Source of the DNA: Promethearchaeota archaeon
Lineage (GTDB): Archaea > Asgardarchaeota > Lokiarchaeia > Sigyniarchaeales > SOKP01
DNA: 64,000 nt
NCBI GenBank assembly: GCA_011364975.1
Contig: RDOE01000002.1
Span: 37,188-101,187 of the forward strand
Direction of reading: 5' to 3'
The position numbers and the translations under genes are program-made. Positions 1-64,000 of the stretch are shown here, piece after piece. The notes below the pieces were generated by a model, which did not search any database, was not told where the DNA came from, and saw nothing but the letters and a program-made list of their open reading frames with translations. Position 1 is the stretch's first letter. Each line of letters opens with the position of its first letter.

Positions 1-1
1 A

Positions 2-313
2 ATTCCAGATGATGATGTTAAAACCAAAACCCCTGAACCTAAAGTAATTCAGGAAGGGAAAAAGATTTCAGTCTACTTCATGTCAACTATAGGTCCAGGT
101 GAAAAAAAGCAAAAACTGTTAATTAACACGGGAAATAAGGTTGGTGATGTAAAAGAAACCGCTGCAAATTTGTTTGGTTTAGATCCTGCTGACTTTCATT
201 TATCCTCGAGTGGGGTTACGATGGATGAAAATTCAAGCTTAAACGATTATAATATAGCTGATGGAGATGATATTCTTTTGATTCCGGCAAGCACCGCGGG
301 ATTAAAATGTTAA
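2..313 (+). CDS. Ubiquitin-like (beta-grasp) protein, paralogue 1; 5' end lies outside the window
   Basis: The frame is open from position 2 (IPDDDVKTKTPEPKVIQEGKKISVYFMSTIGPGEKK...), so the ATG at 80 is internal. Ubl pattern V.DVK...LFGLDP...L...G..MD...L.DYNI.DGD.ILLI, ending PASTAG-LKC. Near-identical core to 2171..2503. Confidence 0.85.
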   Translation: MPDDDVKTKTPEPKVIQEGKKISVYFMSTIGPGEKKQKLLINTGNKVGDVKETAANLFGLDPADFHLSSSGVTMDENSSLNDYNIADGDDILLIPASTAGLKC

Positions 314-330
314 TTAAATTTATAAAATAA

Positions 331-1152
331 TTAGCTTTTTCCATTAATTTTTTTTCTGGTAGGAATTAGAGCTAATTCATCATCATCTTCAATATTGTAG
401 TCAATAATTTTTAAATCATCATCTAACAAGATTCCTCCAGAGGAAATTAGAAAACCATCTGGATTATAATCAAATAAAACACCTATTTTCTGTTTGATTA
501 TATTTATCAATTCCGATGTATCAATTATCATTATTTTCGTTTTCTCACCAGGTTCAATTAATGATCGAACATAAACACGTATTTTCTCATCAATTTCAAC
601 AATTCTTTTTGGTGGGGTATAATTTATAGGATCGTCTGTGACACTTCTGTTTTTTATCATAGTTTCAATTAGTTGAATTCTCTCATCAGGATCGAAGTAT
701 AATAATTCTCTAATGAAAAAAATTTTATCCATTTTTGAAAGTCCCAATAGGTTTATTTTCTCTAAATCTTCTTTTTTAAATACAGAAAAGATATAGTCAT
801 TAATTTTTGGAATATCTTCAAATGATTCATTTGAATCAGCATAACTATCAATTAAAGGATTTGCCTCAAAGTAGTCTTCAATAAATTGATTAGCTAGATT
901 TTTTAATGATTTCTTTTGAGGTTGATATTTTTGTTGAGGTAGCGCTTTTTTCTTTCCTAAAAACTTATATGAGCTCTCTTTTGACTGAATAATGGTATAA
1001 GCAGTACTAGTAGATAATACAGCTACACTACTAATAGTTAAAAAGAGATATAAAGGAATACTCTCTACCCTCGAAAGGAACAATATTATATAAATACAAG
1101 TTACAACAATGTAGAGAGTTATTAAACCAAATGCTCTATTTTTATTTCTCAT
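331..1152 (-). CDS. Membrane-anchored protein (two N-terminal TM helices) with a C-terminal ubiquitin-like domain
   Basis: Two hydrophobic stretches at about aa 7-55. The last ~83 aa (IRVYVRSLIEPGEKTK...IKQKIGVLFDYNPDGFLISSGGILLDDDLKIIDYNIEDDDELALIP) align directly with the neighbouring Ubl paralogues. Confidence 0.8.
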   Translation of the reverse strand: MRNKNRAFGLITLYIVVTCIYIILFLSRVESIPLYLFLTISSVAVLSTSTAYTIIQSKESSYKFLGKKKALPQQKYQPQKKSLKNLANQFIEDYFEANPLIDSYADSNESFEDIPKINDYIFSVFKKEDLEKINLLGLSKMDKIFFIRELLYFDPDERIQLIETMIKNRSVTDDPINYTPPKRIVEIDEKIRVYVRSLIEPGEKTKIMIIDTSELINIIKQKIGVLFDYNPDGFLISSGGILLDDDLKIIDYNIEDDDELALIPTRKKINGKS

Positions 1153-1233
1153 AATTTTTATACTATTATTCTAAATTTCTAATGTATTATTCAAAATTTA
1201 AATTCCATTGGTATAAATCTGAAATTTTATAAC

Positions 1234-1905
1234 CTACTCACCCACAATAGAGTTCATTATTTTTGTATATTTCTCAGTATCTAATCTAAATAATATTCTT
1301 TTATTATCTTTTTCAACCTTTATAATCCTTAATTTATGAAGAATTTTAAGATACTTTTTAATTGTATTGTAATTCTTCTTTAAATTCTTCGCTAATTGGG
1401 TAGCTTTTAAGCTATTTTCTTCTTTTAACATAAATTCGATTATTTCTTGGATAATTACTTGTTTTAAATAATAAGATAACTCGTCGTATTCGGGATTTGA
1501 CTCATAGTGAAAGATTATTCTTTGATTATCAATTTTTTTTGATCTAGTAAATCCAAATTTTTCTAAGCAAGATAAATGCCATAATACTTGATTGCTACCA
1601 ATATTTATCGCTTTCATAATTTCATTGATATTGGCAGGTTGTTTCTTGATATAATTATAAATTTCATTTCTGATTGGATGTTCGATAATATTATTTTTCA
1701 TTAATTTAGTTCCTGGTATTAGGATTCTTTTTTTAATTAGTTTTTTTATAATTTTTTCAATACTATTTTTATTCAAATTTGGGTTAAATTTCACCCTATT
1801 ATTTATATAAACAACAATATCCTCAATTGAAAAAAATGGCTTCTTTTTTAAATACTCCTTTATTAGATCACAAACAATAGCTTGAAGGGTATCAGAAGAG
1901 CTCAT
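1234..1905 (-). CDS. Winged helix-turn-helix transcriptional regulator (tandem ArsR-like wHTH domains)
   Basis: Two HTH-like segments (RNEIYNYIKKQPANINEIMKAINIGSNQVLWHLSCLEKFG; ATQLAKNLKKNYNTIKKYLKILHKLRII). Divergent from the Ubl-E1-E2 operon. Confidence 0.8.
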   Translation of the reverse strand: MSSSDTLQAIVCDLIKEYLKKKPFFSIEDIVVYINNRVKFNPNLNKNSIEKIIKKLIKKRILIPGTKLMKNNIIEHPIRNEIYNYIKKQPANINEIMKAINIGSNQVLWHLSCLEKFGFTRSKKIDNQRIIFHYESNPEYDELSYYLKQVIIQEIIEFMLKEENSLKATQLAKNLKKNYNTIKKYLKILHKLRIIKVEKDNKRILFRLDTEKYTKIMNSIVGE

Positions 1906-2170
1906 AAACTTTAATTTTTTTTTGTTAAAATACCTTGATTTTTAAACTAAATCTTCTTTCTAAACAGTATTTCCAATAATTATATATTAATAAGCCTACA
2001 CTCAATTTATAAATATATTTTCCTAAGAATGCTTTTGAAACTTTAGTACTTATTTGAGAAATTTTTAATATTTCAAATTCATTCCAAATGGTTTTTTAAT
2101 ATCAGATTTGCGTGTTATTATTAAAAAATAAAATAAAATTAATATTTAAAAATATAAGAATGTGATTTGA

Positions 2171-2503
2171 ATGAGTTTTGACAACGATTTTGATGAAGAA
2201 TTAGAGCCTGTTAAATCTAAAACTCCATCAAGTAAAACACCCACAACAGGTAAAAAGTTGACTTTATACTTTATGTCAACTATTGGTCCTGGTGAAAAGA
2301 AAGAGAAATTAACAGTGAATGACGCTAACCGTGTAAGTGATATCAAACAAACATTAGGAAATTTATTTGGACTCGATCCTGATGAATTTCACCTTTCATC
2401 TGGTGGAGTAACTATGGATGAAAGTAATCAACTAAAAGATTATAATGTTAATGATGGCGATGATATCCTTCTGATCCCAGCGAGTACTGCGGGATACTTT
2501 TAA
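2171..2503 (+). CDS. Ubiquitin-like protein, paralogue 2, with an acidic/Ser-Thr-Lys N-terminal extension
   Basis: Beta-grasp pattern as in paralogue 1, ending PASTAG-YF. First gene upstream of E1-E2-JAMM-RING. Confidence 0.88.
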   Translation: MSFDNDFDEELEPVKSKTPSSKTPTTGKKLTLYFMSTIGPGEKKEKLTVNDANRVSDIKQTLGNLFGLDPDEFHLSSGGVTMDESNQLKDYNVNDGDDILLIPASTAGYF

Positions 2504-2529
2504 ATAATTCTTTTCATAAAATCTAATAT

Positions 2530-2564
2530 AAGGGCATTAAGCCCTTTAATTTTTTTATTTTTTT
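2530..2564 (+). terminator. Hairpin plus T-tract between the Ubl and E1 genes
   Basis: AAGGGC-ATTAA-GCCCTT (2530-2546) followed by TAATTTTTTTATTTTTTT. Confidence 0.55.
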
Positions 2565-2578
2565 GATTAACATTTAAG

Positions 2579-3811
2579 GTGATAATATTGGATAAGGATT
2601 CAGATTTTTTTGCAAAAGGAATGTCAGCGGAAGAGAGAGATCTGTATGATCGCCAATTTCGTTTAGAAGGATGGTCTCAGAAATTGGTAAAAAACTCGAG
2701 AGTCTTAATAGCAGGTGTTGGTGGATTAGGTTGTGAAATTGCAAAAAATCTAGCGATGTTAGGAGTAGGTCATTTAGATCTTGTTGATTTAGACATTATT
2801 GAGCATTCTAATTTAAATCGTCAAATTTTATTTACAGGCGCTAAGTTAGGGGCACCAAAAGCAATTGTCGCGGCTCAAAAATTAACCGAGATTAATCCAA
2901 ATATTGTTGTGAAAGGATATCATTCTTCTTTAGAACGGTTAGACCCTGCTTTATACTATGCTGCTGATGTTATTATTGGAGGCCTTGATTCAATGAATGC
3001 CCGCTTGAATTTAAATGCTCAGTGTATACGCTTTAGAAAGCCGTTTGTAGATGGTGGAGTATCTGGTTATCATGGGCATATGTATTCGATCTTTCCTTAT
3101 CAAAATGCTTGTTATGAATGTAATCCACTTCCAGTATCGGAAAGTGATGAAATGGCGGCCTGTACTGTAGTAGGGGTTCCTCGAAAACGTATTCATTGTC
3201 TTTTTAAAGGAGATATGGCCTTTAAAGAAAAATTTGATAGAGATCCAAATCCAAAAAATATAACAGATATTGAATTTATTCAAAAAGTTGCAAATGAATT
3301 AGTAAATAAACATAATTTCTTACCAGAATATACAATAGATGATATTGTTAAAATCATTAATCGCCACGATCCTGGGATCATCACGATTAATGCGGTAATA
3401 TCTGCTTTAGAATCTCATGAGGCTGTTAAAATATTGCATTGGAAAAAAGGTCATAAGGGTTTAGGACACCCTATTGCGAGTTATGTAATATTTAATGCAA
3501 TGACAATGAAACTTTATCACATAGAAAAGAAGAGAAATCCAGAATGTTCTCAATGTGGTAAAAATACAAGGCGTGTGGTCATAAAGATGAGAGCTCAATC
3601 ACCATGTTTGAATATAATTCGAACATTAAAAAAGAATGGGTTTGAATTAGAGCCTGAATTTGAACCAGTTCTAACCCTGCAAGATTATAATGATATCTTG
3701 GTTTTAGATTTAGAGCAGAGTTTGATTGAGAATGGTTTGAGGAATTACGAATTTTTAACTGTTGCAGGGTTTAAGGGTGGAGAAATTTATGTTACCTTAA
3801 AATTAATTTAA
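2579..3811 (+). CDS. Ubiquitin-like activating enzyme E1 (ThiF/UBA family)
   Basis: YDRQ, GVGGLG nucleotide loop, DLDIIEHSNLNRQ, Zn pairs CYEC and CSQC, catalytic-Cys motif ACTVVGVPRKRIHC (UBA2/UBA3-like), and a C-terminal extension that may be a ubiquitin-fold domain. Confidence 0.93.
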   Translation: MIILDKDSDFFAKGMSAEERDLYDRQFRLEGWSQKLVKNSRVLIAGVGGLGCEIAKNLAMLGVGHLDLVDLDIIEHSNLNRQILFTGAKLGAPKAIVAAQKLTEINPNIVVKGYHSSLERLDPALYYAADVIIGGLDSMNARLNLNAQCIRFRKPFVDGGVSGYHGHMYSIFPYQNACYECNPLPVSESDEMAACTVVGVPRKRIHCLFKGDMAFKEKFDRDPNPKNITDIEFIQKVANELVNKHNFLPEYTIDDIVKIINRHDPGIITINAVISALESHEAVKILHWKKGHKGLGHPIASYVIFNAMTMKLYHIEKKRNPECSQCGKNTRRVVIKMRAQSPCLNIIRTLKKNGFELEPEFEPVLTLQDYNDILVLDLEQSLIENGLRNYEFLTVAGFKGGEIYVTLKLI

Positions 3812-3903
3812 AGTTTAATTTAAAAATGATTGGTATCTAAAATTTATCAATAAAAGAAAAGTATGATAAAAAAATTATAATTATAATAAAAAAGGTTAAG
3901 AAA

Positions 3904-4431
3904 ATGAGTATAAGAAGTAGTCGGATTTCTCAAGATTTTGCAGGATTAAAAAAGTTACTCAAGGATGGTACTATTATTCAATTAAAACCTTTTAATCCAA
4001 AAAAGAAAAGCATTGATCATTTAGCAATTACGCTCAAAGGACCTAAAAATACAGCATATGCAGGAGGCTTGTTTAAATTGGAGATGAGTTTCCCTGCTCA
4101 ATATCCTAAGCAACCACCATTTGTAAGAATGCACACTCCGATATGGCATCCAAATTTTTGGCCAAAACCAAATGAATATAAGGGACAGAGAAATATTTGT
4201 TTAGCATTAGTGGATCCTTCTTTAGCAGGTAAAAAAGGAGGATGGAGTCCTTCAAAAACTGCTGTCACCATTGTTCAAGCCATAATTGCTATGTTAAATA
4301 CCAGTGGTAAATATGTAAATCCTACTGATGTGTTTAATAAGAAAGCTGCAATGGAAATGATGAAAGATCCAAAGTTTTTCGATAAAAAGGTTAAAAATTT
4401 AGTAAAGAAGTATGCAAAGGATAAATGGTGA
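3904..4431 (+). CDS. Ubiquitin-conjugating enzyme E2 (UBC fold)
   Basis: GPKNTAYAGGLFKLEMSFPAQYPKQPPFVRMHTPIWHPN...ICL...WSP; catalytic Cys retained. Confidence 0.93.
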   Translation: MSIRSSRISQDFAGLKKLLKDGTIIQLKPFNPKKKSIDHLAITLKGPKNTAYAGGLFKLEMSFPAQYPKQPPFVRMHTPIWHPNFWPKPNEYKGQRNICLALVDPSLAGKKGGWSPSKTAVTIVQAIIAMLNTSGKYVNPTDVFNKKAAMEMMKDPKFFDKKVKNLVKKYAKDKW

Positions 4432-4437
4432 ATCTAA

Positions 4438-5259
4438 ATGAATGAAGATGATAAGATTAGTATCTCGATTAAGGAAGCAGTTAAGCAAAAAATTAAAGAG
4501 AAAATTAAAAAAGAATTACTTGAAGAGATATATAATGAACTAAAGTTAGAAGAAGAATTAGAGGAAGAAATAACATTTGAGTTAATAGATACCAAACCGT
4601 TAGAACACTCAGAAAGTATTAAGGAAAAACTCGAACCCATTCCTATGGTGCCAGTAAAAACTACCGCTAATAGTGATAAAATTAAAGCACAAATTGTGAT
4701 AACTGTTAAAGCTGTTCTAAAGATCGCAAGTCATTCTTTAAAGTACGCTCACTCTAAAATTCCACGAGAAGATTGGGTTGAAGTGATCGGCTTGTTGGCA
4801 GGAAAATACGATAACGCAAAGGGAGTGTTATATGTTGAAGATGCTTATCCTATGGGTCATGGCACAGCTGTCTACGCAGAGATTAATGTTGAAAGGAATC
4901 GAAAGTCTGGTCATGAACGAGCGTATGAAGAAATTATCAAAAAGGGGTTATTCATTTGTGGATGGTATCATTCTCATCCTTCCTATGGTTGTTTTATGTC
5001 TAGAGAAGATTTAGGAACTCAAGCACGGTATCAAAAGTTATGGGATAAAGCTATAGCTTTAGTTATAGATCCATATCAAATTAATGGATTATCATTAGGA
5101 TTTGAAATATATCGTGCAAATTTTAAAACTAAAAAATGGTTTTCGGTACCTTTTGACATCAAGGGGTACTTAGACGTAAAAATGTTACCTGAGATATTAG
5201 ACTTTATGAATCCAATAATTGAGGGAAGAGCAGCCTATTTAGAATATGATGAAGAATAA
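4438..5259 (+). CDS. JAB1/MPN (JAMM) metalloprotease, Rpn11/CSN5-like deconjugase or Ubl-maturation protease
   Basis: EVIGLLAG...GWYHSHPSYGCFMSREDLGTQ...ALVIDP is an intact E-HxH-x7-S-x2-D motif. Charged N-terminal extension of about 80 aa. Confidence 0.93.
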   Translation: MNEDDKISISIKEAVKQKIKEKIKKELLEEIYNELKLEEELEEEITFELIDTKPLEHSESIKEKLEPIPMVPVKTTANSDKIKAQIVITVKAVLKIASHSLKYAHSKIPREDWVEVIGLLAGKYDNAKGVLYVEDAYPMGHGTAVYAEINVERNRKSGHERAYEEIIKKGLFICGWYHSHPSYGCFMSREDLGTQARYQKLWDKAIALVIDPYQINGLSLGFEIYRANFKTKKWFSVPFDIKGYLDVKMLPEILDFMNPIIEGRAAYLEYDEE

Positions 5260-5288
5260 TTTTTGAGTTGAAAGGGGTTAATTAAATC

Positions 5289-6485
5289 ATGGTAAAAAAG
5301 AAGGGAATAGCAATAATATTTATTCTATTTCTCCTAATAGGACTTATCCATGGTTTAATTTCAATTTCACTAAATATTTCTTTAACCTGGATATTAATTG
5401 GATTGTGGATAATAGTTTCCTTAAAAATTATAGAAAATATAAGAAGACATCGCGAGTTTAATTCTCCTCATAATACTGCCTTTTTTGTTGTAATCCCTTT
5501 ATTCATGGGGATTTTTTATTCCATTTGGGGGTATTTTACGGGTATTTTTGGAGAAAATCTTATCGAAGGTTCGAATCTTTATTTTAGTGGTTGGAGTCTT
5601 ATTTTTGGATTTCCTTATGTAACATATGGTTCCTACTCATTATATCGTTGCTTTAAGAAATATAATGTTATTTATTTTGGGGCAAAATCTATAAAAGCTA
5701 AGACTTTTGGATTTATTTTAGCTTTTGTGGTACTTAGCTTTATTATAACTTATTGGATAATATTTTATTCAATATTTGATTATTTTGAGACAATATTAAT
5801 ACCACTTCATTTGTCGTTAAATCTTAATCTTTTAATATTATTTATTAGTTCTATTTTAATATTAACTATATTTGGATTTTTTGCTTCACAGAGAACCCTA
5901 CCTGCATTAACTAATGATTATATAGAACAACGAACGAGAAAAATAAATTCTTTAGCGAATGCTTCACCGTCATCTTTGCCCAGAACTCAGAGACGACAAG
6001 TAACAAATAGACACTCAATCCAAACGCCCTCCAGTAAAACTGAAACTATTGCTTCAAGAACTCGAACTAATTCATCAAGAACTACTCCAACCTCTCAAAG
6101 AAAGACTCAAAGGACCAAGATAACTTATAAAACGAATTCAACAAGAAAAACCTCTGGAACATCACAAAATCGAGGAAAAAAAATGCGAAATTTAGATATA
6201 TACAAACCTATAGCAGCATTACTTTCACCAGAAGATTTTAAATGTATTTTCTGCTTTAAATTACCAAAACTCCCCGAAGATAGAAGTAGAGGTATCATTT
6301 TATGCCCAAATTGTAAATATCCTGCACATGCAGATGAGTTCAAAGATTGGGTAAGAACTTCGAATCTCTGTTCAAGATGCAGTACACCAATTTCCTCTAG
6401 CTTCAGAAACAATCCTAAAATTATTAGCGTAAAAAATTATATGGTAATTTATAAATACTTTTTAAACAAGAAAAATAAAAAATAG
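5289..6485 (+). CDS. Polytopic membrane protein with a C-terminal RING-like zinc finger; putative membrane E3 ligase
   Basis: About 6 TM segments in aa 1-200, a Ser/Thr/Arg-rich linker, then CIFC-x16-CPNC-x4-H-x2-E..W..CSRC (6243-6380). Last gene of the E1-E2-JAMM operon. Confidence 0.78.
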   Translation: MVKKKGIAIIFILFLLIGLIHGLISISLNISLTWILIGLWIIVSLKIIENIRRHREFNSPHNTAFFVVIPLFMGIFYSIWGYFTGIFGENLIEGSNLYFSGWSLIFGFPYVTYGSYSLYRCFKKYNVIYFGAKSIKAKTFGFILAFVVLSFIITYWIIFYSIFDYFETILIPLHLSLNLNLLILFISSILILTIFGFFASQRTLPALTNDYIEQRTRKINSLANASPSSLPRTQRRQVTNRHSIQTPSSKTETIASRTRTNSSRTTPTSQRKTQRTKITYKTNSTRKTSGTSQNRGKKMRNLDIYKPIAALLSPEDFKCIFCFKLPKLPEDRSRGIILCPNCKYPAHADEFKDWVRTSNLCSRCSTPISSSFRNNPKIISVKNYMVIYKYFLNKKNKK

Positions 6486-6504
6486 ATGTATGTCCTACTA
6501 AAAT

Positions 6505-7464
6505 TTAGTGGGGCAATTTTACGCTTTTGGTTAATTCTCCTATTGTAGTTTCTAATTCAGAGTATACGTTATGGGGGTGAATCGACTCATAACTTTCAAT
6601 TTTAAAAATTATTTTAAAATTGTCTTCTAAATTGGGAAAATTGCGTAAAATGAAATTTTTTGCCATTTCTCTTATAACATCCTCAGCAAATAGAGGCTTT
6701 AAATGAGCAGTTCTCACTAATTTTGCCTCTTCAGGTCGCTTTAAGACTGATTGCATTTTCCCACTCATTGATTCTTCGATTACATCAATTATATCTAAAA
6801 CATCAATTTTATGGTGGTTTAAATCTTTGATTTGCACAATAATTGTTCCCAATGATCTCTGATTATGAGAACTAAAAGGTAAAATATTTAGCAATTTTTT
6901 GACGATCTCAGGTGACAAGTCGATATCTTTTCTATTTTTAATGATTTCCTCAGCATATTCCTGGCTCATTTCCTTTGCACAAGGGCATACAGTCATTCCT
7001 AAAGCGCTCGCTCCGATATAATAATTGAAATCAACACTCTGATCTTCTTTCTTTATTGCTTTAACAGATGAACTTATATCATATGCCTTTTGAATAGTTC
7101 GTTGTTGGTCATCCTTAGCTAACACAATTATCTTTCCTTCAAGATTTACATGCACTTTTTCTGTATAAGGATGTTTTTCAAGCAATTTCCTAGCTATTCT
7201 ATCTCCAACCGCCTCAACTGAAGGTGTTGATTTAAAAATTACCTCATTAATTATCTCTTCAATTGTTTCTGAAGTTCTCGACATATGAATTCCTCTTTGT
7301 TGAGCAGGAAGGGAAATTAAAGCAGAAATTTTAGGATAAAAAGAATATTTTTTATTCTGTTGAACGATATCAACCTTTTTTTCAACACCTACAATACCCA
7401 CTTTATCAATTGATATATCAATAATGGACCCTGAATCTTGTAAATCTTTTTTAAATTGATGAAT
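6505..7464 (-). CDS. mptA: GTP cyclohydrolase MptA (FolE2/GCH-IB family)
   Basis: RGIHMSR, GMTVCPCA, SHNQR, LKRPEE, ESIHPHN motifs. The frame extends upstream of the GTG at 7401 (IHQFKKDLQDSGSIIDISIDKVGI) to an in-frame stop at 7465-7467, so the start is uncertain (ATT at 7464?). Confidence 0.88.
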   Translation of the reverse strand: MHQFKKDLQDSGSIIDISIDKVGIVGVEKKVDIVQQNKKYSFYPKISALISLPAQQRGIHMSRTSETIEEIINEVIFKSTPSVEAVGDRIARKLLEKHPYTEKVHVNLEGKIIVLAKDDQQRTIQKAYDISSSVKAIKKEDQSVDFNYYIGASALGMTVCPCAKEMSQEYAEEIIKNRKDIDLSPEIVKKLLNILPFSSHNQRSLGTIIVQIKDLNHHKIDVLDIIDVIEESMSGKMQSVLKRPEEAKLVRTAHLKPLFAEDVIREMAKNFILRNFPNLEDNFKIIFKIESYESIHPHNVYSELETTIGELTKSVKLPH

Positions 7465-7570
7465 TCATAACCACCGATTTTTTCTCTATTTATAAAGATA
7501 TCTCAATTTTTATAATATATATTCGATTATATTATTTTTTGAAATAATAGAAAAAGAATTGTAGTAACTC

Positions 7571-8743
7571 ATGTCTAATTTAATAATTAAGAGTGATTTT
7601 GGGTTTATAGGTGAGGATTTAGAGCTAAAAGCAGAGATATCCATCACCATCAACGAAAAAGGAAGGATTAAAGATATAGATTGTAAAGATATAGGGGATT
7701 CAAACAACATAAAGTATAATGAAAATTCCTCGTTAATCATTCCTGGATTAATTAACTCTCACATTCATATTGGTGATAGCTTTGCGAGAGAATTAGGATA
7801 TAATAAACATTTAATTGATGTTGTTGCGCCACCAAATGGATTAAAACATAAACTTTTGAATATAGTTGACAGAAATCTTATGATAAAAGGTATAAAAACA
7901 GCTATAGCTGAAATGTTATCATATGGAATTACATTTTTCATTGATTATCGGGAAAATGGTTTGGATGGTATTAAGATACTTCAAGAAGCTCTTAAAGACA
8001 CTTCCATTAGAAGGATGATACTAGGAAGACCGAATTATGATAAAGAGTTAGAAACGATATATAAGGAAGCCGATGGAGTAGGGTTTGCAAGTTATAATCA
8101 TGTGTCAAATAAAATCAGAGAGAAACTTAAACTAATAAAAAAGACAATTCCTGGAAAAATTATATCTTGTCATGATGGTGAATTAGAAAGAAATGAGGAA
8201 TTATTCGATAAATTAGTTAACGATAGGTTAATTAATGTTATAATCCATGGTACTCATTATAATGAGCAAGATTTAGAGGCAATAAAACAAAGAGCCATTT
8301 CATTGGTATTATGCCCTAGAAGTAATGGATATTTTGGATTGGGATTTCCTCCGATTTCCCAAATTATTAGGCTGCGTATTCCAATAAGCATAGGAACTGA
8401 TAATGTGATGGTAAACAACCTTGATTTATTCGAAGAATTACGTTATTTATATCGGATATACAGGGTATTAGATAAGGATAAAAAAAATCCACTCTTACCA
8501 TCCAGAGAACTACTAAAAATGATTACTATTAATGCCGCGAGAAATTTCAAAATAGAGGAAGATCATGGTTCCATATCCAAAGGTAAGTTTGCAGATTTTT
8601 TTAAGGTAAATCTAGCTGCAACTAACTTTTACAGCATTTATACAAATACAGCGCATTTCTGTGACTTATTAGTTCAAAGATTAAAGTCAAATAACATTAG
8701 CAAAGTATATATTGGAGGTAAGACGGTTTATGAAAGAGATTGA
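7571..8743 (+). CDS. Metal-dependent amidohydrolase/deaminase
   Basis: IIPGLINSHIHIGD (HxH), HDGE, IHGTH, LCPRSN, GTDN, GSISKGKFAD. Confidence 0.85.
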   Translation: MSNLIIKSDFGFIGEDLELKAEISITINEKGRIKDIDCKDIGDSNNIKYNENSSLIIPGLINSHIHIGDSFARELGYNKHLIDVVAPPNGLKHKLLNIVDRNLMIKGIKTAIAEMLSYGITFFIDYRENGLDGIKILQEALKDTSIRRMILGRPNYDKELETIYKEADGVGFASYNHVSNKIREKLKLIKKTIPGKIISCHDGELERNEELFDKLVNDRLINVIIHGTHYNEQDLEAIKQRAISLVLCPRSNGYFGLGFPPISQIIRLRIPISIGTDNVMVNNLDLFEELRYLYRIYRVLDKDKKNPLLPSRELLKMITINAARNFKIEEDHGSISKGKFADFFKVNLAATNFYSIYTNTAHFCDLLVQRLKSNNISKVYIGGKTVYERD

Positions 8744-9401
8744 ACGACCATATATAATTTTAAGTTGTGCAATGACTATAGATGGAAAAATAGCATCTAA
8801 AATAGGTGATACCGAGTTATCTGATGAGATAGATTGGAGAGAGGTACATAAGCTTAGAAGCAAAGTAGACGCAATCCTTGTGGGAAAAGGGACAATTATA
8901 AAAGACAATCCGAAACTTCATATTAAATTTGTAGATCATCAAGGATATTACAGACTGGTTGTTGATAGTAACCTTTCAATACCTATTGATGCACAAGTTA
9001 TTAAGTATAAACCAGATCTCTATCCTACAATAATAATTACTACTGAAAATATAAAGTTGAATAAAGTTGCTCAATATGAAAAAGCGGGAGTTAAAATTAT
9101 AAAATCAGGCAAACAAGAAAGGGTAGATATTATTAAATTAATGCCTTTACTTTATCAAAAAGGAATTCATAAAATATTATTAGAAGGAGGCGGTAATCTA
9201 AATTGGAGTTTTATTAAGGCGAAATTAGTAGATGAATTGCGAATAACTATAGCTCCTTGGATTATTGGTGGTGAAAATGCTGTAAGTATAGTTGAAGGAG
9301 ATGGCTTTTTAAAGATGATTGAATGTCCTAGGTTTAGATTAATAGAAACAAAACAATGGAATAATTATATTACCTTATTTTATGAAAAGGATTATGAATG
9401 A
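8730..9401 (+). CDS. arfC: 2,5-diamino-6-(ribosylamino)-4(3H)-pyrimidinone 5'-phosphate reductase (RibD C-terminal/Rib7 type)
   Basis: PYIILSCAMTIDGKIA, VHKLRSKVDAILVGKGTIIKDNPKL, LEGGG. ATG at 8730 follows GGAGGT. Confidence 0.88.
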   Translation: MKEIERPYIILSCAMTIDGKIASKIGDTELSDEIDWREVHKLRSKVDAILVGKGTIIKDNPKLHIKFVDHQGYYRLVVDSNLSIPIDAQVIKYKPDLYPTIIITTENIKLNKVAQYEKAGVKIIKSGKQERVDIIKLMPLLYQKGIHKILLEGGGNLNWSFIKAKLVDELRITIAPWIIGGENAVSIVEGDGFLKMIECPRFRLIETKQWNNYITLFYEKDYE

Positions 9402-10506
9402 AGAGAAGAATCAGATCGAGAAATTAAAGACTTTAAGTTTAAAGAAACTAAAAACTTTAGTAAAAGAGATTAAATCACAATTACCAGAAAAGGATCAGAA
9501 TATTATTACCTATTCTAAAAATTTTACTTTAGTTCTTTCAACGTATTGTTCAAATAGATGTAGTTATTGTTATTTTAATCATAGAATTCAGAAAGAACAA
9601 GAAGATGATAATGTAACTCTATTAGAAAAAGAAAAAGTAGTATCTACTTTATTGATCGCAAAACAATATGATTGTAAAGAAGCTCTTTTAATGTCAGGAG
9701 AGTGTTCTGATCATTTTAAAGAAGTAAGAGAGGAATTATTAAAAAGTAATTATCAAAGTTTTATTGAATATGTAAGTAGTTTATGTGAAAGGTTATTACA
9801 ACAAAATTTCTTACCCCATACAAATATAGGTACTCTTAATTATCAAGATTTAAAGGAGTTGAAAAAATACAATGCAAGTATGGGATTGATGTTAGAAAGT
9901 ACAAATAATAAATTATGTAAACCAGGAGGAGTACATCAATATTCACCTGATAAAGCACCTGAAAGAAGGATAAAACATATTGAAGATGCAGGTGAACTGA
10001 AAATACCATTTACTACTGGATTATTACTTGGAATTGGAGAAACAATTGAAGATAGAATTAATGATTTATTTCTCATTAAGCAACTCAATGAAAGATATGG
10101 CCATATCCAAGAAATTATTATTCAGAATTTTATTCCACATCAAGGGATTTCATATGAACCAAAGCATTTAATCACAATAAAAGAAACTTTAAGAACCGCT
10201 GCTTTAGCAAAAATCATATGTGGAAATGATATTTCTATTCAAGTACCTCCAAATTTAATCAGAGAATATGAAAGCTTTGCTATTGATCTTGGGATAGATG
10301 ATTTTGGTGGTATATCTCCATTTACTAAGGATTATATAAATCCCAAACATCCATGGCCTCAAATTACATACTTAAAGGAAATATGTGAATCCAAAGGGGT
10401 AATTTTTAAAGAAAGATATCCTATTTATGACAAATTTATAGAAAAATCTGAATTTTGTCCAGAAAATATTAAAAATACAATAAATAATATTAAGCAAAAT
10501 GAATAG
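9394..10506 (+). CDS. cofG: FO synthase subunit CofG (radical SAM)
   Basis: ITYSKN, CSNRCSYC, LPHTNIG, NASMGLMLES, IPFTTGLLLGIGE, IQVPPNL, DDFGGISP.T.DYINP..PWP. The start may be 9382 or 9394. Confidence 0.93.
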   Translation: MNEEKNQIEKLKTLSLKKLKTLVKEIKSQLPEKDQNIITYSKNFTLVLSTYCSNRCSYCYFNHRIQKEQEDDNVTLLEKEKVVSTLLIAKQYDCKEALLMSGECSDHFKEVREELLKSNYQSFIEYVSSLCERLLQQNFLPHTNIGTLNYQDLKELKKYNASMGLMLESTNNKLCKPGGVHQYSPDKAPERRIKHIEDAGELKIPFTTGLLLGIGETIEDRINDLFLIKQLNERYGHIQEIIIQNFIPHQGISYEPKHLITIKETLRTAALAKIICGNDISIQVPPNLIREYESFAIDLGIDDFGGISPFTKDYINPKHPWPQITYLKEICESKGVIFKERYPIYDKFIEKSEFCPENIKNTINNIKQNE

Positions 10507-11623
10507 CAGAGAAATTATAATTGATCCTAAAATTAGGTCTATTTTAAAGAAAGCGGAAGATTCAGAGGAAATTTCTCCTCAAGAGGGTTTAGTTTTGTTA
10601 AAAGTTACGGGGAAGGAGTTTTTCGCTTTACAACAGACCGCAGATCGTTTATGTTTTGAAAAAAAAGAAAATGTTGTTACTTTTGTGATCAACCGGAATA
10701 TAAATTTTACTAATATATGTTATCAAGGTTGTAAATTTTGTTCATTTAGCGTTCATAATAAGCATGAAGATGGGTACCTTTTAACAATTGAACAAGTAAG
10801 AAACAAAACAGAACAAGCTAAAGATGTTGGTTGTACTGAGGTATGTATTCAAGGAGGAATTAATCCAAATTTAGATATTGATTATTACTTAAATATTCTT
10901 AAAACGGTTAAACAAGTTGATTCTAAGATCCATACGCACGCTTTTTCACCTCAGGAAGTATATTCCATGTCAAATTTATATCAAACTTCAATAGAAGAGA
11001 CATTAAAAGAATTAAAAAGTGCAGGGTTGGATTCTATGCCGGGAACTGCTGCTGAGATATTAGTAGATAAAATTAGACACATAATCTGTCCAAATAAAAT
11101 TACAAGCTCACAATGGATTGAAATCATTAAACAAGCTCATATCTTAGGGATTCCCACAACTTCTACAATTATGTATGGTCATATTGAAGAACTAAAAGAT
11201 CGTATTAGTCATCTTGAAATTATAAGAGAGCTACAAAGAGAAACAGGTGGGTTTACAGAATTTGTGCCACTTCCATTTGTAAGAGAAAACCCCGCATTAT
11301 CAAAATTACCTGAATTTCCTTTAAGGCCCAGTTATGGAATGGCGGACCTAAAATTATTTTGTGTAGCACGCTTATTTTTTAATAATTATATTGATAATAT
11401 TCAGTGTTCATGGGTTAAATTAGGTCCAAAATTTGCCCAAGTTTCTCTTAATTATGGAGTAAATGATTTTTCTGGAACTCTAATGGAAGAGAATATTTCT
11501 AAAAGCGCAGGAGCAGAATTTGGAGAATATTTAAAACCTCAAGAAATAATAAATATCATTAAAGATGCCGCAAAAAAACCAGCGCAGAGGGATACTCTTT
11601 ATAAAATTTTAAAATATTTTTAA
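10499..11623 (+). CDS. cofH: FO synthase subunit CofH (radical SAM)
   Basis: VTFVINRNINFTNICYQGCKFCSF, SMPGTAAEIL, TIMYGHIE, NIQCSWVKLG, GTLMEENISKSAGA. Adjacent to cofG. Confidence 0.93.
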   Translation: MNSREIIIDPKIRSILKKAEDSEEISPQEGLVLLKVTGKEFFALQQTADRLCFEKKENVVTFVINRNINFTNICYQGCKFCSFSVHNKHEDGYLLTIEQVRNKTEQAKDVGCTEVCIQGGINPNLDIDYYLNILKTVKQVDSKIHTHAFSPQEVYSMSNLYQTSIEETLKELKSAGLDSMPGTAAEILVDKIRHIICPNKITSSQWIEIIKQAHILGIPTTSTIMYGHIEELKDRISHLEIIRELQRETGGFTEFVPLPFVRENPALSKLPEFPLRPSYGMADLKLFCVARLFFNNYIDNIQCSWVKLGPKFAQVSLNYGVNDFSGTLMEENISKSAGAEFGEYLKPQEIINIIKDAAKKPAQRDTLYKILKYF

Positions 11624-11658
11624 AACTTAAAAGATAAATAAACAATTAATTTTTTAAT

Positions 11659-13512
11659 TTAATCTTGTAGGAAATTTAAAATATATCGTTGAGCAATAAG
11701 ATCTGAGCTGATTTTTCCAAGAACTTTTCCTTCTAATACTATAGGCATGGCAGAAATTTGGTATTGTTCAAACTCTCTAACAATATCTAGTATAGAAAGA
11801 TTTGGAGATGCTGAAATAACATCTTTTGTCATAATTTCATTTACACTTGCATCACAAACACCTTCAGCAGATGCTTTAGTGATATCCCAGTCCGTTACTA
11901 CGCCTACAAGTTTTTCATTTGATATTACTGCTATAATTCCGCTATTATTATCAATCATGGACTTAGCGGCTTCCTGGATTGTAGAATCGACTTCAATTAT
12001 GGGAATAGAGATCATAATATCTTTAGCAGTCAATTCATTCTCTTTAACTTTTAATCGTTGCAAACTTATCTGCTCAGCAGCCTGAGAAGGTAAGGTATCA
12101 GGCGATTTTGTTAAAATATCAACTAATTCAATCATATTATGATGAATTACATTTTTTCGATATTCTTCTCCTGCTCTTAAACGTTTTTGAGAAAGTTGAA
12201 CAAATTCATCGGAATGATCTTTAAGCCATTTATTTACCGCATCTTTTTTACCTAACAATTTTTCAGGAATTTGAATATGTTCTGGAGTTTTTACAATATG
12301 TTCTTGAGCAGCAAAAATTACTCCGCCTGAATTTACTAAATAATCATTTGCTATCATAACACCCTTCTCACGATATACTATTTGTTCCATGCGTGTTCTT
12401 GCTGCTTTTCTATTTGGATCTGGGGAGTAAGTATTTGCGCCCTCAATGATTATATTCCATTTTCCCATGTGATCAACAATCATTGATGCATTATCGGAAG
12501 GTCTAACTCCAAGATAATTAAATATTGGGGCTGCAGGGATAAAGCAAAAAGCATCTTCACGTAATAGATCATTCGAATTAGTTGAAAATTTAACGGGATG
12601 TTTATATCCCTGTGATAGCATTTTTTGTTTAAAATAGATGTTTGTAACAAGGCCTTTTTCATGCCATAAATCAAATAGATCTTCTATTGGGAGCCCAAAT
12701 TCATTATATAGATATCCCTCTAAATCACTTATCCCTATCACTTTCACTTCTGGAATCGAACTTCTTAATATTCTTGCTACGTGAGCACCAACAGCTCCAA
12801 ATCCTTGAATTAGTATTGTAAGATCTTTACTTTCAGGTATTTCTATATTTTCAAATTGAGATAAAACTCTCATTCTTGGAAGAATTTCTAAAAGTGTCTG
12901 AAGTGCGGTCACAACACCTCCCGCAGCAGCACCTAACTCGTCTATTCTATTTCCACCCATATCTGCAGTCTTAGAAACAGCACTATCAAGCCCATTTTCA
13001 ATCGCAATTAATTTCATATCCGCATCATTAGTACCTACATCAGGACCGGGGACATAAATCTCTTTATATCTTCTAATTAATCGTGCAAATCCTCGTACAA
13101 TTTCTTCATGAATTTCTAGGGGTAAATCCCTTTCAGCTACAATTCCAGATTTGCCTCCCCCATAAGGAAGGTTCGCCGCAGCATTTTTTAAAGTCATACC
13201 GCGAGCTAAATTATGGATATCAGATGGAGTAATGTTAGGTAACATTCTTATTCCTCCCATAGAGGGCTTTCCCATTGAAAGATTATCTACGACTACAAAA
13301 CCTCCGATCTCCAATTTTGAGGTCTCATCCCATATGCATGCGACTAACTGTGGCCCCAGAGAGTCTCTAATAATTCCTAATCTTGATAATAATTGCTCAT
13401 CAATATTACTAAACTCTAAGTAGCATTTTCCGTCCTCTTTTTTAAGACGATTTTTTAATGTAATTTCTGGAAGTCGTTCTTTAAGAAATCTATCCATTGC
13501 TTTTGGTATCAT
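11659..13512 (-). CDS. Glu/Leu/Phe/Val dehydrogenase fused to a C-terminal CBS pair
   Basis: GGIRM, MTLKNAAANLPYGGGKS, GPDVGT, IQGFGAVG, EGAN, NSGGVI. The last ~125 aa are two CBS repeats. Confidence 0.88.
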   Translation of the reverse strand: MIPKAMDRFLKERLPEITLKNRLKKEDGKCYLEFSNIDEQLLSRLGIIRDSLGPQLVACIWDETSKLEIGGFVVVDNLSMGKPSMGGIRMLPNITPSDIHNLARGMTLKNAAANLPYGGGKSGIVAERDLPLEIHEEIVRGFARLIRRYKEIYVPGPDVGTNDADMKLIAIENGLDSAVSKTADMGGNRIDELGAAAGGVVTALQTLLEILPRMRVLSQFENIEIPESKDLTILIQGFGAVGAHVARILRSSIPEVKVIGISDLEGYLYNEFGLPIEDLFDLWHEKGLVTNIYFKQKMLSQGYKHPVKFSTNSNDLLREDAFCFIPAAPIFNYLGVRPSDNASMIVDHMGKWNIIIEGANTYSPDPNRKAARTRMEQIVYREKGVMIANDYLVNSGGVIFAAQEHIVKTPEHIQIPEKLLGKKDAVNKWLKDHSDEFVQLSQKRLRAGEEYRKNVIHHNMIELVDILTKSPDTLPSQAAEQISLQRLKVKENELTAKDIMISIPIIEVDSTIQEAAKSMIDNNSGIIAVISNEKLVGVVTDWDITKASAEGVCDASVNEIMTKDVISASPNLSILDIVREFEQYQISAMPIVLEGKVLGKISSDLIAQRYILNFLQD

Positions 13513-13651
13513 AATTATTCAATAAAATCTGAATTTCATTTTTTAAATCTAATTATATTTTCATATATGAATCTCTTAAATTTAAAATTGTTCTCTATTA
13601 AAAAATGTCAAGTTAAATTAGAAATGTTAAATGTTAAATAATAGAGAGTAG

Positions 13652-15499
13652 ATGATGAAGGGATCAAAAAAATTATTACTAATAGGTATTGATCAAGCTA
13701 TTCCTTGTTTGCTTAATAAGTTCCTTGATACTAATATCTTACCTAATATAGCTAAACTCCGGGAAAATGGAGTAATGACTGAAGCGTTTTCTTGTCCTCC
13801 GTGTGATACACCAACTAATTGGACTACAATCGCAACAGGAGCTACAACTGCTATTCATGGAGCAACCAGTTTTTATATGCATAATTCCGGAGATTCTTTT
13901 GAAGAAGGATTAAAATTTCGATCTAGAACGCAATTATCTCGATATTGTAAAGCGGAATATATATGGAACGTTGTGGATAAGAGTTCATTAATTCCATTTG
14001 TATTTAATTACCCTTCAGGATGGCCAAATAATTTTAAAAAAGGAGTTATGAGTTTATTCACTTGGGAGATACCTGAATCATATCCTATATTGATGTCTAC
14101 ATCAAAAACATATAAATTTGATATAGAAGATAACAAAAAGTCAATCCAACTAAATATCAGTATTAAAAATAAGAATTTTAAATGCAATTACAATAAAGAG
14201 GTATTCTTGATCAATTTAAAGGGGAATAAATTTGATGCTTTGAAACTATTAATAAGTGAGAAGTTAGGATGGCAAACTATTAGGGAAAAAGAATGGAGCA
14301 ATTGGATAGAAGCAATCATAAATACAAACATTGGTCAATTACCTTGCTTATTTAAAATAAAGTTACAAGAGATAGATTATGAGGAAAAATATGTTAAAAT
14401 TAAACGCTCTACTGTATATAATATTAAAGGTTGGGCATATCCTGAGACTTTTGGTGATAAATTAATCAAAAATGTTTTTGAATATGATTTACCCGAAAAA
14501 CATGATGTTGAGTTTATGATGTATGAGGGGATAAAAAAGTACTTAATATCTGCAAGGGAAGAAAGTTTAACTTTGGCTAAAACTATAAATTTTGCTAAAA
14601 CGGACTTTAACTGGGATGTATGCTTTTTTCATTATCATCCTTTAGACACTATTAATCATAATTCTCTCGCATTTTTATTTAATAAATCACCATTTTATGA
14701 GGAGGATAAAGCCAAGAAAACACTCAAGAATGTTGAAACTGCTTATAAAATCGTTGATGAGCTTATTGGTAATTTATTCAAAACTTGTGTTGATCAAAAT
14801 ACTATTGTTTGTTTTGTTTCAGACCATGGGGCAATCCCTATATGGAAAATAGTAAATCTTCCTCATTTTTTTATAAAATCTGGGTTACTTAAATATAAAT
14901 GGAGTTCTAAAGAAAATTGCTATATTATAGATTGGAAAAAAACAAAAGTATTCCCTTATATAGAGCCACCCTTTATTTGGATTAATTTAGAAGGACGAGA
15001 TCCAAAGGGAATAGTAAAACATTCTGAATATGACGATTTAAAAGATGAAGTTATCAAGATACTTTATGATATAAGAGATCCTTACACTAACGAAAAATTG
15101 ATTGATTTGGCAATAAAGAAGGAAGATGCTGATTATCTTGGTCTAAATGGTGAAAGAATTGGTGATATAATATATTTTTTAAAACCCCCCTATAGTTTAT
15201 TCGATGGGAATCTAGAGATGCTTAATGCCTCTCGCCTTTCAAAAAACCTTTTTAATAAACCAGAGGTTTATAATTCCCAATCATTTTTTGGAGCACATGC
15301 TTATTTCCTTCCGAAAACTAAATTTGGAGAATATTCAATCAGCGTCCCATTGATTTTATCTGGACCAGGAATTAAAAAAGGGGAGATGTTGAAAAAACCA
15401 GTAAATCTTGTCAATTTGGCACCCACATTTTCTCATTTACTGCAAATTCCGAAACCTAAAGATTCTCAAGCTAGGGTCCTTTATGAAATAATGGAATAA
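13652..15499 (+). CDS. Alkaline phosphatase superfamily / nucleotide pyrophosphatase-phosphodiesterase
   Basis: LLIGIDQ, PCDTPTNWTTIATG (Thr nucleophile), DTINH, VSDHG, WINLEGRDPKGIV, GAH, LAPT. Confidence 0.85.
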   Translation: MMKGSKKLLLIGIDQAIPCLLNKFLDTNILPNIAKLRENGVMTEAFSCPPCDTPTNWTTIATGATTAIHGATSFYMHNSGDSFEEGLKFRSRTQLSRYCKAEYIWNVVDKSSLIPFVFNYPSGWPNNFKKGVMSLFTWEIPESYPILMSTSKTYKFDIEDNKKSIQLNISIKNKNFKCNYNKEVFLINLKGNKFDALKLLISEKLGWQTIREKEWSNWIEAIINTNIGQLPCLFKIKLQEIDYEEKYVKIKRSTVYNIKGWAYPETFGDKLIKNVFEYDLPEKHDVEFMMYEGIKKYLISAREESLTLAKTINFAKTDFNWDVCFFHYHPLDTINHNSLAFLFNKSPFYEEDKAKKTLKNVETAYKIVDELIGNLFKTCVDQNTIVCFVSDHGAIPIWKIVNLPHFFIKSGLLKYKWSSKENCYIIDWKKTKVFPYIEPPFIWINLEGRDPKGIVKHSEYDDLKDEVIKILYDIRDPYTNEKLIDLAIKKEDADYLGLNGERIGDIIYFLKPPYSLFDGNLEMLNASRLSKNLFNKPEVYNSQSFFGAHAYFLPKTKFGEYSISVPLILSGPGIKKGEMLKKPVNLVNLAPTFSHLLQIPKPKDSQARVLYEIME

Positions 15500-15600
15500 T
15501 AATAACGAGAAACTTGGTTTTTTGAATTCTAAATATTATTATAATTTAAGTAAAGTGTATAATTTAATAATATTAAATCAATTTTGGAGATCTTATAAAA

Positions 15601-15891
15601 ATGGTTACTTTAATAGCAACTCTCAAAATAAAAGAAGGCAAAATGCCTGAAGCCATTCAAGTACTTAAAGAGATGGCAGCAAACATAAAATCATCTGAAC
15701 CTGGGACTTTGGAATATATCCCTCATACGGTAAAAGGAGAAGGATTAGAAAATACAATAATTTTCTATGAAAAATATGAAACTGAAGAAGCAATGAAATT
15801 CCATAGTAAAAATTTAGTTAAAACAGCAATTAGGTTGGCTCCACTTTTAGATCCAGGAAGGGATATAAAAGTCTGTAAAGAGATTATTTAA
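15601..15891 (+). CDS. Antibiotic biosynthesis monooxygenase (ABM/quinol monooxygenase-like) protein
   Basis: 96 aa with the pattern LIATLKIKEGK...EPGTLEY...FYEKY...A...H. Confidence 0.8.
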   Translation: MVTLIATLKIKEGKMPEAIQVLKEMAANIKSSEPGTLEYIPHTVKGEGLENTIIFYEKYETEEAMKFHSKNLVKTAIRLAPLLDPGRDIKVCKEII

Positions 15892-15909
15892 GTTTAGTTA
15901 ATCTAAATT

Positions 15910-17505
15910 TTATTTATTTTTTTTAAATAATAACTCATCTTGAATATATGGTCTTCCGGTATATAAACAAAGCTCTGCTTTACTTAATTCTCTCCCTAAG
16001 TAATTTAAATGATAAATATCATCGGTTATGCGTAATTCCATAACCTTTTTACTTAAAGTTTCTGCATTCTTTCCTATTATAAGATTGAGTAGCTCATCGT
16101 TATTAGAATAAAATAATATATAAATTTGTTTTGAATAGTGATCCACAAAAAACCTAAAATAACCTTTTTTATCAGAAATGTAATCTGGGTTTTCAGGATC
16201 GACGAAAATGGCTTTTGTCTCATCAATTTGAGGGAAATCCTGACTAACTTTTCCCTTTGCTTTAAATATTGAAATGCCATGATTAATAGGAGGTGTTTTT
16301 TTACATTTTGCTAAATAATTAAGTTTAATAGATTCTTTTAATTCACGAACTCCGCCCATAAGTTTTATACTATGTTCTACGGTAAATAAAACGCCCATCT
16401 CTAATTCTATTGCTATACAAGCTAATAATCCATTAATACCGATGGAATCAATGTCCATTAATTCAACAACGTTTGAAATTCCAAAAAATAATGGTAATTC
16501 AATGCTTTTATCTCTTATTTGAGAGACTTTCTTTTTATATAAAAAATAAGCTTCCAAAGAATTTGTAAACCCAGGACTTATTGGAGTCTCAAGCAGAGGA
16601 TCAGCTATCAGTTTTTGAAATCCCAGATTTTGCAATTCCTCTGTAAAGTAAAGTAAATTTTCAACTCTTAATGCAGGTTCTTTTGGAAAATACGCTGCTT
16701 TAATATTCGTGGGAAGAATTACAATCGGTATATCTTTTGGAATATTTAGTAGCTGTTTGTAATTTCCTTTATCAAAACTTAGAATCATATCAATCCCTTC
16801 ATCTATTGCGGACCTTATTTCTTCTTTTTCCATTGAATCTATACTTATTAAAGTATTAAATTTAGATTGAATGAGATTAATAACTTCACGAACCCTTTCA
16901 GGATTAGGTTTATTAGCTATACATCCTATATCAATAATATCTGCTCCTGAGTCTAAATAATGCTTCACTTTTCTAAGTATTGACTCATTAGGCTTCTCTG
17001 GACAATTTACTATCTCAGCGATTATGGGAGGGGGTAAATCGCGACCAATTATTAAATCGGATTTTTGTCTATTAATATAAAAAGTATGAGTCCCAATATT
17101 TTCTTTAGCTAATTTAATTTTTTCAGATAGGATATCATTATATTCTCGAATTCCAGATAATTGGATTAACTTATTAGCTGCAATATTGGTAGATAATTGA
17201 ATTGAGTCTAAATTATTTAATATAAAAGGCAAATCAGACGCAAATTCTGGGCCTTTTTTAATTTCAATTGAAAATTCTTTTTCTAGATTAAAAGTATCCC
17301 ATTGAACAAATCCAGGCAATAATATAATATCATAATTAGATTTGGAGATTTTTTTCAAAATCTCTTTAGTTAAATCTTCCGATAGAAAGGCTGAAATTGT
17401 TATAGGTGCTTTGTATACTTCGATTTCATTCTTATGTATATCTTTTATAAGGTTATTAATTATGGGATAACTATTAAGACCGGTTATAATTAATATTCTT
17501 TTAAT
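15910..17505 (-). CDS. Dihydropteroate synthase-related protein (methanopterin-type, C-terminal DUF4346-like domain)
   Basis: IIAEIV, GADIIDIG, SIDS, LIADPLL, PLFFGISNVVELMDIDSIGIN, DKKGYF, HLNYLGRELSKAE..L..G..YIQD. The frame extends 49 codons upstream of the TTG at 17358 (IKRILIITG...) to an in-frame TAG. Confidence 0.85.
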   Translation of the reverse strand: MKRILIITGLNSYPIINNLIKDIHKNEIEVYKAPITISAFLSEDLTKEILKKISKSNYDIILLPGFVQWDTFNLEKEFSIEIKKGPEFASDLPFILNNLDSIQLSTNIAANKLIQLSGIREYNDILSEKIKLAKENIGTHTFYINRQKSDLIIGRDLPPPIIAEIVNCPEKPNESILRKVKHYLDSGADIIDIGCIANKPNPERVREVINLIQSKFNTLISIDSMEKEEIRSAIDEGIDMILSFDKGNYKQLLNIPKDIPIVILPTNIKAAYFPKEPALRVENLLYFTEELQNLGFQKLIADPLLETPISPGFTNSLEAYFLYKKKVSQIRDKSIELPLFFGISNVVELMDIDSIGINGLLACIAIELEMGVLFTVEHSIKLMGGVRELKESIKLNYLAKCKKTPPINHGISIFKAKGKVSQDFPQIDETKAIFVDPENPDYISDKKGYFRFFVDHYSKQIYILFYSNNDELLNLIIGKNAETLSKKVMELRITDDIYHLNYLGRELSKAELCLYTGRPYIQDELLFKKNK

Positions 17506-18592
17506 CTAAATCACTTAATAATCTCTCTTTATTGAATGGAATATAAATATCGTCTAATATTGAGCCCTTAGCTTCTCTAACTCGTAGATTATTTACAATG
17601 GATTCAAATTTGCCTCCCAGCAAACCGTTAGCTATAAAGGCTGCTCCTTGGGCAGCATGTTTTGATAAATGGCTATATGATTTCATTAGTCTTACTGGAG
17701 CAATTTCACTTAAATTATTAATCATTTTCTGATCTAAATATTTTAGTTCTGCTCCTCTCCCTGCTATTAAAATTTCACATATCTTTTTTCGGTTAGTAAA
17801 TGAAGCAGAGATACCATAAACTGCTTTTTTGACATCTGATAAATACGCATCAAGAGCCATCTTAGTTTGGTCATCCTTTTGTGCTAGTAATATTATCTCA
17901 TCTAAGCTCAAATCTTGATAACCTGCAATAAAAGACACTCCGCCTTTATAAATATTCTTCTTTTTTATGTCTTTAATTAAATAAGCTAACTCTCCATCAA
18001 GACTACCGCATGCTCGAAATCCCATTATATTTGATCCTCCAATACCGTCGATGATTTGACCATTTTCAATTGCAAGTACAGCAGTAAATCCGTAACCTAT
18101 TTCTACCATGATAAAATTTACGTCTTCAGGGCGGTTATTTTTTCGTTCCATCTGATCCCTTATACCTGTAACAGCAGTACATAATTTATCTGCCGTCCCC
18201 ATGTCAATTTTGTTAATTTTTCGATAATTTGGAACAGTTGGTAAATGTTTAACACCTGGAACAATAACTCCTGGAATATTTTCAGCTTTAATAAGCCTAA
18301 GAACATTACCAAGACCAATTAATTTATCCTTTTCTTTTTTCTCGAATTTGAGTACTGTAAAAAATATATCTTTCTCTGTTAAATCTTTTACACTCTTTAA
18401 TGGTAACCCAAAACCGCTTGGCGCTACCATTAAATCAATATTTTCCATTGATTTGATAACTGCAATAGCTTTTTTTGGATCTTCAATTAACTCTTTTGAT
18501 GGTAATGAGGTGTCTAATATTATTTCATCCTCATCTAAGCCACAAAAATCCCACGAAAGTGACCCCGGATCAATTCCAAGTACCCTATACAC
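17501..18592 (-). CDS. DUF1464 family ASKHA-fold (butyrate kinase-like) protein
   Basis: VLGIDPGSLSWD, APSGFGLP, PGVKHLPTVP.YRKINKIDMGTADK, IIDGIGG, LDGELAY, AAQGAA.IA.GL.GG. Confidence 0.85.
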   Translation of the reverse strand: MYRVLGIDPGSLSWDFCGLDEDEIILDTSLPSKELIEDPKKAIAVIKSMENIDLMVAPSGFGLPLKSVKDLTEKDIFFTVLKFEKKEKDKLIGLGNVLRLIKAENIPGVIVPGVKHLPTVPNYRKINKIDMGTADKLCTAVTGIRDQMERKNNRPEDVNFIMVEIGYGFTAVLAIENGQIIDGIGGSNIMGFRACGSLDGELAYLIKDIKKKNIYKGGVSFIAGYQDLSLDEIILLAQKDDQTKMALDAYLSDVKKAVYGISASFTNRKKICEILIAGRGAELKYLDQKMINNLSEIAPVRLMKSYSHLSKHAAQGAAFIANGLLGGKFESIVNNLRVREAKGSILDDIYIPFNKERLLSDLD

Positions 18593-18773
18593 TAATAATC
18601 AGATCTTATATAATGCTCAATTTATAAAAGTTCAATAATTCATTTTATATTTATTAATTTTTAATAGTTCTTCTTAAAATCTAAAGAATAAATTTTAACT
18701 AGAAAAAATTAATACTCATATAATTTGATTAATAATTTTTTCCATTGGAGTAAGAATTCTTTTATATATCATT

Positions 18774-19514
18774 ATGAATATGGATTATAAATCTATAGGA
18801 CTAGAAGAGAATTCATTGTATGAAGTCTTAGCGACAACTTTTTCAATTGAAAGTGAAAATCAATTTGTTCCTAATACGGCATCTATGGGAATTAGAATAT
18901 TGAATAATGGTTTAATTAGTATGAGCCCTTATCCTTCAACAAAAACTTTTCAAAATTTGAATCAAATACCCCTTGTAACGCTTAATTTTGTAGATAATAT
19001 CTTTTTATACGCTTTAACTTCATTAAAAGGTTCAAATATGCTTAATAATATTAAAGGAGAAAAGGAAAATTTTTATGATTATTATCAATTAAAATCATTG
19101 ACTCATTTTAAGGATCAACTTAAAGCTAAAAAACTCCAAGAAAGTTTCTCAATTCCTTTTATAAAAGATTCTTGGGCAATAATTATTAGTGAAGTAAAAA
19201 TGAGAAATAATAGACATAAAGAAGATGAGTTTGGAATGCTGAAATTAACGGAATTTTTACTAAGCCCAATTTTAATTAAAAAATTTAGAGAATCATACAA
19301 ACTTTTTAATAGAGCAGAAAATATTACTTTAGAAACTATAATTTTAGCAACAAGATTAAAGGTTGCCTTTGAAGTAAAAGATAAAAGCTCTTTAGATCAA
19401 ATCAACTATAAAATCGCAGAAAATGTAAAAACAATAAACAGATTTAGTAAAAATGAAAGGGTGTTGAGATCCTTAGAATATATTCAGCAATATATTGAGA
19501 AATTTAAAGATTAA
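18774..19514 (+). CDS. DUF447 family protein
   Basis: YEVLATT, PNTASMG, KTFQNL, FNRA...LE..I.ATR; lies within the methanopterin cluster. Confidence 0.78.
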   Translation: MNMDYKSIGLEENSLYEVLATTFSIESENQFVPNTASMGIRILNNGLISMSPYPSTKTFQNLNQIPLVTLNFVDNIFLYALTSLKGSNMLNNIKGEKENFYDYYQLKSLTHFKDQLKAKKLQESFSIPFIKDSWAIIISEVKMRNNRHKEDEFGMLKLTEFLLSPILIKKFRESYKLFNRAENITLETIILATRLKVAFEVKDKSSLDQINYKIAENVKTINRFSKNERVLRSLEYIQQYIEKFKD

Positions 19515-19906
19515 TCCTTTACTTTAATGGTTTCAATATACATTAAGGGATACTTTAGGGTATCAATCCACTTAATAAAGGCAGTTACTTCAACAGATTC
19601 AAATTCAATAATTACTTTAGCATTTATGATTTTTCCAGTTACTTCATCATAGTCAAACTCGGTAGATTTATCACCAGAGATTTTAGTTTTATCAATATCG
19701 ATTTTCACAAATTTGACATATGGTTGGCATGATATTGCAGCTTCTATTCCTTTTTCAATAGATTCAATAACTGCTGAATCTGAACGTATTGGTATACCAC
19801 ATAAAATGTGATAAAGTGCTCCTAATTTTATTCCAACTTCAAAGCAAGCTCTTTCTCTAATACTCAGGTTAGGATCAAAGAAAGACCGTTCATCAGTAAG
19901 AGGCAT
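19511..19906 (-). CDS. mptD: Archaeal dihydroneopterin aldolase
   Basis: RERACFEVGIKLGALYH, IEAAISCQPYV, LKYPLMYI. Confidence 0.88.
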   Translation of the reverse strand: MPLTDERSFFDPNLSIRERACFEVGIKLGALYHILCGIPIRSDSAVIESIEKGIEAAISCQPYVKFVKIDIDKTKISGDKSTEFDYDEVTGKIINAKVIIEFESVEVTAFIKWIDTLKYPLMYIETIKVKD

Positions 19907-20919
19907 TAAATATCATCCAAATACTCAATTTTTGCTCCATCATTATTTGGTTTACAGATGTAAATATGACCACCTATAGGTTTCAGACGCATTTGCACTT
20001 CTTTTAATAAGGCATTTGCTTCTTCATCTGATTCGACAATTCCAACTATACTTGGACCAAATGAAGACATAGCATATGCTTTTAATCCAAATTCCTCAAA
20101 AAATTTAAGAATCCCCTTAACAATGTCGTGTTGTAGAGAAATCTCGATTTTCTTGAATCCAATTTTTTGAATACTTTTTAACCCTTCTCCGAAACATTTT
20201 AAATCGTTTTTAATAATTCCTGGAATAACTTTCATTAAAATTTGATGAGAAACTTCTGTGACTTCTGATTTAGGTATTGGGGCATTAGATTGAAAAATAC
20301 TCACTTCTTCATCCCCATAAGCACCTTTTTTTACATTTGGTATAACTAAAACAAATCTCCAATTTTCAGGGATGGGATATCTTAAAATTGTAATTGCAGG
20401 ATCTACTTCGGTTGATGCTGAAGATGGCAAAAAGGTTTCTTTTTCTTTTCCTATTCCAAAATCATGCCCTGCATCTAATATGAAACCCCCGTTTTCAAAA
20501 CCTCTCCAGCCTATTCCAGAAGTTCCTCCTCTTCCAACGAGTTTGGTTAATTCATTCGTATTTAAATTATTTATATTCTTTAGTTTGGTTATAGCTCGAG
20601 CAATAGCTAAGGATAATTGGGTTTTTGAGCCTAACCCTACGTGGCTGGGGTAATATCTTATAAGATTAAAATGAAAATTTTTATTACTTATATTAAACGC
20701 TTTAAATACCCTTGATGCAATTTCGTTTATTACCTCGATTGATTCTCGATAATATTTATTTGCTTTAATTTTGAATTCTTCAGCATTGTTTGAAGCTTCG
20801 AAAACAACATTTGGACGGTCTAACATAAGACCTATCCCTCCATCTACCCTTCCCGTGAAACCATTCTCATCAATTAAGGAAAGATGAATACGACAGGGCG
20901 TAATTATTCTAATTTTCAT
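19906..20919 (-). CDS. mptG: Beta-ribofuranosylaminobenzene 5'-phosphate synthase (GHMP family)
   Basis: TPCRIHLSLID.NG..GRVDGGIG, PSHVGLGSKTQL, GRGGTSGIG, GGFILDAGH, FLPSSAS, MSSFGP. Confidence 0.92.
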   Translation of the reverse strand: MKIRIITPCRIHLSLIDENGFTGRVDGGIGLMLDRPNVVFEASNNAEEFKIKANKYYRESIEVINEIASRVFKAFNISNKNFHFNLIRYYPSHVGLGSKTQLSLAIARAITKLKNINNLNTNELTKLVGRGGTSGIGWRGFENGGFILDAGHDFGIGKEKETFLPSSASTEVDPAITILRYPIPENWRFVLVIPNVKKGAYGDEEVSIFQSNAPIPKSEVTEVSHQILMKVIPGIIKNDLKCFGEGLKSIQKIGFKKIEISLQHDIVKGILKFFEEFGLKAYAMSSFGPSIVGIVESDEEANALLKEVQMRLKPIGGHIYICKPNNDGAKIEYLDDI

Positions 20920-21260
20920 TTTATCTTAAATAAGAAAAGTTTCAAACTAAATGTAAGAATCTTTAAAATAATTTAAATTTAATATAAATTCATGGTTTTT
21001 TTAATATTATGGAATATAATAGATTTTATTAATGATTAAACTTTGATGAAAATTCGACCAAAACAAACAGTTATAAAAGAAACATTCTATATTATAACTT
21101 AAAGACTTCTAAATGACTATCTATTAACAAAACTGTCAGGTAGTATATGCCATCTTGATAGTACTTGATGGATTAATGTGTTATTTGTTTAAATAATATG
21201 ATTAAAAGGGTAATGCAAAGTTTAAGTAATTTAGATATAATTTTTGGGGGTTAATTAAAG

Positions 21261-21653
21261 ATTATCACTATTTTCGTAGTTGAGGATGACCATTCGTTAA
21301 GGATGCTTTACGAGAAAGCCCTAGAACTAAATGGATATACTGTTATAGGCGCCGCAAAGGATGGAGACGAAGCAGTAAAAATGTTTGTAGGTTTCACTTC
21401 TAAACCAAAGGTTATTATAATGGATCATAGAATGCCTATAAAAAATGGAATTGAAGCAACGAAAGAAATTTTAGCAATATCTGATAATCCAAAACCCAAA
21501 ATTATATTTGCGAGCGCTGATCTTTCAATTAAAGAAGAGGCTTTAGCGATTGGTGTTTCATGTTTTAAGGATAAACCATTTACACTAGAAAGATTATTTA
21601 GTAATATTGAAAAGGTAATAGCCAAGGATCAAATACTAAAAATTCAAAGTTGA
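21261..21653 (+). CDS. Single-domain response regulator (receiver)
   Basis: IMDHRMP..NG (phospho-Asp), FASAD, KPF. The first beta-strand IITIFVVEDD is encoded in frame upstream of the ATG at 21303, from ATT at 21261. Confidence 0.88.
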   Translation: MITIFVVEDDHSLRMLYEKALELNGYTVIGAAKDGDEAVKMFVGFTSKPKVIIMDHRMPIKNGIEATKEILAISDNPKPKIIFASADLSIKEEALAIGVSCFKDKPFTLERLFSNIEKVIAKDQILKIQS

Positions 21654-21803
21654 AAAAAACTATGCTTATTTTTTTTTAGTTTTATAGCAATAATTTAACA
21701 ATAGGATCCTAAATTCTATATATTTTCTATTCTTTATTTTTATGATATTTAGAAAGAATAAATTTGATTAAAAAGGATAAATCAACGTAAAAGGCGTATT
21801 TTT

Positions 21804-23198
21804 TTGAGTGATTTGGAAGGATTAACTAGAAGATTATTAAAACGAGGAAAAAATGATGAAGAAATTATTAGTAGAATTATCCAAGAGTACCTCGATTTTA
21901 AAGATATTAACGAAGATGAAGCTAAAAAATATTCTAAAGCTATTTTAGATGAATGCAAAAGGAGTGATCTTAGTTATATTTCTAATCGATTTATTAAAGA
22001 GCTTTTAGAAGTTGAAATTGCTGATGTTACTATTGGAAGGCAGGGTGTGGGGTGTAGAGGAGCAGGCGACTTTTTTGTGCATAAATTAATTGCAGAATTA
22101 TCTGAAACCACACAAAAGCCATTCTTAGCCCCAAATTCCCTCGATGATGCAGGAGCAGTAAAACTATCTGAAATAAAAGGTTTTGAAAAATACGAAGATA
22201 TTATTGTTGTTTCAAAGATGGAGGGCATTCATAGTCGTTTAAGCGACTTTCCATTTATTTGTGGATTCCATGTTACAAGAGCATGCTTACGAGATTTATA
22301 TGTCAAAGGTGCGAAACCAATCTCCATTATGGTTGATGTTCATTTAGGAGATGATGCTGATGTGGGTAAATTATTTGATTTTATGGCGGGAATATCTAGT
22401 ATATCAGAATTAACAAATGTACCAATCACCGCAGGTTCTACACTAAGAATAGGAGGTGATATGGTAATCGGAGATCGCTTAGTAGGAGGTTTAAGTGCCG
22501 TTGGCGTTCTTACTGATAATATATTAGCTCGACGAAACATTCAAATAGGGGATAAAATTCTGATGACCGAAGGGGCAGGGGGTGGGACAATTGCTACTAC
22601 AGCTATTTATTCTGGAAATCATGAAGTCGTAAAAGAAACCTTGAACATAAAATTCCTTGAAGCATGCGAATTAATTCTTGAAAGTGATTATCGTAAGCAT
22701 ATTCGAGCAATGTGTGATGTTACAAACGGTGGATTACGTGGAGATTTATATGAGATCAATTACGAGGCAAATTGTGGTGTATTAATCTATGAAGATAAAG
22801 TAAGGAAGTTGGTTAATCCCAATGTTCTAAACTTATTAGAAAAAGTGGGTGTAGATTATTTAGGTGTTTCTTTAGATGCATTATTAATTTATTGTTCTGA
22901 AAGTGCTGTAAGTAAGATTATATCAGATTTAAGTAAAATTGATATTAAATGTTTCGAAATTGGTTATGTAGATAACTCAAAAGAAGTGAAAATGATACAT
23001 ATTGATGGAAAAGAGAAGACCATACTCCCTCGTTTTAGAGAATCTGCTTATACTAAAATAAAGCAAGTAATAGGAGAAGATACGCCTGAAAAAAAAGATA
23101 TTATGGAAAAGAAGATTGAAATTGCAGCTGAAAAATCTTTAGAAAAACGCAAAAATATAATTAATTATATTAAAACTAATTCAAAAATAAAAAATTAA
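21804..23198 (+). CDS. AIR synthase-related (PurM/HypE/ThiL superfamily) protein, archaeal type
   Basis: GVGCRGAGDFFVH, LDDAG, EGIHSRLSDFPF, LRDLYVKGA, GSTLRIGGDMVIGDR, DVTNGGLRGD, FRESAYT. Confidence 0.82.
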   Translation: MSDLEGLTRRLLKRGKNDEEIISRIIQEYLDFKDINEDEAKKYSKAILDECKRSDLSYISNRFIKELLEVEIADVTIGRQGVGCRGAGDFFVHKLIAELSETTQKPFLAPNSLDDAGAVKLSEIKGFEKYEDIIVVSKMEGIHSRLSDFPFICGFHVTRACLRDLYVKGAKPISIMVDVHLGDDADVGKLFDFMAGISSISELTNVPITAGSTLRIGGDMVIGDRLVGGLSAVGVLTDNILARRNIQIGDKILMTEGAGGGTIATTAIYSGNHEVVKETLNIKFLEACELILESDYRKHIRAMCDVTNGGLRGDLYEINYEANCGVLIYEDKVRKLVNPNVLNLLEKVGVDYLGVSLDALLIYCSESAVSKIISDLSKIDIKCFEIGYVDNSKEVKMIHIDGKEKTILPRFRESAYTKIKQVIGEDTPEKKDIMEKKIEIAAEKSLEKRKNIINYIKTNSKIKN

Positions 23199-23219
23199 AA
23201 AAAAATTTATTTGATAAAT

Positions 23220-24248
23220 TTAGACTTTATATTTCTGTAATTTGAAGATTTTATAGAAATCCTCGATTGTTGTAAGACATACTATGACAATTAAAGCAAC
23301 AAAACCTAACTGATATTCATCATAGAATTCTACAGGAATTCCAACATGAACCCAAGGCTCTGAGAAGTAAGGAAATATAGCTGGATTAAACATTAAATAT
23401 AGAAACAGTGGTATCCATAAGAATTTTATAATTATTATAAAAACATGGAGTACCTGGTGGGTTTCTGGTTTTCTATTACCGATAATTCCACGGGAAACAT
23501 CTAAAATGCCTTCAATGATCAATAGCAAACCCGCAAATCTGAGAACCACTAAGAAATCAGGGATAAACATAAATGTCGGGAATGGCTGAAATAGTAATAA
23601 AACTCCAAATATTAAACCAATGCTAGCAGCAATAACTTCACCAATTGGTTTAATGAAGGGTTTTAGAGGTTTAGCTAGTACTTCTGACACAGGTGTACCT
23701 GCTTCAGCAGCTTTTTCTAATTCCAGTTTTCTTAACTTCTGTTCTTTTTTGGATTTAAAATCTTCTGGGAAATATCCTTCCATGGATAAAACTACAAATA
23801 TGATTGATATTATAACAAATGATGCAAGTAAACCCATTTGGATTCCCGTTACAAATCCATCAATTAATTGTTCTAAAGAAACAACCTCAGTTAAGATGCT
23901 AGCAATCATCCCTACTAAATTTAGAATGATAATTACTGCAAATACAATTCCTAATACTCGAGTATAAAGAGGCCACATTTCTTTGGTAATGTAGACTTTT
24001 GGTTCACCACGGCGTTTGTACTCTTTAGCTATACTTTTAGGTGTTCCCATCTGAACAATTGCTTTTCTAACTGATTGTTCGGTAGGTTGTCCAGTTTCAG
24101 ATATTTCTGTTGCTTTCTGCCATATATGCTCTTCTAGTTCAGTCAAAACGTCTTTATGTTCCTTTTTATCTTTTAGCCAATCAGGAAGAGCTTTCTTCAC
24201 TTTCTTCATAAAGTCTTTAACTAAATCTTCTTTACTTTGTTGGTTCAT
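23220..24248 (-). CDS. Membrane protein with an N-terminal HAAS-type signalling domain
   Basis: FMKKVKKALP...VLTELEEHI...MGTPKSIAKEY followed by about 6 TM helices. Overlaps the PadR stop. Confidence 0.75.
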   Translation of the reverse strand: MNQQSKEDLVKDFMKKVKKALPDWLKDKKEHKDVLTELEEHIWQKATEISETGQPTEQSVRKAIVQMGTPKSIAKEYKRRGEPKVYITKEMWPLYTRVLGIVFAVIIILNLVGMIASILTEVVSLEQLIDGFVTGIQMGLLASFVIISIIFVVLSMEGYFPEDFKSKKEQKLRKLELEKAAEAGTPVSEVLAKPLKPFIKPIGEVIAASIGLIFGVLLLFQPFPTFMFIPDFLVVLRFAGLLLIIEGILDVSRGIIGNRKPETHQVLHVFIIIIKFLWIPLFLYLMFNPAIFPYFSEPWVHVGIPVEFYDEYQLGFVALIVIVCLTTIEDFYKIFKLQKYKV

Positions 24249-24771
24249 TCTTATAACCTCGTGATATTAATTCATTTTCAATATTATGCCCACAAACATC
24301 GCAAAATCGAAGCTCAACATTAGAGAGATCTATTCTGTTAGCACACATCGGACAGAAGAGATAGCGATCTTGCTTTAAATTTACATTAACGTCAAATAGT
24401 GGTGCGATAGCTTCTGTTAATTTAGAAAAAAATCCCTCTAAATAGTTGAATACTTTTGTTCCATAATTTGTCATCGAATAAAACTTTTTTCTTCTTCCCG
24501 TCTTCTCTCGTTCGGACTTTATAATCCCGTCCTCTTCAAGCTTCCTCAATATAGGATATAAAGTTCCTTCCTCAATTACAAGAATTTTGTTCGTAAATTC
24601 TAATAAATCTTTTGAAATTTGATATCCATGTACACCTTCATAACTATAACGTTTTATAATCGCCAAAATACACAACGTAGAAATCCCTCTATTGAGCTCT
24701 GACTCTAGTTTAGAGGCATATTCTTGAAATTCTGGATCTAATCCTTTAAGACTTTTTATCATTTCATTCAA
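24232..24771 (-). CDS. PadR family transcriptional regulator with a C-terminal zinc ribbon
   Basis: ELNRG..L.IL..I, HGYQI, EGTLYPILRKLEEDG, RRKKFY..T..G; CPMC...FCDVCG. Confidence 0.92.
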   Translation of the reverse strand: MNEMIKSLKGLDPEFQEYASKLESELNRGISTLCILAIIKRYSYEGVHGYQISKDLLEFTNKILVIEEGTLYPILRKLEEDGIIKSEREKTGRRKKFYSMTNYGTKVFNYLEGFFSKLTEAIAPLFDVNVNLKQDRYLFCPMCANRIDLSNVELRFCDVCGHNIENELISRGYKNEPTK

Positions 24772-24786
24772 CTCCTTAATTTATTT

Positions 24787-25635
24787 TCATTTTTTATTTG
24801 GTTGGAATGAAATCTCATCCCTTATTGAAATTATTTCTAAATTTAATTTATTCCTTTTCCATTCGAAAGTTCTCAAAACTATTATTGCAATCAAGAAGAT
24901 CAATAACACATAAATATTTTGTGATTGGTATATGTAATTATAGGTTATAATAGCAGAGCTATGGGCAAACATGGCACTTAATAGATTTTTGCTTGATAGG
25001 TTATAGATCGAATCGAATAGAAAAGAATGACTTAACATAATCAGATAAGAATAGAAGTTTACTTCTAATCCATTTGCGATATTAATTGGTTGATGCCAAA
25101 GCCACCAAAATGAGCCCAGAATTAAGCTTCCAATGTGTTTACCGAATTTATTTTGTAAGTGCCCCAATGCGAACCCTCTCCAACAAGGTTCTTCTAAAAT
25201 AGGACTTGATAATAATCCCGCAAAAAAAGTTAAAGGAATTATAGCAATTAACCAAAAACCTAAGGTATTCAGAGGGGCAATAGCAAGAATTCTTAATTCT
25301 CCTTCATTAATTACCCAATAATTTAATAAGCTTCCACTGATTGTTGTTAAAGGTAGAATTAATGCCGCAGGAATTAACCATATTATATTTTTTCCTTTTA
25401 TTCGAATACTGTCAAATATTTGTTTTATTCCATAACCTCCTTTTGTTATTTTGTCAAGCAAGATTAAAACGATTAAAGGAGCGATACCTCCAATACTTTG
25501 TCCAATAATTATGGGAACATTGAACTCAATTATTCCTAATCGTCCTAAAGCCATAGGTATCCATATTGACCAACTTGAGATGAGTGCGATAACTAAGAAT
25601 AACAGCACTTTATATCTACTGATGAAGTTTTTCAT
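24787..25635 (-). CDS. CPBP/Abi (CAAX type II) intramembrane metalloprotease
   Basis: EEPCWRG, WWLWH, AMFAHSS; polytopic. Confidence 0.88.
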   Translation of the reverse strand: MKNFISRYKVLLFLVIALISSWSIWIPMALGRLGIIEFNVPIIIGQSIGGIAPLIVLILLDKITKGGYGIKQIFDSIRIKGKNIIWLIPAALILPLTTISGSLLNYWVINEGELRILAIAPLNTLGFWLIAIIPLTFFAGLLSSPILEEPCWRGFALGHLQNKFGKHIGSLILGSFWWLWHQPINIANGLEVNFYSYLIMLSHSFLFDSIYNLSSKNLLSAMFAHSSAIITYNYIYQSQNIYVLLIFLIAIIVLRTFEWKRNKLNLEIISIRDEISFQPNKK

Positions 25636-25671
25636 ATTTCCAACCTTTTTTTTATAACTTTATAGTTTTTT

Positions 25672-25720
25672 ATAGTATTTTTTCAATACTGTTCTACGCA
25701 TAGTATGTGATCGATACTAT
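25672..25720. promoter_or_regulatory. Putative PadR operator array: four alternating half-sites with a 14-bp period
   Basis: ATAGTAT(25672)-N7-ATACTGT(25686)-N7-ATAGTAT(25700)-N7-ATACTAT(25714), abutting a minus-strand BRE/TATA-like AAAGATTTAAATA upstream of the CPBP-padR-HAAS operon. Confidence 0.65.
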
Positions 25721-25797
25721 TTAAATCTTTGGATAACTTATATTTTCACAAAATAAGTTTTTTAAAATTAATGAGATTCAAAATTATAAGGAATATT

Positions 25798-26628
25798 ATG
25801 TCCCTTAATGAAAATATTAAGAACAAACTTAACGCTCTAATAACTTTTTTAGAGGAGCATAAAGTTATTTTAGCTTTTTCTGGAGGAGTAGACAGTAGTT
25901 TATTAGCATATTTGGCGAAAAAATATTCTAAAGATATGATAGCAATAACCGTAGAGTCAATACTTAATCCAGGTGATGATGTTTCTGAAGCAAAAAAATT
26001 TGCTGAACTATTTAAAATTCCGCAAATCGTTATTAGAAAAGAAGCATTAAAAAATGAGAAATTTATTCAAAATCCAAAGAATAGATGTTATATTTGTAAA
26101 AAAGATATTTTTACAAGTATCTTGAAAATTAGGGATGAAAAAGGTTTTGATATCATAATAGATGGCTCGAATGTAGATGATCTTGGGGATTATCGTCCCG
26201 GAATACAGGCATTAAATGAATTGAATATAATTTCACCCTATATTAAATATGATGTTAATAAACAAGAAATTAGAGAGATCAGTAATTATTTTAATTTACC
26301 AACCCACAATAAACCTTCTGGTGCTTGTTTAGCTTCCCGAATTCCATATGAAGAGGAAATTACAGAGAAGAAACTGTTAATGATAAAACAGGCGGAACAT
26401 TTTTTAAGAGAAAGGTTTAATTTAGAACAGGTTCGGGTAAGACTGCATAAGGGATATCTTGCCAGAATAGAATTAATACCTCAAGATATAATTAATATCA
26501 CAAATAAGGAGAATTTAAATATTATTAATCAAAAATTTAAGAGTTTAGGCTTTTGCTATATTACTATTGATTTACAAGGGTTTCGCTCGGGGTCATTAAA
26601 TGAAGTAATAGATGCTAAAAGTGACTAG
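25798..26628 (+). CDS. larE: ATP-dependent sacrificial sulfur transferase LarE family
   Basis: AFSGGVDS PP-loop, NPKNRCYICK, DGSNVDD..DYRPG, ACLASRIPY, VRVR.H, DLQGFRSGSLN. The ATG at 25798 is preferred over the TTG at 25729. Confidence 0.9.
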   Translation: MSLNENIKNKLNALITFLEEHKVILAFSGGVDSSLLAYLAKKYSKDMIAITVESILNPGDDVSEAKKFAELFKIPQIVIRKEALKNEKFIQNPKNRCYICKKDIFTSILKIRDEKGFDIIIDGSNVDDLGDYRPGIQALNELNIISPYIKYDVNKQEIREISNYFNLPTHNKPSGACLASRIPYEEEITEKKLLMIKQAEHFLRERFNLEQVRVRLHKGYLARIELIPQDIINITNKENLNIINQKFKSLGFCYITIDLQGFRSGSLNEVIDAKSD

Positions 26629-26703
26629 ATCTTCTAAATTATTATTAGAATATTTAAAACTTTTCTATAGTAGAACAATTAATCTAAAAAAGAGAGATGT
26701 GAA

Positions 26704-27432
26704 TTGGAAGATATAATAAAATATGCAATTATCGCAGATATTCATGCAAATAAATATGCCTTAGAGAGTTTTCTTAATTTCATTGAAGAAGAAATTCCTG
26801 TGGATAAAATCTTAAATATGGGAGATTTTGTCCATATTGGCCCCCATCCAAAAGAAGTTTTAGAGGTTATTTTAAAGGATAAGAGATTTTTAAATGTTCT
26901 TGGAAATAATGATCTAATAGTTTTGGGTCGGAGAAAAGAAGAATGGCCCGCTGGGATTGAACGACACAGAGCATGGACATTGGATCAGATTGGAAGCCCT
27001 TTATTAGATGAGTTAAGAAAAGTTCCTGACTCTATGACTTTTAAAACTAAAGGAAAAATGATTCTTATGCTTCATTCGCATTTATATTCTTTACCTAATC
27101 GTTCAATACGGGATAATATTCTATTATATCAAGGAAAATCACTAAAAGAATTTGTAGATGATTATCCGGATGCTGCTGATATAATTTTGCTTGGTCATAC
27201 ACATGAAAAAATGTATCTTGTCACCAAGAATAAGATTTTTATCAATCCTGGCTCACTTAGTTTAACTAATAAATCCAGTATCTCATTCTGCTTGATGGAA
27301 TTCGATTCTGATGACATTAACGTTACATTTAAAAGTATTCCATATGACAGCTCTCAACTTAAAAATGATTATGAGAACCGAAATGTTGCTGAAAGAGAAT
27401 TTTTACTCAAATATTTCTATCCTTTTATATAA
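26704..27432 (+). CDS. Calcineurin-like metallophosphoesterase
   Basis: ADIHAN, MGDFV, GNND, GHTH, INPGS. Confidence 0.88.
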   Translation: MEDIIKYAIIADIHANKYALESFLNFIEEEIPVDKILNMGDFVHIGPHPKEVLEVILKDKRFLNVLGNNDLIVLGRRKEEWPAGIERHRAWTLDQIGSPLLDELRKVPDSMTFKTKGKMILMLHSHLYSLPNRSIRDNILLYQGKSLKEFVDDYPDAADIILLGHTHEKMYLVTKNKIFINPGSLSLTNKSSISFCLMEFDSDDINVTFKSIPYDSSQLKNDYENRNVAEREFLLKYFYPFI

Positions 27433-27502
27433 GGCAATTTAATTAATTATACTTCAAAAAGTAAATAAATAGAATATAAAAAAAAAGAAAAGAATTATGA
27501 AT

Positions 27503-28750
27503 TTAATAAAAATCTTTTTTTAATTTGGAAATTTTTCCAACTTTATAGAAATTTCCAATAATTCCACCAATTGTACCTATAATAATAAGTATAATTACCC
27601 AAAAGTAAATGATATATATCATACTTGTAGGATCAGAGGGAATTGATGGTATTATACCTCCAGAGAATAATGAGATTGGAAAAATCTCAGGTTGATTAAG
27701 AAGTAATAACCATATCGGTATATATGCAAAATTATACAATGCTATGACAACTAACATTACTTGTTGCCCAGTATAATTACTTACACCAATAGCTAATCTA
27801 ACTAAATCGAAAATACCCCCAAGAAATATTAAAAACCCGAGTAATTTTAGCCAATCTAAAAAACCTTGTCCCATTAAACCCAAAACTGCAAACGGTTGAA
27901 TCAAAAGAATTAATCCAAAGATAATTCCTGCAACTGAACCAAAAATTAATTCTCCTAGAGAAACAGGCTCCTTCTTCTTTAATTGCCTTTTTGCTTTAGC
28001 TTCTGCCATTTTTTGTTTTCTTTTTTCTTTTGCCTCAGCCAGCTTGCGTTTACGAAGAGCTGCTGCTTCAGATAACTTCTGTTCTCTAATTAATTTTGCT
28101 TCTTCTAACCTAGTTTCAACCTTAATTCTTGCTTCTGCTATTTTTTCTTCTCTTTGAGTTTTAAACTCTTCTAATTTGTATCTTGTGTATTCCCTCACTT
28201 CTTCTAATTCTGCCTCTGTTAAATGGAATGGAAATATAAGTGCTAATCTACCTGGAACAATTCCAAAATCTTCGGGTAAAAAACCCTCCATCGAGAACCA
28301 CACAAATGCAATCGTAATTACTACTGCAGCAATAAGACATCCAATCCAAATTCCAGAAAACATATTTCCCAATACTGTCCACCAGGGAATAAAAAAGAAT
28401 TGAAATGCGGCAATAATTATATTGATAAAGAAGATTAATAACCAGAAGAAGAATATGGTTCTAAGATAAAATTCAGATAATTCTTCGGTTATGTAGAATT
28501 TAGGAGTCCCACGACGTTTATATGATTTGGCAATAGTTTCTGGAGCTCCTAATCTTATCATTGCTTCATTAATACTTTCTGAGGTGGGCTCTATTTCACC
28601 AGAAATTTCTTTAGCTTTTTCAATAATTTGAGATTTTAAATCATCTAATATGTTTTGGACCTCTCCTTGTTTCCATTTAAGCCATTCTGGAAGCTTTTTT
28701 TTGACTTGTGCTAAATATTCTTGAATAGCGTTATTTTCAACATTACTCAT
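27503..28750 (-). CDS. Second HAAS-domain membrane protein, with an 11-residue repeat helical insert
   Basis: Paralogue of 23220..24248 (shared KKKLPEWLK, LGAPETIAKSYKRRGTPKFYITEE, SMEGFLPEDF); TM helices flank a charged repeat. Confidence 0.75.
   Translation of the reverse strand: MSNVENNAIQEYLAQVKKKLPEWLKWKQGEVQNILDDLKSQIIEKAKEISGEIEPTSESINEAMIRLGAPETIAKSYKRRGTPKFYITEELSEFYLRTIFFFWLLIFFINIIIAAFQFFFIPWWTVLGNMFSGIWIGCLIAAVVITIAFVWFSMEGFLPEDFGIVPGRLALIFPFHLTEAELEEVREYTRYKLEEFKTQREEKIAEARIKVETRLEEAKLIREQKLSEAAALRKRKLAEAKEKRKQKMAEAKAKRQLKKKEPVSLGELIFGSVAGIIFGLILLIQPFAVLGLMGQGFLDWLKLLGFLIFLGGIFDLVRLAIGVSNYTGQQVMLVVIALYNFAYIPIWLLLLNQPEIFPISLFSGGIIPSIPSDPTSMIYIIYFWVIILIIIGTIGGIIGNFYKVGKISKLKKDFY
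27980..28177 (-). repeat. Six tandem 11-aa (33-bp) degenerate coding repeats
   Basis: KLEEFKTQREE/KIAEARIKVET/RLEEAKLIREQ/KLSEAAALRKR/KLAEAKEKRKQ/KMAEAKAKRQL. Confidence 0.75.
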
Positions 28751-28799
28751 AATAATTCACTATTGTTAAAATATACATTTTTATAAATTTCTTTCTATA

Positions 28800-30332
28800 A
28801 TGTTTAATAGAGGAACATTAAAAGTTTTTAATAAAATATTTGGAGCCCAATTTTCAATATTTTTTTTTAGAATGGATAAACTAGTTGAACTAATGGGATT
28901 AGAAAAAAAAGAAAATATGGATAAAAAGTCTAGAAGAAAATTTGGATCCCATTTCACCTCAATAGAAATTTTTGAGACCTATATTTTTCCTCAAATTAAG
29001 AATGATTTAGATAAATATATTTGGGTGGATCTGTTTGCGGGAGAAGGCAATTTAGTTTTGCCAATTTTAAAACACATACCTCTTGAAAAGCGTGAGATTT
29101 ATTTCAGGAATCGGATATTCTTATTTGATATTCAAGAAAATATGGTACAAAAATGTATTAAAAATGCTCAACTTTATGGCATATCAGAAAATACAGCTAA
29201 AGGAAATATCATTGTAAGAGACAATCTTGAAGACTATCCCAAATTTCTATTAAGAAAGAAGTTACCGGTTTTTCACATTACAAATCCGCCCTATCTTTAT
29301 TTAGGATATATAAGAAAACAAAAAGACACCCAAAAATATCTCAAACTTTTTAATGCACAAAATAATAGTTATCAAGATTTATATCAATTAGCCTTGATGA
29401 ATGATTTACATAATGGAATAGAAAATTTAATATATATAATCCCATCTAATTTTCTATTTGGAGCATCGGTATCTAATAAATTTAGGAAAGATTTTCTTCT
29501 ACATTATACCATTTATAAAGTTGTTATTTTTGAAACTAAAGTATTTGAGTTCACTGGTACAAATATTTGCATTACATTTTTGAAGAAGAAACATATTCCA
29601 AAAGAAGAAATAATCACATTTCAGGGCATAAAAATTAAACAAGGGAATAAGTTTCTAGAGAAAGAATATAGACTAGATCCTAAAAATTATTATAGAGCAG
29701 GTTCTATATTTGCTGACTTTTTAAATGCATATCAAACTAAAAAGCCTCTTGAGGTTAATTATTACTTGTTAAAGAAGGAAGTATTAGAAAATAGAGGTCC
29801 CTTTGAAATACAAGCTATTGATGCGAATCAATATGCTAATAATAATTATAAAAAACTTCTTCTAAGAGTAAATAAGGAATTAAAGGAGAAAATTAAAAAT
29901 AATATCTTGTATGTTAGGACACTAGACTCCGGTCGATATGAAGGAAGGGTGGGATTAGGAATTATCGAAGATGATTTTAATGTTTCTGCTATTTACGTAT
30001 CCGGTAATACATATAGAACTCATCCAATTCAAATTTTTTTCAAACCGATAATTTCTATTGAATTACAGTTGATTATTCAGAAATATTTTAATTATATTTT
30101 GGAAGATTTTAGGAAGAAAACAGATAGTGAATTCTTGACTACTTACAAGTATTCCCAAGCATTATATACACGTAAATATTTAGGATTAACACAGACAAGA
30201 AAACTAATTGAAACTTTTCCTTTTAATTCATTAACTCCAAACGAGGTTGAAATTCTAGAGCGATATATATCTAATGATAAATTTGATAACCTCACAAGTT
30301 TTTTAATTAATCTTAAAGAGAGGCAAAAATAA
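28800..30332 (+). CDS. N6-adenine DNA methyltransferase (gamma-type motif order), orphan
   Basis: RKFGSHFT, DLFAGEG (motif I), TNPPY (motif IV), IIPSNF. The real start is probably 28872, 28893 or 28917. Confidence 0.8.
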   Translation: MFNRGTLKVFNKIFGAQFSIFFFRMDKLVELMGLEKKENMDKKSRRKFGSHFTSIEIFETYIFPQIKNDLDKYIWVDLFAGEGNLVLPILKHIPLEKREIYFRNRIFLFDIQENMVQKCIKNAQLYGISENTAKGNIIVRDNLEDYPKFLLRKKLPVFHITNPPYLYLGYIRKQKDTQKYLKLFNAQNNSYQDLYQLALMNDLHNGIENLIYIIPSNFLFGASVSNKFRKDFLLHYTIYKVVIFETKVFEFTGTNICITFLKKKHIPKEEIITFQGIKIKQGNKFLEKEYRLDPKNYYRAGSIFADFLNAYQTKKPLEVNYYLLKKEVLENRGPFEIQAIDANQYANNNYKKLLLRVNKELKEKIKNNILYVRTLDSGRYEGRVGLGIIEDDFNVSAIYVSGNTYRTHPIQIFFKPIISIELQLIIQKYFNYILEDFRKKTDSEFLTTYKYSQALYTRKYLGLTQTRKLIETFPFNSLTPNEVEILERYISNDKFDNLTSFLINLKERQK

Positions 30333-31185
30333 ACGCAATTAATCCTAAGAAAGCACCTATTTTTAGTAACAAGCTAATTTTTTTAAAATCTCTTTGTTCG
30401 AGTGTTTTTTTAAGCATTATTATTATAGCATAAAAAACAACTGTTAATCCAAAGATCATAAAAATCAGAAATAAAAGGGGATTAATAATAGGAGTAATTA
30501 CTGGTAAAATAAAGAAAATTATTGCAGTCCACGAAAATGTTATAGAAAAATATGTAGATTTCTTAATTCCTAGCCTAATAGCAAGTGTTCTAACCCCCTC
30601 AGTCTTATCTCCTTCAATATCTTCACAGCCTTTGATTATCTCTCTCGAGAGTAATAAAGAAAAAGAAGTAAGGAAGAAGAAATAGATGTAATTGGGAATA
30701 ACAGAATTATTTAATATTGCTCCATAAAGCATTCCAATTGAAAAAGAAATACTAACGATAACATTTCCTAAAAAACCACTTTTTTTACCCCATTTAGCGT
30801 AAATCCAACCTATAAATCCAAAAAGAATAGCAATCATGATATTTAGCATGCCCAAATTAAAAATGATACTATTAATTATGCTTAAGCTTATCCCAGTTAA
30901 AAAATACAACGTATAAAGTAATTTGGCTTGTCTAAGTGAAATTGCTCCTCTTGGAATTGGGCGAGTGGGTCTATTAATTTTATCTATTTCGATGTCGTAA
31001 ATATCGTTTATTACCATTCCTGAACCAGCTAAGAAAAAGTAAGTAATTACTCCGAAAATAAGATTAATTACCAATTGTTCAAACGGAATTCCAATTTTAG
31101 TATTTAAAAGTCCAATGATAATTGTAAGTGAACCCATCAAGCAATTGATAGGTCGAAGTATTTCAAAAGCGTCTTTAATTCTCAT
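30313..31185 (-). CDS. Digeranylgeranylglyceryl phosphate synthase (UbiA family)
   Basis: LRPINC, NDIYDIEIDKINRPTRPIPRG, REIIKGCEDIEGD...TLA; next to GGGP synthase. Confidence 0.9.
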   Translation of the reverse strand: MRIKDAFEILRPINCLMGSLTIIIGLLNTKIGIPFEQLVINLIFGVITYFFLAGSGMVINDIYDIEIDKINRPTRPIPRGAISLRQAKLLYTLYFLTGISLSIINSIIFNLGMLNIMIAILFGFIGWIYAKWGKKSGFLGNVIVSISFSIGMLYGAILNNSVIPNYIYFFFLTSFSLLLSREIIKGCEDIEGDKTEGVRTLAIRLGIKKSTYFSITFSWTAIIFFILPVITPIINPLLFLIFMIFGLTVVFYAIIIMLKKTLEQRDFKKISLLLKIGAFLGLIAFIFASL

Positions 31186-31207
31186 TATAAGATATTTTTT
31201 ATGGATA

Positions 31208-32035
31208 TTATCGTAGACAATATTTTTTCTTACAATTTTTCCCTACTCTTTTTATTTCATCTATAATGGATTTCAGGGCATTTCCATTATCCTTCAATAA
31301 ATTATTTTCGAGAAAGGAACCCATTACAATTATATCTGCACCCGCCTCTGCAAAGGATATCGCATCTTCTTTATTAGCCACTCCTCCACCGGCAATAATT
31401 GGAATGTTTAACATAGTAGAACATAATTTTATAATCTCACATGGTATTTTTTGACTGCCTGATCCTGCTTCTAAGTAAATAAGTTTAAATCCAAAAAGTT
31501 CTGCTGCCAACGAGTACGCCACCGTTAATTTTGGTTTTTCTCTAGGTAATAATTTAGCTTTTCCAATCCAACCAGCTGTTGCTCCTGGTTCAATTATTAA
31601 ATAAGCTGTTGAGATGGGTTCTAAATTAGCCATTTTCACAGTATATGATGCTAGGGCTTGTTGTCCAATAATAAAATAAGGATCTTCGGAATTTAATAGT
31701 GACATAAATAAAATCGCATCTGCTTCCTTAGATACATTAGAGATTCCACCTGGAAAAATAATTATAGGTAAATCGATTTTTTCTTTGATTGCAATTATGG
31801 TATCATCTACAAATCGTTGGTCGAATACGGTACTTCCTCCAATAAGAATCGCATCTGTACCTGCCTGTTCAGCGTAATAAGCCATACTAGCTGCTTTTTT
31901 AGGAGTCTGCTTTATCGGATCGGGATCGATTAAGGAAAAATGAAGTACTCCTTCATTATTTATCTTATTTATAATGTATTCATAAGTGCTAGTTTTCAAA
32001 GTGTTGCTTGTCAATGCCCTACCCATAATTTTCAC
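31208..32035 (-). CDS. Geranylgeranylglyceryl phosphate synthase (group II)
   Basis: HFSLIDPD, GTDAILIGGS, IIFPG, ADAILFMSLLNS, YLEAGSG, GGG, GADIIVMG. Confidence 0.92.
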   Translation of the reverse strand: MKIMGRALTSNTLKTSTYEYIINKINNEGVLHFSLIDPDPIKQTPKKAASMAYYAEQAGTDAILIGGSTVFDQRFVDDTIIAIKEKIDLPIIIFPGGISNVSKEADAILFMSLLNSEDPYFIIGQQALASYTVKMANLEPISTAYLIIEPGATAGWIGKAKLLPREKPKLTVAYSLAAELFGFKLIYLEAGSGSQKIPCEIIKLCSTMLNIPIIAGGGVANKEDAISFAEAGADIIVMGSFLENNLLKDNGNALKSIIDEIKRVGKNCKKKYCLR

Positions 32036-32049
32036 ATAATATAATTAAT

Positions 32050-33438
32050 TTACTTTTTAGTATTTATTAAAATTTTTCTTATTTTATTATATTCTTGAAT
32101 AACTCTTAATTTCCATTCTTCAAATTTTGTTAGATCACGTGGAAATTTTTTATACAATTTAGCGATTTCATTCATTCTAATTCTAAGATAATTTAAATCT
32201 AACAATAAATCTGGTTTGGAAATGCCTCGAAATGCTTTAGAAACAATGTCTAATATAGATAATTCAATTCTCCCAGTAGAAGAAATTTCAAGAATTTCTT
32301 GTCCACTCAATAATTCTTGAGATAATCCAAAATTAAGTTCTTCATTAGAAAAGATTTGAAGCATCATTCTTAGTAAATCTAAAGGCGCATACTCAGCACC
32401 AAAACTTGTCATAACTTGGTAATTATAATCCCATAAAAATTTAATGGAGGAATCTTCATTATTTATAGCATTGAAGGCAGTATTAGCTGCGAAAAATCCA
32501 GCTCTCATGGATGGATCAATACCCCCTCCATGTAGAGGATTAACTTGGCAAGCAGCATCTCCGACAATCATAATACCATTATCTGCACACGACCATAAAG
32601 GTCTTCTAACAGGAACTACTCCTCCTCCTGAAGATAAAATTTCATATTTTGAAGTTGTTATATACTGATCAAAAACGTTTTTTCTGTACAATTCTTTAAT
32701 TCTTCCTCTAAGATTCATATAGGTTCCTAACCCTATATTTACGGATGTATTATTCTTAGGAAAATACCAGATATACCCTCCAGGAGCTTTTTCTTGGTCC
32801 AAAGTAATTGAAATATATTCTGGGTCTTGAACTTTGCACTCTTGAGAAGAAATTTTAATTATTTCTCGATAACATAATATAACATCTTCTTTAGAAATTT
32901 CTGTCTCAATTAGGTTACTTTTAACTTTTTTTCTTAAAGGAGAGTAGAATCCAGATGCATCAATTATAACCTTAGCTTTAAGTTCCTCTTTATTTCCATT
33001 ACTCAATTTTACTTGAACCCCTTCTACCCGCTCCTTGTTATAAATTAAGTTAAGAGCTTTGGTATCATCAAGGAATTGCTCAACTCCAGCATCAAGTGAT
33101 TCATTTAGTAATCTCTGACCGAACTCAAACCTATTTACAATGTATCCTGCTTGTTTAGGATCCATCAATGTAATACATTTTTGTAAATTTGGAGCGTATA
33201 ATTTAGCACCTTTAATATTACAAGATAATTCCTCATTTTTAGGAGGTGAAATCTTGAGAAAGTCAAAAATCTCTGTTCCGATTGCATCACCGCATATCTT
33301 ATTACCAATTTCATCCCTTTGTTTTGCATCAATAAGACAAACTTTTAAACCATGCTTAGCTGCAAAACGAGCAGCAGTGCTACCACCAGTACCAGAACCA
33401 ACAACTATTACATCAAAAACTTTTTGGATGGAGCCCAT
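32050..33438 (-). CDS. Geranylgeranyl reductase family flavoprotein (DGGGPL reductase)
   Basis: GSGTGG, KICGDA, APGGYIWYFPK, VGDAACQVNPLHGGGI. Confidence 0.9.
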   Translation of the reverse strand: MGSIQKVFDVIVVGSGTGGSTAARFAAKHGLKVCLIDAKQRDEIGNKICGDAIGTEIFDFLKISPPKNEELSCNIKGAKLYAPNLQKCITLMDPKQAGYIVNRFEFGQRLLNESLDAGVEQFLDDTKALNLIYNKERVEGVQVKLSNGNKEELKAKVIIDASGFYSPLRKKVKSNLIETEISKEDVILCYREIIKISSQECKVQDPEYISITLDQEKAPGGYIWYFPKNNTSVNIGLGTYMNLRGRIKELYRKNVFDQYITTSKYEILSSGGGVVPVRRPLWSCADNGIMIVGDAACQVNPLHGGGIDPSMRAGFFAANTAFNAINNEDSSIKFLWDYNYQVMTSFGAEYAPLDLLRMMLQIFSNEELNFGLSQELLSGQEILEISSTGRIELSILDIVSKAFRGISKPDLLLDLNYLRIRMNEIAKLYKKFPRDLTKFEEWKLRVIQEYNKIRKILINTKK

Positions 33439-33501
33439 TATTTTTCTTTTATAAAAATGTAGAATTAAAAATATAATATAAATTTAATATCTGAAACGCA
33501 A

Positions 33502-34254
33502 TTACATTAAGGTTATTAGAAAAATGATTAAAGTTGTTAGGATCGGTACAGTTAAGTCATCCCAAGTACTAGGAGAAATCAATTCAACTACTGTTGCCAA
33601 ACTACTTGTTATTAAAGACAATACCAATGCATATTCGAAGGAGATATGAATTTGAGTAAAAGGATTTGTCACTCCAAGGATAGTAAACGCGATCATACAT
33701 AAAAGAAAACCACTAATAAAAAAAGCCAATGACCCTTCAAGCGTTCTTGGGGTTTTGATCCATGGAACCTTAATTTTAATTTTTCCGTATCTTTTTCCAA
33801 TTACCGATGCTAAAGTATCTGAAACTATCATTAATAATATTCCCGCAATTGGAAAATATAGCTGTGTGGGAGCAAATATAACAAATAATAACATTAAACC
33901 AGTTATAGATAGGCAATAATGAAAAGGGCCTTGCAGGTATCCCACTTTCTCTTCTGCTTCTTCTCCAATTGAATCATACAATTCTTTTAGTTGCTTCACT
34001 TTTGATTGTTTGGAACTTAGTAATACTAATATAGTAAGTGTAGCTGCAATTATAACAGACCACCAGGGCCACTCATAATAAGGACTCGAAAAAACTGCAA
34101 ATCCGGCAAATAAGTGAACCGCTTTTCGAGCTTGAAATTTCGTAATCTTGCTTCTTTTCTTCAGTTGAACAGGTATCAAAATCGCAGCAAATACATATAG
34201 ATATGTAATAAAAACAATTAAAATGTCAATTACAATACTCATAATTATCATCAA
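33502..34254 (-). CDS. Dolichol/phytol (polyprenol) kinase family, CTP-dependent membrane enzyme
   Basis: ARKAVH, SDTLASVIGKRYG, RTLEGSLAFF, VELISP..WDDLTVP. Confidence 0.85.
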   Translation of the reverse strand: MMIIMSIVIDILIVFITYLYVFAAILIPVQLKKRSKITKFQARKAVHLFAGFAVFSSPYYEWPWWSVIIAATLTILVLLSSKQSKVKQLKELYDSIGEEAEEKVGYLQGPFHYCLSITGLMLLFVIFAPTQLYFPIAGILLMIVSDTLASVIGKRYGKIKIKVPWIKTPRTLEGSLAFFISGFLLCMIAFTILGVTNPFTQIHISFEYALVLSLITSSLATVVELISPSTWDDLTVPILTTLIIFLITLM

Positions 34255-34485
34255 GTAAAATAGTTAATAATGCAGTGTTATTTTTATTTTTTAAAAACAA
34301 TATCATACTTCTATAAATATTAATTGTTAGAATTAGAAAAAGGATAAAAACCTAACTATAAGTGTGACATATAATTTAAATTAGAATGACTTCTAACTTT
34401 TTACAATAAGTTTTTATATTTATACTATTGGTAACAATTATTTTTTAGTAAATATTCTTCTTATTAGCATTACTAGGGATAATTT

Positions 34486-36513
34486 ATGAATGATAAAACG
34501 TTAAAGAAGGATATTCAACAATTACCTTATATGAATATGCATCTGGATTTAGAATCAAGAATAAATGATTTATTTGACAGATTAACTCTAGAAGAAAAGA
34601 TAAAATTATGTGCAGGAAGGCGGATGTGGTATATCCCGACCATAAAAAGACTTGGTTTAAAAAATTTTATTATGTATGATGGTCCTCATGGTGTAAGACC
34701 GTCTATAACAGGTGAAGTAAAAGCTACATATTTTCCTTCAGCTATCTGCCGAGCAGCCACGTGGAATCCAGAATTATCAGAACGTTTTGGAGTCGCATTA
34801 GCAGAGGAAGTTCGAGCAGTTGGAGCACATATGATTCTGGCTCCTGGGATAAACATTCAAAGAACTCCGATGGGAGGACGTACATTTGAATATCAAACAG
34901 AAGATCCTTATTTAAATAAGGTTCTTGCAGTTGCGGTTGTAAAAGGGGTTCAAAGCCAGAAAATTGCTGCTTGTGTAAAACATTTTATTTGCAATAATCA
35001 AGAAACTAAACGATTTACTGTTAGTTCTGAAGTAAGTAACCGAGCTCTAGAAGAAATTTATTTTCCAGCCTTTAAAGCCACAATTCAGGAAGCAGATGCT
35101 TGGGCTTTTATGAGTTGCTACAATAAAGTAAATGGCATTTTTGGCTCAGAACATTTTTATTTACTAAGAGAAACTTTAATGAATAACTGGGGTTTCAGAG
35201 GATTTGTAGTTTCAGATTGGAATGCTACAGCGTTCACAAAAACTCAAGACATGATCCTAGCTGGTTTATCACTTGAGATGCCCATGCAACAAAGATATAA
35301 GAAAAAAAAATTATTGGAACTTTATCAAGAAGGCAAAATTAACAAGGATTACTTTCACGATAATATTAAAAGAATATTAAGAGTAATGTTCCTCGTAGGA
35401 CTTTTTGATAATGAGGGTTCTTCGCCTAAGGGAAAAATAAACACGAAAGAACACCAAAATTTGGCTCTGGAAATTGCTCAAGAGGGAATTGTGCTCTTAA
35501 AAAATGATAAGAATTTACTTCCATTAAATATAAAGAATTTAAAAAAAATTGCAGTAGTCGGTCCAAATAAAAATTTAAAAACTTCGTTAAAAGGAGGAAG
35601 TTCTCAGAATTTTCCACCATATGAAATTACTCCACTTCAAGCAATCGAAGAAAAATGTAAAAATAGGATAGTTATTGTCGATAATCCTTCAGAAGCTGAT
35701 ATTACCATCCTTTTTGTAGGACTTAACCATGAATTGGGGATGGATGCTGAAGGTGAAGATAAAAAAATTTTCAGTTTACCAGATGAACAAATTGGCTTCA
35801 TTAGAAAAACTGTAAATGAAAATCCAAGTACCGTTGTAGTATTAATTAATGGAAGCCCAATTTCGATGGATAATTGGATAGAAGATATACCTGCCGTTAT
35901 TGAAGCATGGTATAGTGGTATGGAAGCGGGAACTGCAATTGCTAATATACTCTTCGGAGATGTCAATCCTTCAGGAAAATTACCCATAACATTTCCACAT
36001 AAACTTTCTGATTCACCAGCTCACGTCTCAAGTAGGACTTTTCCTGGAAATGATAAAGTTTATTATGAAGAAGGTATCTTTGTTGGATATCGCCATTTTG
36101 ATACTAAAAATATTGACCCTCTATTTCCTTTTGGTCATGGATTATCATATACTACATTTACCTATGAGAATATTAAATCAGATAAAGCTATTCTCTCTGG
36201 AAATGGGAATATAATAATATCAGTTGATATTCTTAATGATGGTCAACGTGAGGGTTCAGAAGTTGTTCAATTATATGTAAAGGATGTTCACTCAAGTATA
36301 GAACGCCCATTAAAGGAATTAAAGAAATTTAAAAAGGTAAAATTAAAGCCAAGAGAGAAAAGGACTATAAATTTCGAATTGAGCAGTGAAGATTTATCGT
36401 ATTATAATGAAGAAAAAAAAAGTTGGATTACTGAAGAAGGCGAATTTAATATTTTGATTGGCGGTTCCTCACGGGATATACGATTACAAATAAAAATTAA
36501 TTATTCTAAGTAA
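34486..36513 (+). CDS. Glycoside hydrolase family 3 beta-glucosidase with a C-terminal Fn3-like domain
   Basis: LTLEEK, DGPHGVR, GRTFEY.EDP, CVKHF, GFVVSDW, YEEGIFVGYRHF, PFGHGLSYT. No signal peptide. Confidence 0.93.
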   Translation: MNDKTLKKDIQQLPYMNMHLDLESRINDLFDRLTLEEKIKLCAGRRMWYIPTIKRLGLKNFIMYDGPHGVRPSITGEVKATYFPSAICRAATWNPELSERFGVALAEEVRAVGAHMILAPGINIQRTPMGGRTFEYQTEDPYLNKVLAVAVVKGVQSQKIAACVKHFICNNQETKRFTVSSEVSNRALEEIYFPAFKATIQEADAWAFMSCYNKVNGIFGSEHFYLLRETLMNNWGFRGFVVSDWNATAFTKTQDMILAGLSLEMPMQQRYKKKKLLELYQEGKINKDYFHDNIKRILRVMFLVGLFDNEGSSPKGKINTKEHQNLALEIAQEGIVLLKNDKNLLPLNIKNLKKIAVVGPNKNLKTSLKGGSSQNFPPYEITPLQAIEEKCKNRIVIVDNPSEADITILFVGLNHELGMDAEGEDKKIFSLPDEQIGFIRKTVNENPSTVVVLINGSPISMDNWIEDIPAVIEAWYSGMEAGTAIANILFGDVNPSGKLPITFPHKLSDSPAHVSSRTFPGNDKVYYEEGIFVGYRHFDTKNIDPLFPFGHGLSYTTFTYENIKSDKAILSGNGNIIISVDILNDGQREGSEVVQLYVKDVHSSIERPLKELKKFKKVKLKPREKRTINFELSSEDLSYYNEEKKSWITEEGEFNILIGGSSRDIRLQIKINYSK

Positions 36514-36525
36514 AAGAGAATGTAA

Positions 36526-37257
36526 TTATCGCCATTGATTTCTACTTATTTTTGAAGGAATATTACAATACTTACTCAGTAATTGGAGATATGTTTTAAT
36601 TTGTTCTTTATCTTTATAAAAAATTGGATCAGGTAAACCAAATGTTCTGCATGCTATGATACCCATAAGAGCATTACCAATTTGATTAACATGGAGTCCA
36701 TCAAGCATTATTTTTTTATATGCTTCAGGATTCTCTTCATAAAATGGTGAAAAATACCTATATTGGTCAATTAAAGAAACAGATTTTTCTTTTGATAACC
36801 ATCGATTTACTTCAACTAGTTCTGGAAAACTTTTGAATATATCTGGCATAGAATTATAAAGCAAACAATAATATGTTTGAAGGACAGGGATCGCTTTAAT
36901 CGCTCTCAACTTATCGATTATCAAACTTAAATTTTGCTTATATTCTGTAATGGATAATCCCTTCCAGATATCATTTCCTCCAATTGTAATTATAACAAGA
37001 TTAGGATTAAAATCGAGTACATCTCTCTCTAATCTATTAATTAAATCTCTTGCGGTCTCACCTGAGACACCTTGATTAATAGTGATTACATGTCTTCCAA
37101 TCCATTCTCTCATAGAAGAAGAAAGCCAAGAAAACCAATTGAAATGACCTAAACTATGCCAGTGCAATTCAGTATTACTTGAACCAAAAGCTATAACTCT
37201 TTTTCCCTTTTCTTGTTTATTCTTCCATGTTTTGATAATTTCATTTAGAGAAATCAT
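36526..37257 (-). CDS. SGNH/GDSL hydrolase
   Basis: FGSSNT, NQGVSGET, GGND, DGLH. Confidence 0.88.
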   Translation of the reverse strand: MISLNEIIKTWKNKQEKGKRVIAFGSSNTELHWHSLGHFNWFSWLSSSMREWIGRHVITINQGVSGETARDLINRLERDVLDFNPNLVIITIGGNDIWKGLSITEYKQNLSLIIDKLRAIKAIPVLQTYYCLLYNSMPDIFKSFPELVEVNRWLSKEKSVSLIDQYRYFSPFYEENPEAYKKIMLDGLHVNQIGNALMGIIACRTFGLPDPIFYKDKEQIKTYLQLLSKYCNIPSKISRNQWR

Positions 37258-37375
37258 AATTTTTTGTCTAGTATCATTTTTTATACAAATTAAGCTGAAA
37301 AATCTTAAAGTATAATCAATTATTAATTTTTATTATATAATTTATTTTCTTAATTTCAAGTTTTAATGATCTCCT

Positions 37376-38437
37376 ATGATTTTTAATCAAGTCAAGCGAA
37401 AGTTAATTAAGGAGAGATTTAGATTTTTTTTCTATGAAATAAGCCTCTCATTTCTATTGATATTTTTTATTTCCTCACTTGAATGGATGATTTTACCAAT
37501 TGAATTAAATCCTGAGGTATTCGGAATGATTTTTTATATGATTCGAGGTTTAATTGTGTTTTTAGCGATACCCACAACAATATTTGTGATGAAGAAACTT
37601 AGGGGACCTCTTCACAATGACTTAATTGCGGGATCGAAAGTTTCACCATTTAAAAGTCATTTTATGATGTATCAAGTCTCAAAAAGTAATTATAAATACC
37701 AAATCTTGTATGGGATTTTGTTACTGTTTTTAGTCTTTATACCTATGAACTTCTTCTTATATCTCTTAATTCCAGAAATGCTTTTATATCACTCTTTTTC
37801 ATTAGGATTAGATTTACAGAATTCTTATTTGTTAATAAATAATTTTATAATATTTTTCGTTTTATTAGTTATAATACAGGTTTCTATTGCAATCACAGAA
37901 GAAACTATATATAGAGGATTTGTTAATAAAAGAGGAAGCGAGTATTTTAATCGTATTTCGGCAGTTTTAATATCAGCTTATTTTTATGGGTTCATAAGTT
38001 TATTATATTATTTAGATCCTATAAGTATTAATTTTGATTCTTGGTTTGTTGGTATATGGTTTTTTGCGTTGTTTTTTATTGGATTAATTCTTTCCCTTAC
38101 TACAATAAGAAAAAAGTGGCTATTTCCTTCTATTTTTGCTCATTCTATTAGTAATATAATAATGGTAAGTATAATTTGGTATTTTCTGAATGGAGGAGTA
38201 TATCTCGAAATACTAATTTTTATTTACTTACCATTATTAGGAGGGAGTTTAATTTTACTTATTTGGCAATATAGAAGAATTAGAGAAAGCATCTTGATTG
38301 GAATAAATATGCTAAAGAATTATTTGAAAAATGACGAAAAAGAAGATGAAAGAAATAATGATAAATATTTTCGAATATTTTTTGATATTGTTATTGGATT
38401 TTTAATATTTCTAATCGGACTATTGATCACAGTATAA
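37376..38437 (+). CDS. CPBP family intramembrane protease-like protein
   Basis: EETIYRG and AHSISN motifs; polytopic. The middle FxxxH histidine is not evident. Confidence 0.72.
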   Translation: MIFNQVKRKLIKERFRFFFYEISLSFLLIFFISSLEWMILPIELNPEVFGMIFYMIRGLIVFLAIPTTIFVMKKLRGPLHNDLIAGSKVSPFKSHFMMYQVSKSNYKYQILYGILLLFLVFIPMNFFLYLLIPEMLLYHSFSLGLDLQNSYLLINNFIIFFVLLVIIQVSIAITEETIYRGFVNKRGSEYFNRISAVLISAYFYGFISLLYYLDPISINFDSWFVGIWFFALFFIGLILSLTTIRKKWLFPSIFAHSISNIIMVSIIWYFLNGGVYLEILIFIYLPLLGGSLILLIWQYRRIRESILIGINMLKNYLKNDEKEDERNNDKYFRIFFDIVIGFLIFLIGLLITV

Positions 38438-38472
38438 ATTATTTTATTAGAACGATTTAAAGATGGTATTCA

Positions 38473-39522
38473 ATGTTTCAAAGAAGAAAAACTCAGTATA
38501 AATTTAAAACTTATAAATCTGATGCCGCTCCCTTTTTCTTTTTTATCGATATTTTTCCTCTCGATTCAGATAATTTTGATAGTCTCCGTTCATCAATTTT
38601 GGCTAATCAAATTAAAACCAATCCTATAATGCCTTTACCGATGAGAGTTGACCGTGTCTTTAATGGAGAAAGTTCGATAGTTATTCGTCCTAATGCTCCA
38701 ATTTCTTTTCCAATAAACGATTCTATTAATGCGATAATCAATCCAATACCTTTTTTCCAATTGGGTTTTGAGAAATTACTTTTTTTTACCGAAATGAGAT
38801 CTCATGAGAAATTATTTCTACCCCTCAAACAAGAAAAGGTTAACCAATGGTGGAAAGCTACGAGGTTTCTCTATGGAAATTTAAATCAGATTGAAGAAGA
38901 TTTTTCAGCCTTTTTAAGAGCCTATTTATATACTATGATAAAAGCAAACGTTAATGATGAGGATATCATCGGTGCTGCGATAGAGTATTGTGAAATTGTA
39001 AATAAAATTTGTAAAGAGAAAATGATGAGAAATTCAATCTTAGTTGAAACAAACCAAAATCAAGAGAAAGTTAAATTATATAGAGAAAAAACAGCTAAAT
39101 ATAGGACTAAACTAAAAACAGTCAAAAAAATTGAATATCATCCGGAACTTATTGATATTGAAGTTTATGACCTCTCTGAGAACGGATTTTTAAATCGAGG
39201 AGATTTCAAGGAGTTTATTGCAGAGAATTTTGATAATATTGTAATAAAATACATTCCATTATTATTATATGATGATCTACAAGAATGTATGCTACAAAAT
39301 CTAAATTTACTAGAAACAAATGAAATTGAAGTATTAAATCCCTCAATATTATTAGAGAAGAACGTAATTATATTTAAAAAACCAGAAGAAATACATAATG
39401 AAGAATTAAACAAATATAGTTGGTTAAATGATTTAAATGAAGTTGATATTAAATCAATATTTGATTCTATAACTGAAACATTAACTCATTTCAGTAAGAA
39501 GAATCAAATAGACTCACTTTAG
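38473..39522 (+). CDS. Hypothetical soluble protein
   Basis: 349-aa ORF with normal codon composition; no family recognised. Confidence 0.7.
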   Translation: MFQRRKTQYKFKTYKSDAAPFFFFIDIFPLDSDNFDSLRSSILANQIKTNPIMPLPMRVDRVFNGESSIVIRPNAPISFPINDSINAIINPIPFFQLGFEKLLFFTEMRSHEKLFLPLKQEKVNQWWKATRFLYGNLNQIEEDFSAFLRAYLYTMIKANVNDEDIIGAAIEYCEIVNKICKEKMMRNSILVETNQNQEKVKLYREKTAKYRTKLKTVKKIEYHPELIDIEVYDLSENGFLNRGDFKEFIAENFDNIVIKYIPLLLYDDLQECMLQNLNLLETNEIEVLNPSILLEKNVIIFKKPEEIHNEELNKYSWLNDLNEVDIKSIFDSITETLTHFSKKNQIDSL

Positions 39523-39584
39523 AGGATTTTAATAAAAAGTTAAAAAAAAGTAAAGTGTTAAGGAAAAAGGGTTATATATTACCT

Positions 39585-40010
39585 TTATTCAAAGTATTGA
39601 GCTCCTTCTTCCATAGCTAAACCTAATATTTCACCATATGCAATAGCATCTTGAAGATTACCTTCGATTACAAGATCGCCGGACATATAAGCACTGGTAG
39701 AATCAATTTCCCCACTTGATAATCCTGCCCAAGTAGCACCTGTTGCTGACATTGTAACGCTTGGATCATCTGCTTCTCCTTCTCCATAATCAACATTACC
39801 CTCTCCAAGCTTCACCCAATATTTATAATCAGCATCAGTTATAATTAATTGTACCGTCATAAGATCAATATCGTCTAATTCTTCTTTTAAATCTTCACTT
39901 TCAGCAGCGACTTGTTTCACAAATTCATACATTTTCAGAGAATCAGAAGGTTTACTTGCCCCTTTTTCTCTCATTTCTTTTAATTCTTTAACTAATTGCT
40001 CATCAACCAT
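39585..40010 (-). CDS. SCP2 sterol/lipid-binding domain protein
   Basis: GEGEADDPSVTM...GEIDSTSAYMSGDLVIEGNL. The ATG at 40010 is preferred over the TTG at 40022. Confidence 0.88.
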   Translation of the reverse strand: MVDEQLVKELKEMREKGASKPSDSLKMYEFVKQVAAESEDLKEELDDIDLMTVQLIITDADYKYWVKLGEGNVDYGEGEADDPSVTMSATGATWAGLSSGEIDSTSAYMSGDLVIEGNLQDAIAYGEILGLAMEEGAQYFE

Positions 40011-40617
40011 TTGATATTTCAACCTTTAAAAATTATTTAAATTTTTTATTTGAGATATAAAATACAATGTCAATTTATTTTAAAGGTTTATTTTTTGTCA
40101 TTTTTTCCTTTGTATTAGGGATTAAAATAAGTTTAAAAAAAAATCAATCGTGATATTCAAATGTATATAATAATTTAATTAGATTTATCGATTCAATTGA
40201 TTAATTTAAATGTTAAGGAATTAAAATACTTTGAAGACGATATTATTTTTTAGATTTAATGAAATTACAGATTGTTTTCAAGATGTATTCGGTTATAGGG
40301 TAATTATTTGACACAAAAAGGGGATGAGTCTATTCAATCTATTACTTGTGTTCTTACCTGCTCAAATGCAGAGTTCTACGAAAAAATAATTAGAATGAAT
40401 GATAATTAAGTTAGATCTAAAAAAAATGGATAAGGATTTGGTGTCAGAGTGGTTTCATATATTCATTCCAGAGGGGATTAAGAGTTAATTTGATTTAATG
40501 ACCAAGATTGTTAAAAAGAACGTATAAAGATCAATTATGGTTGATATAATTTATCAAAATTTTTAATCTTATAATGATTAACTAATTTATTATCACAATC
40601 ATCATGGTAATTAGGAT

Positions 40618-41874
40618 ATGCTACGAGTGGGTATAATAGGCTGTGGAGCTATTTCAAATCTAAATGTTCTTGGTTATCTTCATTCCCAAGATGCAGAGTT
40701 AGTTGCGGTTTGTGATACTGATGTTAAAAGAGCAAGAGAAAAATTAGAAAGATGGGGGCTAAGAACTTTAAAGATCTATGAAGATTATAAAAAGTTAATA
40801 GATCATGAGGATCTCGATATTGTTGAGATATTAACTCCACATAATTTACATCTTCCGATGACAAAATACGCAGCAGAAGCAGAAATTCCAGGAATATCGG
40901 TTCAAAAACCTATGGCTCACACTATAACTGATTGTGAAAAAATGATTGAAATTTGTAAGAAAAGTGATGTTAAACTAAAAATTTTTGAAAATTTTCGATT
41001 TTACCCTCCATTTTTAAAAGCGAAAGAACTTTTAGATGAAGGGATTATAGGTGACCCCTTAAATTTTAGAATAAATACGATAAAATTTCGAGGACCTTCG
41101 ATGTATGTCGATCTTAAGTCTTCTAGTTGGCGGATAAAATTTGACATTTGTGGTGGGGGGCCCTTGATTTATGACGACGGAATTCATAAGTTTTCCTTAG
41201 CTTTATGGTTGATGGATCAGAAGCGAGTTGAAGAATTGTATGCTTGGATCGATTATTTTAACGTCGTTATGGACATCCCAAATTATATTATTTGGAAATA
41301 TCCTAATTATAATCATAATTCACTCCCTAAATATGGAACTATGGAGTTTACTTTCGCCCCTAATCTCTATTATCCTAACAACTATTATGATTGTGATGAA
41401 TTTATTGAGATATCTGGCACAAAAGGAATAATGTGGCTCAATCAATGCACAGGAGGAGGAAATTTTCTATCAAAAACACCACAATTCCCCCCAATTGTAG
41501 TATACACTGATGGGGAAGTTAAGAAATATGGAGAAGATATGCCAAGAGATTGGAGATACTCTTTTATAAATTCTACTGAACACTTTATAAATGTAATAAA
41601 AAATGGTGGCGTTCCTATTTATACAGGCGAAGAAGGAAAAAATCTCTGTATTTTTGCAAAAATGCCTTATATCTCAAATCAGAGAAATAGAATTGTGTTG
41701 TGGAAAGAAGTGTCCGCTGAAAACGAAATTAATAAATCTTGCGTCGTTGAAGAACCCAAATTTGAGGATAGGAGCGGATTTCCAAGATTCAATCGAAATT
41801 TAAGAAAAGATTTGAAAAAAGGGATTAATCAAGGGTTAATTAATACAGAGTTTAAATACCAATATGACGATTAG
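40618..41874 (+). CDS. Gfo/Idh/MocA family oxidoreductase
   Basis: VGIIGCGAI, LDIVEILTPHNLH, VQKPMA, ENFRF, DDGIH. Confidence 0.9.
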   Translation: MLRVGIIGCGAISNLNVLGYLHSQDAELVAVCDTDVKRAREKLERWGLRTLKIYEDYKKLIDHEDLDIVEILTPHNLHLPMTKYAAEAEIPGISVQKPMAHTITDCEKMIEICKKSDVKLKIFENFRFYPPFLKAKELLDEGIIGDPLNFRINTIKFRGPSMYVDLKSSSWRIKFDICGGGPLIYDDGIHKFSLALWLMDQKRVEELYAWIDYFNVVMDIPNYIIWKYPNYNHNSLPKYGTMEFTFAPNLYYPNNYYDCDEFIEISGTKGIMWLNQCTGGGNFLSKTPQFPPIVVYTDGEVKKYGEDMPRDWRYSFINSTEHFINVIKNGGVPIYTGEEGKNLCIFAKMPYISNQRNRIVLWKEVSAENEINKSCVVEEPKFEDRSGFPRFNRNLRKDLKKGINQGLINTEFKYQYDD

Positions 41875-42981
41875 CTAATCAATTTGAGCAACAATTATCT
41901 CCCGTTTCTCTTCTGCAGACTTTATAGCTGCTAAATTGAATTGTAAAACTTTTTTAGCCTCGATTCCTGATAATATTGGAGTTTTTCCGCTTTTAACAAT
42001 ATCAATTAAATGTTTAGTAGCATTAATGAAACTCAGCTTCCAATCGTTATTGAATTCTCTATATGTTTCAACTTTTCCATCCCTAATTATAACGATTGGT
42101 GCAAAAATCTCCGATTCAGTCATTTTATTTCCTATTGAAGTGCCTTGATTTATCTTCATAATCCCTCGGGTGCCTATTATTTCTATAAACTCATCAGTAG
42201 AATAATAAATAGATGGGATATTCATTTCGGGCAGTAAGCAAAACTCCATTTGCCCATATTGAGGAACAACATGTTCTATACTTTGTTTATATTTAAATAT
42301 AACATATGCAGGAGCATCCAGTCCTTTGTAGGAATCGGTCCAAGCAAATACTTTTTCGATTTCTTCATCTACGAACCATTTTGCCAAAGTAAATGCATGC
42401 CAACCATTATCAAATAATACTGGTGAACCGTTCTTGCTTCCTCCAACCTGGCTTGGAATAGATCTCCAGCTTTGAGCGCTTTCTGAAACATCCCATCCAC
42501 CAAATCCACCCATTGCGATTTTAATCCGAATAGAACTAATATCTCCTATATAATCGTTATCTAACAATTCTTTCGCTTTAACAATATGTGGGATAAAAAG
42601 AAAGTTCTCGTATATAGAGAGAATTGACCCGGATTTTTCACAAGCTAAAATCATAGAATTCGCTTCGTCTAAGGTTAAAGCCATGGGTTTTTGAACTGAA
42701 ATTACTCTAACTCCCTTTTTAGCTGCGTTAATTGTAGCATCCGCATGTAAGTGATGAGGTAAAAGGATTTCAACGATATCTAAATCCTCTTTATCTAACA
42801 TTTGATTGTAATCAGTATAGACTTCTACTTTACGATCAAGATTGAATTTCTTTACCTTAGATTTGGCTTTTTCAATGGTTCTATTGCATAAACATGAAAC
42901 TTCAACATCATTATTGTTTAAATATCCAAGAATATTTAAGTCAAAAATAGTACCGGTACCAATTATTCCGACTCTTAGCAT
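41875..42981 (-). CDS. Gfo/Idh/MocA family oxidoreductase (paralogue of the adjacent gene)
   Basis: VGIIGTGTI, LDIVEILLPHHLH, VQKPMA, DNGWH. Confidence 0.9.
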   Translation of the reverse strand: MLRVGIIGTGTIFDLNILGYLNNNDVEVSCLCNRTIEKAKSKVKKFNLDRKVEVYTDYNQMLDKEDLDIVEILLPHHLHADATINAAKKGVRVISVQKPMALTLDEANSMILACEKSGSILSIYENFLFIPHIVKAKELLDNDYIGDISSIRIKIAMGGFGGWDVSESAQSWRSIPSQVGGSKNGSPVLFDNGWHAFTLAKWFVDEEIEKVFAWTDSYKGLDAPAYVIFKYKQSIEHVVPQYGQMEFCLLPEMNIPSIYYSTDEFIEIIGTRGIMKINQGTSIGNKMTESEIFAPIVIIRDGKVETYREFNNDWKLSFINATKHLIDIVKSGKTPILSGIEAKKVLQFNLAAIKSAEEKREIIVAQID

Positions 42982-43172
42982 AACAAGTATTTAAATCATT
43001 AATCAAATTTATATAACTCTATTATTAAAAAAGTAATAGTAATGTTTATTCCAAAAGGTTTTATTTCTCGATAGATGTAAAAAATAACTTAAATTATGAT
43101 TGATTCTTATTATGTTTGAAATAATTTAATACAAATTTGAGAGGATTATTCAGTTATTTTGAGGTATGAGAT

Positions 43173-44840
43173 ATGAAAAATCCTGTAAACGATTTAGATT
43201 TTAGAAAGGCCTATGAAAGAGCGTTGTATTTAGGGTGTGGTTATTCCTATGACGATTTAGAAAAACCTCGTATAGCAATAGTTAATTCTTGGAATGAAAT
43301 CAATCCAGGGCATATCCATTTACAAAAATTGGCGAAATTTGTTAAAAATGGGGTAAAAAAAGCTGGTGGAACACCTATGGAATTTAATACTATTGCTATT
43401 TGTGATGGCATCGCAAATTCGGGCAATTTCTCAAAATATGTTTTACCAACTCGTGAAATTATCGCAGCATCCATCGAAAGCACTATAAAAGCATACAATT
43501 TTGACGGTATGGTCATGGTGTGTTCATGTGATAAAATAATTCCTGGGATGCTAATTGCTGCAACAAGATGTAATCTCCCAACCATATTTTTAACCGGGGG
43601 AGTAATGGAGCCTAAATATTTTGAAACTGGACCCTTAAAAGGGAAAACCTATGTAACTTCCGATATAAAGGAGGCGATTGGTCAATTTAATAGGGGGAAA
43701 CTTACTAAGGAAGAATTTTTGCTAATAGAATCACAAACTTGCTGCTCTCCTGGTGCATGTAACATGATGGGAACAGCGAATACGATGGCATGTATCGTTG
43801 AAGCAATGGGTTTATCATTGCCAGAATGTGCAACTATGAGTGCAATATCAAAGGAAAAAGAAACTCTTTCTTATGAAACTGGAAGAACAATTATAGATTT
43901 GGTGAGGGATGATGTTAGGGCTTTAGATTTAATTACTCATGATTCAATTGAAAATGCGATAAAAGTTGCTCTTTCTTTTGGAGGATCATCAAATATGATC
44001 TTACACATGTGTGCTTTATCACATGAAATTGGAGGAAATCTCAATCACTTTGACTTCGATAAATTAAGTAAAAAGATACCCCTACTCGCCAAATTCAAAC
44101 CAGCATCAGAATATAATTTAACGGAATTTCATAATGCCGGAGGTGTTAAAGTATTGATGAAAAAATTAGAACCTTTGTTGAAGTTATCTTCAAAAAATGT
44201 ATCAGGGTTAACTTTAGAGGAGTTTTTAAAAAATATTATATATGATGATTATCAAATAATTCGTAATTTAGAAGACCCTATTGATTTAGAAGGTGGAATT
44301 GCAGTTTTATCAGGAAATTTAGCTCCAGATGGAGCAATAATAAAACAAAGTGCATTAAATAAAAATATGCGATATCATAAAGGCCCTGCGAAAACCTTTG
44401 AGTCTGAGGAAGAAGTTAGAGATGCTTTGCTAGAGAATAGAGTAAATAAGGGTGATGTATTAATTATTAGAAATGAGGGTCCAAAGGGTTCTCCAGGTAT
44501 GAGAGAATTATCTCTTCCTGCAGCAATTCTAGTGGGAATGGGCTTAGGTGATTCAGTTGCGATGATTACTGATGGCAGATACTCAGGAGCAACTCGAGGG
44601 CCATGTATTGGCCATGTTTGTCCCGAAGCATACGAAGGAGGACCCATTGCGATTGTTAAAGATGGAGATATTATAGAGATAGATATTGAAAATCGAAGCT
44701 TAAATATTTTGATTTCGGATGATGAGATTAATTCCCGATTAAAAGTATGGGAACGAGTTAAACCGTTTACTACTAAGGGATATTTAAGTATCTATAGGAA
44801 ATTAGTATCCTCTGCTAAATTTGGAGGTTTTTTAGAATAA
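43173..44840 (+). CDS. ilvD: Dihydroxy-acid dehydratase (IlvD/Edd family)
   Basis: [70 protein letters not shown]. Confidence 0.9.
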
Positions 44841-44938
44841 TGGATCCTTCTTGAGATATGATTATTTCTAGTTTTTAATTATTTTTAACCAATTTAAATG
44901 AATTTTATAATTAGTATTTTATTATCAAATAATATAAT

Positions 44939-46102
44939 ATGATAGATGAAAGTCGAATAGAAGAAACAGTTAAGGCAATATCTTTCCCTAGATTATCTGG
45001 AACTGCGGATGAACGTAAGATTTTAACATTAATGTCTAAAAAGTTATCGATGCTCAATTTAGACCTTCATATTCAAGATTTTGAATTTAGTACTTTTTTT
45101 GGTAGATCTTACCCTAAGATCGGATTTCTTTTTGGTTTTGTTCTAATTGTCTTTTTCTACCTAAATTTTGAGTCAATTCTAATTCCAGTTTTATCATTAA
45201 TTATTTTGATTACCTTAATTTCTACATTTTTAATCACTCGAAACCCGGAAAATATTAGATTAAAGAGAATATTATCTTCGGCAAATATTTACGTTAAAAT
45301 CTTACCATCTGAGGAAAAACAAGAAGAACAAGACACTAATAACCTTAATATCTTTTTCTTTTCTCATTTAGACTCTAAAGGTCAGAGATTCTCTATACTG
45401 GCTCGGATTAGAGCAATAAGAGTATGGGCTTTCACTTCTTTAATATTAGTTGTGATTATAATTCTTAAAAATTATTTATTCATTCAATTAGCTTTACTCT
45501 TTTATGGTATTGGACTTATTCCTTTTATCTTAAATTTAATAGCAACAATATTAATCCTATTTAATACTTCTAATAATTTATCTGACGGTGCGATTGATGA
45601 TGCATCTGGAATTTCATGTGTATTTGAACTTTTAAACCATTATTTGGAACCAGAATCACGATTAAAAAACTTTAACTTATTTTTTATTTTTACTGGAGCT
45701 GAGGAATGTGGTACAATGGGAATACGTAATTTTTATAAATTAATTAAGGATTTAAGTAAAGAAAGTATATTCTTTTTCAACTTTGACTCTATAGCGGAAA
45801 GTATTTATTTATTTCCGGGTAAAAACCATTCTAATAGAGTTAAAACTCTTTACAAAATGTTTTTATCAAATAAAATGGGATTAGAGATAAAAAGTAACCC
45901 TAAGAAAATTTATTTTGGGTCTCATTCTGATGGTTATTACATGAAAAGAATGGGATTTGATGGTATTGGAATAGGAGATATGGATTGTTATAAATATATT
46001 CATTCTATAAACGATACGCCTGATAGAGTTAACTATTCCCTTTTGAAGAAATTATGTGAAGTTATTATAGATGTTTTAGATTCTTATGATAAGCAATTTT
46101 AA
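44939..46102 (+). CDS. M28 family peptidase with internal TM hairpins
   Basis: SHLDSK, GAIDDASG, AEECG, NFD, SDG, IHS.ND. Confidence 0.82.
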   Translation: MIDESRIEETVKAISFPRLSGTADERKILTLMSKKLSMLNLDLHIQDFEFSTFFGRSYPKIGFLFGFVLIVFFYLNFESILIPVLSLIILITLISTFLITRNPENIRLKRILSSANIYVKILPSEEKQEEQDTNNLNIFFFSHLDSKGQRFSILARIRAIRVWAFTSLILVVIIILKNYLFIQLALLFYGIGLIPFILNLIATILILFNTSNNLSDGAIDDASGISCVFELLNHYLEPESRLKNFNLFFIFTGAEECGTMGIRNFYKLIKDLSKESIFFFNFDSIAESIYLFPGKNHSNRVKTLYKMFLSNKMGLEIKSNPKKIYFGSHSDGYYMKRMGFDGIGIGDMDCYKYIHSINDTPDRVNYSLLKKLCEVIIDVLDSYDKQF

Positions 46103-46165
46103 AAAAGAGATTAAATCATATAATTATAGAGTTAAATATTAATTAAATCAAATTCCCAACTAGAA

Positions 46166-47722
46166 GTGCTTAACATCGAGGATTTAACTGACAAGGATTT
46201 AGGTGTTGTTTTAACTCCACCCAGAACGGCAGAATACATTATAAACAAATTAGGAAAAATTGGAGAAGATAAAGTTGTTCTTGATCCTTGCGTTGGTTCT
46301 GGAATTTTTATAGAGATTTTATTAAAATCAGGATTAAAGCAAGATCAGATATTCTGCTATGATATAAATCCAAATTTTAAGGTAAAAATTGAAGATATGG
46401 TTTCTAATTTTAAAATTTTAGATACTTTGCTGTCGATTTCCCTAAAGGACCATAATAAATTCGATTATGTTGTTGGAAATCCACCATATTTGAATAAATC
46501 TAGTACTTATATAAAAAGAAATAAAACAAAATTGAGAAAGCTCTATGGCAGTATTAATGCTCATGAAACTTATTCAATGTTTATTGTTAATAGTATTTGG
46601 AGATTAAAGGAAGGAGGGAAGTTAGGTTTCATAACCAGTGATTCATTTCTTTCGCTAAGTACTCATACAAGATTGAGGAAATTTATTTTAGATACTTGTA
46701 TTATAAATGAAATTCTGTTAGCCCCTAAAGATTTATTTTCCAGTCAAAATGTAAGTATAAATCCATTAATTATTATATTAACTAAATGTTCAGGTCAAAA
46801 TAACTTAAAAAACAGATATAATAACGTAATTAGGGTTATTCCGCGGGTTGCCTCAGAAGAAGAATATTGGAATCCAAAAATCGTAAACCTAATAGAACAA
46901 AAAAAGTACTTTTTATTACCTTTTAACATCTTCTTTATTGATGTAGAAGAAGGTATAATAAAATTATTTGAAAATGCCCCTAAATTAGAAGAATATGTGA
47001 AAGGTTATATCGGAATGCACACTCATAATAATCAAAAATATATCGCAGCTATTGCGGATTGCGATCTAGCCAATACTTTTAAAAAAAAAAATGAACGAAT
47101 CAATAAAGAAGATAAAAAGTATAAGATATTACCAAGAGAAGATTTAGAATCTAAAACTTGGAAACCCTATTTAAAAAGAGGAGGTTCTGAACAGTATTAT
47201 CGTCCAATTATCGAAGCTTTAGATTGGAGAGAAGGAGCAAGAAAGAATTATGACATTCCATACAATGTACCATTTGAAAAGGAAGGATTAGTTATTAGTG
47301 GAGTAAGTTCCAGATTAGCCGCAAGATATATGCCAAAAGGCTGTTATTGGGACTCTAATAAAGCAATTGGTTTCATTATTAAAACTAAATACCTTTCAAT
47401 CTATTATTTATTGGGTTTACTCAATAGTTCTTTATATAATTATCTTGCTAAAGGGATAATAAATAATACAAACAGTATCCAAATTAGCGGTATACATGCA
47501 TTACCTTTAATTTTACCAGATAAAGCTACGAAAGAAGAAGTTGAAATATACGTAAAAGAAATAATTAAAATGAAACAAAAGGATTTAATGTACGATTTCA
47601 CTCAACAACAAAAACTAATAGATAATCTTATCTTCAAATTTTACTCGAATAGATTTAATTTGTCAAATGACTTAAAATTAAAACTGGATTTGCAGTATTC
47701 TTCATATAGTTCTTCTTTTTAA
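46166..47722 (+). CDS. N6-adenine DNA methyltransferase (Eco57I/TaqI-like) with a C-terminal target-recognition region, orphan
   Basis: LGVVLTP, LDPCVGSGIF, VVGNPPY, LKEGGKLGFITSDSF, YLLGLLNS, LPL. Confidence 0.87.
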   Translation: MLNIEDLTDKDLGVVLTPPRTAEYIINKLGKIGEDKVVLDPCVGSGIFIEILLKSGLKQDQIFCYDINPNFKVKIEDMVSNFKILDTLLSISLKDHNKFDYVVGNPPYLNKSSTYIKRNKTKLRKLYGSINAHETYSMFIVNSIWRLKEGGKLGFITSDSFLSLSTHTRLRKFILDTCIINEILLAPKDLFSSQNVSINPLIIILTKCSGQNNLKNRYNNVIRVIPRVASEEEYWNPKIVNLIEQKKYFLLPFNIFFIDVEEGIIKLFENAPKLEEYVKGYIGMHTHNNQKYIAAIADCDLANTFKKKNERINKEDKKYKILPREDLESKTWKPYLKRGGSEQYYRPIIEALDWREGARKNYDIPYNVPFEKEGLVISGVSSRLAARYMPKGCYWDSNKAIGFIIKTKYLSIYYLLGLLNSSLYNYLAKGIINNTNSIQISGIHALPLILPDKATKEEVEIYVKEIIKMKQKDLMYDFTQQQKLIDNLIFKFYSNRFNLSNDLKLKLDLQYSSYSSSF

Positions 47723-47777
47723 AATCTTCAAACAGAAAACAAATAGATTATATAATAGGATTTAAATATTTTTGACA

Positions 47778-49595
47778 TTAAAGCTTTTCTCCTTTCATTT
47801 CCTCTTCATATTTTTCTCTACGTTTTTCCAAATATTCAGGAATTGTAACATCCCACCAACCAAGTGCTGGTGAACCAGTATAGGGATACTCTCTTTGAAC
47901 TTCGATTTCTAGTACTGCTGGTTTTTTAGATGCAGCAGCTCTTTCTAAAGCAGGTATAATATCTTGTTTTTTAGAGATTTTCTCAGCATAACATCCAAAA
48001 GCCTCACCTATCTTTGCAAAATCAGGTGTGTAGGTATTACCTTTAGAATCTTCAAAAGCGGTACCATACCCTCTATCTTCCCCAAAAGCCGCTTGCTGTA
48101 GATCTTTTATAGCGATCCAACCATGATTATTTAGTACTATAAAGAAAATATTTTCTAATCCAAGTTGAACAGCCATTGATAATTCTGAAATGGTCATCAT
48201 AAAATCACCATCTCCTACAAGAGCGACAACCTGTCGATCAAATTTACCTATATCAATAGATCCTAACTTAGCACCTATAGCTGCGGGTACACTATAACCC
48301 ATTGTCGAAAAACCACCAGCAGTAATGCAAGTTTTCGGTTCATAAAATTCTAACTCCTGAAGCATTTGAGCCTGAACATTTCCTGAACTGGTTACTATAA
48401 CAGCATCGCGATCAAAAAATTTTCGAATTTCTTTTAAAACAGTAGATATCATTACAGGGATTTTAGTATCATCTCTGTTCTTCTTAAGAAAACTAAACCA
48501 ACTTTCCTTATCCTTCTGCATTTCTTGAAAATATTCGCTATTGATATAATCTTTGGAATAGCCATTCAATTCTGTTAATATTTGCTTTAATGATAATTTA
48601 ACATCTCCAAGAATACCTAGGGTTACAGGATAGTTTTTTCCAATTTCATTAGGATCAATGTCTATTTGAATGAGTTTAGTTGGGGGGATAGAAAAACTAA
48701 CACCTTCCTTATAAGAGCTTGCGGTTTCATCGGCAAATCTACATCCTAAAGCAAGAATTACATCAGCAGTTGAGGTCATTTTTAATCCTATCGTTGTTCC
48801 TTTTGAACCTGCTGACCAACAATAAAGTGGATGGGAATTATCTATGATATCTTTTCCCATCATAGTTACCACAACAGCTGCTCCTAGTTTTTCAGCTAAA
48901 TTTCTCACTTCCTCGCTCGCATTAGAAGTTACAGCACCTCCTCCTATAAATAGAACGGGTCTTTTAGCAGTTTTCAGAATCTCTGTTGCGTCTTTGATAA
49001 GTTCAGGATCTGCCATAATTCTTCCTTTAGGTCTTCTTTCTGTAGGTTCTGGGATTTTAATGTCAATACTATTTGCTTGAACATCCATAGGAAGATCAAT
49101 ATGAACCGGACCTTTCCTTCCTGTTAACATGATGTTAAATGCTCTTTGCATGATTGTAGGTAATTGCCCCACAGTATCTACCTCAAAACTACGCTTTACA
49201 ATTGGTTCTAGAATTTTAGGCATATTGGAATCTTTTTTTCGTTCAATCTCTTGTAAAACTCCTTTCCCTCTCATGTGAACATGGGTATCGCCTGTTATAC
49301 ATAATACTGGAAATGAATCTACATATGCATCAGCAAGACCAATAGCTGTATTGATGGCTCCTGGTCCTATTGAAGTAAACACACATAAGGGCTTGTTAAC
49401 AATCCTATAATACCCTACAGCAAGATGTACTCCTGACATTTCTTGTTTAGGTTGGATTAATTTAAGCTTACTTTTATCTTTATAGAACGCATCGACCAAA
49501 GCTAAACATCCATGACCGGGAATGCCTACAACATAATTTACACCTTCTTTTATTAAATATTTAGCTACAATTTCTCCTCCAGTATATAAGGGCAT
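47778..49595 (-). CDS. Thiamine pyrophosphate-dependent enzyme (acetolactate synthase-like / IolD-like)
   Basis: GIPGHG, QE, TSIGPGA.N, GPVHIDLPMD, STMGY..PAAIG, GDGDFMM...NN. ATG at 49595. Confidence 0.87.
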   Translation of the reverse strand: MPLYTGGEIVAKYLIKEGVNYVVGIPGHGCLALVDAFYKDKSKLKLIQPKQEMSGVHLAVGYYRIVNKPLCVFTSIGPGAINTAIGLADAYVDSFPVLCITGDTHVHMRGKGVLQEIERKKDSNMPKILEPIVKRSFEVDTVGQLPTIMQRAFNIMLTGRKGPVHIDLPMDVQANSIDIKIPEPTERRPKGRIMADPELIKDATEILKTAKRPVLFIGGGAVTSNASEEVRNLAEKLGAAVVVTMMGKDIIDNSHPLYCWSAGSKGTTIGLKMTSTADVILALGCRFADETASSYKEGVSFSIPPTKLIQIDIDPNEIGKNYPVTLGILGDVKLSLKQILTELNGYSKDYINSEYFQEMQKDKESWFSFLKKNRDDTKIPVMISTVLKEIRKFFDRDAVIVTSSGNVQAQMLQELEFYEPKTCITAGGFSTMGYSVPAAIGAKLGSIDIGKFDRQVVALVGDGDFMMTISELSMAVQLGLENIFFIVLNNHGWIAIKDLQQAAFGEDRGYGTAFEDSKGNTYTPDFAKIGEAFGCYAEKISKKQDIIPALERAAASKKPAVLEIEVQREYPYTGSPALGWWDVTIPEYLEKRREKYEEEMKGEKL

Positions 49596-49771
49596 TCTCA
49601 AAACACTCTCATAGAAATAATTGGTTTTTAAATTAATATTATTAAAAATCTTAACTCAAAATTAAGGTTTTATTATCATCAACTTTAAAAATTCATTAAT
49701 CCCCTCCAGTTTATAAGTTGAACATCAAAAAAGTAATTTATACACTATATTAAGATTAATTTCTGAATTAG

Positions 49772-51073
49772 TTGATTAAGAATTTGCCATCTATTTTAGA
49801 AAAAATTCGGGTATTGGGAGAAAACTCAAAATACGACATCTGTGCTAGTACCGCTTCCAGTCGTTCAAAAAAGTATCCAAATTTATTTGGAGATTCAAAA
49901 AGTTGGATAGGGGCTACTGCTAAAGCCGGAATATGTCATAGTTATACTCCTGACGGGCGATGTATGAGTCTTTTCAAAACTTTATACACCAACAAATGTA
50001 TATATAATTGTAAATATTGTTTTTCTCATAACTGCAAGCAGAAAATGAGTTTTACACCAGAGGAATATGCTCAAACCTTCATGAAACTATATTCAATGAA
50101 TGTGGTAGAAGGGGTTTTTATCTCATCAGGAGTATATCGTAGCGCTGACGCAACTACAGATGAAATGTTGGAGGCGATAAAGCTTTTAAGATTCAAATAT
50201 AAATTTCGGGGATATATCCATTTTAAATGCTTGCCTGGTGTAAGTCAATACTTATTGAAAGAAGCTATAAGTTTGACTGATCGTATTTCAATTAATTCAG
50301 AGGCATCTAGTAAGGAACATCTTGCGGAAATTGCTGAACAAAAGGATTTTTATAATGACATAATAATGCGCCAAAGATGGTTAAAAGAAATTCGTATTAA
50401 GCATAATCAAGAGACCCTTAAAAATTTAAAAGATTTAAAGGAAGATTATAAGCTAAATTTTCAAGAAAAAATGATAAAGGCTCACCGTAAGGATGGATAT
50501 AAAACTTTTCGCTGGGATGGAGCTCCCATTCTAAATAGTGGTCAAACTACACAGTTTGTTGTTGGTGCTAGTAAAAATGAAACTGATTTCGATTTATTAA
50601 AAAGGATAGATTGGGGATATAAAGAAATTGATCTTAGAAGAGCTTACTTTTCGTCGTTTATTCCTATAGAGGGAACTCCATTGGCGAATAGACAAGCTGC
50701 TCCACTTACACGAGAACATAGATTATATCAAAGTGATTGGTTACTAAGAATTTACCATTACAAATTAAAAGAATTAAAAGAAATTCTTACAGAAGAAGGA
50801 AATTTACCCGAAGGAGATCCTAAATTGCATTTGGCTAGGCGGAATTTTGAGGATCATGGACCTATTGACCCGAATAAAGCTTCATATTATGAATTGCTAC
50901 GTATACCAGGTATTGGGCCCATATCGGCAAAAAGAATTATAAATTTACGCGCTAAAAAATTTATATTTAAACGTCGTGCTGAGTTAAAATCAGTTGGTGT
51001 AGTACTCAAACGGGCTGATCCTTTCCTTTTAATAAGCGGTCAAAATCAAAAAATTTTAACTAAATATATTTAA
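49772..51073 (+). CDS. Putative DNA modification/repair radical SAM protein with C-terminal helix-hairpin-helix
   Basis: KYDICAS, GICHSYTPDGRC.SLFK.L.TNKCIYNCKYC, GYIHFK, GQTTQFVVGA, REHRLYQSDWLLR.Y, ELLRIPGIGPISA. Confidence 0.9.
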   Translation: MIKNLPSILEKIRVLGENSKYDICASTASSRSKKYPNLFGDSKSWIGATAKAGICHSYTPDGRCMSLFKTLYTNKCIYNCKYCFSHNCKQKMSFTPEEYAQTFMKLYSMNVVEGVFISSGVYRSADATTDEMLEAIKLLRFKYKFRGYIHFKCLPGVSQYLLKEAISLTDRISINSEASSKEHLAEIAEQKDFYNDIIMRQRWLKEIRIKHNQETLKNLKDLKEDYKLNFQEKMIKAHRKDGYKTFRWDGAPILNSGQTTQFVVGASKNETDFDLLKRIDWGYKEIDLRRAYFSSFIPIEGTPLANRQAAPLTREHRLYQSDWLLRIYHYKLKELKEILTEEGNLPEGDPKLHLARRNFEDHGPIDPNKASYYELLRIPGIGPISAKRIINLRAKKFIFKRRAELKSVGVVLKRADPFLLISGQNQKILTKYI

Positions 51074-51097
51074 GTCATACACAGGTCAAAACTCTAG

Positions 51098-51772
51098 ATG
51101 ATGAAATCTATGAAAGAACCAAAAAGAAAAAAAGATCCTTTAGAAGTAAAAGGACGAGCAAAAGGATATTCTTGTGAAGAACTAGTTAAAAACCTTAAAA
51201 GACATTCTTCGTTTAGTCCAATTTTAATTCAACAAATAAAAAAAACGCCAAATGAAGTTTTACGTAATTTTGGGACTCCCTTTGCTAAAAAAGTGAATAA
51301 AATGATGAGAGAAGTTTTTACTGAAGCATATCGAGCAAAGCAATTTACTCGAACTAAAATTAATAATCGTGGTGTTTTATATGGTATTGTCTTATTAAGG
51401 CATAAAGTTATGGATCTAGTTTTGAAATATTTTCACGAAAGATGGCCAGAGTGCGTTGTTTGTCTTTATAATGAACATAACCTAAAAACAGGAATAATTA
51501 ATGAAAATGGAAGTATTATTGAAATGAACAAATCTCTTAAAGAAACTATTGAATATATTAGTAAAGACAGGGAAATTTTTCCCTACTTTAATGATATTCA
51601 ATTTTCAGGAGAAGAAATCTTTGAAACATTATATAACTCACAAAATATTCCGGAAAGAGAAAATTATAGATATTTTAGAAGTATGATTCCAAAAGCTTGC
51701 TTCGAATTACCTGGTATGAGAGGTGGGGTGGAGAAGCAATTTAAGAATAAAAAAATTAATGATTATTTTTGA
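51098..51772 (+). CDS. DUF4130-like partner of the radical SAM protein
   Basis: REV..EAYRAKQFTR, H.V...V..YF.ERWP, Y.SQNIPEREN...F...IPK; canonical position downstream of the radical SAM gene. Confidence 0.75.
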   Translation: MMKSMKEPKRKKDPLEVKGRAKGYSCEELVKNLKRHSSFSPILIQQIKKTPNEVLRNFGTPFAKKVNKMMREVFTEAYRAKQFTRTKINNRGVLYGIVLLRHKVMDLVLKYFHERWPECVVCLYNEHNLKTGIINENGSIIEMNKSLKETIEYISKDREIFPYFNDIQFSGEEIFETLYNSQNIPERENYRYFRSMIPKACFELPGMRGGVEKQFKNKKINDYF

Positions 51773-51791
51773 AAAAAAATAAAAGCCAATT

Positions 51792-52568
51792 TTAAATTAT
51801 TTTGGCAAATATTTCTTTAGCTTCTACGTAGGACGAATTTTTTTCTGATAACTCTAATAGATTTCCACCCAATAAATTAATTTTGGCAATCTCATCATTA
51901 TTAGAAATAAATCCAAGTAGTGTTACATTCTCTTTATTTACTTTCTTAAGTTCATCTAATAAAATATCTCTTAAATTTTCCGGAAATCGGTTACCAAGAA
52001 TCCAGATATTTTCAAATTTAAGATTTACCTCATCGGTAATTTCAAGAATTCTTTTAAGCGTATGAATTCCCATTTTTGAGGGATCTGAAACAATAATCAA
52101 ATCTGTAACATCTCTTCCCGTTTTTCTCGCAAAATGTTCTAAACCAGCGGGAGAATCCAGAAGAGTGATATCATAATTCTTTGAGAGAGTGTCTATAACC
52201 TTCTTAAGGACATCATTAATATAACAATAGCATCCCTCTCCTTCACTCCTTCCCATTTCTAGTAAGTCAAAATCATCCATTTCTATAAGACAGCTATAAA
52301 CATCAGATTCTATTAATTGATTTTTAGGAATATTAGGTGCTAATTTTAAACTTTGAATTTTGTCCTTTAACACTTTCATTTTACCCCCAATAGTATCACA
52401 AAATTGTATTTCTTCGCCTATAACATCTGCCACATTAGCATCGGGATCTGAATCAATAACGAGAATATCTTTTGCTTTCTTATTATCAATTATATATTTT
52501 AAAAAGAGGGCTAGACTCGTGGTTTTACCCACTCCACCTTTTCCCGCAAATGCAATAATTTTATTCAT
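51792..52568 (-). CDS. cooC: CooC/AcsF-type nickel-insertion ATPase (CODH/ACS maturation)
   Basis: GKGGVGKTT, IDSDPDAN, MGRSEGEGCYC, DSPAGLEHFARK. Confidence 0.87.
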   Translation of the reverse strand: MNKIIAFAGKGGVGKTTSLALFLKYIIDNKKAKDILVIDSDPDANVADVIGEEIQFCDTIGGKMKVLKDKIQSLKLAPNIPKNQLIESDVYSCLIEMDDFDLLEMGRSEGEGCYCYINDVLKKVIDTLSKNYDITLLDSPAGLEHFARKTGRDVTDLIIVSDPSKMGIHTLKRILEITDEVNLKFENIWILGNRFPENLRDILLDELKKVNKENVTLLGFISNNDEIAKINLLGGNLLELSEKNSSYVEAKEIFAKII

Positions 52569-52717
52569 TTTCTCTCTATCATTTTTATGATTATAATAAT
52601 ACTAGAAGAGAATTCTATTAAGATTAAAAATTTATTTTTCATATAATAAAAAGGAGCAATTATAAAATAATTTAAAATTAAAGAAGATAAATGATTACTT
52701 TGATAAATAATAAGTAT

Positions 52718-53533
52718 TTATTCTTGACGATAAACAGGAACAATTTTGGAAGTGAATTCGTCTAATGTATAAGGAAATTCTTCTTCACTGGAGATCTTTC
52801 CTAATTCAAGCATTATCTGTCGGGCTAGAAGCCAAAAAGCTACTCCTAAGGCCTTTTTACCGCGATTGTTCGCAGGAACTGCTAGATCTATCCCATCGAG
52901 CGTATCATCAGTATCAAAAAGAGCAACGACGGGTATTCGCGCTAATTTAGCTTCTCTTAGGATAACTTTATCAGCATGGGGATCAACTATTACTACTACT
53001 GAAGCATCTTTAATATAATCATCAATCAACGGGTTTGTAAGAGAGCCAGGGATAAATCTATCTGTAATCGCTCTGCACCCTAAAGCTTTGCAAAATTTTT
53101 TTACTGGTTCTTTTCCATATCGTCTTACGGAGGTTACGATTACTTTATCACTACCTTCTTCAACATATTTACTTAAAAATTTTGCAGCAATAGTCAACCG
53201 TTCATCGGTTTTGTTTAAATCAATAACATATAATCCATAATTCGTTTGTCTATAAATAAATCTTCGAGCATCTCCCGTTAATAATTTTGTACCGATATGA
53301 ATTCCACAACTTAAATAAAGTTGCTTTTTCTCCTCATCTTTATCAATTATTTTTTCTAGTCCTTCAACTTCTGCTTCTATGTCATTAGCGTCGAGTAATT
53401 CAAGTTCTTCTTCTAAATCCAATTCCTCTTCAAAATCCTCTACGAAATCCTCTTCAAAATCTTCATCTAACTCTTCTAAATTCTTTTTATCTTCTTTCTC
53501 TGATTTTTCGGTTTTTTTCTTTTTTTTAGCCAA
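52718..53533 (-). CDS. rps2: 30S ribosomal protein uS2 with a long charged N-terminal extension
   Basis: GIHIGT, GLYVIDL, RFIPGSLTNP, DP..D..EA...IPVVAL.DTD, PANNRG, WLLAR. Confidence 0.95.
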   Translation of the reverse strand: MAKKKKKTEKSEKEDKKNLEELDEDFEEDFVEDFEEELDLEEELELLDANDIEAEVEGLEKIIDKDEEKKQLYLSCGIHIGTKLLTGDARRFIYRQTNYGLYVIDLNKTDERLTIAAKFLSKYVEEGSDKVIVTSVRRYGKEPVKKFCKALGCRAITDRFIPGSLTNPLIDDYIKDASVVVIVDPHADKVILREAKLARIPVVALFDTDDTLDGIDLAVPANNRGKKALGVAFWLLARQIMLELGKISSEEEFPYTLDEFTSKIVPVYRQE

Positions 53534-53738
53534 TGTATATACCCTGAAATGAAAGATTTAGTATATTATAATAACAATTTTAGATGTTTTAAATAAGCCA
53601 TCATAATTTTAATATTTTATTAAAAGAAATCTTCTATTTCTCATAGAACTAAAGATTTAATATAGCATGATAATTTAAATTATTATTATCCTAAAAAACA
53701 ATATATTGAAATTATAATTACAACATTACTACGGAATT

Positions 53739-54227
53739 ATGGTCTCTTACCGATTAGTTATTGGCATAACAGCTGGAATTACTATGAGTTTTTTTACAAT
53801 ATTCTTCTTTAATATGACGGATATATTAGTACAATTGAATCTTTATCTTCAAACAGATGTATTAAAATCAATCATAATATTATTAGGGGCTAATTTTAAA
53901 TTTGATATCATTTCGTTTTTTGCCGGAACGCCATCTTTTTTCGACTTTTTCGCACCTCAGTTGCTAGCAAGTATTTTTATTGGATTTTTAAGTGGAACTA
54001 TCGCCAAAGGTTTAAAAAGAGGTTTAATTGCTAGTTTAATTGTTGTTGTTGTTGATTTCTTAATTTGGATGTTATTGAGTGTCATTTCAGGAGAAGATTT
54101 AATGGCATTATTTCAAGGAGGACAGCTTTCTGCCACAATTGGAGGTGTATTAAGTGCTGTTATTGGTTCACTTCTAGGAGGTATCGTTGGAGGGGCAATC
54201 AGTGGTCCATATGAAGAAGTTTATTAA
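53739..54227 (+). CDS. Hypothetical membrane protein (about 4 TM, Gly-rich)
   Basis: Hydrophobic helices with a GxxxG-rich C-terminus. Confidence 0.7.
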   Translation: MVSYRLVIGITAGITMSFFTIFFFNMTDILVQLNLYLQTDVLKSIIILLGANFKFDIISFFAGTPSFFDFFAPQLLASIFIGFLSGTIAKGLKRGLIASLIVVVVDFLIWMLLSVISGEDLMALFQGGQLSATIGGVLSAVIGSLLGGIVGGAISGPYEEVY

Positions 54228-54359
54228 AGGTTTTTTATAAAGATTAAATTTAACTTTCATTCTGAAATTTATGGTTTTACGCGATGATTTTTACCCCTTT
54301 AGTATTAATTTTTATATGAATAATTAAATCTTAAAATTATTATTTATTTTTATAAAGCA

Positions 54360-54893
54360 ATGGATATCGAAGATATATTACCTTCACGAGATATTGCATT
54401 TGAATTACTTAAAAAGAAAAAAGTACCATATCATGTAAGAAAACATTCAATTAAAGTAGCTGAAAAAGCATTAGAAATTGTTGAAAGCATAAAAAGTGTT
54501 AAGCTTAACAATGATTTAGTAGAAATAGGTTCTTTACTACATGATATTGGAAGATCGAAGACTCATGGATTTAATCATGCTTTAATTGGAGGAAAAATAT
54601 TAAAAGAAATGGGATATCCTAGTGAGCTTGCGAGAATTTGCGAGACCCACATCTTAGGAGGATTGGATAAAGTAGATGCTAAGTCAGTAGGTTTACCCGA
54701 AAAAAATTACTTACCTAATACCCTCGAGGAAAAAATAATTTGCCTTGCAGATAAAATGATGGCAGGAACTAAGGAAGTAACCATAGAAGAGAGATTTAAT
54801 AAATGGTTTTCTAAATATGGAAGAACAGATATCCTTGTTAAAGCAAAAAAGAGAATAGACGCAATTCAAAAGGAAATTGAGGATTTACAATAA
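54360..54893 (+). CDS. HDIG-type HD-domain phosphohydrolase
   Basis: HS..V, LLHDIGRS.TH...H...G, ETH..GG, P.TLEEKII..AD. Confidence 0.88.
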   Translation: MDIEDILPSRDIAFELLKKKKVPYHVRKHSIKVAEKALEIVESIKSVKLNNDLVEIGSLLHDIGRSKTHGFNHALIGGKILKEMGYPSELARICETHILGGLDKVDAKSVGLPEKNYLPNTLEEKIICLADKMMAGTKEVTIEERFNKWFSKYGRTDILVKAKKRIDAIQKEIEDLQ

Positions 54894-55394
54894 ATCCCCT
54901 TTTTTAATTTTATTTTTAAGCTGATTTAAAATGCCCCCATCTTTTAATATAGCGATTATAAAGTCGGGCAATTTTTGAAACAGCAATTTCACGTTTTTGC
55001 TTTTATTTAACAATTCTCCCTTATGAAGGGATATTTCCACCTTATCGTTTGTGGAAAAATTCCTAGCTTCCCAAGGCATTGTAATTGGAGGTATACCGTT
55101 GTTGATTAAATTTCTGAAATAGATTCGAGCAAATGATTTTGCGATGATTGCTTTAATGCCAAGAATTTTAAATACATTTACAGCTTCTTCTCGTGAGCTT
55201 CCAGTACCAAAATTCTCACCTGCTAAAATAATAGTTTCCACATTAACTTTGCTTATAAATTTTGGATCAATAAATCTCAACGTATGTTTGGCTATTTCAT
55301 TTGGATCTCGCATTGTAAGGGTATAACTAGGAACGATATCGTCTGTGTTTATATCATCACCTAATATGTAAATCCAACCTTTAATAAGATCCAT
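54885..55394 (-). CDS. leuD: 3-isopropylmalate dehydratase/homoaconitase small subunit
   Basis: GDDINTDDIVP, AGENFGTGSSRE, AKSFARIYFRN.IN.G. The real ATG is at 55394, just after the leuC stop. Confidence 0.88.
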   Translation of the reverse strand: MDLIKGWIYILGDDINTDDIVPSYTLTMRDPNEIAKHTLRFIDPKFISKVNVETIILAGENFGTGSSREEAVNVFKILGIKAIIAKSFARIYFRNLINNGIPPITMPWEARNFSTNDKVEISLHKGELLNKSKNVKLLFQKLPDFIIAILKDGGILNQLKNKIKKGDLL

Positions 55395-55396
55395 TA

Positions 55397-56656
55397 TTAA
55401 AGTGCCTCCCTCGGATCTGTAATTTTGCCTTTTAGTGCTGATGCTGCAACAGTCGCAGGTGAAGCTAAATAAATTTGTGATGTGGGAGCGCCCATTCTTC
55501 CAATAAAATTTCGGTTTGTGCTGCTCAAGCATATTTCGTCTGGACCTAATACACCTAAATGACCTCCAATACACGCACCACATGTAGAATGAGTAACAAC
55601 AGCCCCTGATTGTAAGAAAATTTCAATTAATCCTTCGGATAAAGCGTTCATATAAATTTCTTTTGAGGCAGGAGTTATGATTAATCTAGTTCTATTTGAA
55701 ATTGTTTTACCTTTTAAAATTTGAGCTGCAATTCTCAAATCTTCCATCCTTCCATTAGTACAACTCCCCAAAAATGCTTGATCGATTTCAATATCTTCTA
55801 CTTCCTCAATTTTAGCAACATTATCTGGATTAGAAGGTTTAGCAACTACAGGAGTTATATCTGTTAGATCATATTCAAAAATCTTCTCATATACTGCATC
55901 ATGATCTGGAATAATAGGAGTATATTGCTCTATCGTTCTATTTTTTAACCATAATTCAAGCTTTTTATCATGCAGAAAAGTACCAAATTTAGCACCAGCC
56001 TCGACAACCATATTTGAAATTGTCATTCTAGAATCAATCGATAGCATTTCTGCTCCTACTCCATAAAATTCCAATGATTTGTATATAGCGCCTTTGGTAG
56101 TTATATCCCCGATATAAGTCAAAATAAAATCTTTAGACATTACTCCTTTTTTGAATTTACCAGTTAACTCAATTTTATAACTTTCAGGCACTTTAAACCA
56201 AAGATTACCTGTTGCAAAAACTACTGAAACATCAGCAGCGCCTATCCCGGTCGAAAGGCAATTAAACGCACCATAAGTCGTAGTGTGACTATCTGAGCCT
56301 ACAATTAGCATACCAGGCCTCGCAAAACCCATTTCAGGTAAAACTTGATGACATATCCCTTTATTAATTCCCATATTATGAATAAATCCGAATCTTTCTG
56401 CAAATTCCCTACAATCTTGATGCATCTGAGCAGCAGAAATTGTTGGTGCCGGAACCCAGTGATCTAAAATGAAGAAAATTTTATTAGGATCCCAAACCTT
56501 ATCTAATTCTAGTTTTTCATATTCTTTGTTGATTCTACCACCTAATTGTTCATGAACCATTATCAAATCAATTTTAGCATCAACAAATTCACCTGTATAA
56601 ACTTTTTCTGAGGTACAATGTGTTTGTAAGATTTTTTGAGCAATAGTTTGATTCAT
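55397..56656 (-). CDS. leuC: 3-isopropylmalate dehydratase/homoaconitase large subunit
   Basis: DH, GICHQV, GSDSHTTTYGA, GSCTNGR, CGACIG, STNRNF.GRMG. Substrate (Leu vs Lys/other) unresolved. Confidence 0.88.
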   Translation of the reverse strand: MNQTIAQKILQTHCTSEKVYTGEFVDAKIDLIMVHEQLGGRINKEYEKLELDKVWDPNKIFFILDHWVPAPTISAAQMHQDCREFAERFGFIHNMGINKGICHQVLPEMGFARPGMLIVGSDSHTTTYGAFNCLSTGIGAADVSVVFATGNLWFKVPESYKIELTGKFKKGVMSKDFILTYIGDITTKGAIYKSLEFYGVGAEMLSIDSRMTISNMVVEAGAKFGTFLHDKKLELWLKNRTIEQYTPIIPDHDAVYEKIFEYDLTDITPVVAKPSNPDNVAKIEEVEDIEIDQAFLGSCTNGRMEDLRIAAQILKGKTISNRTRLIITPASKEIYMNALSEGLIEIFLQSGAVVTHSTCGACIGGHLGVLGPDEICLSSTNRNFIGRMGAPTSQIYLASPATVAASALKGKITDPREAL

Positions 56657-57903
56657 TCTATTTCACAATATAACTCCTTATTTTTACATAATTTATCATA
56701 ATCATTATCCATCATTAAAATTAATCTATGCACTAATTTACATGTATCTAATAATACTTGAGGATCAACTTTATCTGGAGTATCTTTAATAGTGTGGGTG
56801 TAAAGGGCAGCAGCTCTAGTAGTTATATCAATTGCATCAAAATTTCTTAAATGAAAGGGTACTGTATCAGTATGAGCACCAATACTTAAATGAAATCCTT
56901 TAACATTAATATTTTCTTTTTTTGCTGCTAGATTTACATACTTGCTTATTAGTGGAGCAATTTTTTTACGGAAAACAATCCCATATGATTCAAAATATTG
57001 AATATAATTTTCATTATGACAAGAACAAGAAATCATATCAAAGTTAATTTGAAAAACTCGTCCTTTTTTGAATTGATGCTCATTATCATTCACAAAAAAC
57101 CTAGACCCCATTGTTCCTAATTCTTCTCCTGAGAATTGGCAAAACCATAAATTGAAATTATTTAAAGGATGCTCTGAGAAATATTCACATAATTCAAATA
57201 CAATTGCCATTCCTGATGCATTATCAAGAGCTCCCGGGGAGTTATTTCCTGTATTTAAAAATAATAATAGGATATTAGAAAATGAGATTATACTAGAGGA
57301 TATCCAAGCGCCATATAATGTAATATAAAATGAAATGGGTAAATTTCCAAATAAAATTATCACATAAAGAATATAGAATGCTCCAAAGGCTATTCCACTA
57401 TAAGCCCATAATCGATAAAATGCTACACGCTGAAATGTTGTGTAGGTTTGAGATTTTGAATCTAAATGAGCTGAAATTATAATGTTTCCAGCGTCGTTTT
57501 GAGGAAGTTTCTTAGCAGGAATTTTTACATAAACATTTGTAGCACTTAATGTTTCTCCAAAATACTCACCCCAAAAACCAGGAAATTCAGGATGTTTTAA
57601 TCTTCTGATCAATAAATAAATAAAGATAATCATACCTCCAATTAGAATAATTGTTAAAGAGACGTGAATATAAGCGAAAAGCATTAGTACTAAATTGAAA
57701 ATTAAGTGAAGTATCATTATCAATTTAACTAGCGTAGTGGAGTAGAAATCTGAAAACTTAAAATCTCGTTTTATAATTAGCGCTTCATCAATACCAATTT
57801 CCTCAAATGATTCTACTGTGAGTTTAACCGCTCTTTTTTCTCCATCTGTTCCTGCTAAGCGAGGAAAACTGAAATTTTTAACATAAGCGAATAACTTCTT
57901 CAA
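56653..57903 (-). CDS. M28 family peptidase with internal TM hairpins (paralogue of 44939..46102)
   Basis: SFPRLAGT, SAHLDSK, GALDNASG, GEELGTMGS, NFDM, HT..D. Confidence 0.82.
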   Translation of the reverse strand: MKKLFAYVKNFSFPRLAGTDGEKRAVKLTVESFEEIGIDEALIIKRDFKFSDFYSTTLVKLIMILHLIFNLVLMLFAYIHVSLTIILIGGMIIFIYLLIRRLKHPEFPGFWGEYFGETLSATNVYVKIPAKKLPQNDAGNIIISAHLDSKSQTYTTFQRVAFYRLWAYSGIAFGAFYILYVIILFGNLPISFYITLYGAWISSSIISFSNILLLFLNTGNNSPGALDNASGMAIVFELCEYFSEHPLNNFNLWFCQFSGEELGTMGSRFFVNDNEHQFKKGRVFQINFDMISCSCHNENYIQYFESYGIVFRKKIAPLISKYVNLAAKKENINVKGFHLSIGAHTDTVPFHLRNFDAIDITTRAAALYTHTIKDTPDKVDPQVLLDTCKLVHRLILMMDNDYDKLCKNKELYCEIE

Positions 57904-58044
57904 ACTAAATAACTCCTTCCCTTGTTTTTGATTTTGCGAAATGTAGATTTACCTCTTATTTATTAAATGAATCCAATTAAGCTTGATAATTATCCACCAA
58001 ATTTGTAGAATAAAATGAAAAATTTATGTTTATTTATTTTAAAA

Positions 58045-58653
58045 TTAAAGTTGCAAACTTTTTAATTTCTTTATCACGACAGTTTGAATTTTCTCTTGAA
58101 CCAATTCAATTATGTCGTCCGTATCCAGTAAAAAATAATTTTCTTCCTTTGCACGCTTAATATATAATTTTCTTACCTTTTCAAGAAAAATTGAATTTTC
58201 AAATTTATCTAAGTGCTCTTGAGATTTTCTTGCTAAAGATATTTTAGGATCAAGATCTAAAATGATTGTAATATCTGGCTTTTCTGCGAACTTATTAATA
58301 TTTTTAACCCATTCCAAAGAAATGTCATCCGATTGGCAAGATTGATAAACAATAGATGATTCCACATATCTATCAGAGATTACAATAAAGCCTTCATTTA
58401 ATTTCTTTTTTATTTCAGTATAGAAATGAAGAACCCTATCTGCAGCAAACATTAATGCATCTACGGAGGGAGGAATGTCTTTATTTTTCAAATATTTTCT
58501 TATTAATGTGCCAATTTCTGAATTTGATGGCTCATGAGTTAAAAAAACCTTATAGTTTTTTGATTTAAGAAATCCGGTAAGAAGTTGACTGTGAGTTGTG
58601 GTTCCAGAACCATCAATACCATCTAAAACTATAAAAAGTGAACGTTTCTCCAA
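58045..58653 (-). CDS. tmk: Thymidylate kinase
   Basis: DGIDGSGTTT, THEP, FAADR, SDRY..SS..YQ, PDITI.LD. Confidence 0.93.
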   Translation of the reverse strand: MEKRSLFIVLDGIDGSGTTTHSQLLTGFLKSKNYKVFLTHEPSNSEIGTLIRKYLKNKDIPPSVDALMFAADRVLHFYTEIKKKLNEGFIVISDRYVESSIVYQSCQSDDISLEWVKNINKFAEKPDITIILDLDPKISLARKSQEHLDKFENSIFLEKVRKLYIKRAKEENYFLLDTDDIIELVQEKIQTVVIKKLKSLQL

Positions 58654-58820
58654 AATAATTCATGTAAGTTGATAATATACTTCTAGCACATAAGACTAGT
58701 ATTATATATTATTGCTAAAATTATTAATAAATTATAATTTAACTAAAATTGATTAAATTTTAAATTAAATTTTATATTCATAATCTTAGATTTTTGAAAA
58801 ATTTAAAAAACCTAATAAAT

Positions 58821-59198
58821 ATGACAACTAGAAACCCTGTTGGATATTGCCCTAATTGTAAACAAAATGTCTTGTTAGTAAGAGAAGATATTAATTGGCC
58901 ATTGGCAATAATTTTATTATGTCTTACTGCAGGAATTGGATTGCTTATATATTTAATAATTTACTATAGTCAAGCTGAAGATCATTGTATTCATTGTCAC
59001 ACTCAAATATTTGCCACTTCTGCTCAATACGCACCCTCAGTTCTTTCTACTAAATCAGAATCTCAAAAAGCCTATCAATTTAATAGTCAAACATCTCAAC
59101 AGCCTGAGAAAATCCAGTCTCGATATTGTCCATTTTGTGGTGAACAATTGAGAGATTCTTCCGCTCAATTTTGTTCTAATTGTGGTGCAAAAGTGTAA
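58821..59198 (+). CDS. LITAF-like zinc/membrane domain protein with a C-terminal zinc ribbon, copy 1
   Basis: CPNC-hydrophobic stretch-HCIHC, Gln/Ser linker, CPFCG...FCSNCG. The ATG at 58821 is preferred over the TTG at 58794. Confidence 0.72.
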   Translation: MTTRNPVGYCPNCKQNVLLVREDINWPLAIILLCLTAGIGLLIYLIIYYSQAEDHCIHCHTQIFATSAQYAPSVLSTKSESQKAYQFNSQTSQQPEKIQSRYCPFCGEQLRDSSAQFCSNCGAKV

Positions 59199-59636
59199 GG
59201 GGATTTTTAATTAATTATTAGAAAACCACTTTACATCTCAGACTACAGACAAATTTCTTCTTTTTGGATAAATAATAGGTATTATTTCTTTTCTAAGACG
59301 TTTATTAGATTTTGAACGAATTTTTTTGAGTTTGAAAAATATTCGAATATTTTAAATCCAAATTTTATCTACGAAAATTTAGATGGCTATCAATATTTGC
59401 TATACTATTTACTTGAAAAAATTAAAATTAATCTGATATTATGGGCTCGAAATTATCCATTCTAAGTTGATTTACTTTAAATCTTTATAAGTGCTCATAA
59501 AGTGTTCTTATTGCGAGCAATTCTCAAAAAAATTATAATTAAAGAATGGACTCCAAATTTTTTATATCCCGTTGATTCTAACTTTTAATTAAGAATATTA
59601 AAAAGTGAGAAATTTAGAATTAAAGAGGTCAAATAA

Positions 59637-60014
59637 ATGGCAACTATGTATTGTCCGAATTGTAAAATGAATGTTTTCACGGTAAGAGAGGATTTAGACA
59701 TTGCATTAATTATTATTTTATCTATTTTTACTGCGGGACTAGGTGCATTAATATATTTAGCAATATATTATGATAAAGAGAGAAATAGGTGTATTCATTG
59801 TAAATCAATTTGTCAACATATAACATTGGAGCACCAAAGCGGGAATCCTATAAGCTTAATTAGAGTTCCCTATGCTAGTGAAAGTGGAAATCAATTAGGT
59901 TATCAAATCCAAATTCAAGAACAACAATCTAAATTTTGTTTCAACTGTGGAATTAAACTTGATGAAAGAGAAGGATTGAAATTCTGTGCTTATTGCGGTA
60001 CAAAAATAATATAG
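59637..60014 (+). CDS. LITAF-like zinc/membrane domain protein with a C-terminal zinc ribbon, copy 2
   Basis: YCPNCK.NV..VRED...LAI/IIL...TAG.G.LIYL.IYY...CIHC shared with copy 1; CFNCG...FCAYCG. Confidence 0.72.
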   Translation: MATMYCPNCKMNVFTVREDLDIALIIILSIFTAGLGALIYLAIYYDKERNRCIHCKSICQHITLEHQSGNPISLIRVPYASESGNQLGYQIQIQEQQSKFCFNCGIKLDEREGLKFCAYCGTKII

Positions 60015-60026
60015 ATTAGCTTATTT

Positions 60027-60926
60027 TTATTTTTTTAAAATTTTCATAAATTCATAAAAGTATTTATAAGAATTCTGAAAATGGGAATCTTCTTTCGAGT
60101 ATTCTAATCCTTGAGTAAATATCTTTTCAAACTCGTTAAAATCTTTATTATAAATAATAGTCTTATATTCTTGTATTAAATTCTCTAATAAATCGAGAAT
60201 ATAAAGAAATTCATGATTTTCAATCTGGATTTCCCCAAACATCTCCATTTCTCTTTGAATTATGCTTTCTGCAAATACTTTTTGTAGAAGGAAAGTTGTA
60301 CCAGTATATTTTGTCAATTCTCCTAGTGAAAAGTTAGTATTTTTAAGAAGATTAAGAAAAATAATGTTAAGCATATGGGGAACCCCTAATGTTAAAGCTA
60401 CTTGTTTATCATGAAGTATTGGATCGGTTTCAGTGAGTATTAATCCATCAGATTTAAATATTTGCAGCAATTCTTTAATCAAATTTGCGTATTCCCTAGT
60501 ACCTCCTACTTTTATGACTATTATGACATAATTTCGCATATTTACGATTCCAGGCCCGAACATTGGATGAAGTGATAGACAATTGATGGGATATTGTTTT
60601 CTGGCTTCATCTAATACCTTAAAAACTGAGGATTTTATTGAAGAAATGTCAAATAAGATTGCATTATCTTTAAGATATGGAGCTACTTCTTTAATCATAT
60701 CAGGTGTAGTTCGAATAGGAATAGAAACCATTACTATGTCTGCATCCTTCACACTTTCTTCAAGATTTGTCAAGTATTTCACTTTTAACTCTTTTGCTTC
60801 TCTTCTTAAAATATCCTCATTTCTTGCATATAGAATAACATTAAATCCATGTTTCTTGAAATAACGAGCAAACACCTTACCCATTCCTCCAGAACCACCA
60901 ATAATAGTAACATTTTTTCCTAACAT
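60027..60926 (-). CDS. tyrA: Prephenate dehydrogenase
   Basis: IIGGSGGMG, DISSIK, LHPMFGP, HDKQVA...PH. Confidence 0.88.
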   Translation of the reverse strand: MLGKNVTIIGGSGGMGKVFARYFKKHGFNVILYARNEDILRREAKELKVKYLTNLEESVKDADIVMVSIPIRTTPDMIKEVAPYLKDNAILFDISSIKSSVFKVLDEARKQYPINCLSLHPMFGPGIVNMRNYVIIVIKVGGTREYANLIKELLQIFKSDGLILTETDPILHDKQVALTLGVPHMLNIIFLNLLKNTNFSLGELTKYTGTTFLLQKVFAESIIQREMEMFGEIQIENHEFLYILDLLENLIQEYKTIIYNKDFNEFEKIFTQGLEYSKEDSHFQNSYKYFYEFMKILKK

Positions 60927-61795
60927 TTCTCTAACTCCAAAAGCTCTTTTACTTTATTTTTCATTAATATTTTATTTGGTTTTTTACCTGTCCACCACTC
61001 AAATGCTAAAGCGCCTTGATTAATTAGCATATCAAGCCCACCTAAAGTTTTACATCCTATATCCTTAGCATCTTTTATTAATTTTGTCTCTAAGGGATTG
61101 TATATGATATCAAACACAAATAAATCTTTATGGATAAATTCTTTTTGAATAGGAGAATTATCAATATTGGGGTACATACCAATAGGAGTGGTGTTTATTA
61201 ATAGATCGATATTCTCTATTTCCTTTTTTAATATAGCATTTGTTAATTCTTTTCCTTCAACCTTTAAATTATAATTTTCAGCAAGTATTTCAGCTAGTTT
61301 TAATGCTCGAGATTTAGACCTATTAAGGATGAGCACTCGATCTATTTCTTCTCCTAAAGAATAACTAATAGCTTTAGCAGCACCACCCGCACCAATAATC
61401 ATAACATTCGTACTTTTGAGTTTAAAACCAGTGTCTTTGAGAGCCAATTTTGCTCCGATTGTATCTGTATTTTTGCCAACTAACATACCATCCTCGTTCT
61501 TTATAGAATTAATTGCTCCAATCTTCTCTGCTAGAGGTTCTATCTCATCTAAATATTGAATAATTGTTTCTTTATGGGGAATTGTTACGTTAATACCCTT
61601 AATATCTAGAGTTTTGAAACTATCAATCGCTTTTTTAAGTTTATCTGATGTAATATCAAATGCGAGATATACATAGTTTAGTCCTAAATCCTGTAAAGCT
61701 ATATTATGCATTATTGGAGACATACTGTGCTTTATAGGATGACCGATAACACATAAAATATTTGTCTCTGAATTGATAAAGTCCCTAATAGACAT
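60920..61795 (-). CDS. aroE: Shikimate dehydrogenase
   Basis: GHPIKHSMSP.MHN, NVTIPHK, NTD, GAGGAA, NTTPIGM, DIIYNP, GLDMLINQG. Confidence 0.95.
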   Translation of the reverse strand: MSIRDFINSETNILCVIGHPIKHSMSPIMHNIALQDLGLNYVYLAFDITSDKLKKAIDSFKTLDIKGINVTIPHKETIIQYLDEIEPLAEKIGAINSIKNEDGMLVGKNTDTIGAKLALKDTGFKLKSTNVMIIGAGGAAKAISYSLGEEIDRVLILNRSKSRALKLAEILAENYNLKVEGKELTNAILKKEIENIDLLINTTPIGMYPNIDNSPIQKEFIHKDLFVFDIIYNPLETKLIKDAKDIGCKTLGGLDMLINQGALAFEWWTGKKPNKILMKNKVKELLELEKC

Positions 61796-61901
61796 CAATA
61801 AATCAGAAGTTTTAAATTTCTTTTAATAATATCTTTAAGAAAAATAGTAATAAATAATTATTTAGGATTAATCAAATAATTTAACTAGGAAACTGAATAT
61901 A

Positions 61902-62456
61902 ATGGAAAAAAAAACATTAAGTCCAAAATTAGCTACTATTCCTATGCCTGCGGCAGTTATCTCCGTTGGTGTGGAAGAAGACGCAAATTTAATAACACTC
62001 GCTTATGTGGGAAAGGTTTGCTTAAATCCACCTATAATCGCCATTTCTATCCAACCCAAACGATATTCATATCAATTAATTGAGAAATATGGCGAGTTTG
62101 TGATTAATTATCCGACTGTTAATCAATTAAGAGAAACAGATTATTGTGGAACTAGATCAGGAAGAGATGTAAATAAATGGAAAGAATTGCATTTAACTAA
62201 AGAAAAAGCTTCGATTGTGAAAGTTCCTATGGTTAAAGAGTTTCCATGGAATATGGAATGCAAAGTAATAAAAAAATTAGAATTAGGTTCGCACGTATGT
62301 TATTTTGGTGAAGTTGTTGCTACACATTGTAACTCAGAGTTAATTAAGGATGATAATATAGATCCTGAACAAATTAGTACATTTGCGTATATCTCAGGAA
62401 ATTACATTCCGCTGGAACAAAAAATCATAGGAAAGCATGGGTTCAGTTTAAAATAA
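61902..62456 (+). CDS. Flavin reductase-like FMN-binding protein
   Basis: P.PA.VIS, NLITLA, PP.IAISI.P.RYS, GEFVIN, CGTRSGRDVNK, MECKV, GSH..Y.GEV. Confidence 0.88.
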   Translation: MEKKTLSPKLATIPMPAAVISVGVEEDANLITLAYVGKVCLNPPIIAISIQPKRYSYQLIEKYGEFVINYPTVNQLRETDYCGTRSGRDVNKWKELHLTKEKASIVKVPMVKEFPWNMECKVIKKLELGSHVCYFGEVVATHCNSELIKDDNIDPEQISTFAYISGNYIPLEQKIIGKHGFSLK

Positions 62457-62503
62457 AAAATTTTTTCATGCATTACTAAATTTTAATCAAATTTTTTGAT
62501 ATT

Positions 62504-63049
62504 ATGGGAAAAGATTCGATCGCTCTCATTGGATTCATGGCAACTGGTAAAACTACAGTTGGAAAAGCATTAGCAAAACATTTAGGAAACAAATTTGAGT
62601 TTCTTGAAACTGATGATCTAGTTATAAAGTTAGCGGGTAAGTCCATCCCAGAAATCTTCTCAGAAGATGGGGAACTTTTATTTAGGCGTTATGAAATTGA
62701 AGCGTGTAGATCAATCTCAAAACAGAGTAGCATTGTAATCTCATGTGGGGGAGGGATTGTATTAAACCAGATTAATATTGAGAATTTAAAAAGAAACTGC
62801 TATATAGTGTTATTGGAGGCATCAATTGAAGAAATTTATAAACGTATTGTAAAAGATGGAAAAGAATCAAGACCAGTTATAAATACAGGTAAGCCTATGG
62901 AAGATATTAAAAAGATTTTGGCTTATAGACAGCCTCTCTACAATTCAGCAGCAGAAATCGTTATCGATACGACTGGTAAATCAGTAAATGAAATAGTAAG
63001 TTTGATTTTGGCTAAAATAAAAGAAATTAACAAAAATCCTTTAATATAA
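62504..63049 (+). CDS. aroK: Shikimate kinase, bacterial (NMP-kinase fold) type
   Basis: LIGFMATGKTTVG, IPEIF..DGE..FR..E, SCGGG, RP, R.PLY. Confidence 0.93.
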   Translation: MGKDSIALIGFMATGKTTVGKALAKHLGNKFEFLETDDLVIKLAGKSIPEIFSEDGELLFRRYEIEACRSISKQSSIVISCGGGIVLNQINIENLKRNCYIVLLEASIEEIYKRIVKDGKESRPVINTGKPMEDIKKILAYRQPLYNSAAEIVIDTTGKSVNEIVSLILAKIKEINKNPLI

Positions 63050-63121
63050 AGTTAATTAGCTTTTTTTTACAAAATTGATTCAATCTTTTATTGAAATAAA
63101 AAAATAGATGAAAAAATAGAA

Positions 63122-64000
63122 ATGAAAATCGAACCAAGCAAAGAAGATGATCCTTATGAAGTTATCTTAAATAATATGCGTGAATACCCAAGCGATATTC
63201 CTACTGTTGATGGAAAAATCTCTGAAGCATTTAGAGAATATATAAAAATTCTTTTTACTCCAGAAGAAGCAATGATTGCCCAATATTTAACTGTAAAACC
63301 TCAGAGTGTCAATGTTATCTCAAAAAAAATAGAAAAAAGTAAAGAAGAGACAAAAAGAATTCTAGAAGATATGACAAAAACTGGGATTATCCAAGACATT
63401 GGAGGATATTCCTACTTCCTAGCAATGGCACATCTTTTAAATATGGGTTTTAAATACTCTAGAACTTTAAAAAGACTTGGGAAAAAAGGAGCAGAATTAT
63501 ACCAACAGTTCTTTATCGATGAAAAGTTTTATAAGAGATATGAATCTTCTGATAAGGGTACTTCACTTACACGTGTAGTACCTGTAAATTTAACAATAGA
63601 CCATCAATCTACAATTTCGAATGCGGAAGAAATCCACGATATAATTGAGAATTGTATGGGACCTATAGTTATCACTGATTGTCCCTGTCGTAAAAGAACT
63701 GAAACTTTAGCTATAAGAGAATGTAAAGATAAATTTCCTATAGAAGATACATGTTTTCAGGTGGGTTTATTTGGACAATACTTTTTAAGAAGAGGGGAGG
63801 GGAAAGAACTTTCACGCAAGGACGCCCACGATATGGTAAATGTGCTAGCAAAAATGGGATTAGTTTTTACCACTGAAAATATAAAAAGCCCAATACACCA
63901 AGTTATTTGTAGTTGTTGCGCATGTTGTTGTGCTTTATTAAGAGGGATGACACGCTTTGAAGATAAGAATGAATATTGTACTGCTAAGTCAAATTATATA
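63122..64000 (+). CDS. Fe-S protein with an N-terminal wHTH-like region (4Fe-4S dicluster-associated family); runs off the window
   Basis: Not in the ORF track. Open frame from ATG 63122: MKIEPSKEDDPYE...LFTPEEA.IA...RVVPVN...DCPCRK...C...TCF...GLV...ICSCCACCCALLR. Confidence 0.78.
   Translation, partial: MKIEPSKEDDPYEVILNNMREYPSDIPTVDGKISEAFREYIKILFTPEEAMIAQYLTVKPQSVNVISKKIEKSKEETKRILEDMTKTGIIQDIGGYSYFLAMAHLLNMGFKYSRTLKRLGKKGAELYQQFFIDEKFYKRYESSDKGTSLTRVVPVNLTIDHQSTISNAEEIHDIIENCMGPIVITDCPCRKRTETLAIRECKDKFPIEDTCFQVGLFGQYFLRRGEGKELSRKDAHDMVNVLAKMGLVFTTENIKSPIHQVICSCCACCCALLRGMTRFEDKNEYCTAKSNYI

Follow-up and report, generated by a model that had tools for sequence, protein, structure and literature searches.

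A family of Asgard archaeal ubiquitin-like modifiers with a conserved Ala-Gly end and unstable C-terminal tails

Two paralogous ubiquitin-like (Ubl) proteins, Ubl-A and Ubl-B, are encoded by a Loki-type Asgard archaeon in an operon together with an E1, a UQ_con-type E2 and an Rpn11-like JAMM metalloprotease, as in archaeal eukaryote-like ubiquitin operons. Both proteins are likely to be conjugatable modifiers with a reactive Ala-Gly terminus (Ala107-Gly108 in Ubl-B), followed by drifting tails that derive from the 3' flank and that would most likely be trimmed by the JAMM protease of the operon. The window analysed is a stretch of 64,000 nt from contig RDOE01000002.1 (assembly GCA_011364975.1, 37,188 to 101,187, forward strand), and all coordinates are positions in this window unless another sequence is named. 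The following features are encoded at the locus.

2..313, + strand: 3' part of the gene for Ubl-A, a paralogous ubiquitin-like modifier; the start lies upstream of the window edge
331..1152, - strand: 273-aa protein with an N-terminal hydrophobic stretch and a C-terminal ubiquitin-like domain (PF00240, 26.8 bits, residues 195-262)
1234..1905, - strand: winged-helix regulator of the ArsR/HTH_5 type between the two Ubl genes (PF01022, 2.7e-11), its position kept in 7 related loci
2171..2503, + strand: Ubl-B, the gene of interest, 110 aa (PF00240, 8.6e-7, 29.1 bits); predicted parts of the protein are a disordered N-terminal arm (residues 1-27), a beta-grasp (29-103) and a flexible ASTAG end
2489..2494, + strand: codons of Ala107-Gly108, invariant in the alignment, predicted reactive C-terminus once matured
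2492..2494, + strand: codon of Gly108
2495..2500, + strand: Tyr-Phe tail (TAC TTT), non-conserved putative propeptide from 3'-flank sequence
2501..2503, + strand: stop codon of Ubl-B
2530..2556, + strand: terminator-like hairpin with T-run in the interval between Ubl-B and E1 (1 found, 0.1 expected from shuffles)
2579..3811, + strand: E1-like activating enzyme, 410 aa (PF00899, 6.1e-57)
3904..4431, + strand: canonical E2 (UQ_con), 175 aa (PF00179, 2.7e-25), with HPN and a downstream Cys in the sequence
4438..5259, + strand: Rpn11-like JAMM metalloprotease, 273 aa (PF01398, 6e-14)
5289..6485, + strand: membrane protein of 398 aa and candidate E3; it has a Ser/Thr/Arg-rich linker, and its C-terminal domain is Cys-rich and RING-like

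The protein terminus of Ubl-B reads ...DGDDILLIPASTAG-YF, encoded by the last codons GCG AGT ACT GCG GGA TAC TTT TAA. Ubl-A, which is complete with 140 aa on L002 (1381..1803), ends with ...DGDDILLIPASTAG-LKC and scores 25.1 bits in the PF00240 profile search, slightly below the cut-off of 25.4 that Ubl-B exceeds. The initial annotation had stated that the paralogues are alike up to the Gly and differ right after it. This is what was found: the BLASTP alignment (65/95 identities, E 8e-49) stops at the Gly, the final 14 residues through the Gly are identical, and YF and LKC lie beyond.

The same boundary is conserved in the family, for which the best 120 of 857 homologues with E<=1e-3 were compared. 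The motif [ILVM]Px[ST]xAG is the last conserved element in all 120 of these best homologues, and each of them carries [ST][ST]AG (119 STAG, 1 SSAG); 33 of the 120 terminate at the Gly, and the remaining 87 bear tails of 1-4 residues comprising 26 distinct sequences. In an alignment of 38 sequences reaching down to 38% identity, L100, I102, P103, A107 and G108 are invariant (38/38) and no position is conserved past G108, so that conservation ends at the Gly and the tails diverge in the homologue comparison that had been proposed as a check. Among the 150 listed representatives of 50%-identity clusters, with identities to the query down to 38-40%, the motif stands no more than six residues from the end in 39, of which 16 finish at the Gly. 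The AG end was also present in 10 of 11 matches from five genomes of other families or classes. One exception to the AG end was seen, a diverged 227-aa member from another class with Ala-Ala. As read from these sequences, the family signature is [ILV]IPx[ST]xAG, with Ala-Gly standing in place of ubiquitin's Gly-Gly: the C-terminal Gly-Gly of conjugatable PF00240 modifiers is absent, and Ala-Gly is found in 38/38 aligned sequences and 120/120 best homologues. Of the earlier description as a single conserved Gly with a variable tail, the conserved Gly and the variability of the tail are retained, and the word "single" has to be dropped since the Ala-Gly pair is invariant.

The nucleotide sequences around the stop codon point to the origin of the tails. 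Tail-less relatives have GGA TAA ACT TAT ATA A at the 3' end. The RLI/KLI tails correspond to this tail-less flank minus one base (GGT AGA CTT ATA TAA), the TFK tail is one base short of the YF version, and the K and N tails are located in a short duplication. On a tree of the 120 homologues, from which the tail columns had been left out, tail and no-tail states switch at least 11 times, compared with 23-32 switches for shuffled labels. The tails are thus 3'-flank DNA translated in shifted frames, which makes them unstable propeptides and no conserved or designed mask. Loss or shift of the stop codon leads to translation of the AT-rich 3' flank up to the next stop, and tails are gained and lost between close relatives.

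Tail-bearing copies would require trimming because the tail blocks the carboxylate to be adenylated by E1. That Ubl-A and Ubl-B are pro-proteins, as the initial annotation had proposed, is well supported by the end of conservation at the Gly, orthologues without a tail, flank-derived tails and two head-to-tail poly-Ubl fusions. In these fusions, P0121 with three units and P0122 with two, the junction consists of ...AG followed by the acidic arm of the next unit; units with a free Ala-Gly are obtainable from them only by cleavage after the Gly, and so they count toward the pro-protein reading. Each was observed once, and the contigs concerned measure 1250 and 1161 bases. When 400 genomes were queried with the three-unit P0121, no fused poly-Ubl genes were found; 16 of the 400 matched, all from one family and with one unit per match. 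The evidence for fusion thus comes from two singleton contigs. L076 has two separate tandem Ubl genes, which are unfused.

The locus encodes a further Ubl domain in the 273-aa protein at 331..1152. This protein shares 36% identity with Ubl-B and has a basic C-terminal tail without Ala-Gly, its orthologues ending with ...LIPSRK..., so it is probably not conjugatable; its N-terminal stretch, read by eye, probably spans the membrane. The presence here of a membrane protein whose Ubl domain is probably not conjugatable would fit the view that the tailed copies are never matured. They would then lack activity or function non-covalently in the manner of Hub1 or integral UBL domains, with conjugation confined to tail-less orthologues elsewhere, and it is in line with this that both free Ubls of the genome are tailed. 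In that case, however, the intact E1, E2 and JAMM would lack a substrate, as no further paralogue of this Ubl was found in the genome. Tailed copies, too, keep Ala-Gly invariant, and at least 11 flips of the tail state are counted between close relatives that are otherwise unchanged. Permanent immaturity of the tailed copies is thus improbable, and maturation of the pro-proteins is the preferred reading.

The candidate for the maturation step is the JAMM protease of the operon. Its zinc-site motif E...HxH...S..D is intact, with E115, H178, H180, S188 and D191 invariant in 11/11 orthologues, and its best solved relative is CsRpn11 (7.5e-16). A model of the complex of JAMM (residues 85-273), Ubl (residues 25-110) and Zn had an ipSAE of 0.87, compared with 0.09 for the best control; 58 of 80 solved complexes, and 2 of 110 mismatched pairs, attained the mark passed by this model. 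Contact agreement between runs was at least 97%, the partner pLDDT was at least 90, and residues 100-110 of the Ubl contact E115, H178 and S188-D191 of the JAMM. Because similar complexes have been solved (6FNO/6FNN), this result may mirror likeness alone. Together, the intact zinc motif, CsRpn11 as the nearest solved relative and the model that passes its controls make it plausible that the operon JAMM trims the Ubl tails. It would hold the beta-grasp body, thread ...ASTAG into the zinc site and cut past the Gly regardless of the next residue, and the same reaction would free the tag from target lysines. Deconjugation is probably the core role of this enzyme, its activity being upheld by selection; with an isopeptidase indifferent to the residue after the Gly, tails would be tolerated and free to drift. 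The JAMM gene is present in 9/9 assessable operons whose leading Ubl is tail-less, 7 of these loci having been chosen for lacking a tail, and it has an in-frame stop in one tail-less locus. Its retention in operons with a tail-less Ubl indicates that tail removal is not its conserved role.

This persistence in tail-less operons would also be expected if the operon JAMM were a deconjugase only and the tails were removed by another peptidase, such as one of the five further JAMM paralogues of the same genome or an unspecific carboxypeptidase that would take off two or three residues down to the structured end. The known properties of CsRpn11 point in the same direction. According to the available text of PMC5654768 and PMC6043591, CsRpn11 cuts pro-CsUb after GG, and E1 does not activate the uncleaved form. 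A Gly77Ala substrate, which corresponds to the Ala-Gly state, was cleaved far more slowly, and bulky residues past the cut (Cys79Glu, Gly80Trp) abolished cleavage (PMC6043591, available text). As Tyr or Leu follows the Gly here, the operon JAMM would need a different pocket. On the other hand, the JAMM of this operon is the enzyme most closely related to CsRpn11, and CsRpn11 itself does both jobs as far as these sources describe; the complex model seats the Ubl tail in the JAMM active site. Bacterial BilC, a JAMM protease as well, both cleaves Ensifer aridi BilA past Ala-Gly97 and deconjugates it (PMC10557695, available text), and the poly-Ubl fusions call for an endopeptidase, which argues against a carboxypeptidase. 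Removal of the tails by another peptidase is therefore rather unlikely compared with trimming by the operon JAMM.

Over residues 29-103, strands and helix in the AF2 model of Ubl-B (mean pLDDT 76) follow the beta-grasp order. In a Foldseek search the best structural match of this model was Caldiarchaeum ubiquitin (6fno_D, E 2.5e-8, TM 0.83), followed by ubiquitin, ISG15, NEDD8, Hub1 and SUMO. Judged from this model, Ubl-B is a ubiquitin-type beta-grasp protein nearest to Caldiarchaeum ubiquitin and unlike UFM1 or Atg8. Residues 1-22 have a pLDDT<50 and are predicted to be disordered. The N-terminal arm is bipartite, with an acidic-aromatic stretch first and the basic K[ST]KTP motif after it; both are conserved, and K[ST]KTP also occurs at the C-terminal end of a neighbouring coiled-coil protein. 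SUMO has a disordered N-terminal arm with a chain-forming lysine, and Ubl-B likewise has a predicted disordered extension with conserved lysines ahead of the beta-grasp. In contrast to SUMO, which ends Gly-Gly, Ubl-B ends Ala-Gly, and its arm has its own two motifs and no sequence relation to the SUMO arm. The proposal of a SUMO-like, disordered acidic N-terminal tail hence stands with respect to predicted disorder; the arm is not purely acidic, and the likeness to SUMO is an analogy only.

The two enzymes predicted to charge and transfer the modifiers are of the ubiquitin/NEDD8/SUMO kind. The best solved relatives of the E1 are UBA2 (1.2e-36), UBA1 and UBA3, which match over residues 34-335 (range 1e-36 to 1e-32), and UBA5 (5e-15) and ATG7 (2e-8) are weaker; its catalytic Cys was read from the sequence. 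Given this gene neighbourhood of E1 and E2, covalent attachment of Ubl-A and Ubl-B to lysines is predicted. UFM1 and Atg8/LC3 also use a single reactive Gly that is exposed on loss of a short tail, UFM1 ending with Val-Gly and then Ser-Cys, and the lone Gly with a short tail recalls them. The analogy drawn on this basis in the initial annotation turned out to be superficial. UFM1 and Atg8/LC3 belong to another fold subfamily with other E1 enzymes (UBA5, ATG7) and other E2 enzymes, UFC1 of the UFM1 pathway being without HPN, and are processed by cysteine-type proteases, whereas here the list of best structural matches of Ubl-B contains neither UFM1 nor Atg8, the E1 is nearer to UBA2, UBA1 and UBA3 than to UBA5 or ATG7, the E2 is a canonical UQ_con protein with HPN and the protease is a JAMM and no cysteine protease. 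A UFM1- or Atg8-like reading was rejected because of the fold and the kinds of enzyme, and a single-glycine pathway resembling theirs is extremely improbable.

The gene order Ubl-E1-E2-JAMM-membrane RING-like protein is kept in 11/11 assessable loci, other classes included. At the C-terminal end of the 398-aa membrane protein, C319, C322, C339, C342, H347, C361, C364 and W354 are invariant in 11 orthologues. No Pfam match to a RING domain was obtained for this protein, and a fold search with its C-terminal domain returned nothing at E<=0.001; among the matches listed beyond that cut-off, the best of them at E 0.18, RING and U-box domains predominated.

The operon of Caldiarchaeum subterraneum encodes pro-CsUb, an E1-like and an E2-like protein, a small RING finger protein and CsRpn11 (PMC5654768, PMC6043591, available text). 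It has in common with the Asgard locus a ubiquitin-type beta-grasp modifier, eukaryote-type E1 and E2 enzymes, an Rpn11-like JAMM and, as far as described in these sources, a C-terminal tail encoded with the modifier that has to be lost before E1 acts. However, CsUb has Gly-Gly followed by nine residues, whereas the Asgard family has Ala-Gly followed by 0-6 residues, and the RING protein there is small and soluble, whereas the candidate E3 here is the 398-aa membrane protein. In addition, Ubl-B has its conserved N-terminal arm, and the locus adds a second free paralogue and the putatively membrane-anchored Ubl. A helarchaeial Asgard cascade, encoded in an operon and consisting of E1, E2, RING E3 plus a pro-ubiquitin that bears a four-residue tail, works in vitro after tail removal (bioRxiv 10.1101/2023.07.25.550441, available text). 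It differs by its Gly-Gly end and ESCRT genes nearby from the locus studied here, with its Ala-Gly end, JAMM and membrane RING-like protein.

An Ala-Gly end has been described for the bacterial type II Bil system BilABCD, which comprises the Ubl BilA, the E2 BilB, the JAMM BilC and the E1 BilD. Type II BilA proteins have up to nine residues beyond the conserved Gly, and mass spectrometry revealed an Ala-Gly remnant of BilA on lysine (PMC10557695, available text). Both systems thus pair a Ubl whose Ala-Gly end is extended by a tail with JAMM, E1 and E2 enzymes encoded alongside. In contrast to the Asgard system with its canonical UQ_con E2 and an E1 of the UBA2/UBA3 type, Bil, as described there, defends bacteria against phages and has a non-canonical E2 (CEHH motif); the likeness meant here is that of Ubl end and gene set. 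A search for an anti-phage defence system with a library dated 2023, which may be without Bil models, gave weak generic matches only (E1 6e-16 with Cap2-type models, JAB 6e-6, E2 0.005), and this assignment was rejected.

The Asgard and Caldiarchaeum modifiers in the available text of PMC5654768, PMC6043591 and bioRxiv 10.1101/2023.07.25.550441 end with Gly-Gly. The literature searched gave no account of an Asgard modifier that ends with Ala-Gly, and the original Lokiarchaeota/Asgard genome papers and supplementary files may mention one. Of 400 genomes of the phylum, 194 contain the Ala-Gly family. The genome studied here also encodes, by a separate gene, a Gly-Gly ubiquitin of 84 aa that is highly conserved and evolves slowly, and a second E1, of 524 aa, is encoded on contig C132. 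This ubiquitin is 93-99% identical across the family and occurs in 141 of the 400 phylum genomes, and both types are found together in 31 of 41 genomes of the genus. In this genome, the Gly-Gly ubiquitin gene has no ESCRT or E1/E2 neighbours, and the adjoining genes are unrelated. The fixed Ala-Gly end, the operon's own E1, E2, JAMM and membrane candidate ligase, and the Gly-Gly ubiquitin alongside suggest that parallel, insulated ubiquitin-like pathways predate eukaryotes.

It is conceivable, though we put this forward only tentatively, that Ala-Gly is a specificity code and not a drifted Gly-Gly, in which co-adapted E1 and JAMM pockets would read the penultimate methyl group and thereby separate the two pathways that Lokiarchaeia would run within a single cell, and Gly-Gly sulfur carriers, K[ST]KTP serving as a docking or acceptor site. 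If so, the system would foreshadow, in archaea, the ubiquitin/NEDD8/SUMO split. For the origin of eukaryotic ubiquitin signalling, no better model than the Asgard ubiquitin systems is available, and the Ala-Gly family offers a handle on the way in which the penultimate residue is recognised by E1s and JAMM proteases. The remnant predicted on lysines is Ala-Gly, and such tags would be overlooked in standard di-Gly proteomics searches with trypsin, also because the modifier has its last Lys or Arg far upstream of the end; for BilA, an engineered Lys was used.

Regarding the YF tail itself, its codons (TAC TTT) are constant in 13 of 14 YF/YV loci of the same genus, and synonymous sites just 5' of them do vary. 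This constancy could mean that the tail, or else the DNA or RNA at this position, is under some constraint.

The two free ubiquitin-like modifiers (Ubls) of the locus, Ubl-B and its paralogue Ubl-A, end in different tails after a shared glycine (Gly108 in Ubl-B), and a third Ubl-domain gene lies between them.

2..313, forward strand, crossing the window start: Ubl-A, 140 aa on the genome contig, C-terminus ...STAG-LKC
331..1152, reverse strand: 273-aa Ubl-domain protein with a hydrophobic N-terminal stretch, a C-terminal ubiquitin-like domain and a basic tail (...LIP-T/S-RK...), without Ala-Gly
2171..2503, forward strand: Ubl-B, 110 residues, final codons GCG AGT ACT GCG GGA TAC TTT TAA (...A-S-T-A-G-Y-F-stop)
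2530..2556, forward strand: terminator-like hairpin and T-run between Ubl-B and the E1 gene (1 found, 0.1 expected)

BLASTP aligns Ubl-A and Ubl-B with 65 identities over 95 residues (E 8e-49); the alignment stops at the Gly, and the 14 residues before it are identical. Codon reading and BLASTP confirm the observation of the initial annotation that the paralogues are the same up to the Gly and diverge right after it, and its coordinates are also right; its interpretation is partly supported. The source genome holds no paralogues of Ubl-B other than the three at this locus. The place of the 273-aa protein between the two free Ubl genes is kept in related genomes.

A word-indexed homologue search with Ubl-B gave 857 matches at E ≤ 1e-3. 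In each of the best 120 of these 857, the motif [ILVM]Px[ST]xAG is the last conserved element (119 STAG, 1 SSAG); 33 of the 120 end exactly at the Gly, and 87 carry tails of one (n = 2), two (n = 59), three (n = 25) or four residues (n = 1), in 26 distinct sequences. Cluster representatives were also searched exhaustively without a profile, with 402 matches; in 39 of the best 150, the motif lies within six residues of the C-terminus, at identities to the query down to 38-40%. Sixteen of these 39 stop at the Gly, and the variable position of the motif is T, R, I, L, V or H in the cluster representatives, Ala-Gly being constant. In a 38-sequence alignment of the kind proposed in the initial annotation, conservation does end at the Gly: L100, I102, P103, A107 and G108 never vary, and past G108 there is no conservation. 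The glycine had been described as a single conserved residue, which holds for the Gly but not for "single", the Ala-Gly pair being invariant in the 38 sequences. Ala-Gly is also the C-terminus in 10 of 11 matches from five genomes of other families or classes of the phylum. Its persistence across the best homologues, the representatives, the alignment and the other classes indicates that, at the level of sequence, the conserved feature is the Ala-Gly pair, with conservation ending at the Gly. Of 400 genomes from the phylum, 194 carry the Ubl family; within the window's own taxonomic family it is 119 of 134. The eleventh match, a diverged 227-aa family member (locus L054 of genome G047, 1093..1776, forward strand), ends in ...IPVSIAA, i.e. 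in Ala-Ala instead of Ala-Gly.

The DNA 3' of the Gly codon was compared in 50 distinct loci. Tail-less relatives read GGA TAA ACT TAT ATA ATT, and the window's Tyr-Phe (YF) version reads GGA TAC TTT TAA ATA ATT. The RLI tail (GGT AGA CTT ATA TAA) is the tail-less flank minus one base at the Gly/stop junction, and KLI differs from it by one substitution; TFK (GGT ACT TTT AAA TAA) is the YF version less one base, and the K and N tails sit within a short duplication of the gene end. The LKC tail of Ubl-A (GGA TTA AAA TGT TAA) resembles the tail-less GGT TAA AAA... plus one inserted base, and a tail is absent in seven other Ubl-A orthologues examined. The 120 homologues were placed in a FastTree phylogeny from which tail columns were excluded; the tail state changes at least 11 times on it, compared with 23-32 times for shuffled labels (mean 28.9); the tree is weakly resolved because the sequences are short and similar, so that 11 is a rough count. 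From the flanks and the repeated state changes, the tails are thus flanking sequence translated in whichever frame small mutations leave open, and they are unstable in evolution. Within the window's genus, the tail codons of YF/YV loci are identical in 13 of 14 loci, the five codons upstream all vary synonymously, and the bases after the tail are conserved as well. Since 2530..2556 downstream holds the terminator-like hairpin and T-run, this suggests that the nucleic acid is constrained at the gene end, and there may be mild constraint on the YF tail itself. The predicted terminator also suggests that the modifier would be transcribed in excess of the operon enzymes.

Four genes follow Ubl-B, encoding an E1, an E2, a JAMM metalloprotease and a membrane protein; the last two are:

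4438..5259, forward strand: JAMM, whose orthologues have a conserved acidic C-terminal motif (...YLEYDE)
5289..6485, forward strand: 398-aa membrane protein and candidate E3, with a Ser/Thr/Arg-rich linker and a C-x2-C...C-P-x-C-x4-H...W...C-x2-C domain

The order Ubl-E1-E2-JAMM-membrane protein is kept in all 11 loci with enough DNA, other classes included, and in a twelfth the contig ends directly after the E2. The cascade is an archaeal eukaryote-like ubiquitin operon, which is a known kind. Ubl-B belongs to the ubiquitin family by Pfam (29.1 bits, cut-off 25.4), and its AlphaFold model (mean pLDDT 76; below 50 for residues 1-22 and 108-110) has a beta-grasp fold at residues 29-103. The closest structures are those of Caldiarchaeum ubiquitin (6fno_D, E 2.5e-8, target TM 0.83; also 6fnn and 6fj7), followed by ubiquitin variants, ISG15, NEDD8, Hub1 and SUMO. 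A likeness to UFM1 or Atg8 had been proposed, and it is not borne out: neither appears among the structural matches listed for the model, which are of the ubiquitin type, and the E1 (ThiF family, 6.1e-57) has UBA2, UBA1 and UBA3 as its best solved relatives (UBA3 aligned over residues 34-335) and matches UBA5 and ATG7 at only 5e-15 and 2e-8. The E2 is canonical (UQ_con 2.7e-25), with HPN and Cys visible in the sequence. The best solved relative of the JAMM is CsRpn11 of Caldiarchaeum (7.5e-16), ahead of Rpn11, CSN5 and AMSH, and all 11 orthologues compared retain E115, H178, H180, S188 and D191. In the C-terminal domain of the membrane protein, C319, C322, C339, C342, H347, W354, C361 and C364 are invariant. 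A fold search with its model gave no structural match at E ≤ 0.001, and the matches listed above that value are mostly RING and U-box domains, which is only suggestive of a RING-like domain.

To judge by all E1-dependent modifiers, the Gly108 carboxylate must be free for adenylation by the E1, and the tail would therefore have to be removed first. Passages of PMC5654768 report that full-length Caldiarchaeum pro-ubiquitin is refractory to its E1 and becomes active once cleaved by Rpn11 or truncated by a stop codon; according to parts of PMC6043591, CsRpn11 cuts exactly after Gly-Gly and cleaves conjugates too. For the Ala-Gly end, the bacterial Bil system is the nearest precedent. As described in sections of PMC10557695, BilA of Ensifer aridi has Ala-Gly97 followed by Ala98, where the JAMM BilC cuts, type II BilA homologues extend up to nine residues past the conserved Gly, and the Ala-Gly remnant was detected on lysines by mass spectrometry. 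In both systems it is established that a co-encoded JAMM removes the propeptide.

For the operon JAMM (residues 85-273) with Ubl-B (25-110) and zinc, the complex model scores 0.87 (ipSAE), and the best of three controls 0.09; of 80 solved complexes 58 attain the mark for this score, and of 110 mismatched pairs 2 do. Between runs at least 97% of contacts agree, partner pLDDT is at least 90, and Ubl residues 100-110 and the 36-41 loop contact JAMM residues including 115, 178 and 188-191. As Rpn11-ubiquitin complexes have already been solved, this pass may show likeness instead of binding. Among CsRpn11 substrates, Gly77Ala is cut far more slowly and Gly77Val is left uncut, and bulky residues past the cut block cleavage (parts of PMC6043591); as a tail cutter, the operon JAMM would by analogy need a pocket that takes Ala as the penultimate residue and Tyr or Leu directly past the cut. 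It is improbable, but the tails might instead be removed by another JAMM, of which the source genome encodes five further paralogues, or by an unspecific carboxypeptidase.

In two database proteins, three and two Ubl units respectively are fused head to tail, the Ala-Gly of one unit running directly into the acidic arm of the next; either protein was seen only once, on a short contig, and a search of 400 genomes found no fused form. Such precursors could give free Ala-Gly units only via an endopeptidase cutting after the Gly. The JAMM is present in all nine assessable loci with a tail-less Ubl, seven same-genus loci having been picked for this feature. Its conserved role must therefore be other than tail removal, and is probably deconjugation. 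Tails would be harmless in the presence of a resident isopeptidase to which the residues after the Gly do not matter, and they would drift for this reason. In one of the nine loci (genome G248, L055, 2259..3089, reverse strand), where both free Ubls end at the Gly, the JAMM is interrupted by an in-frame stop at the Cys immediately ahead of the GWYHSHP (HxH) motif; this could be a sequencing error or decay.

A further modifier and enzyme pair are encoded elsewhere in the source genome (G000).

Contig C191, 52411-52659 (locus L069, 9409..9663), reverse strand: separate 84-aa ubiquitin-family gene, C-terminus Gly-Gly-Lys (PF00240, 1.6e-10)
Contig C132 (locus L033), 4582..6156, forward strand: second E1-like gene, 524 aa, without a Ubl or JAMM alongside
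Contig C132 (locus L033), 8449..8967, reverse strand: second E2-like gene, 172 aa, without a Ubl or JAMM alongside

The genome thus encodes two ubiquitin-type modifiers with different ends in one cell. The 84-aa ubiquitin is 93-99% identical across the family, its matches end at Gly-Gly, and 141 of 400 genomes from the phylum contain it; both types are found in 31 of 41 genomes of the window's genus. Its neighbours in L069 are unrelated genes, none of them for an E1, an E2 or ESCRT, and the pair on C132 may serve it. That Ala-Gly is a specificity mark, an idea motivated by two modifiers sharing a cell, is a tentative and rather doubtful proposal. Compared with known systems, the Asgard Ubl combines a fixed Ala-Gly end in a ubiquitin-family modifier with a UBA2/UBA3-type E1 and a UQ_con E2; the conserved N-terminal arm, the membrane candidate ligase and the co-occurring Gly-Gly ubiquitin are further differences. 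A full-text literature search, with supplements and the original Asgard genome papers outside its scope, gave no description of an Ala-Gly-ended Asgard modifier.

The N-terminal arm had been called disordered and acidic. Disorder is indeed predicted (pLDDT), and "acidic" applies in part: a basic stretch with K[ST]KTP comes after an acidic-aromatic one, the net charge of residues 1-13 being about -6.

2210..2224, forward strand: K[ST]KTP of the Ubl-B arm, present also in the Ubl-A arm and at the coiled-coil C-terminus
Locus L002, 102..1205, reverse strand, immediately upstream of the window: coiled-coil protein of 367 aa beside Ubl-A, C-terminus ...IPKYKIK[ST]KTPxxY

In a six-frame ORF scan, K[ST]KTP occurs five times in the source genome, three of them at this locus (both Ubls and the coiled-coil protein), and the C-terminal copy of the latter is kept in six related loci; a docking or acceptor site would be a guess. 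Both stretches are conserved across the family (38-sequence alignment) and retained in proteins with other domains fused before the Ubl. In five such proteins (P0125, P0128, P0138, P0152 and P0254) the Ubl still ends in Ala-Gly; one domain-fused member is named a VWA-domain protein in the source database, and others appear Roadblock-like, ATPase-like or zinc-ribbon-like by eye. One 1395-aa protein carries the Ubl mid-protein, followed by about 670 further residues.
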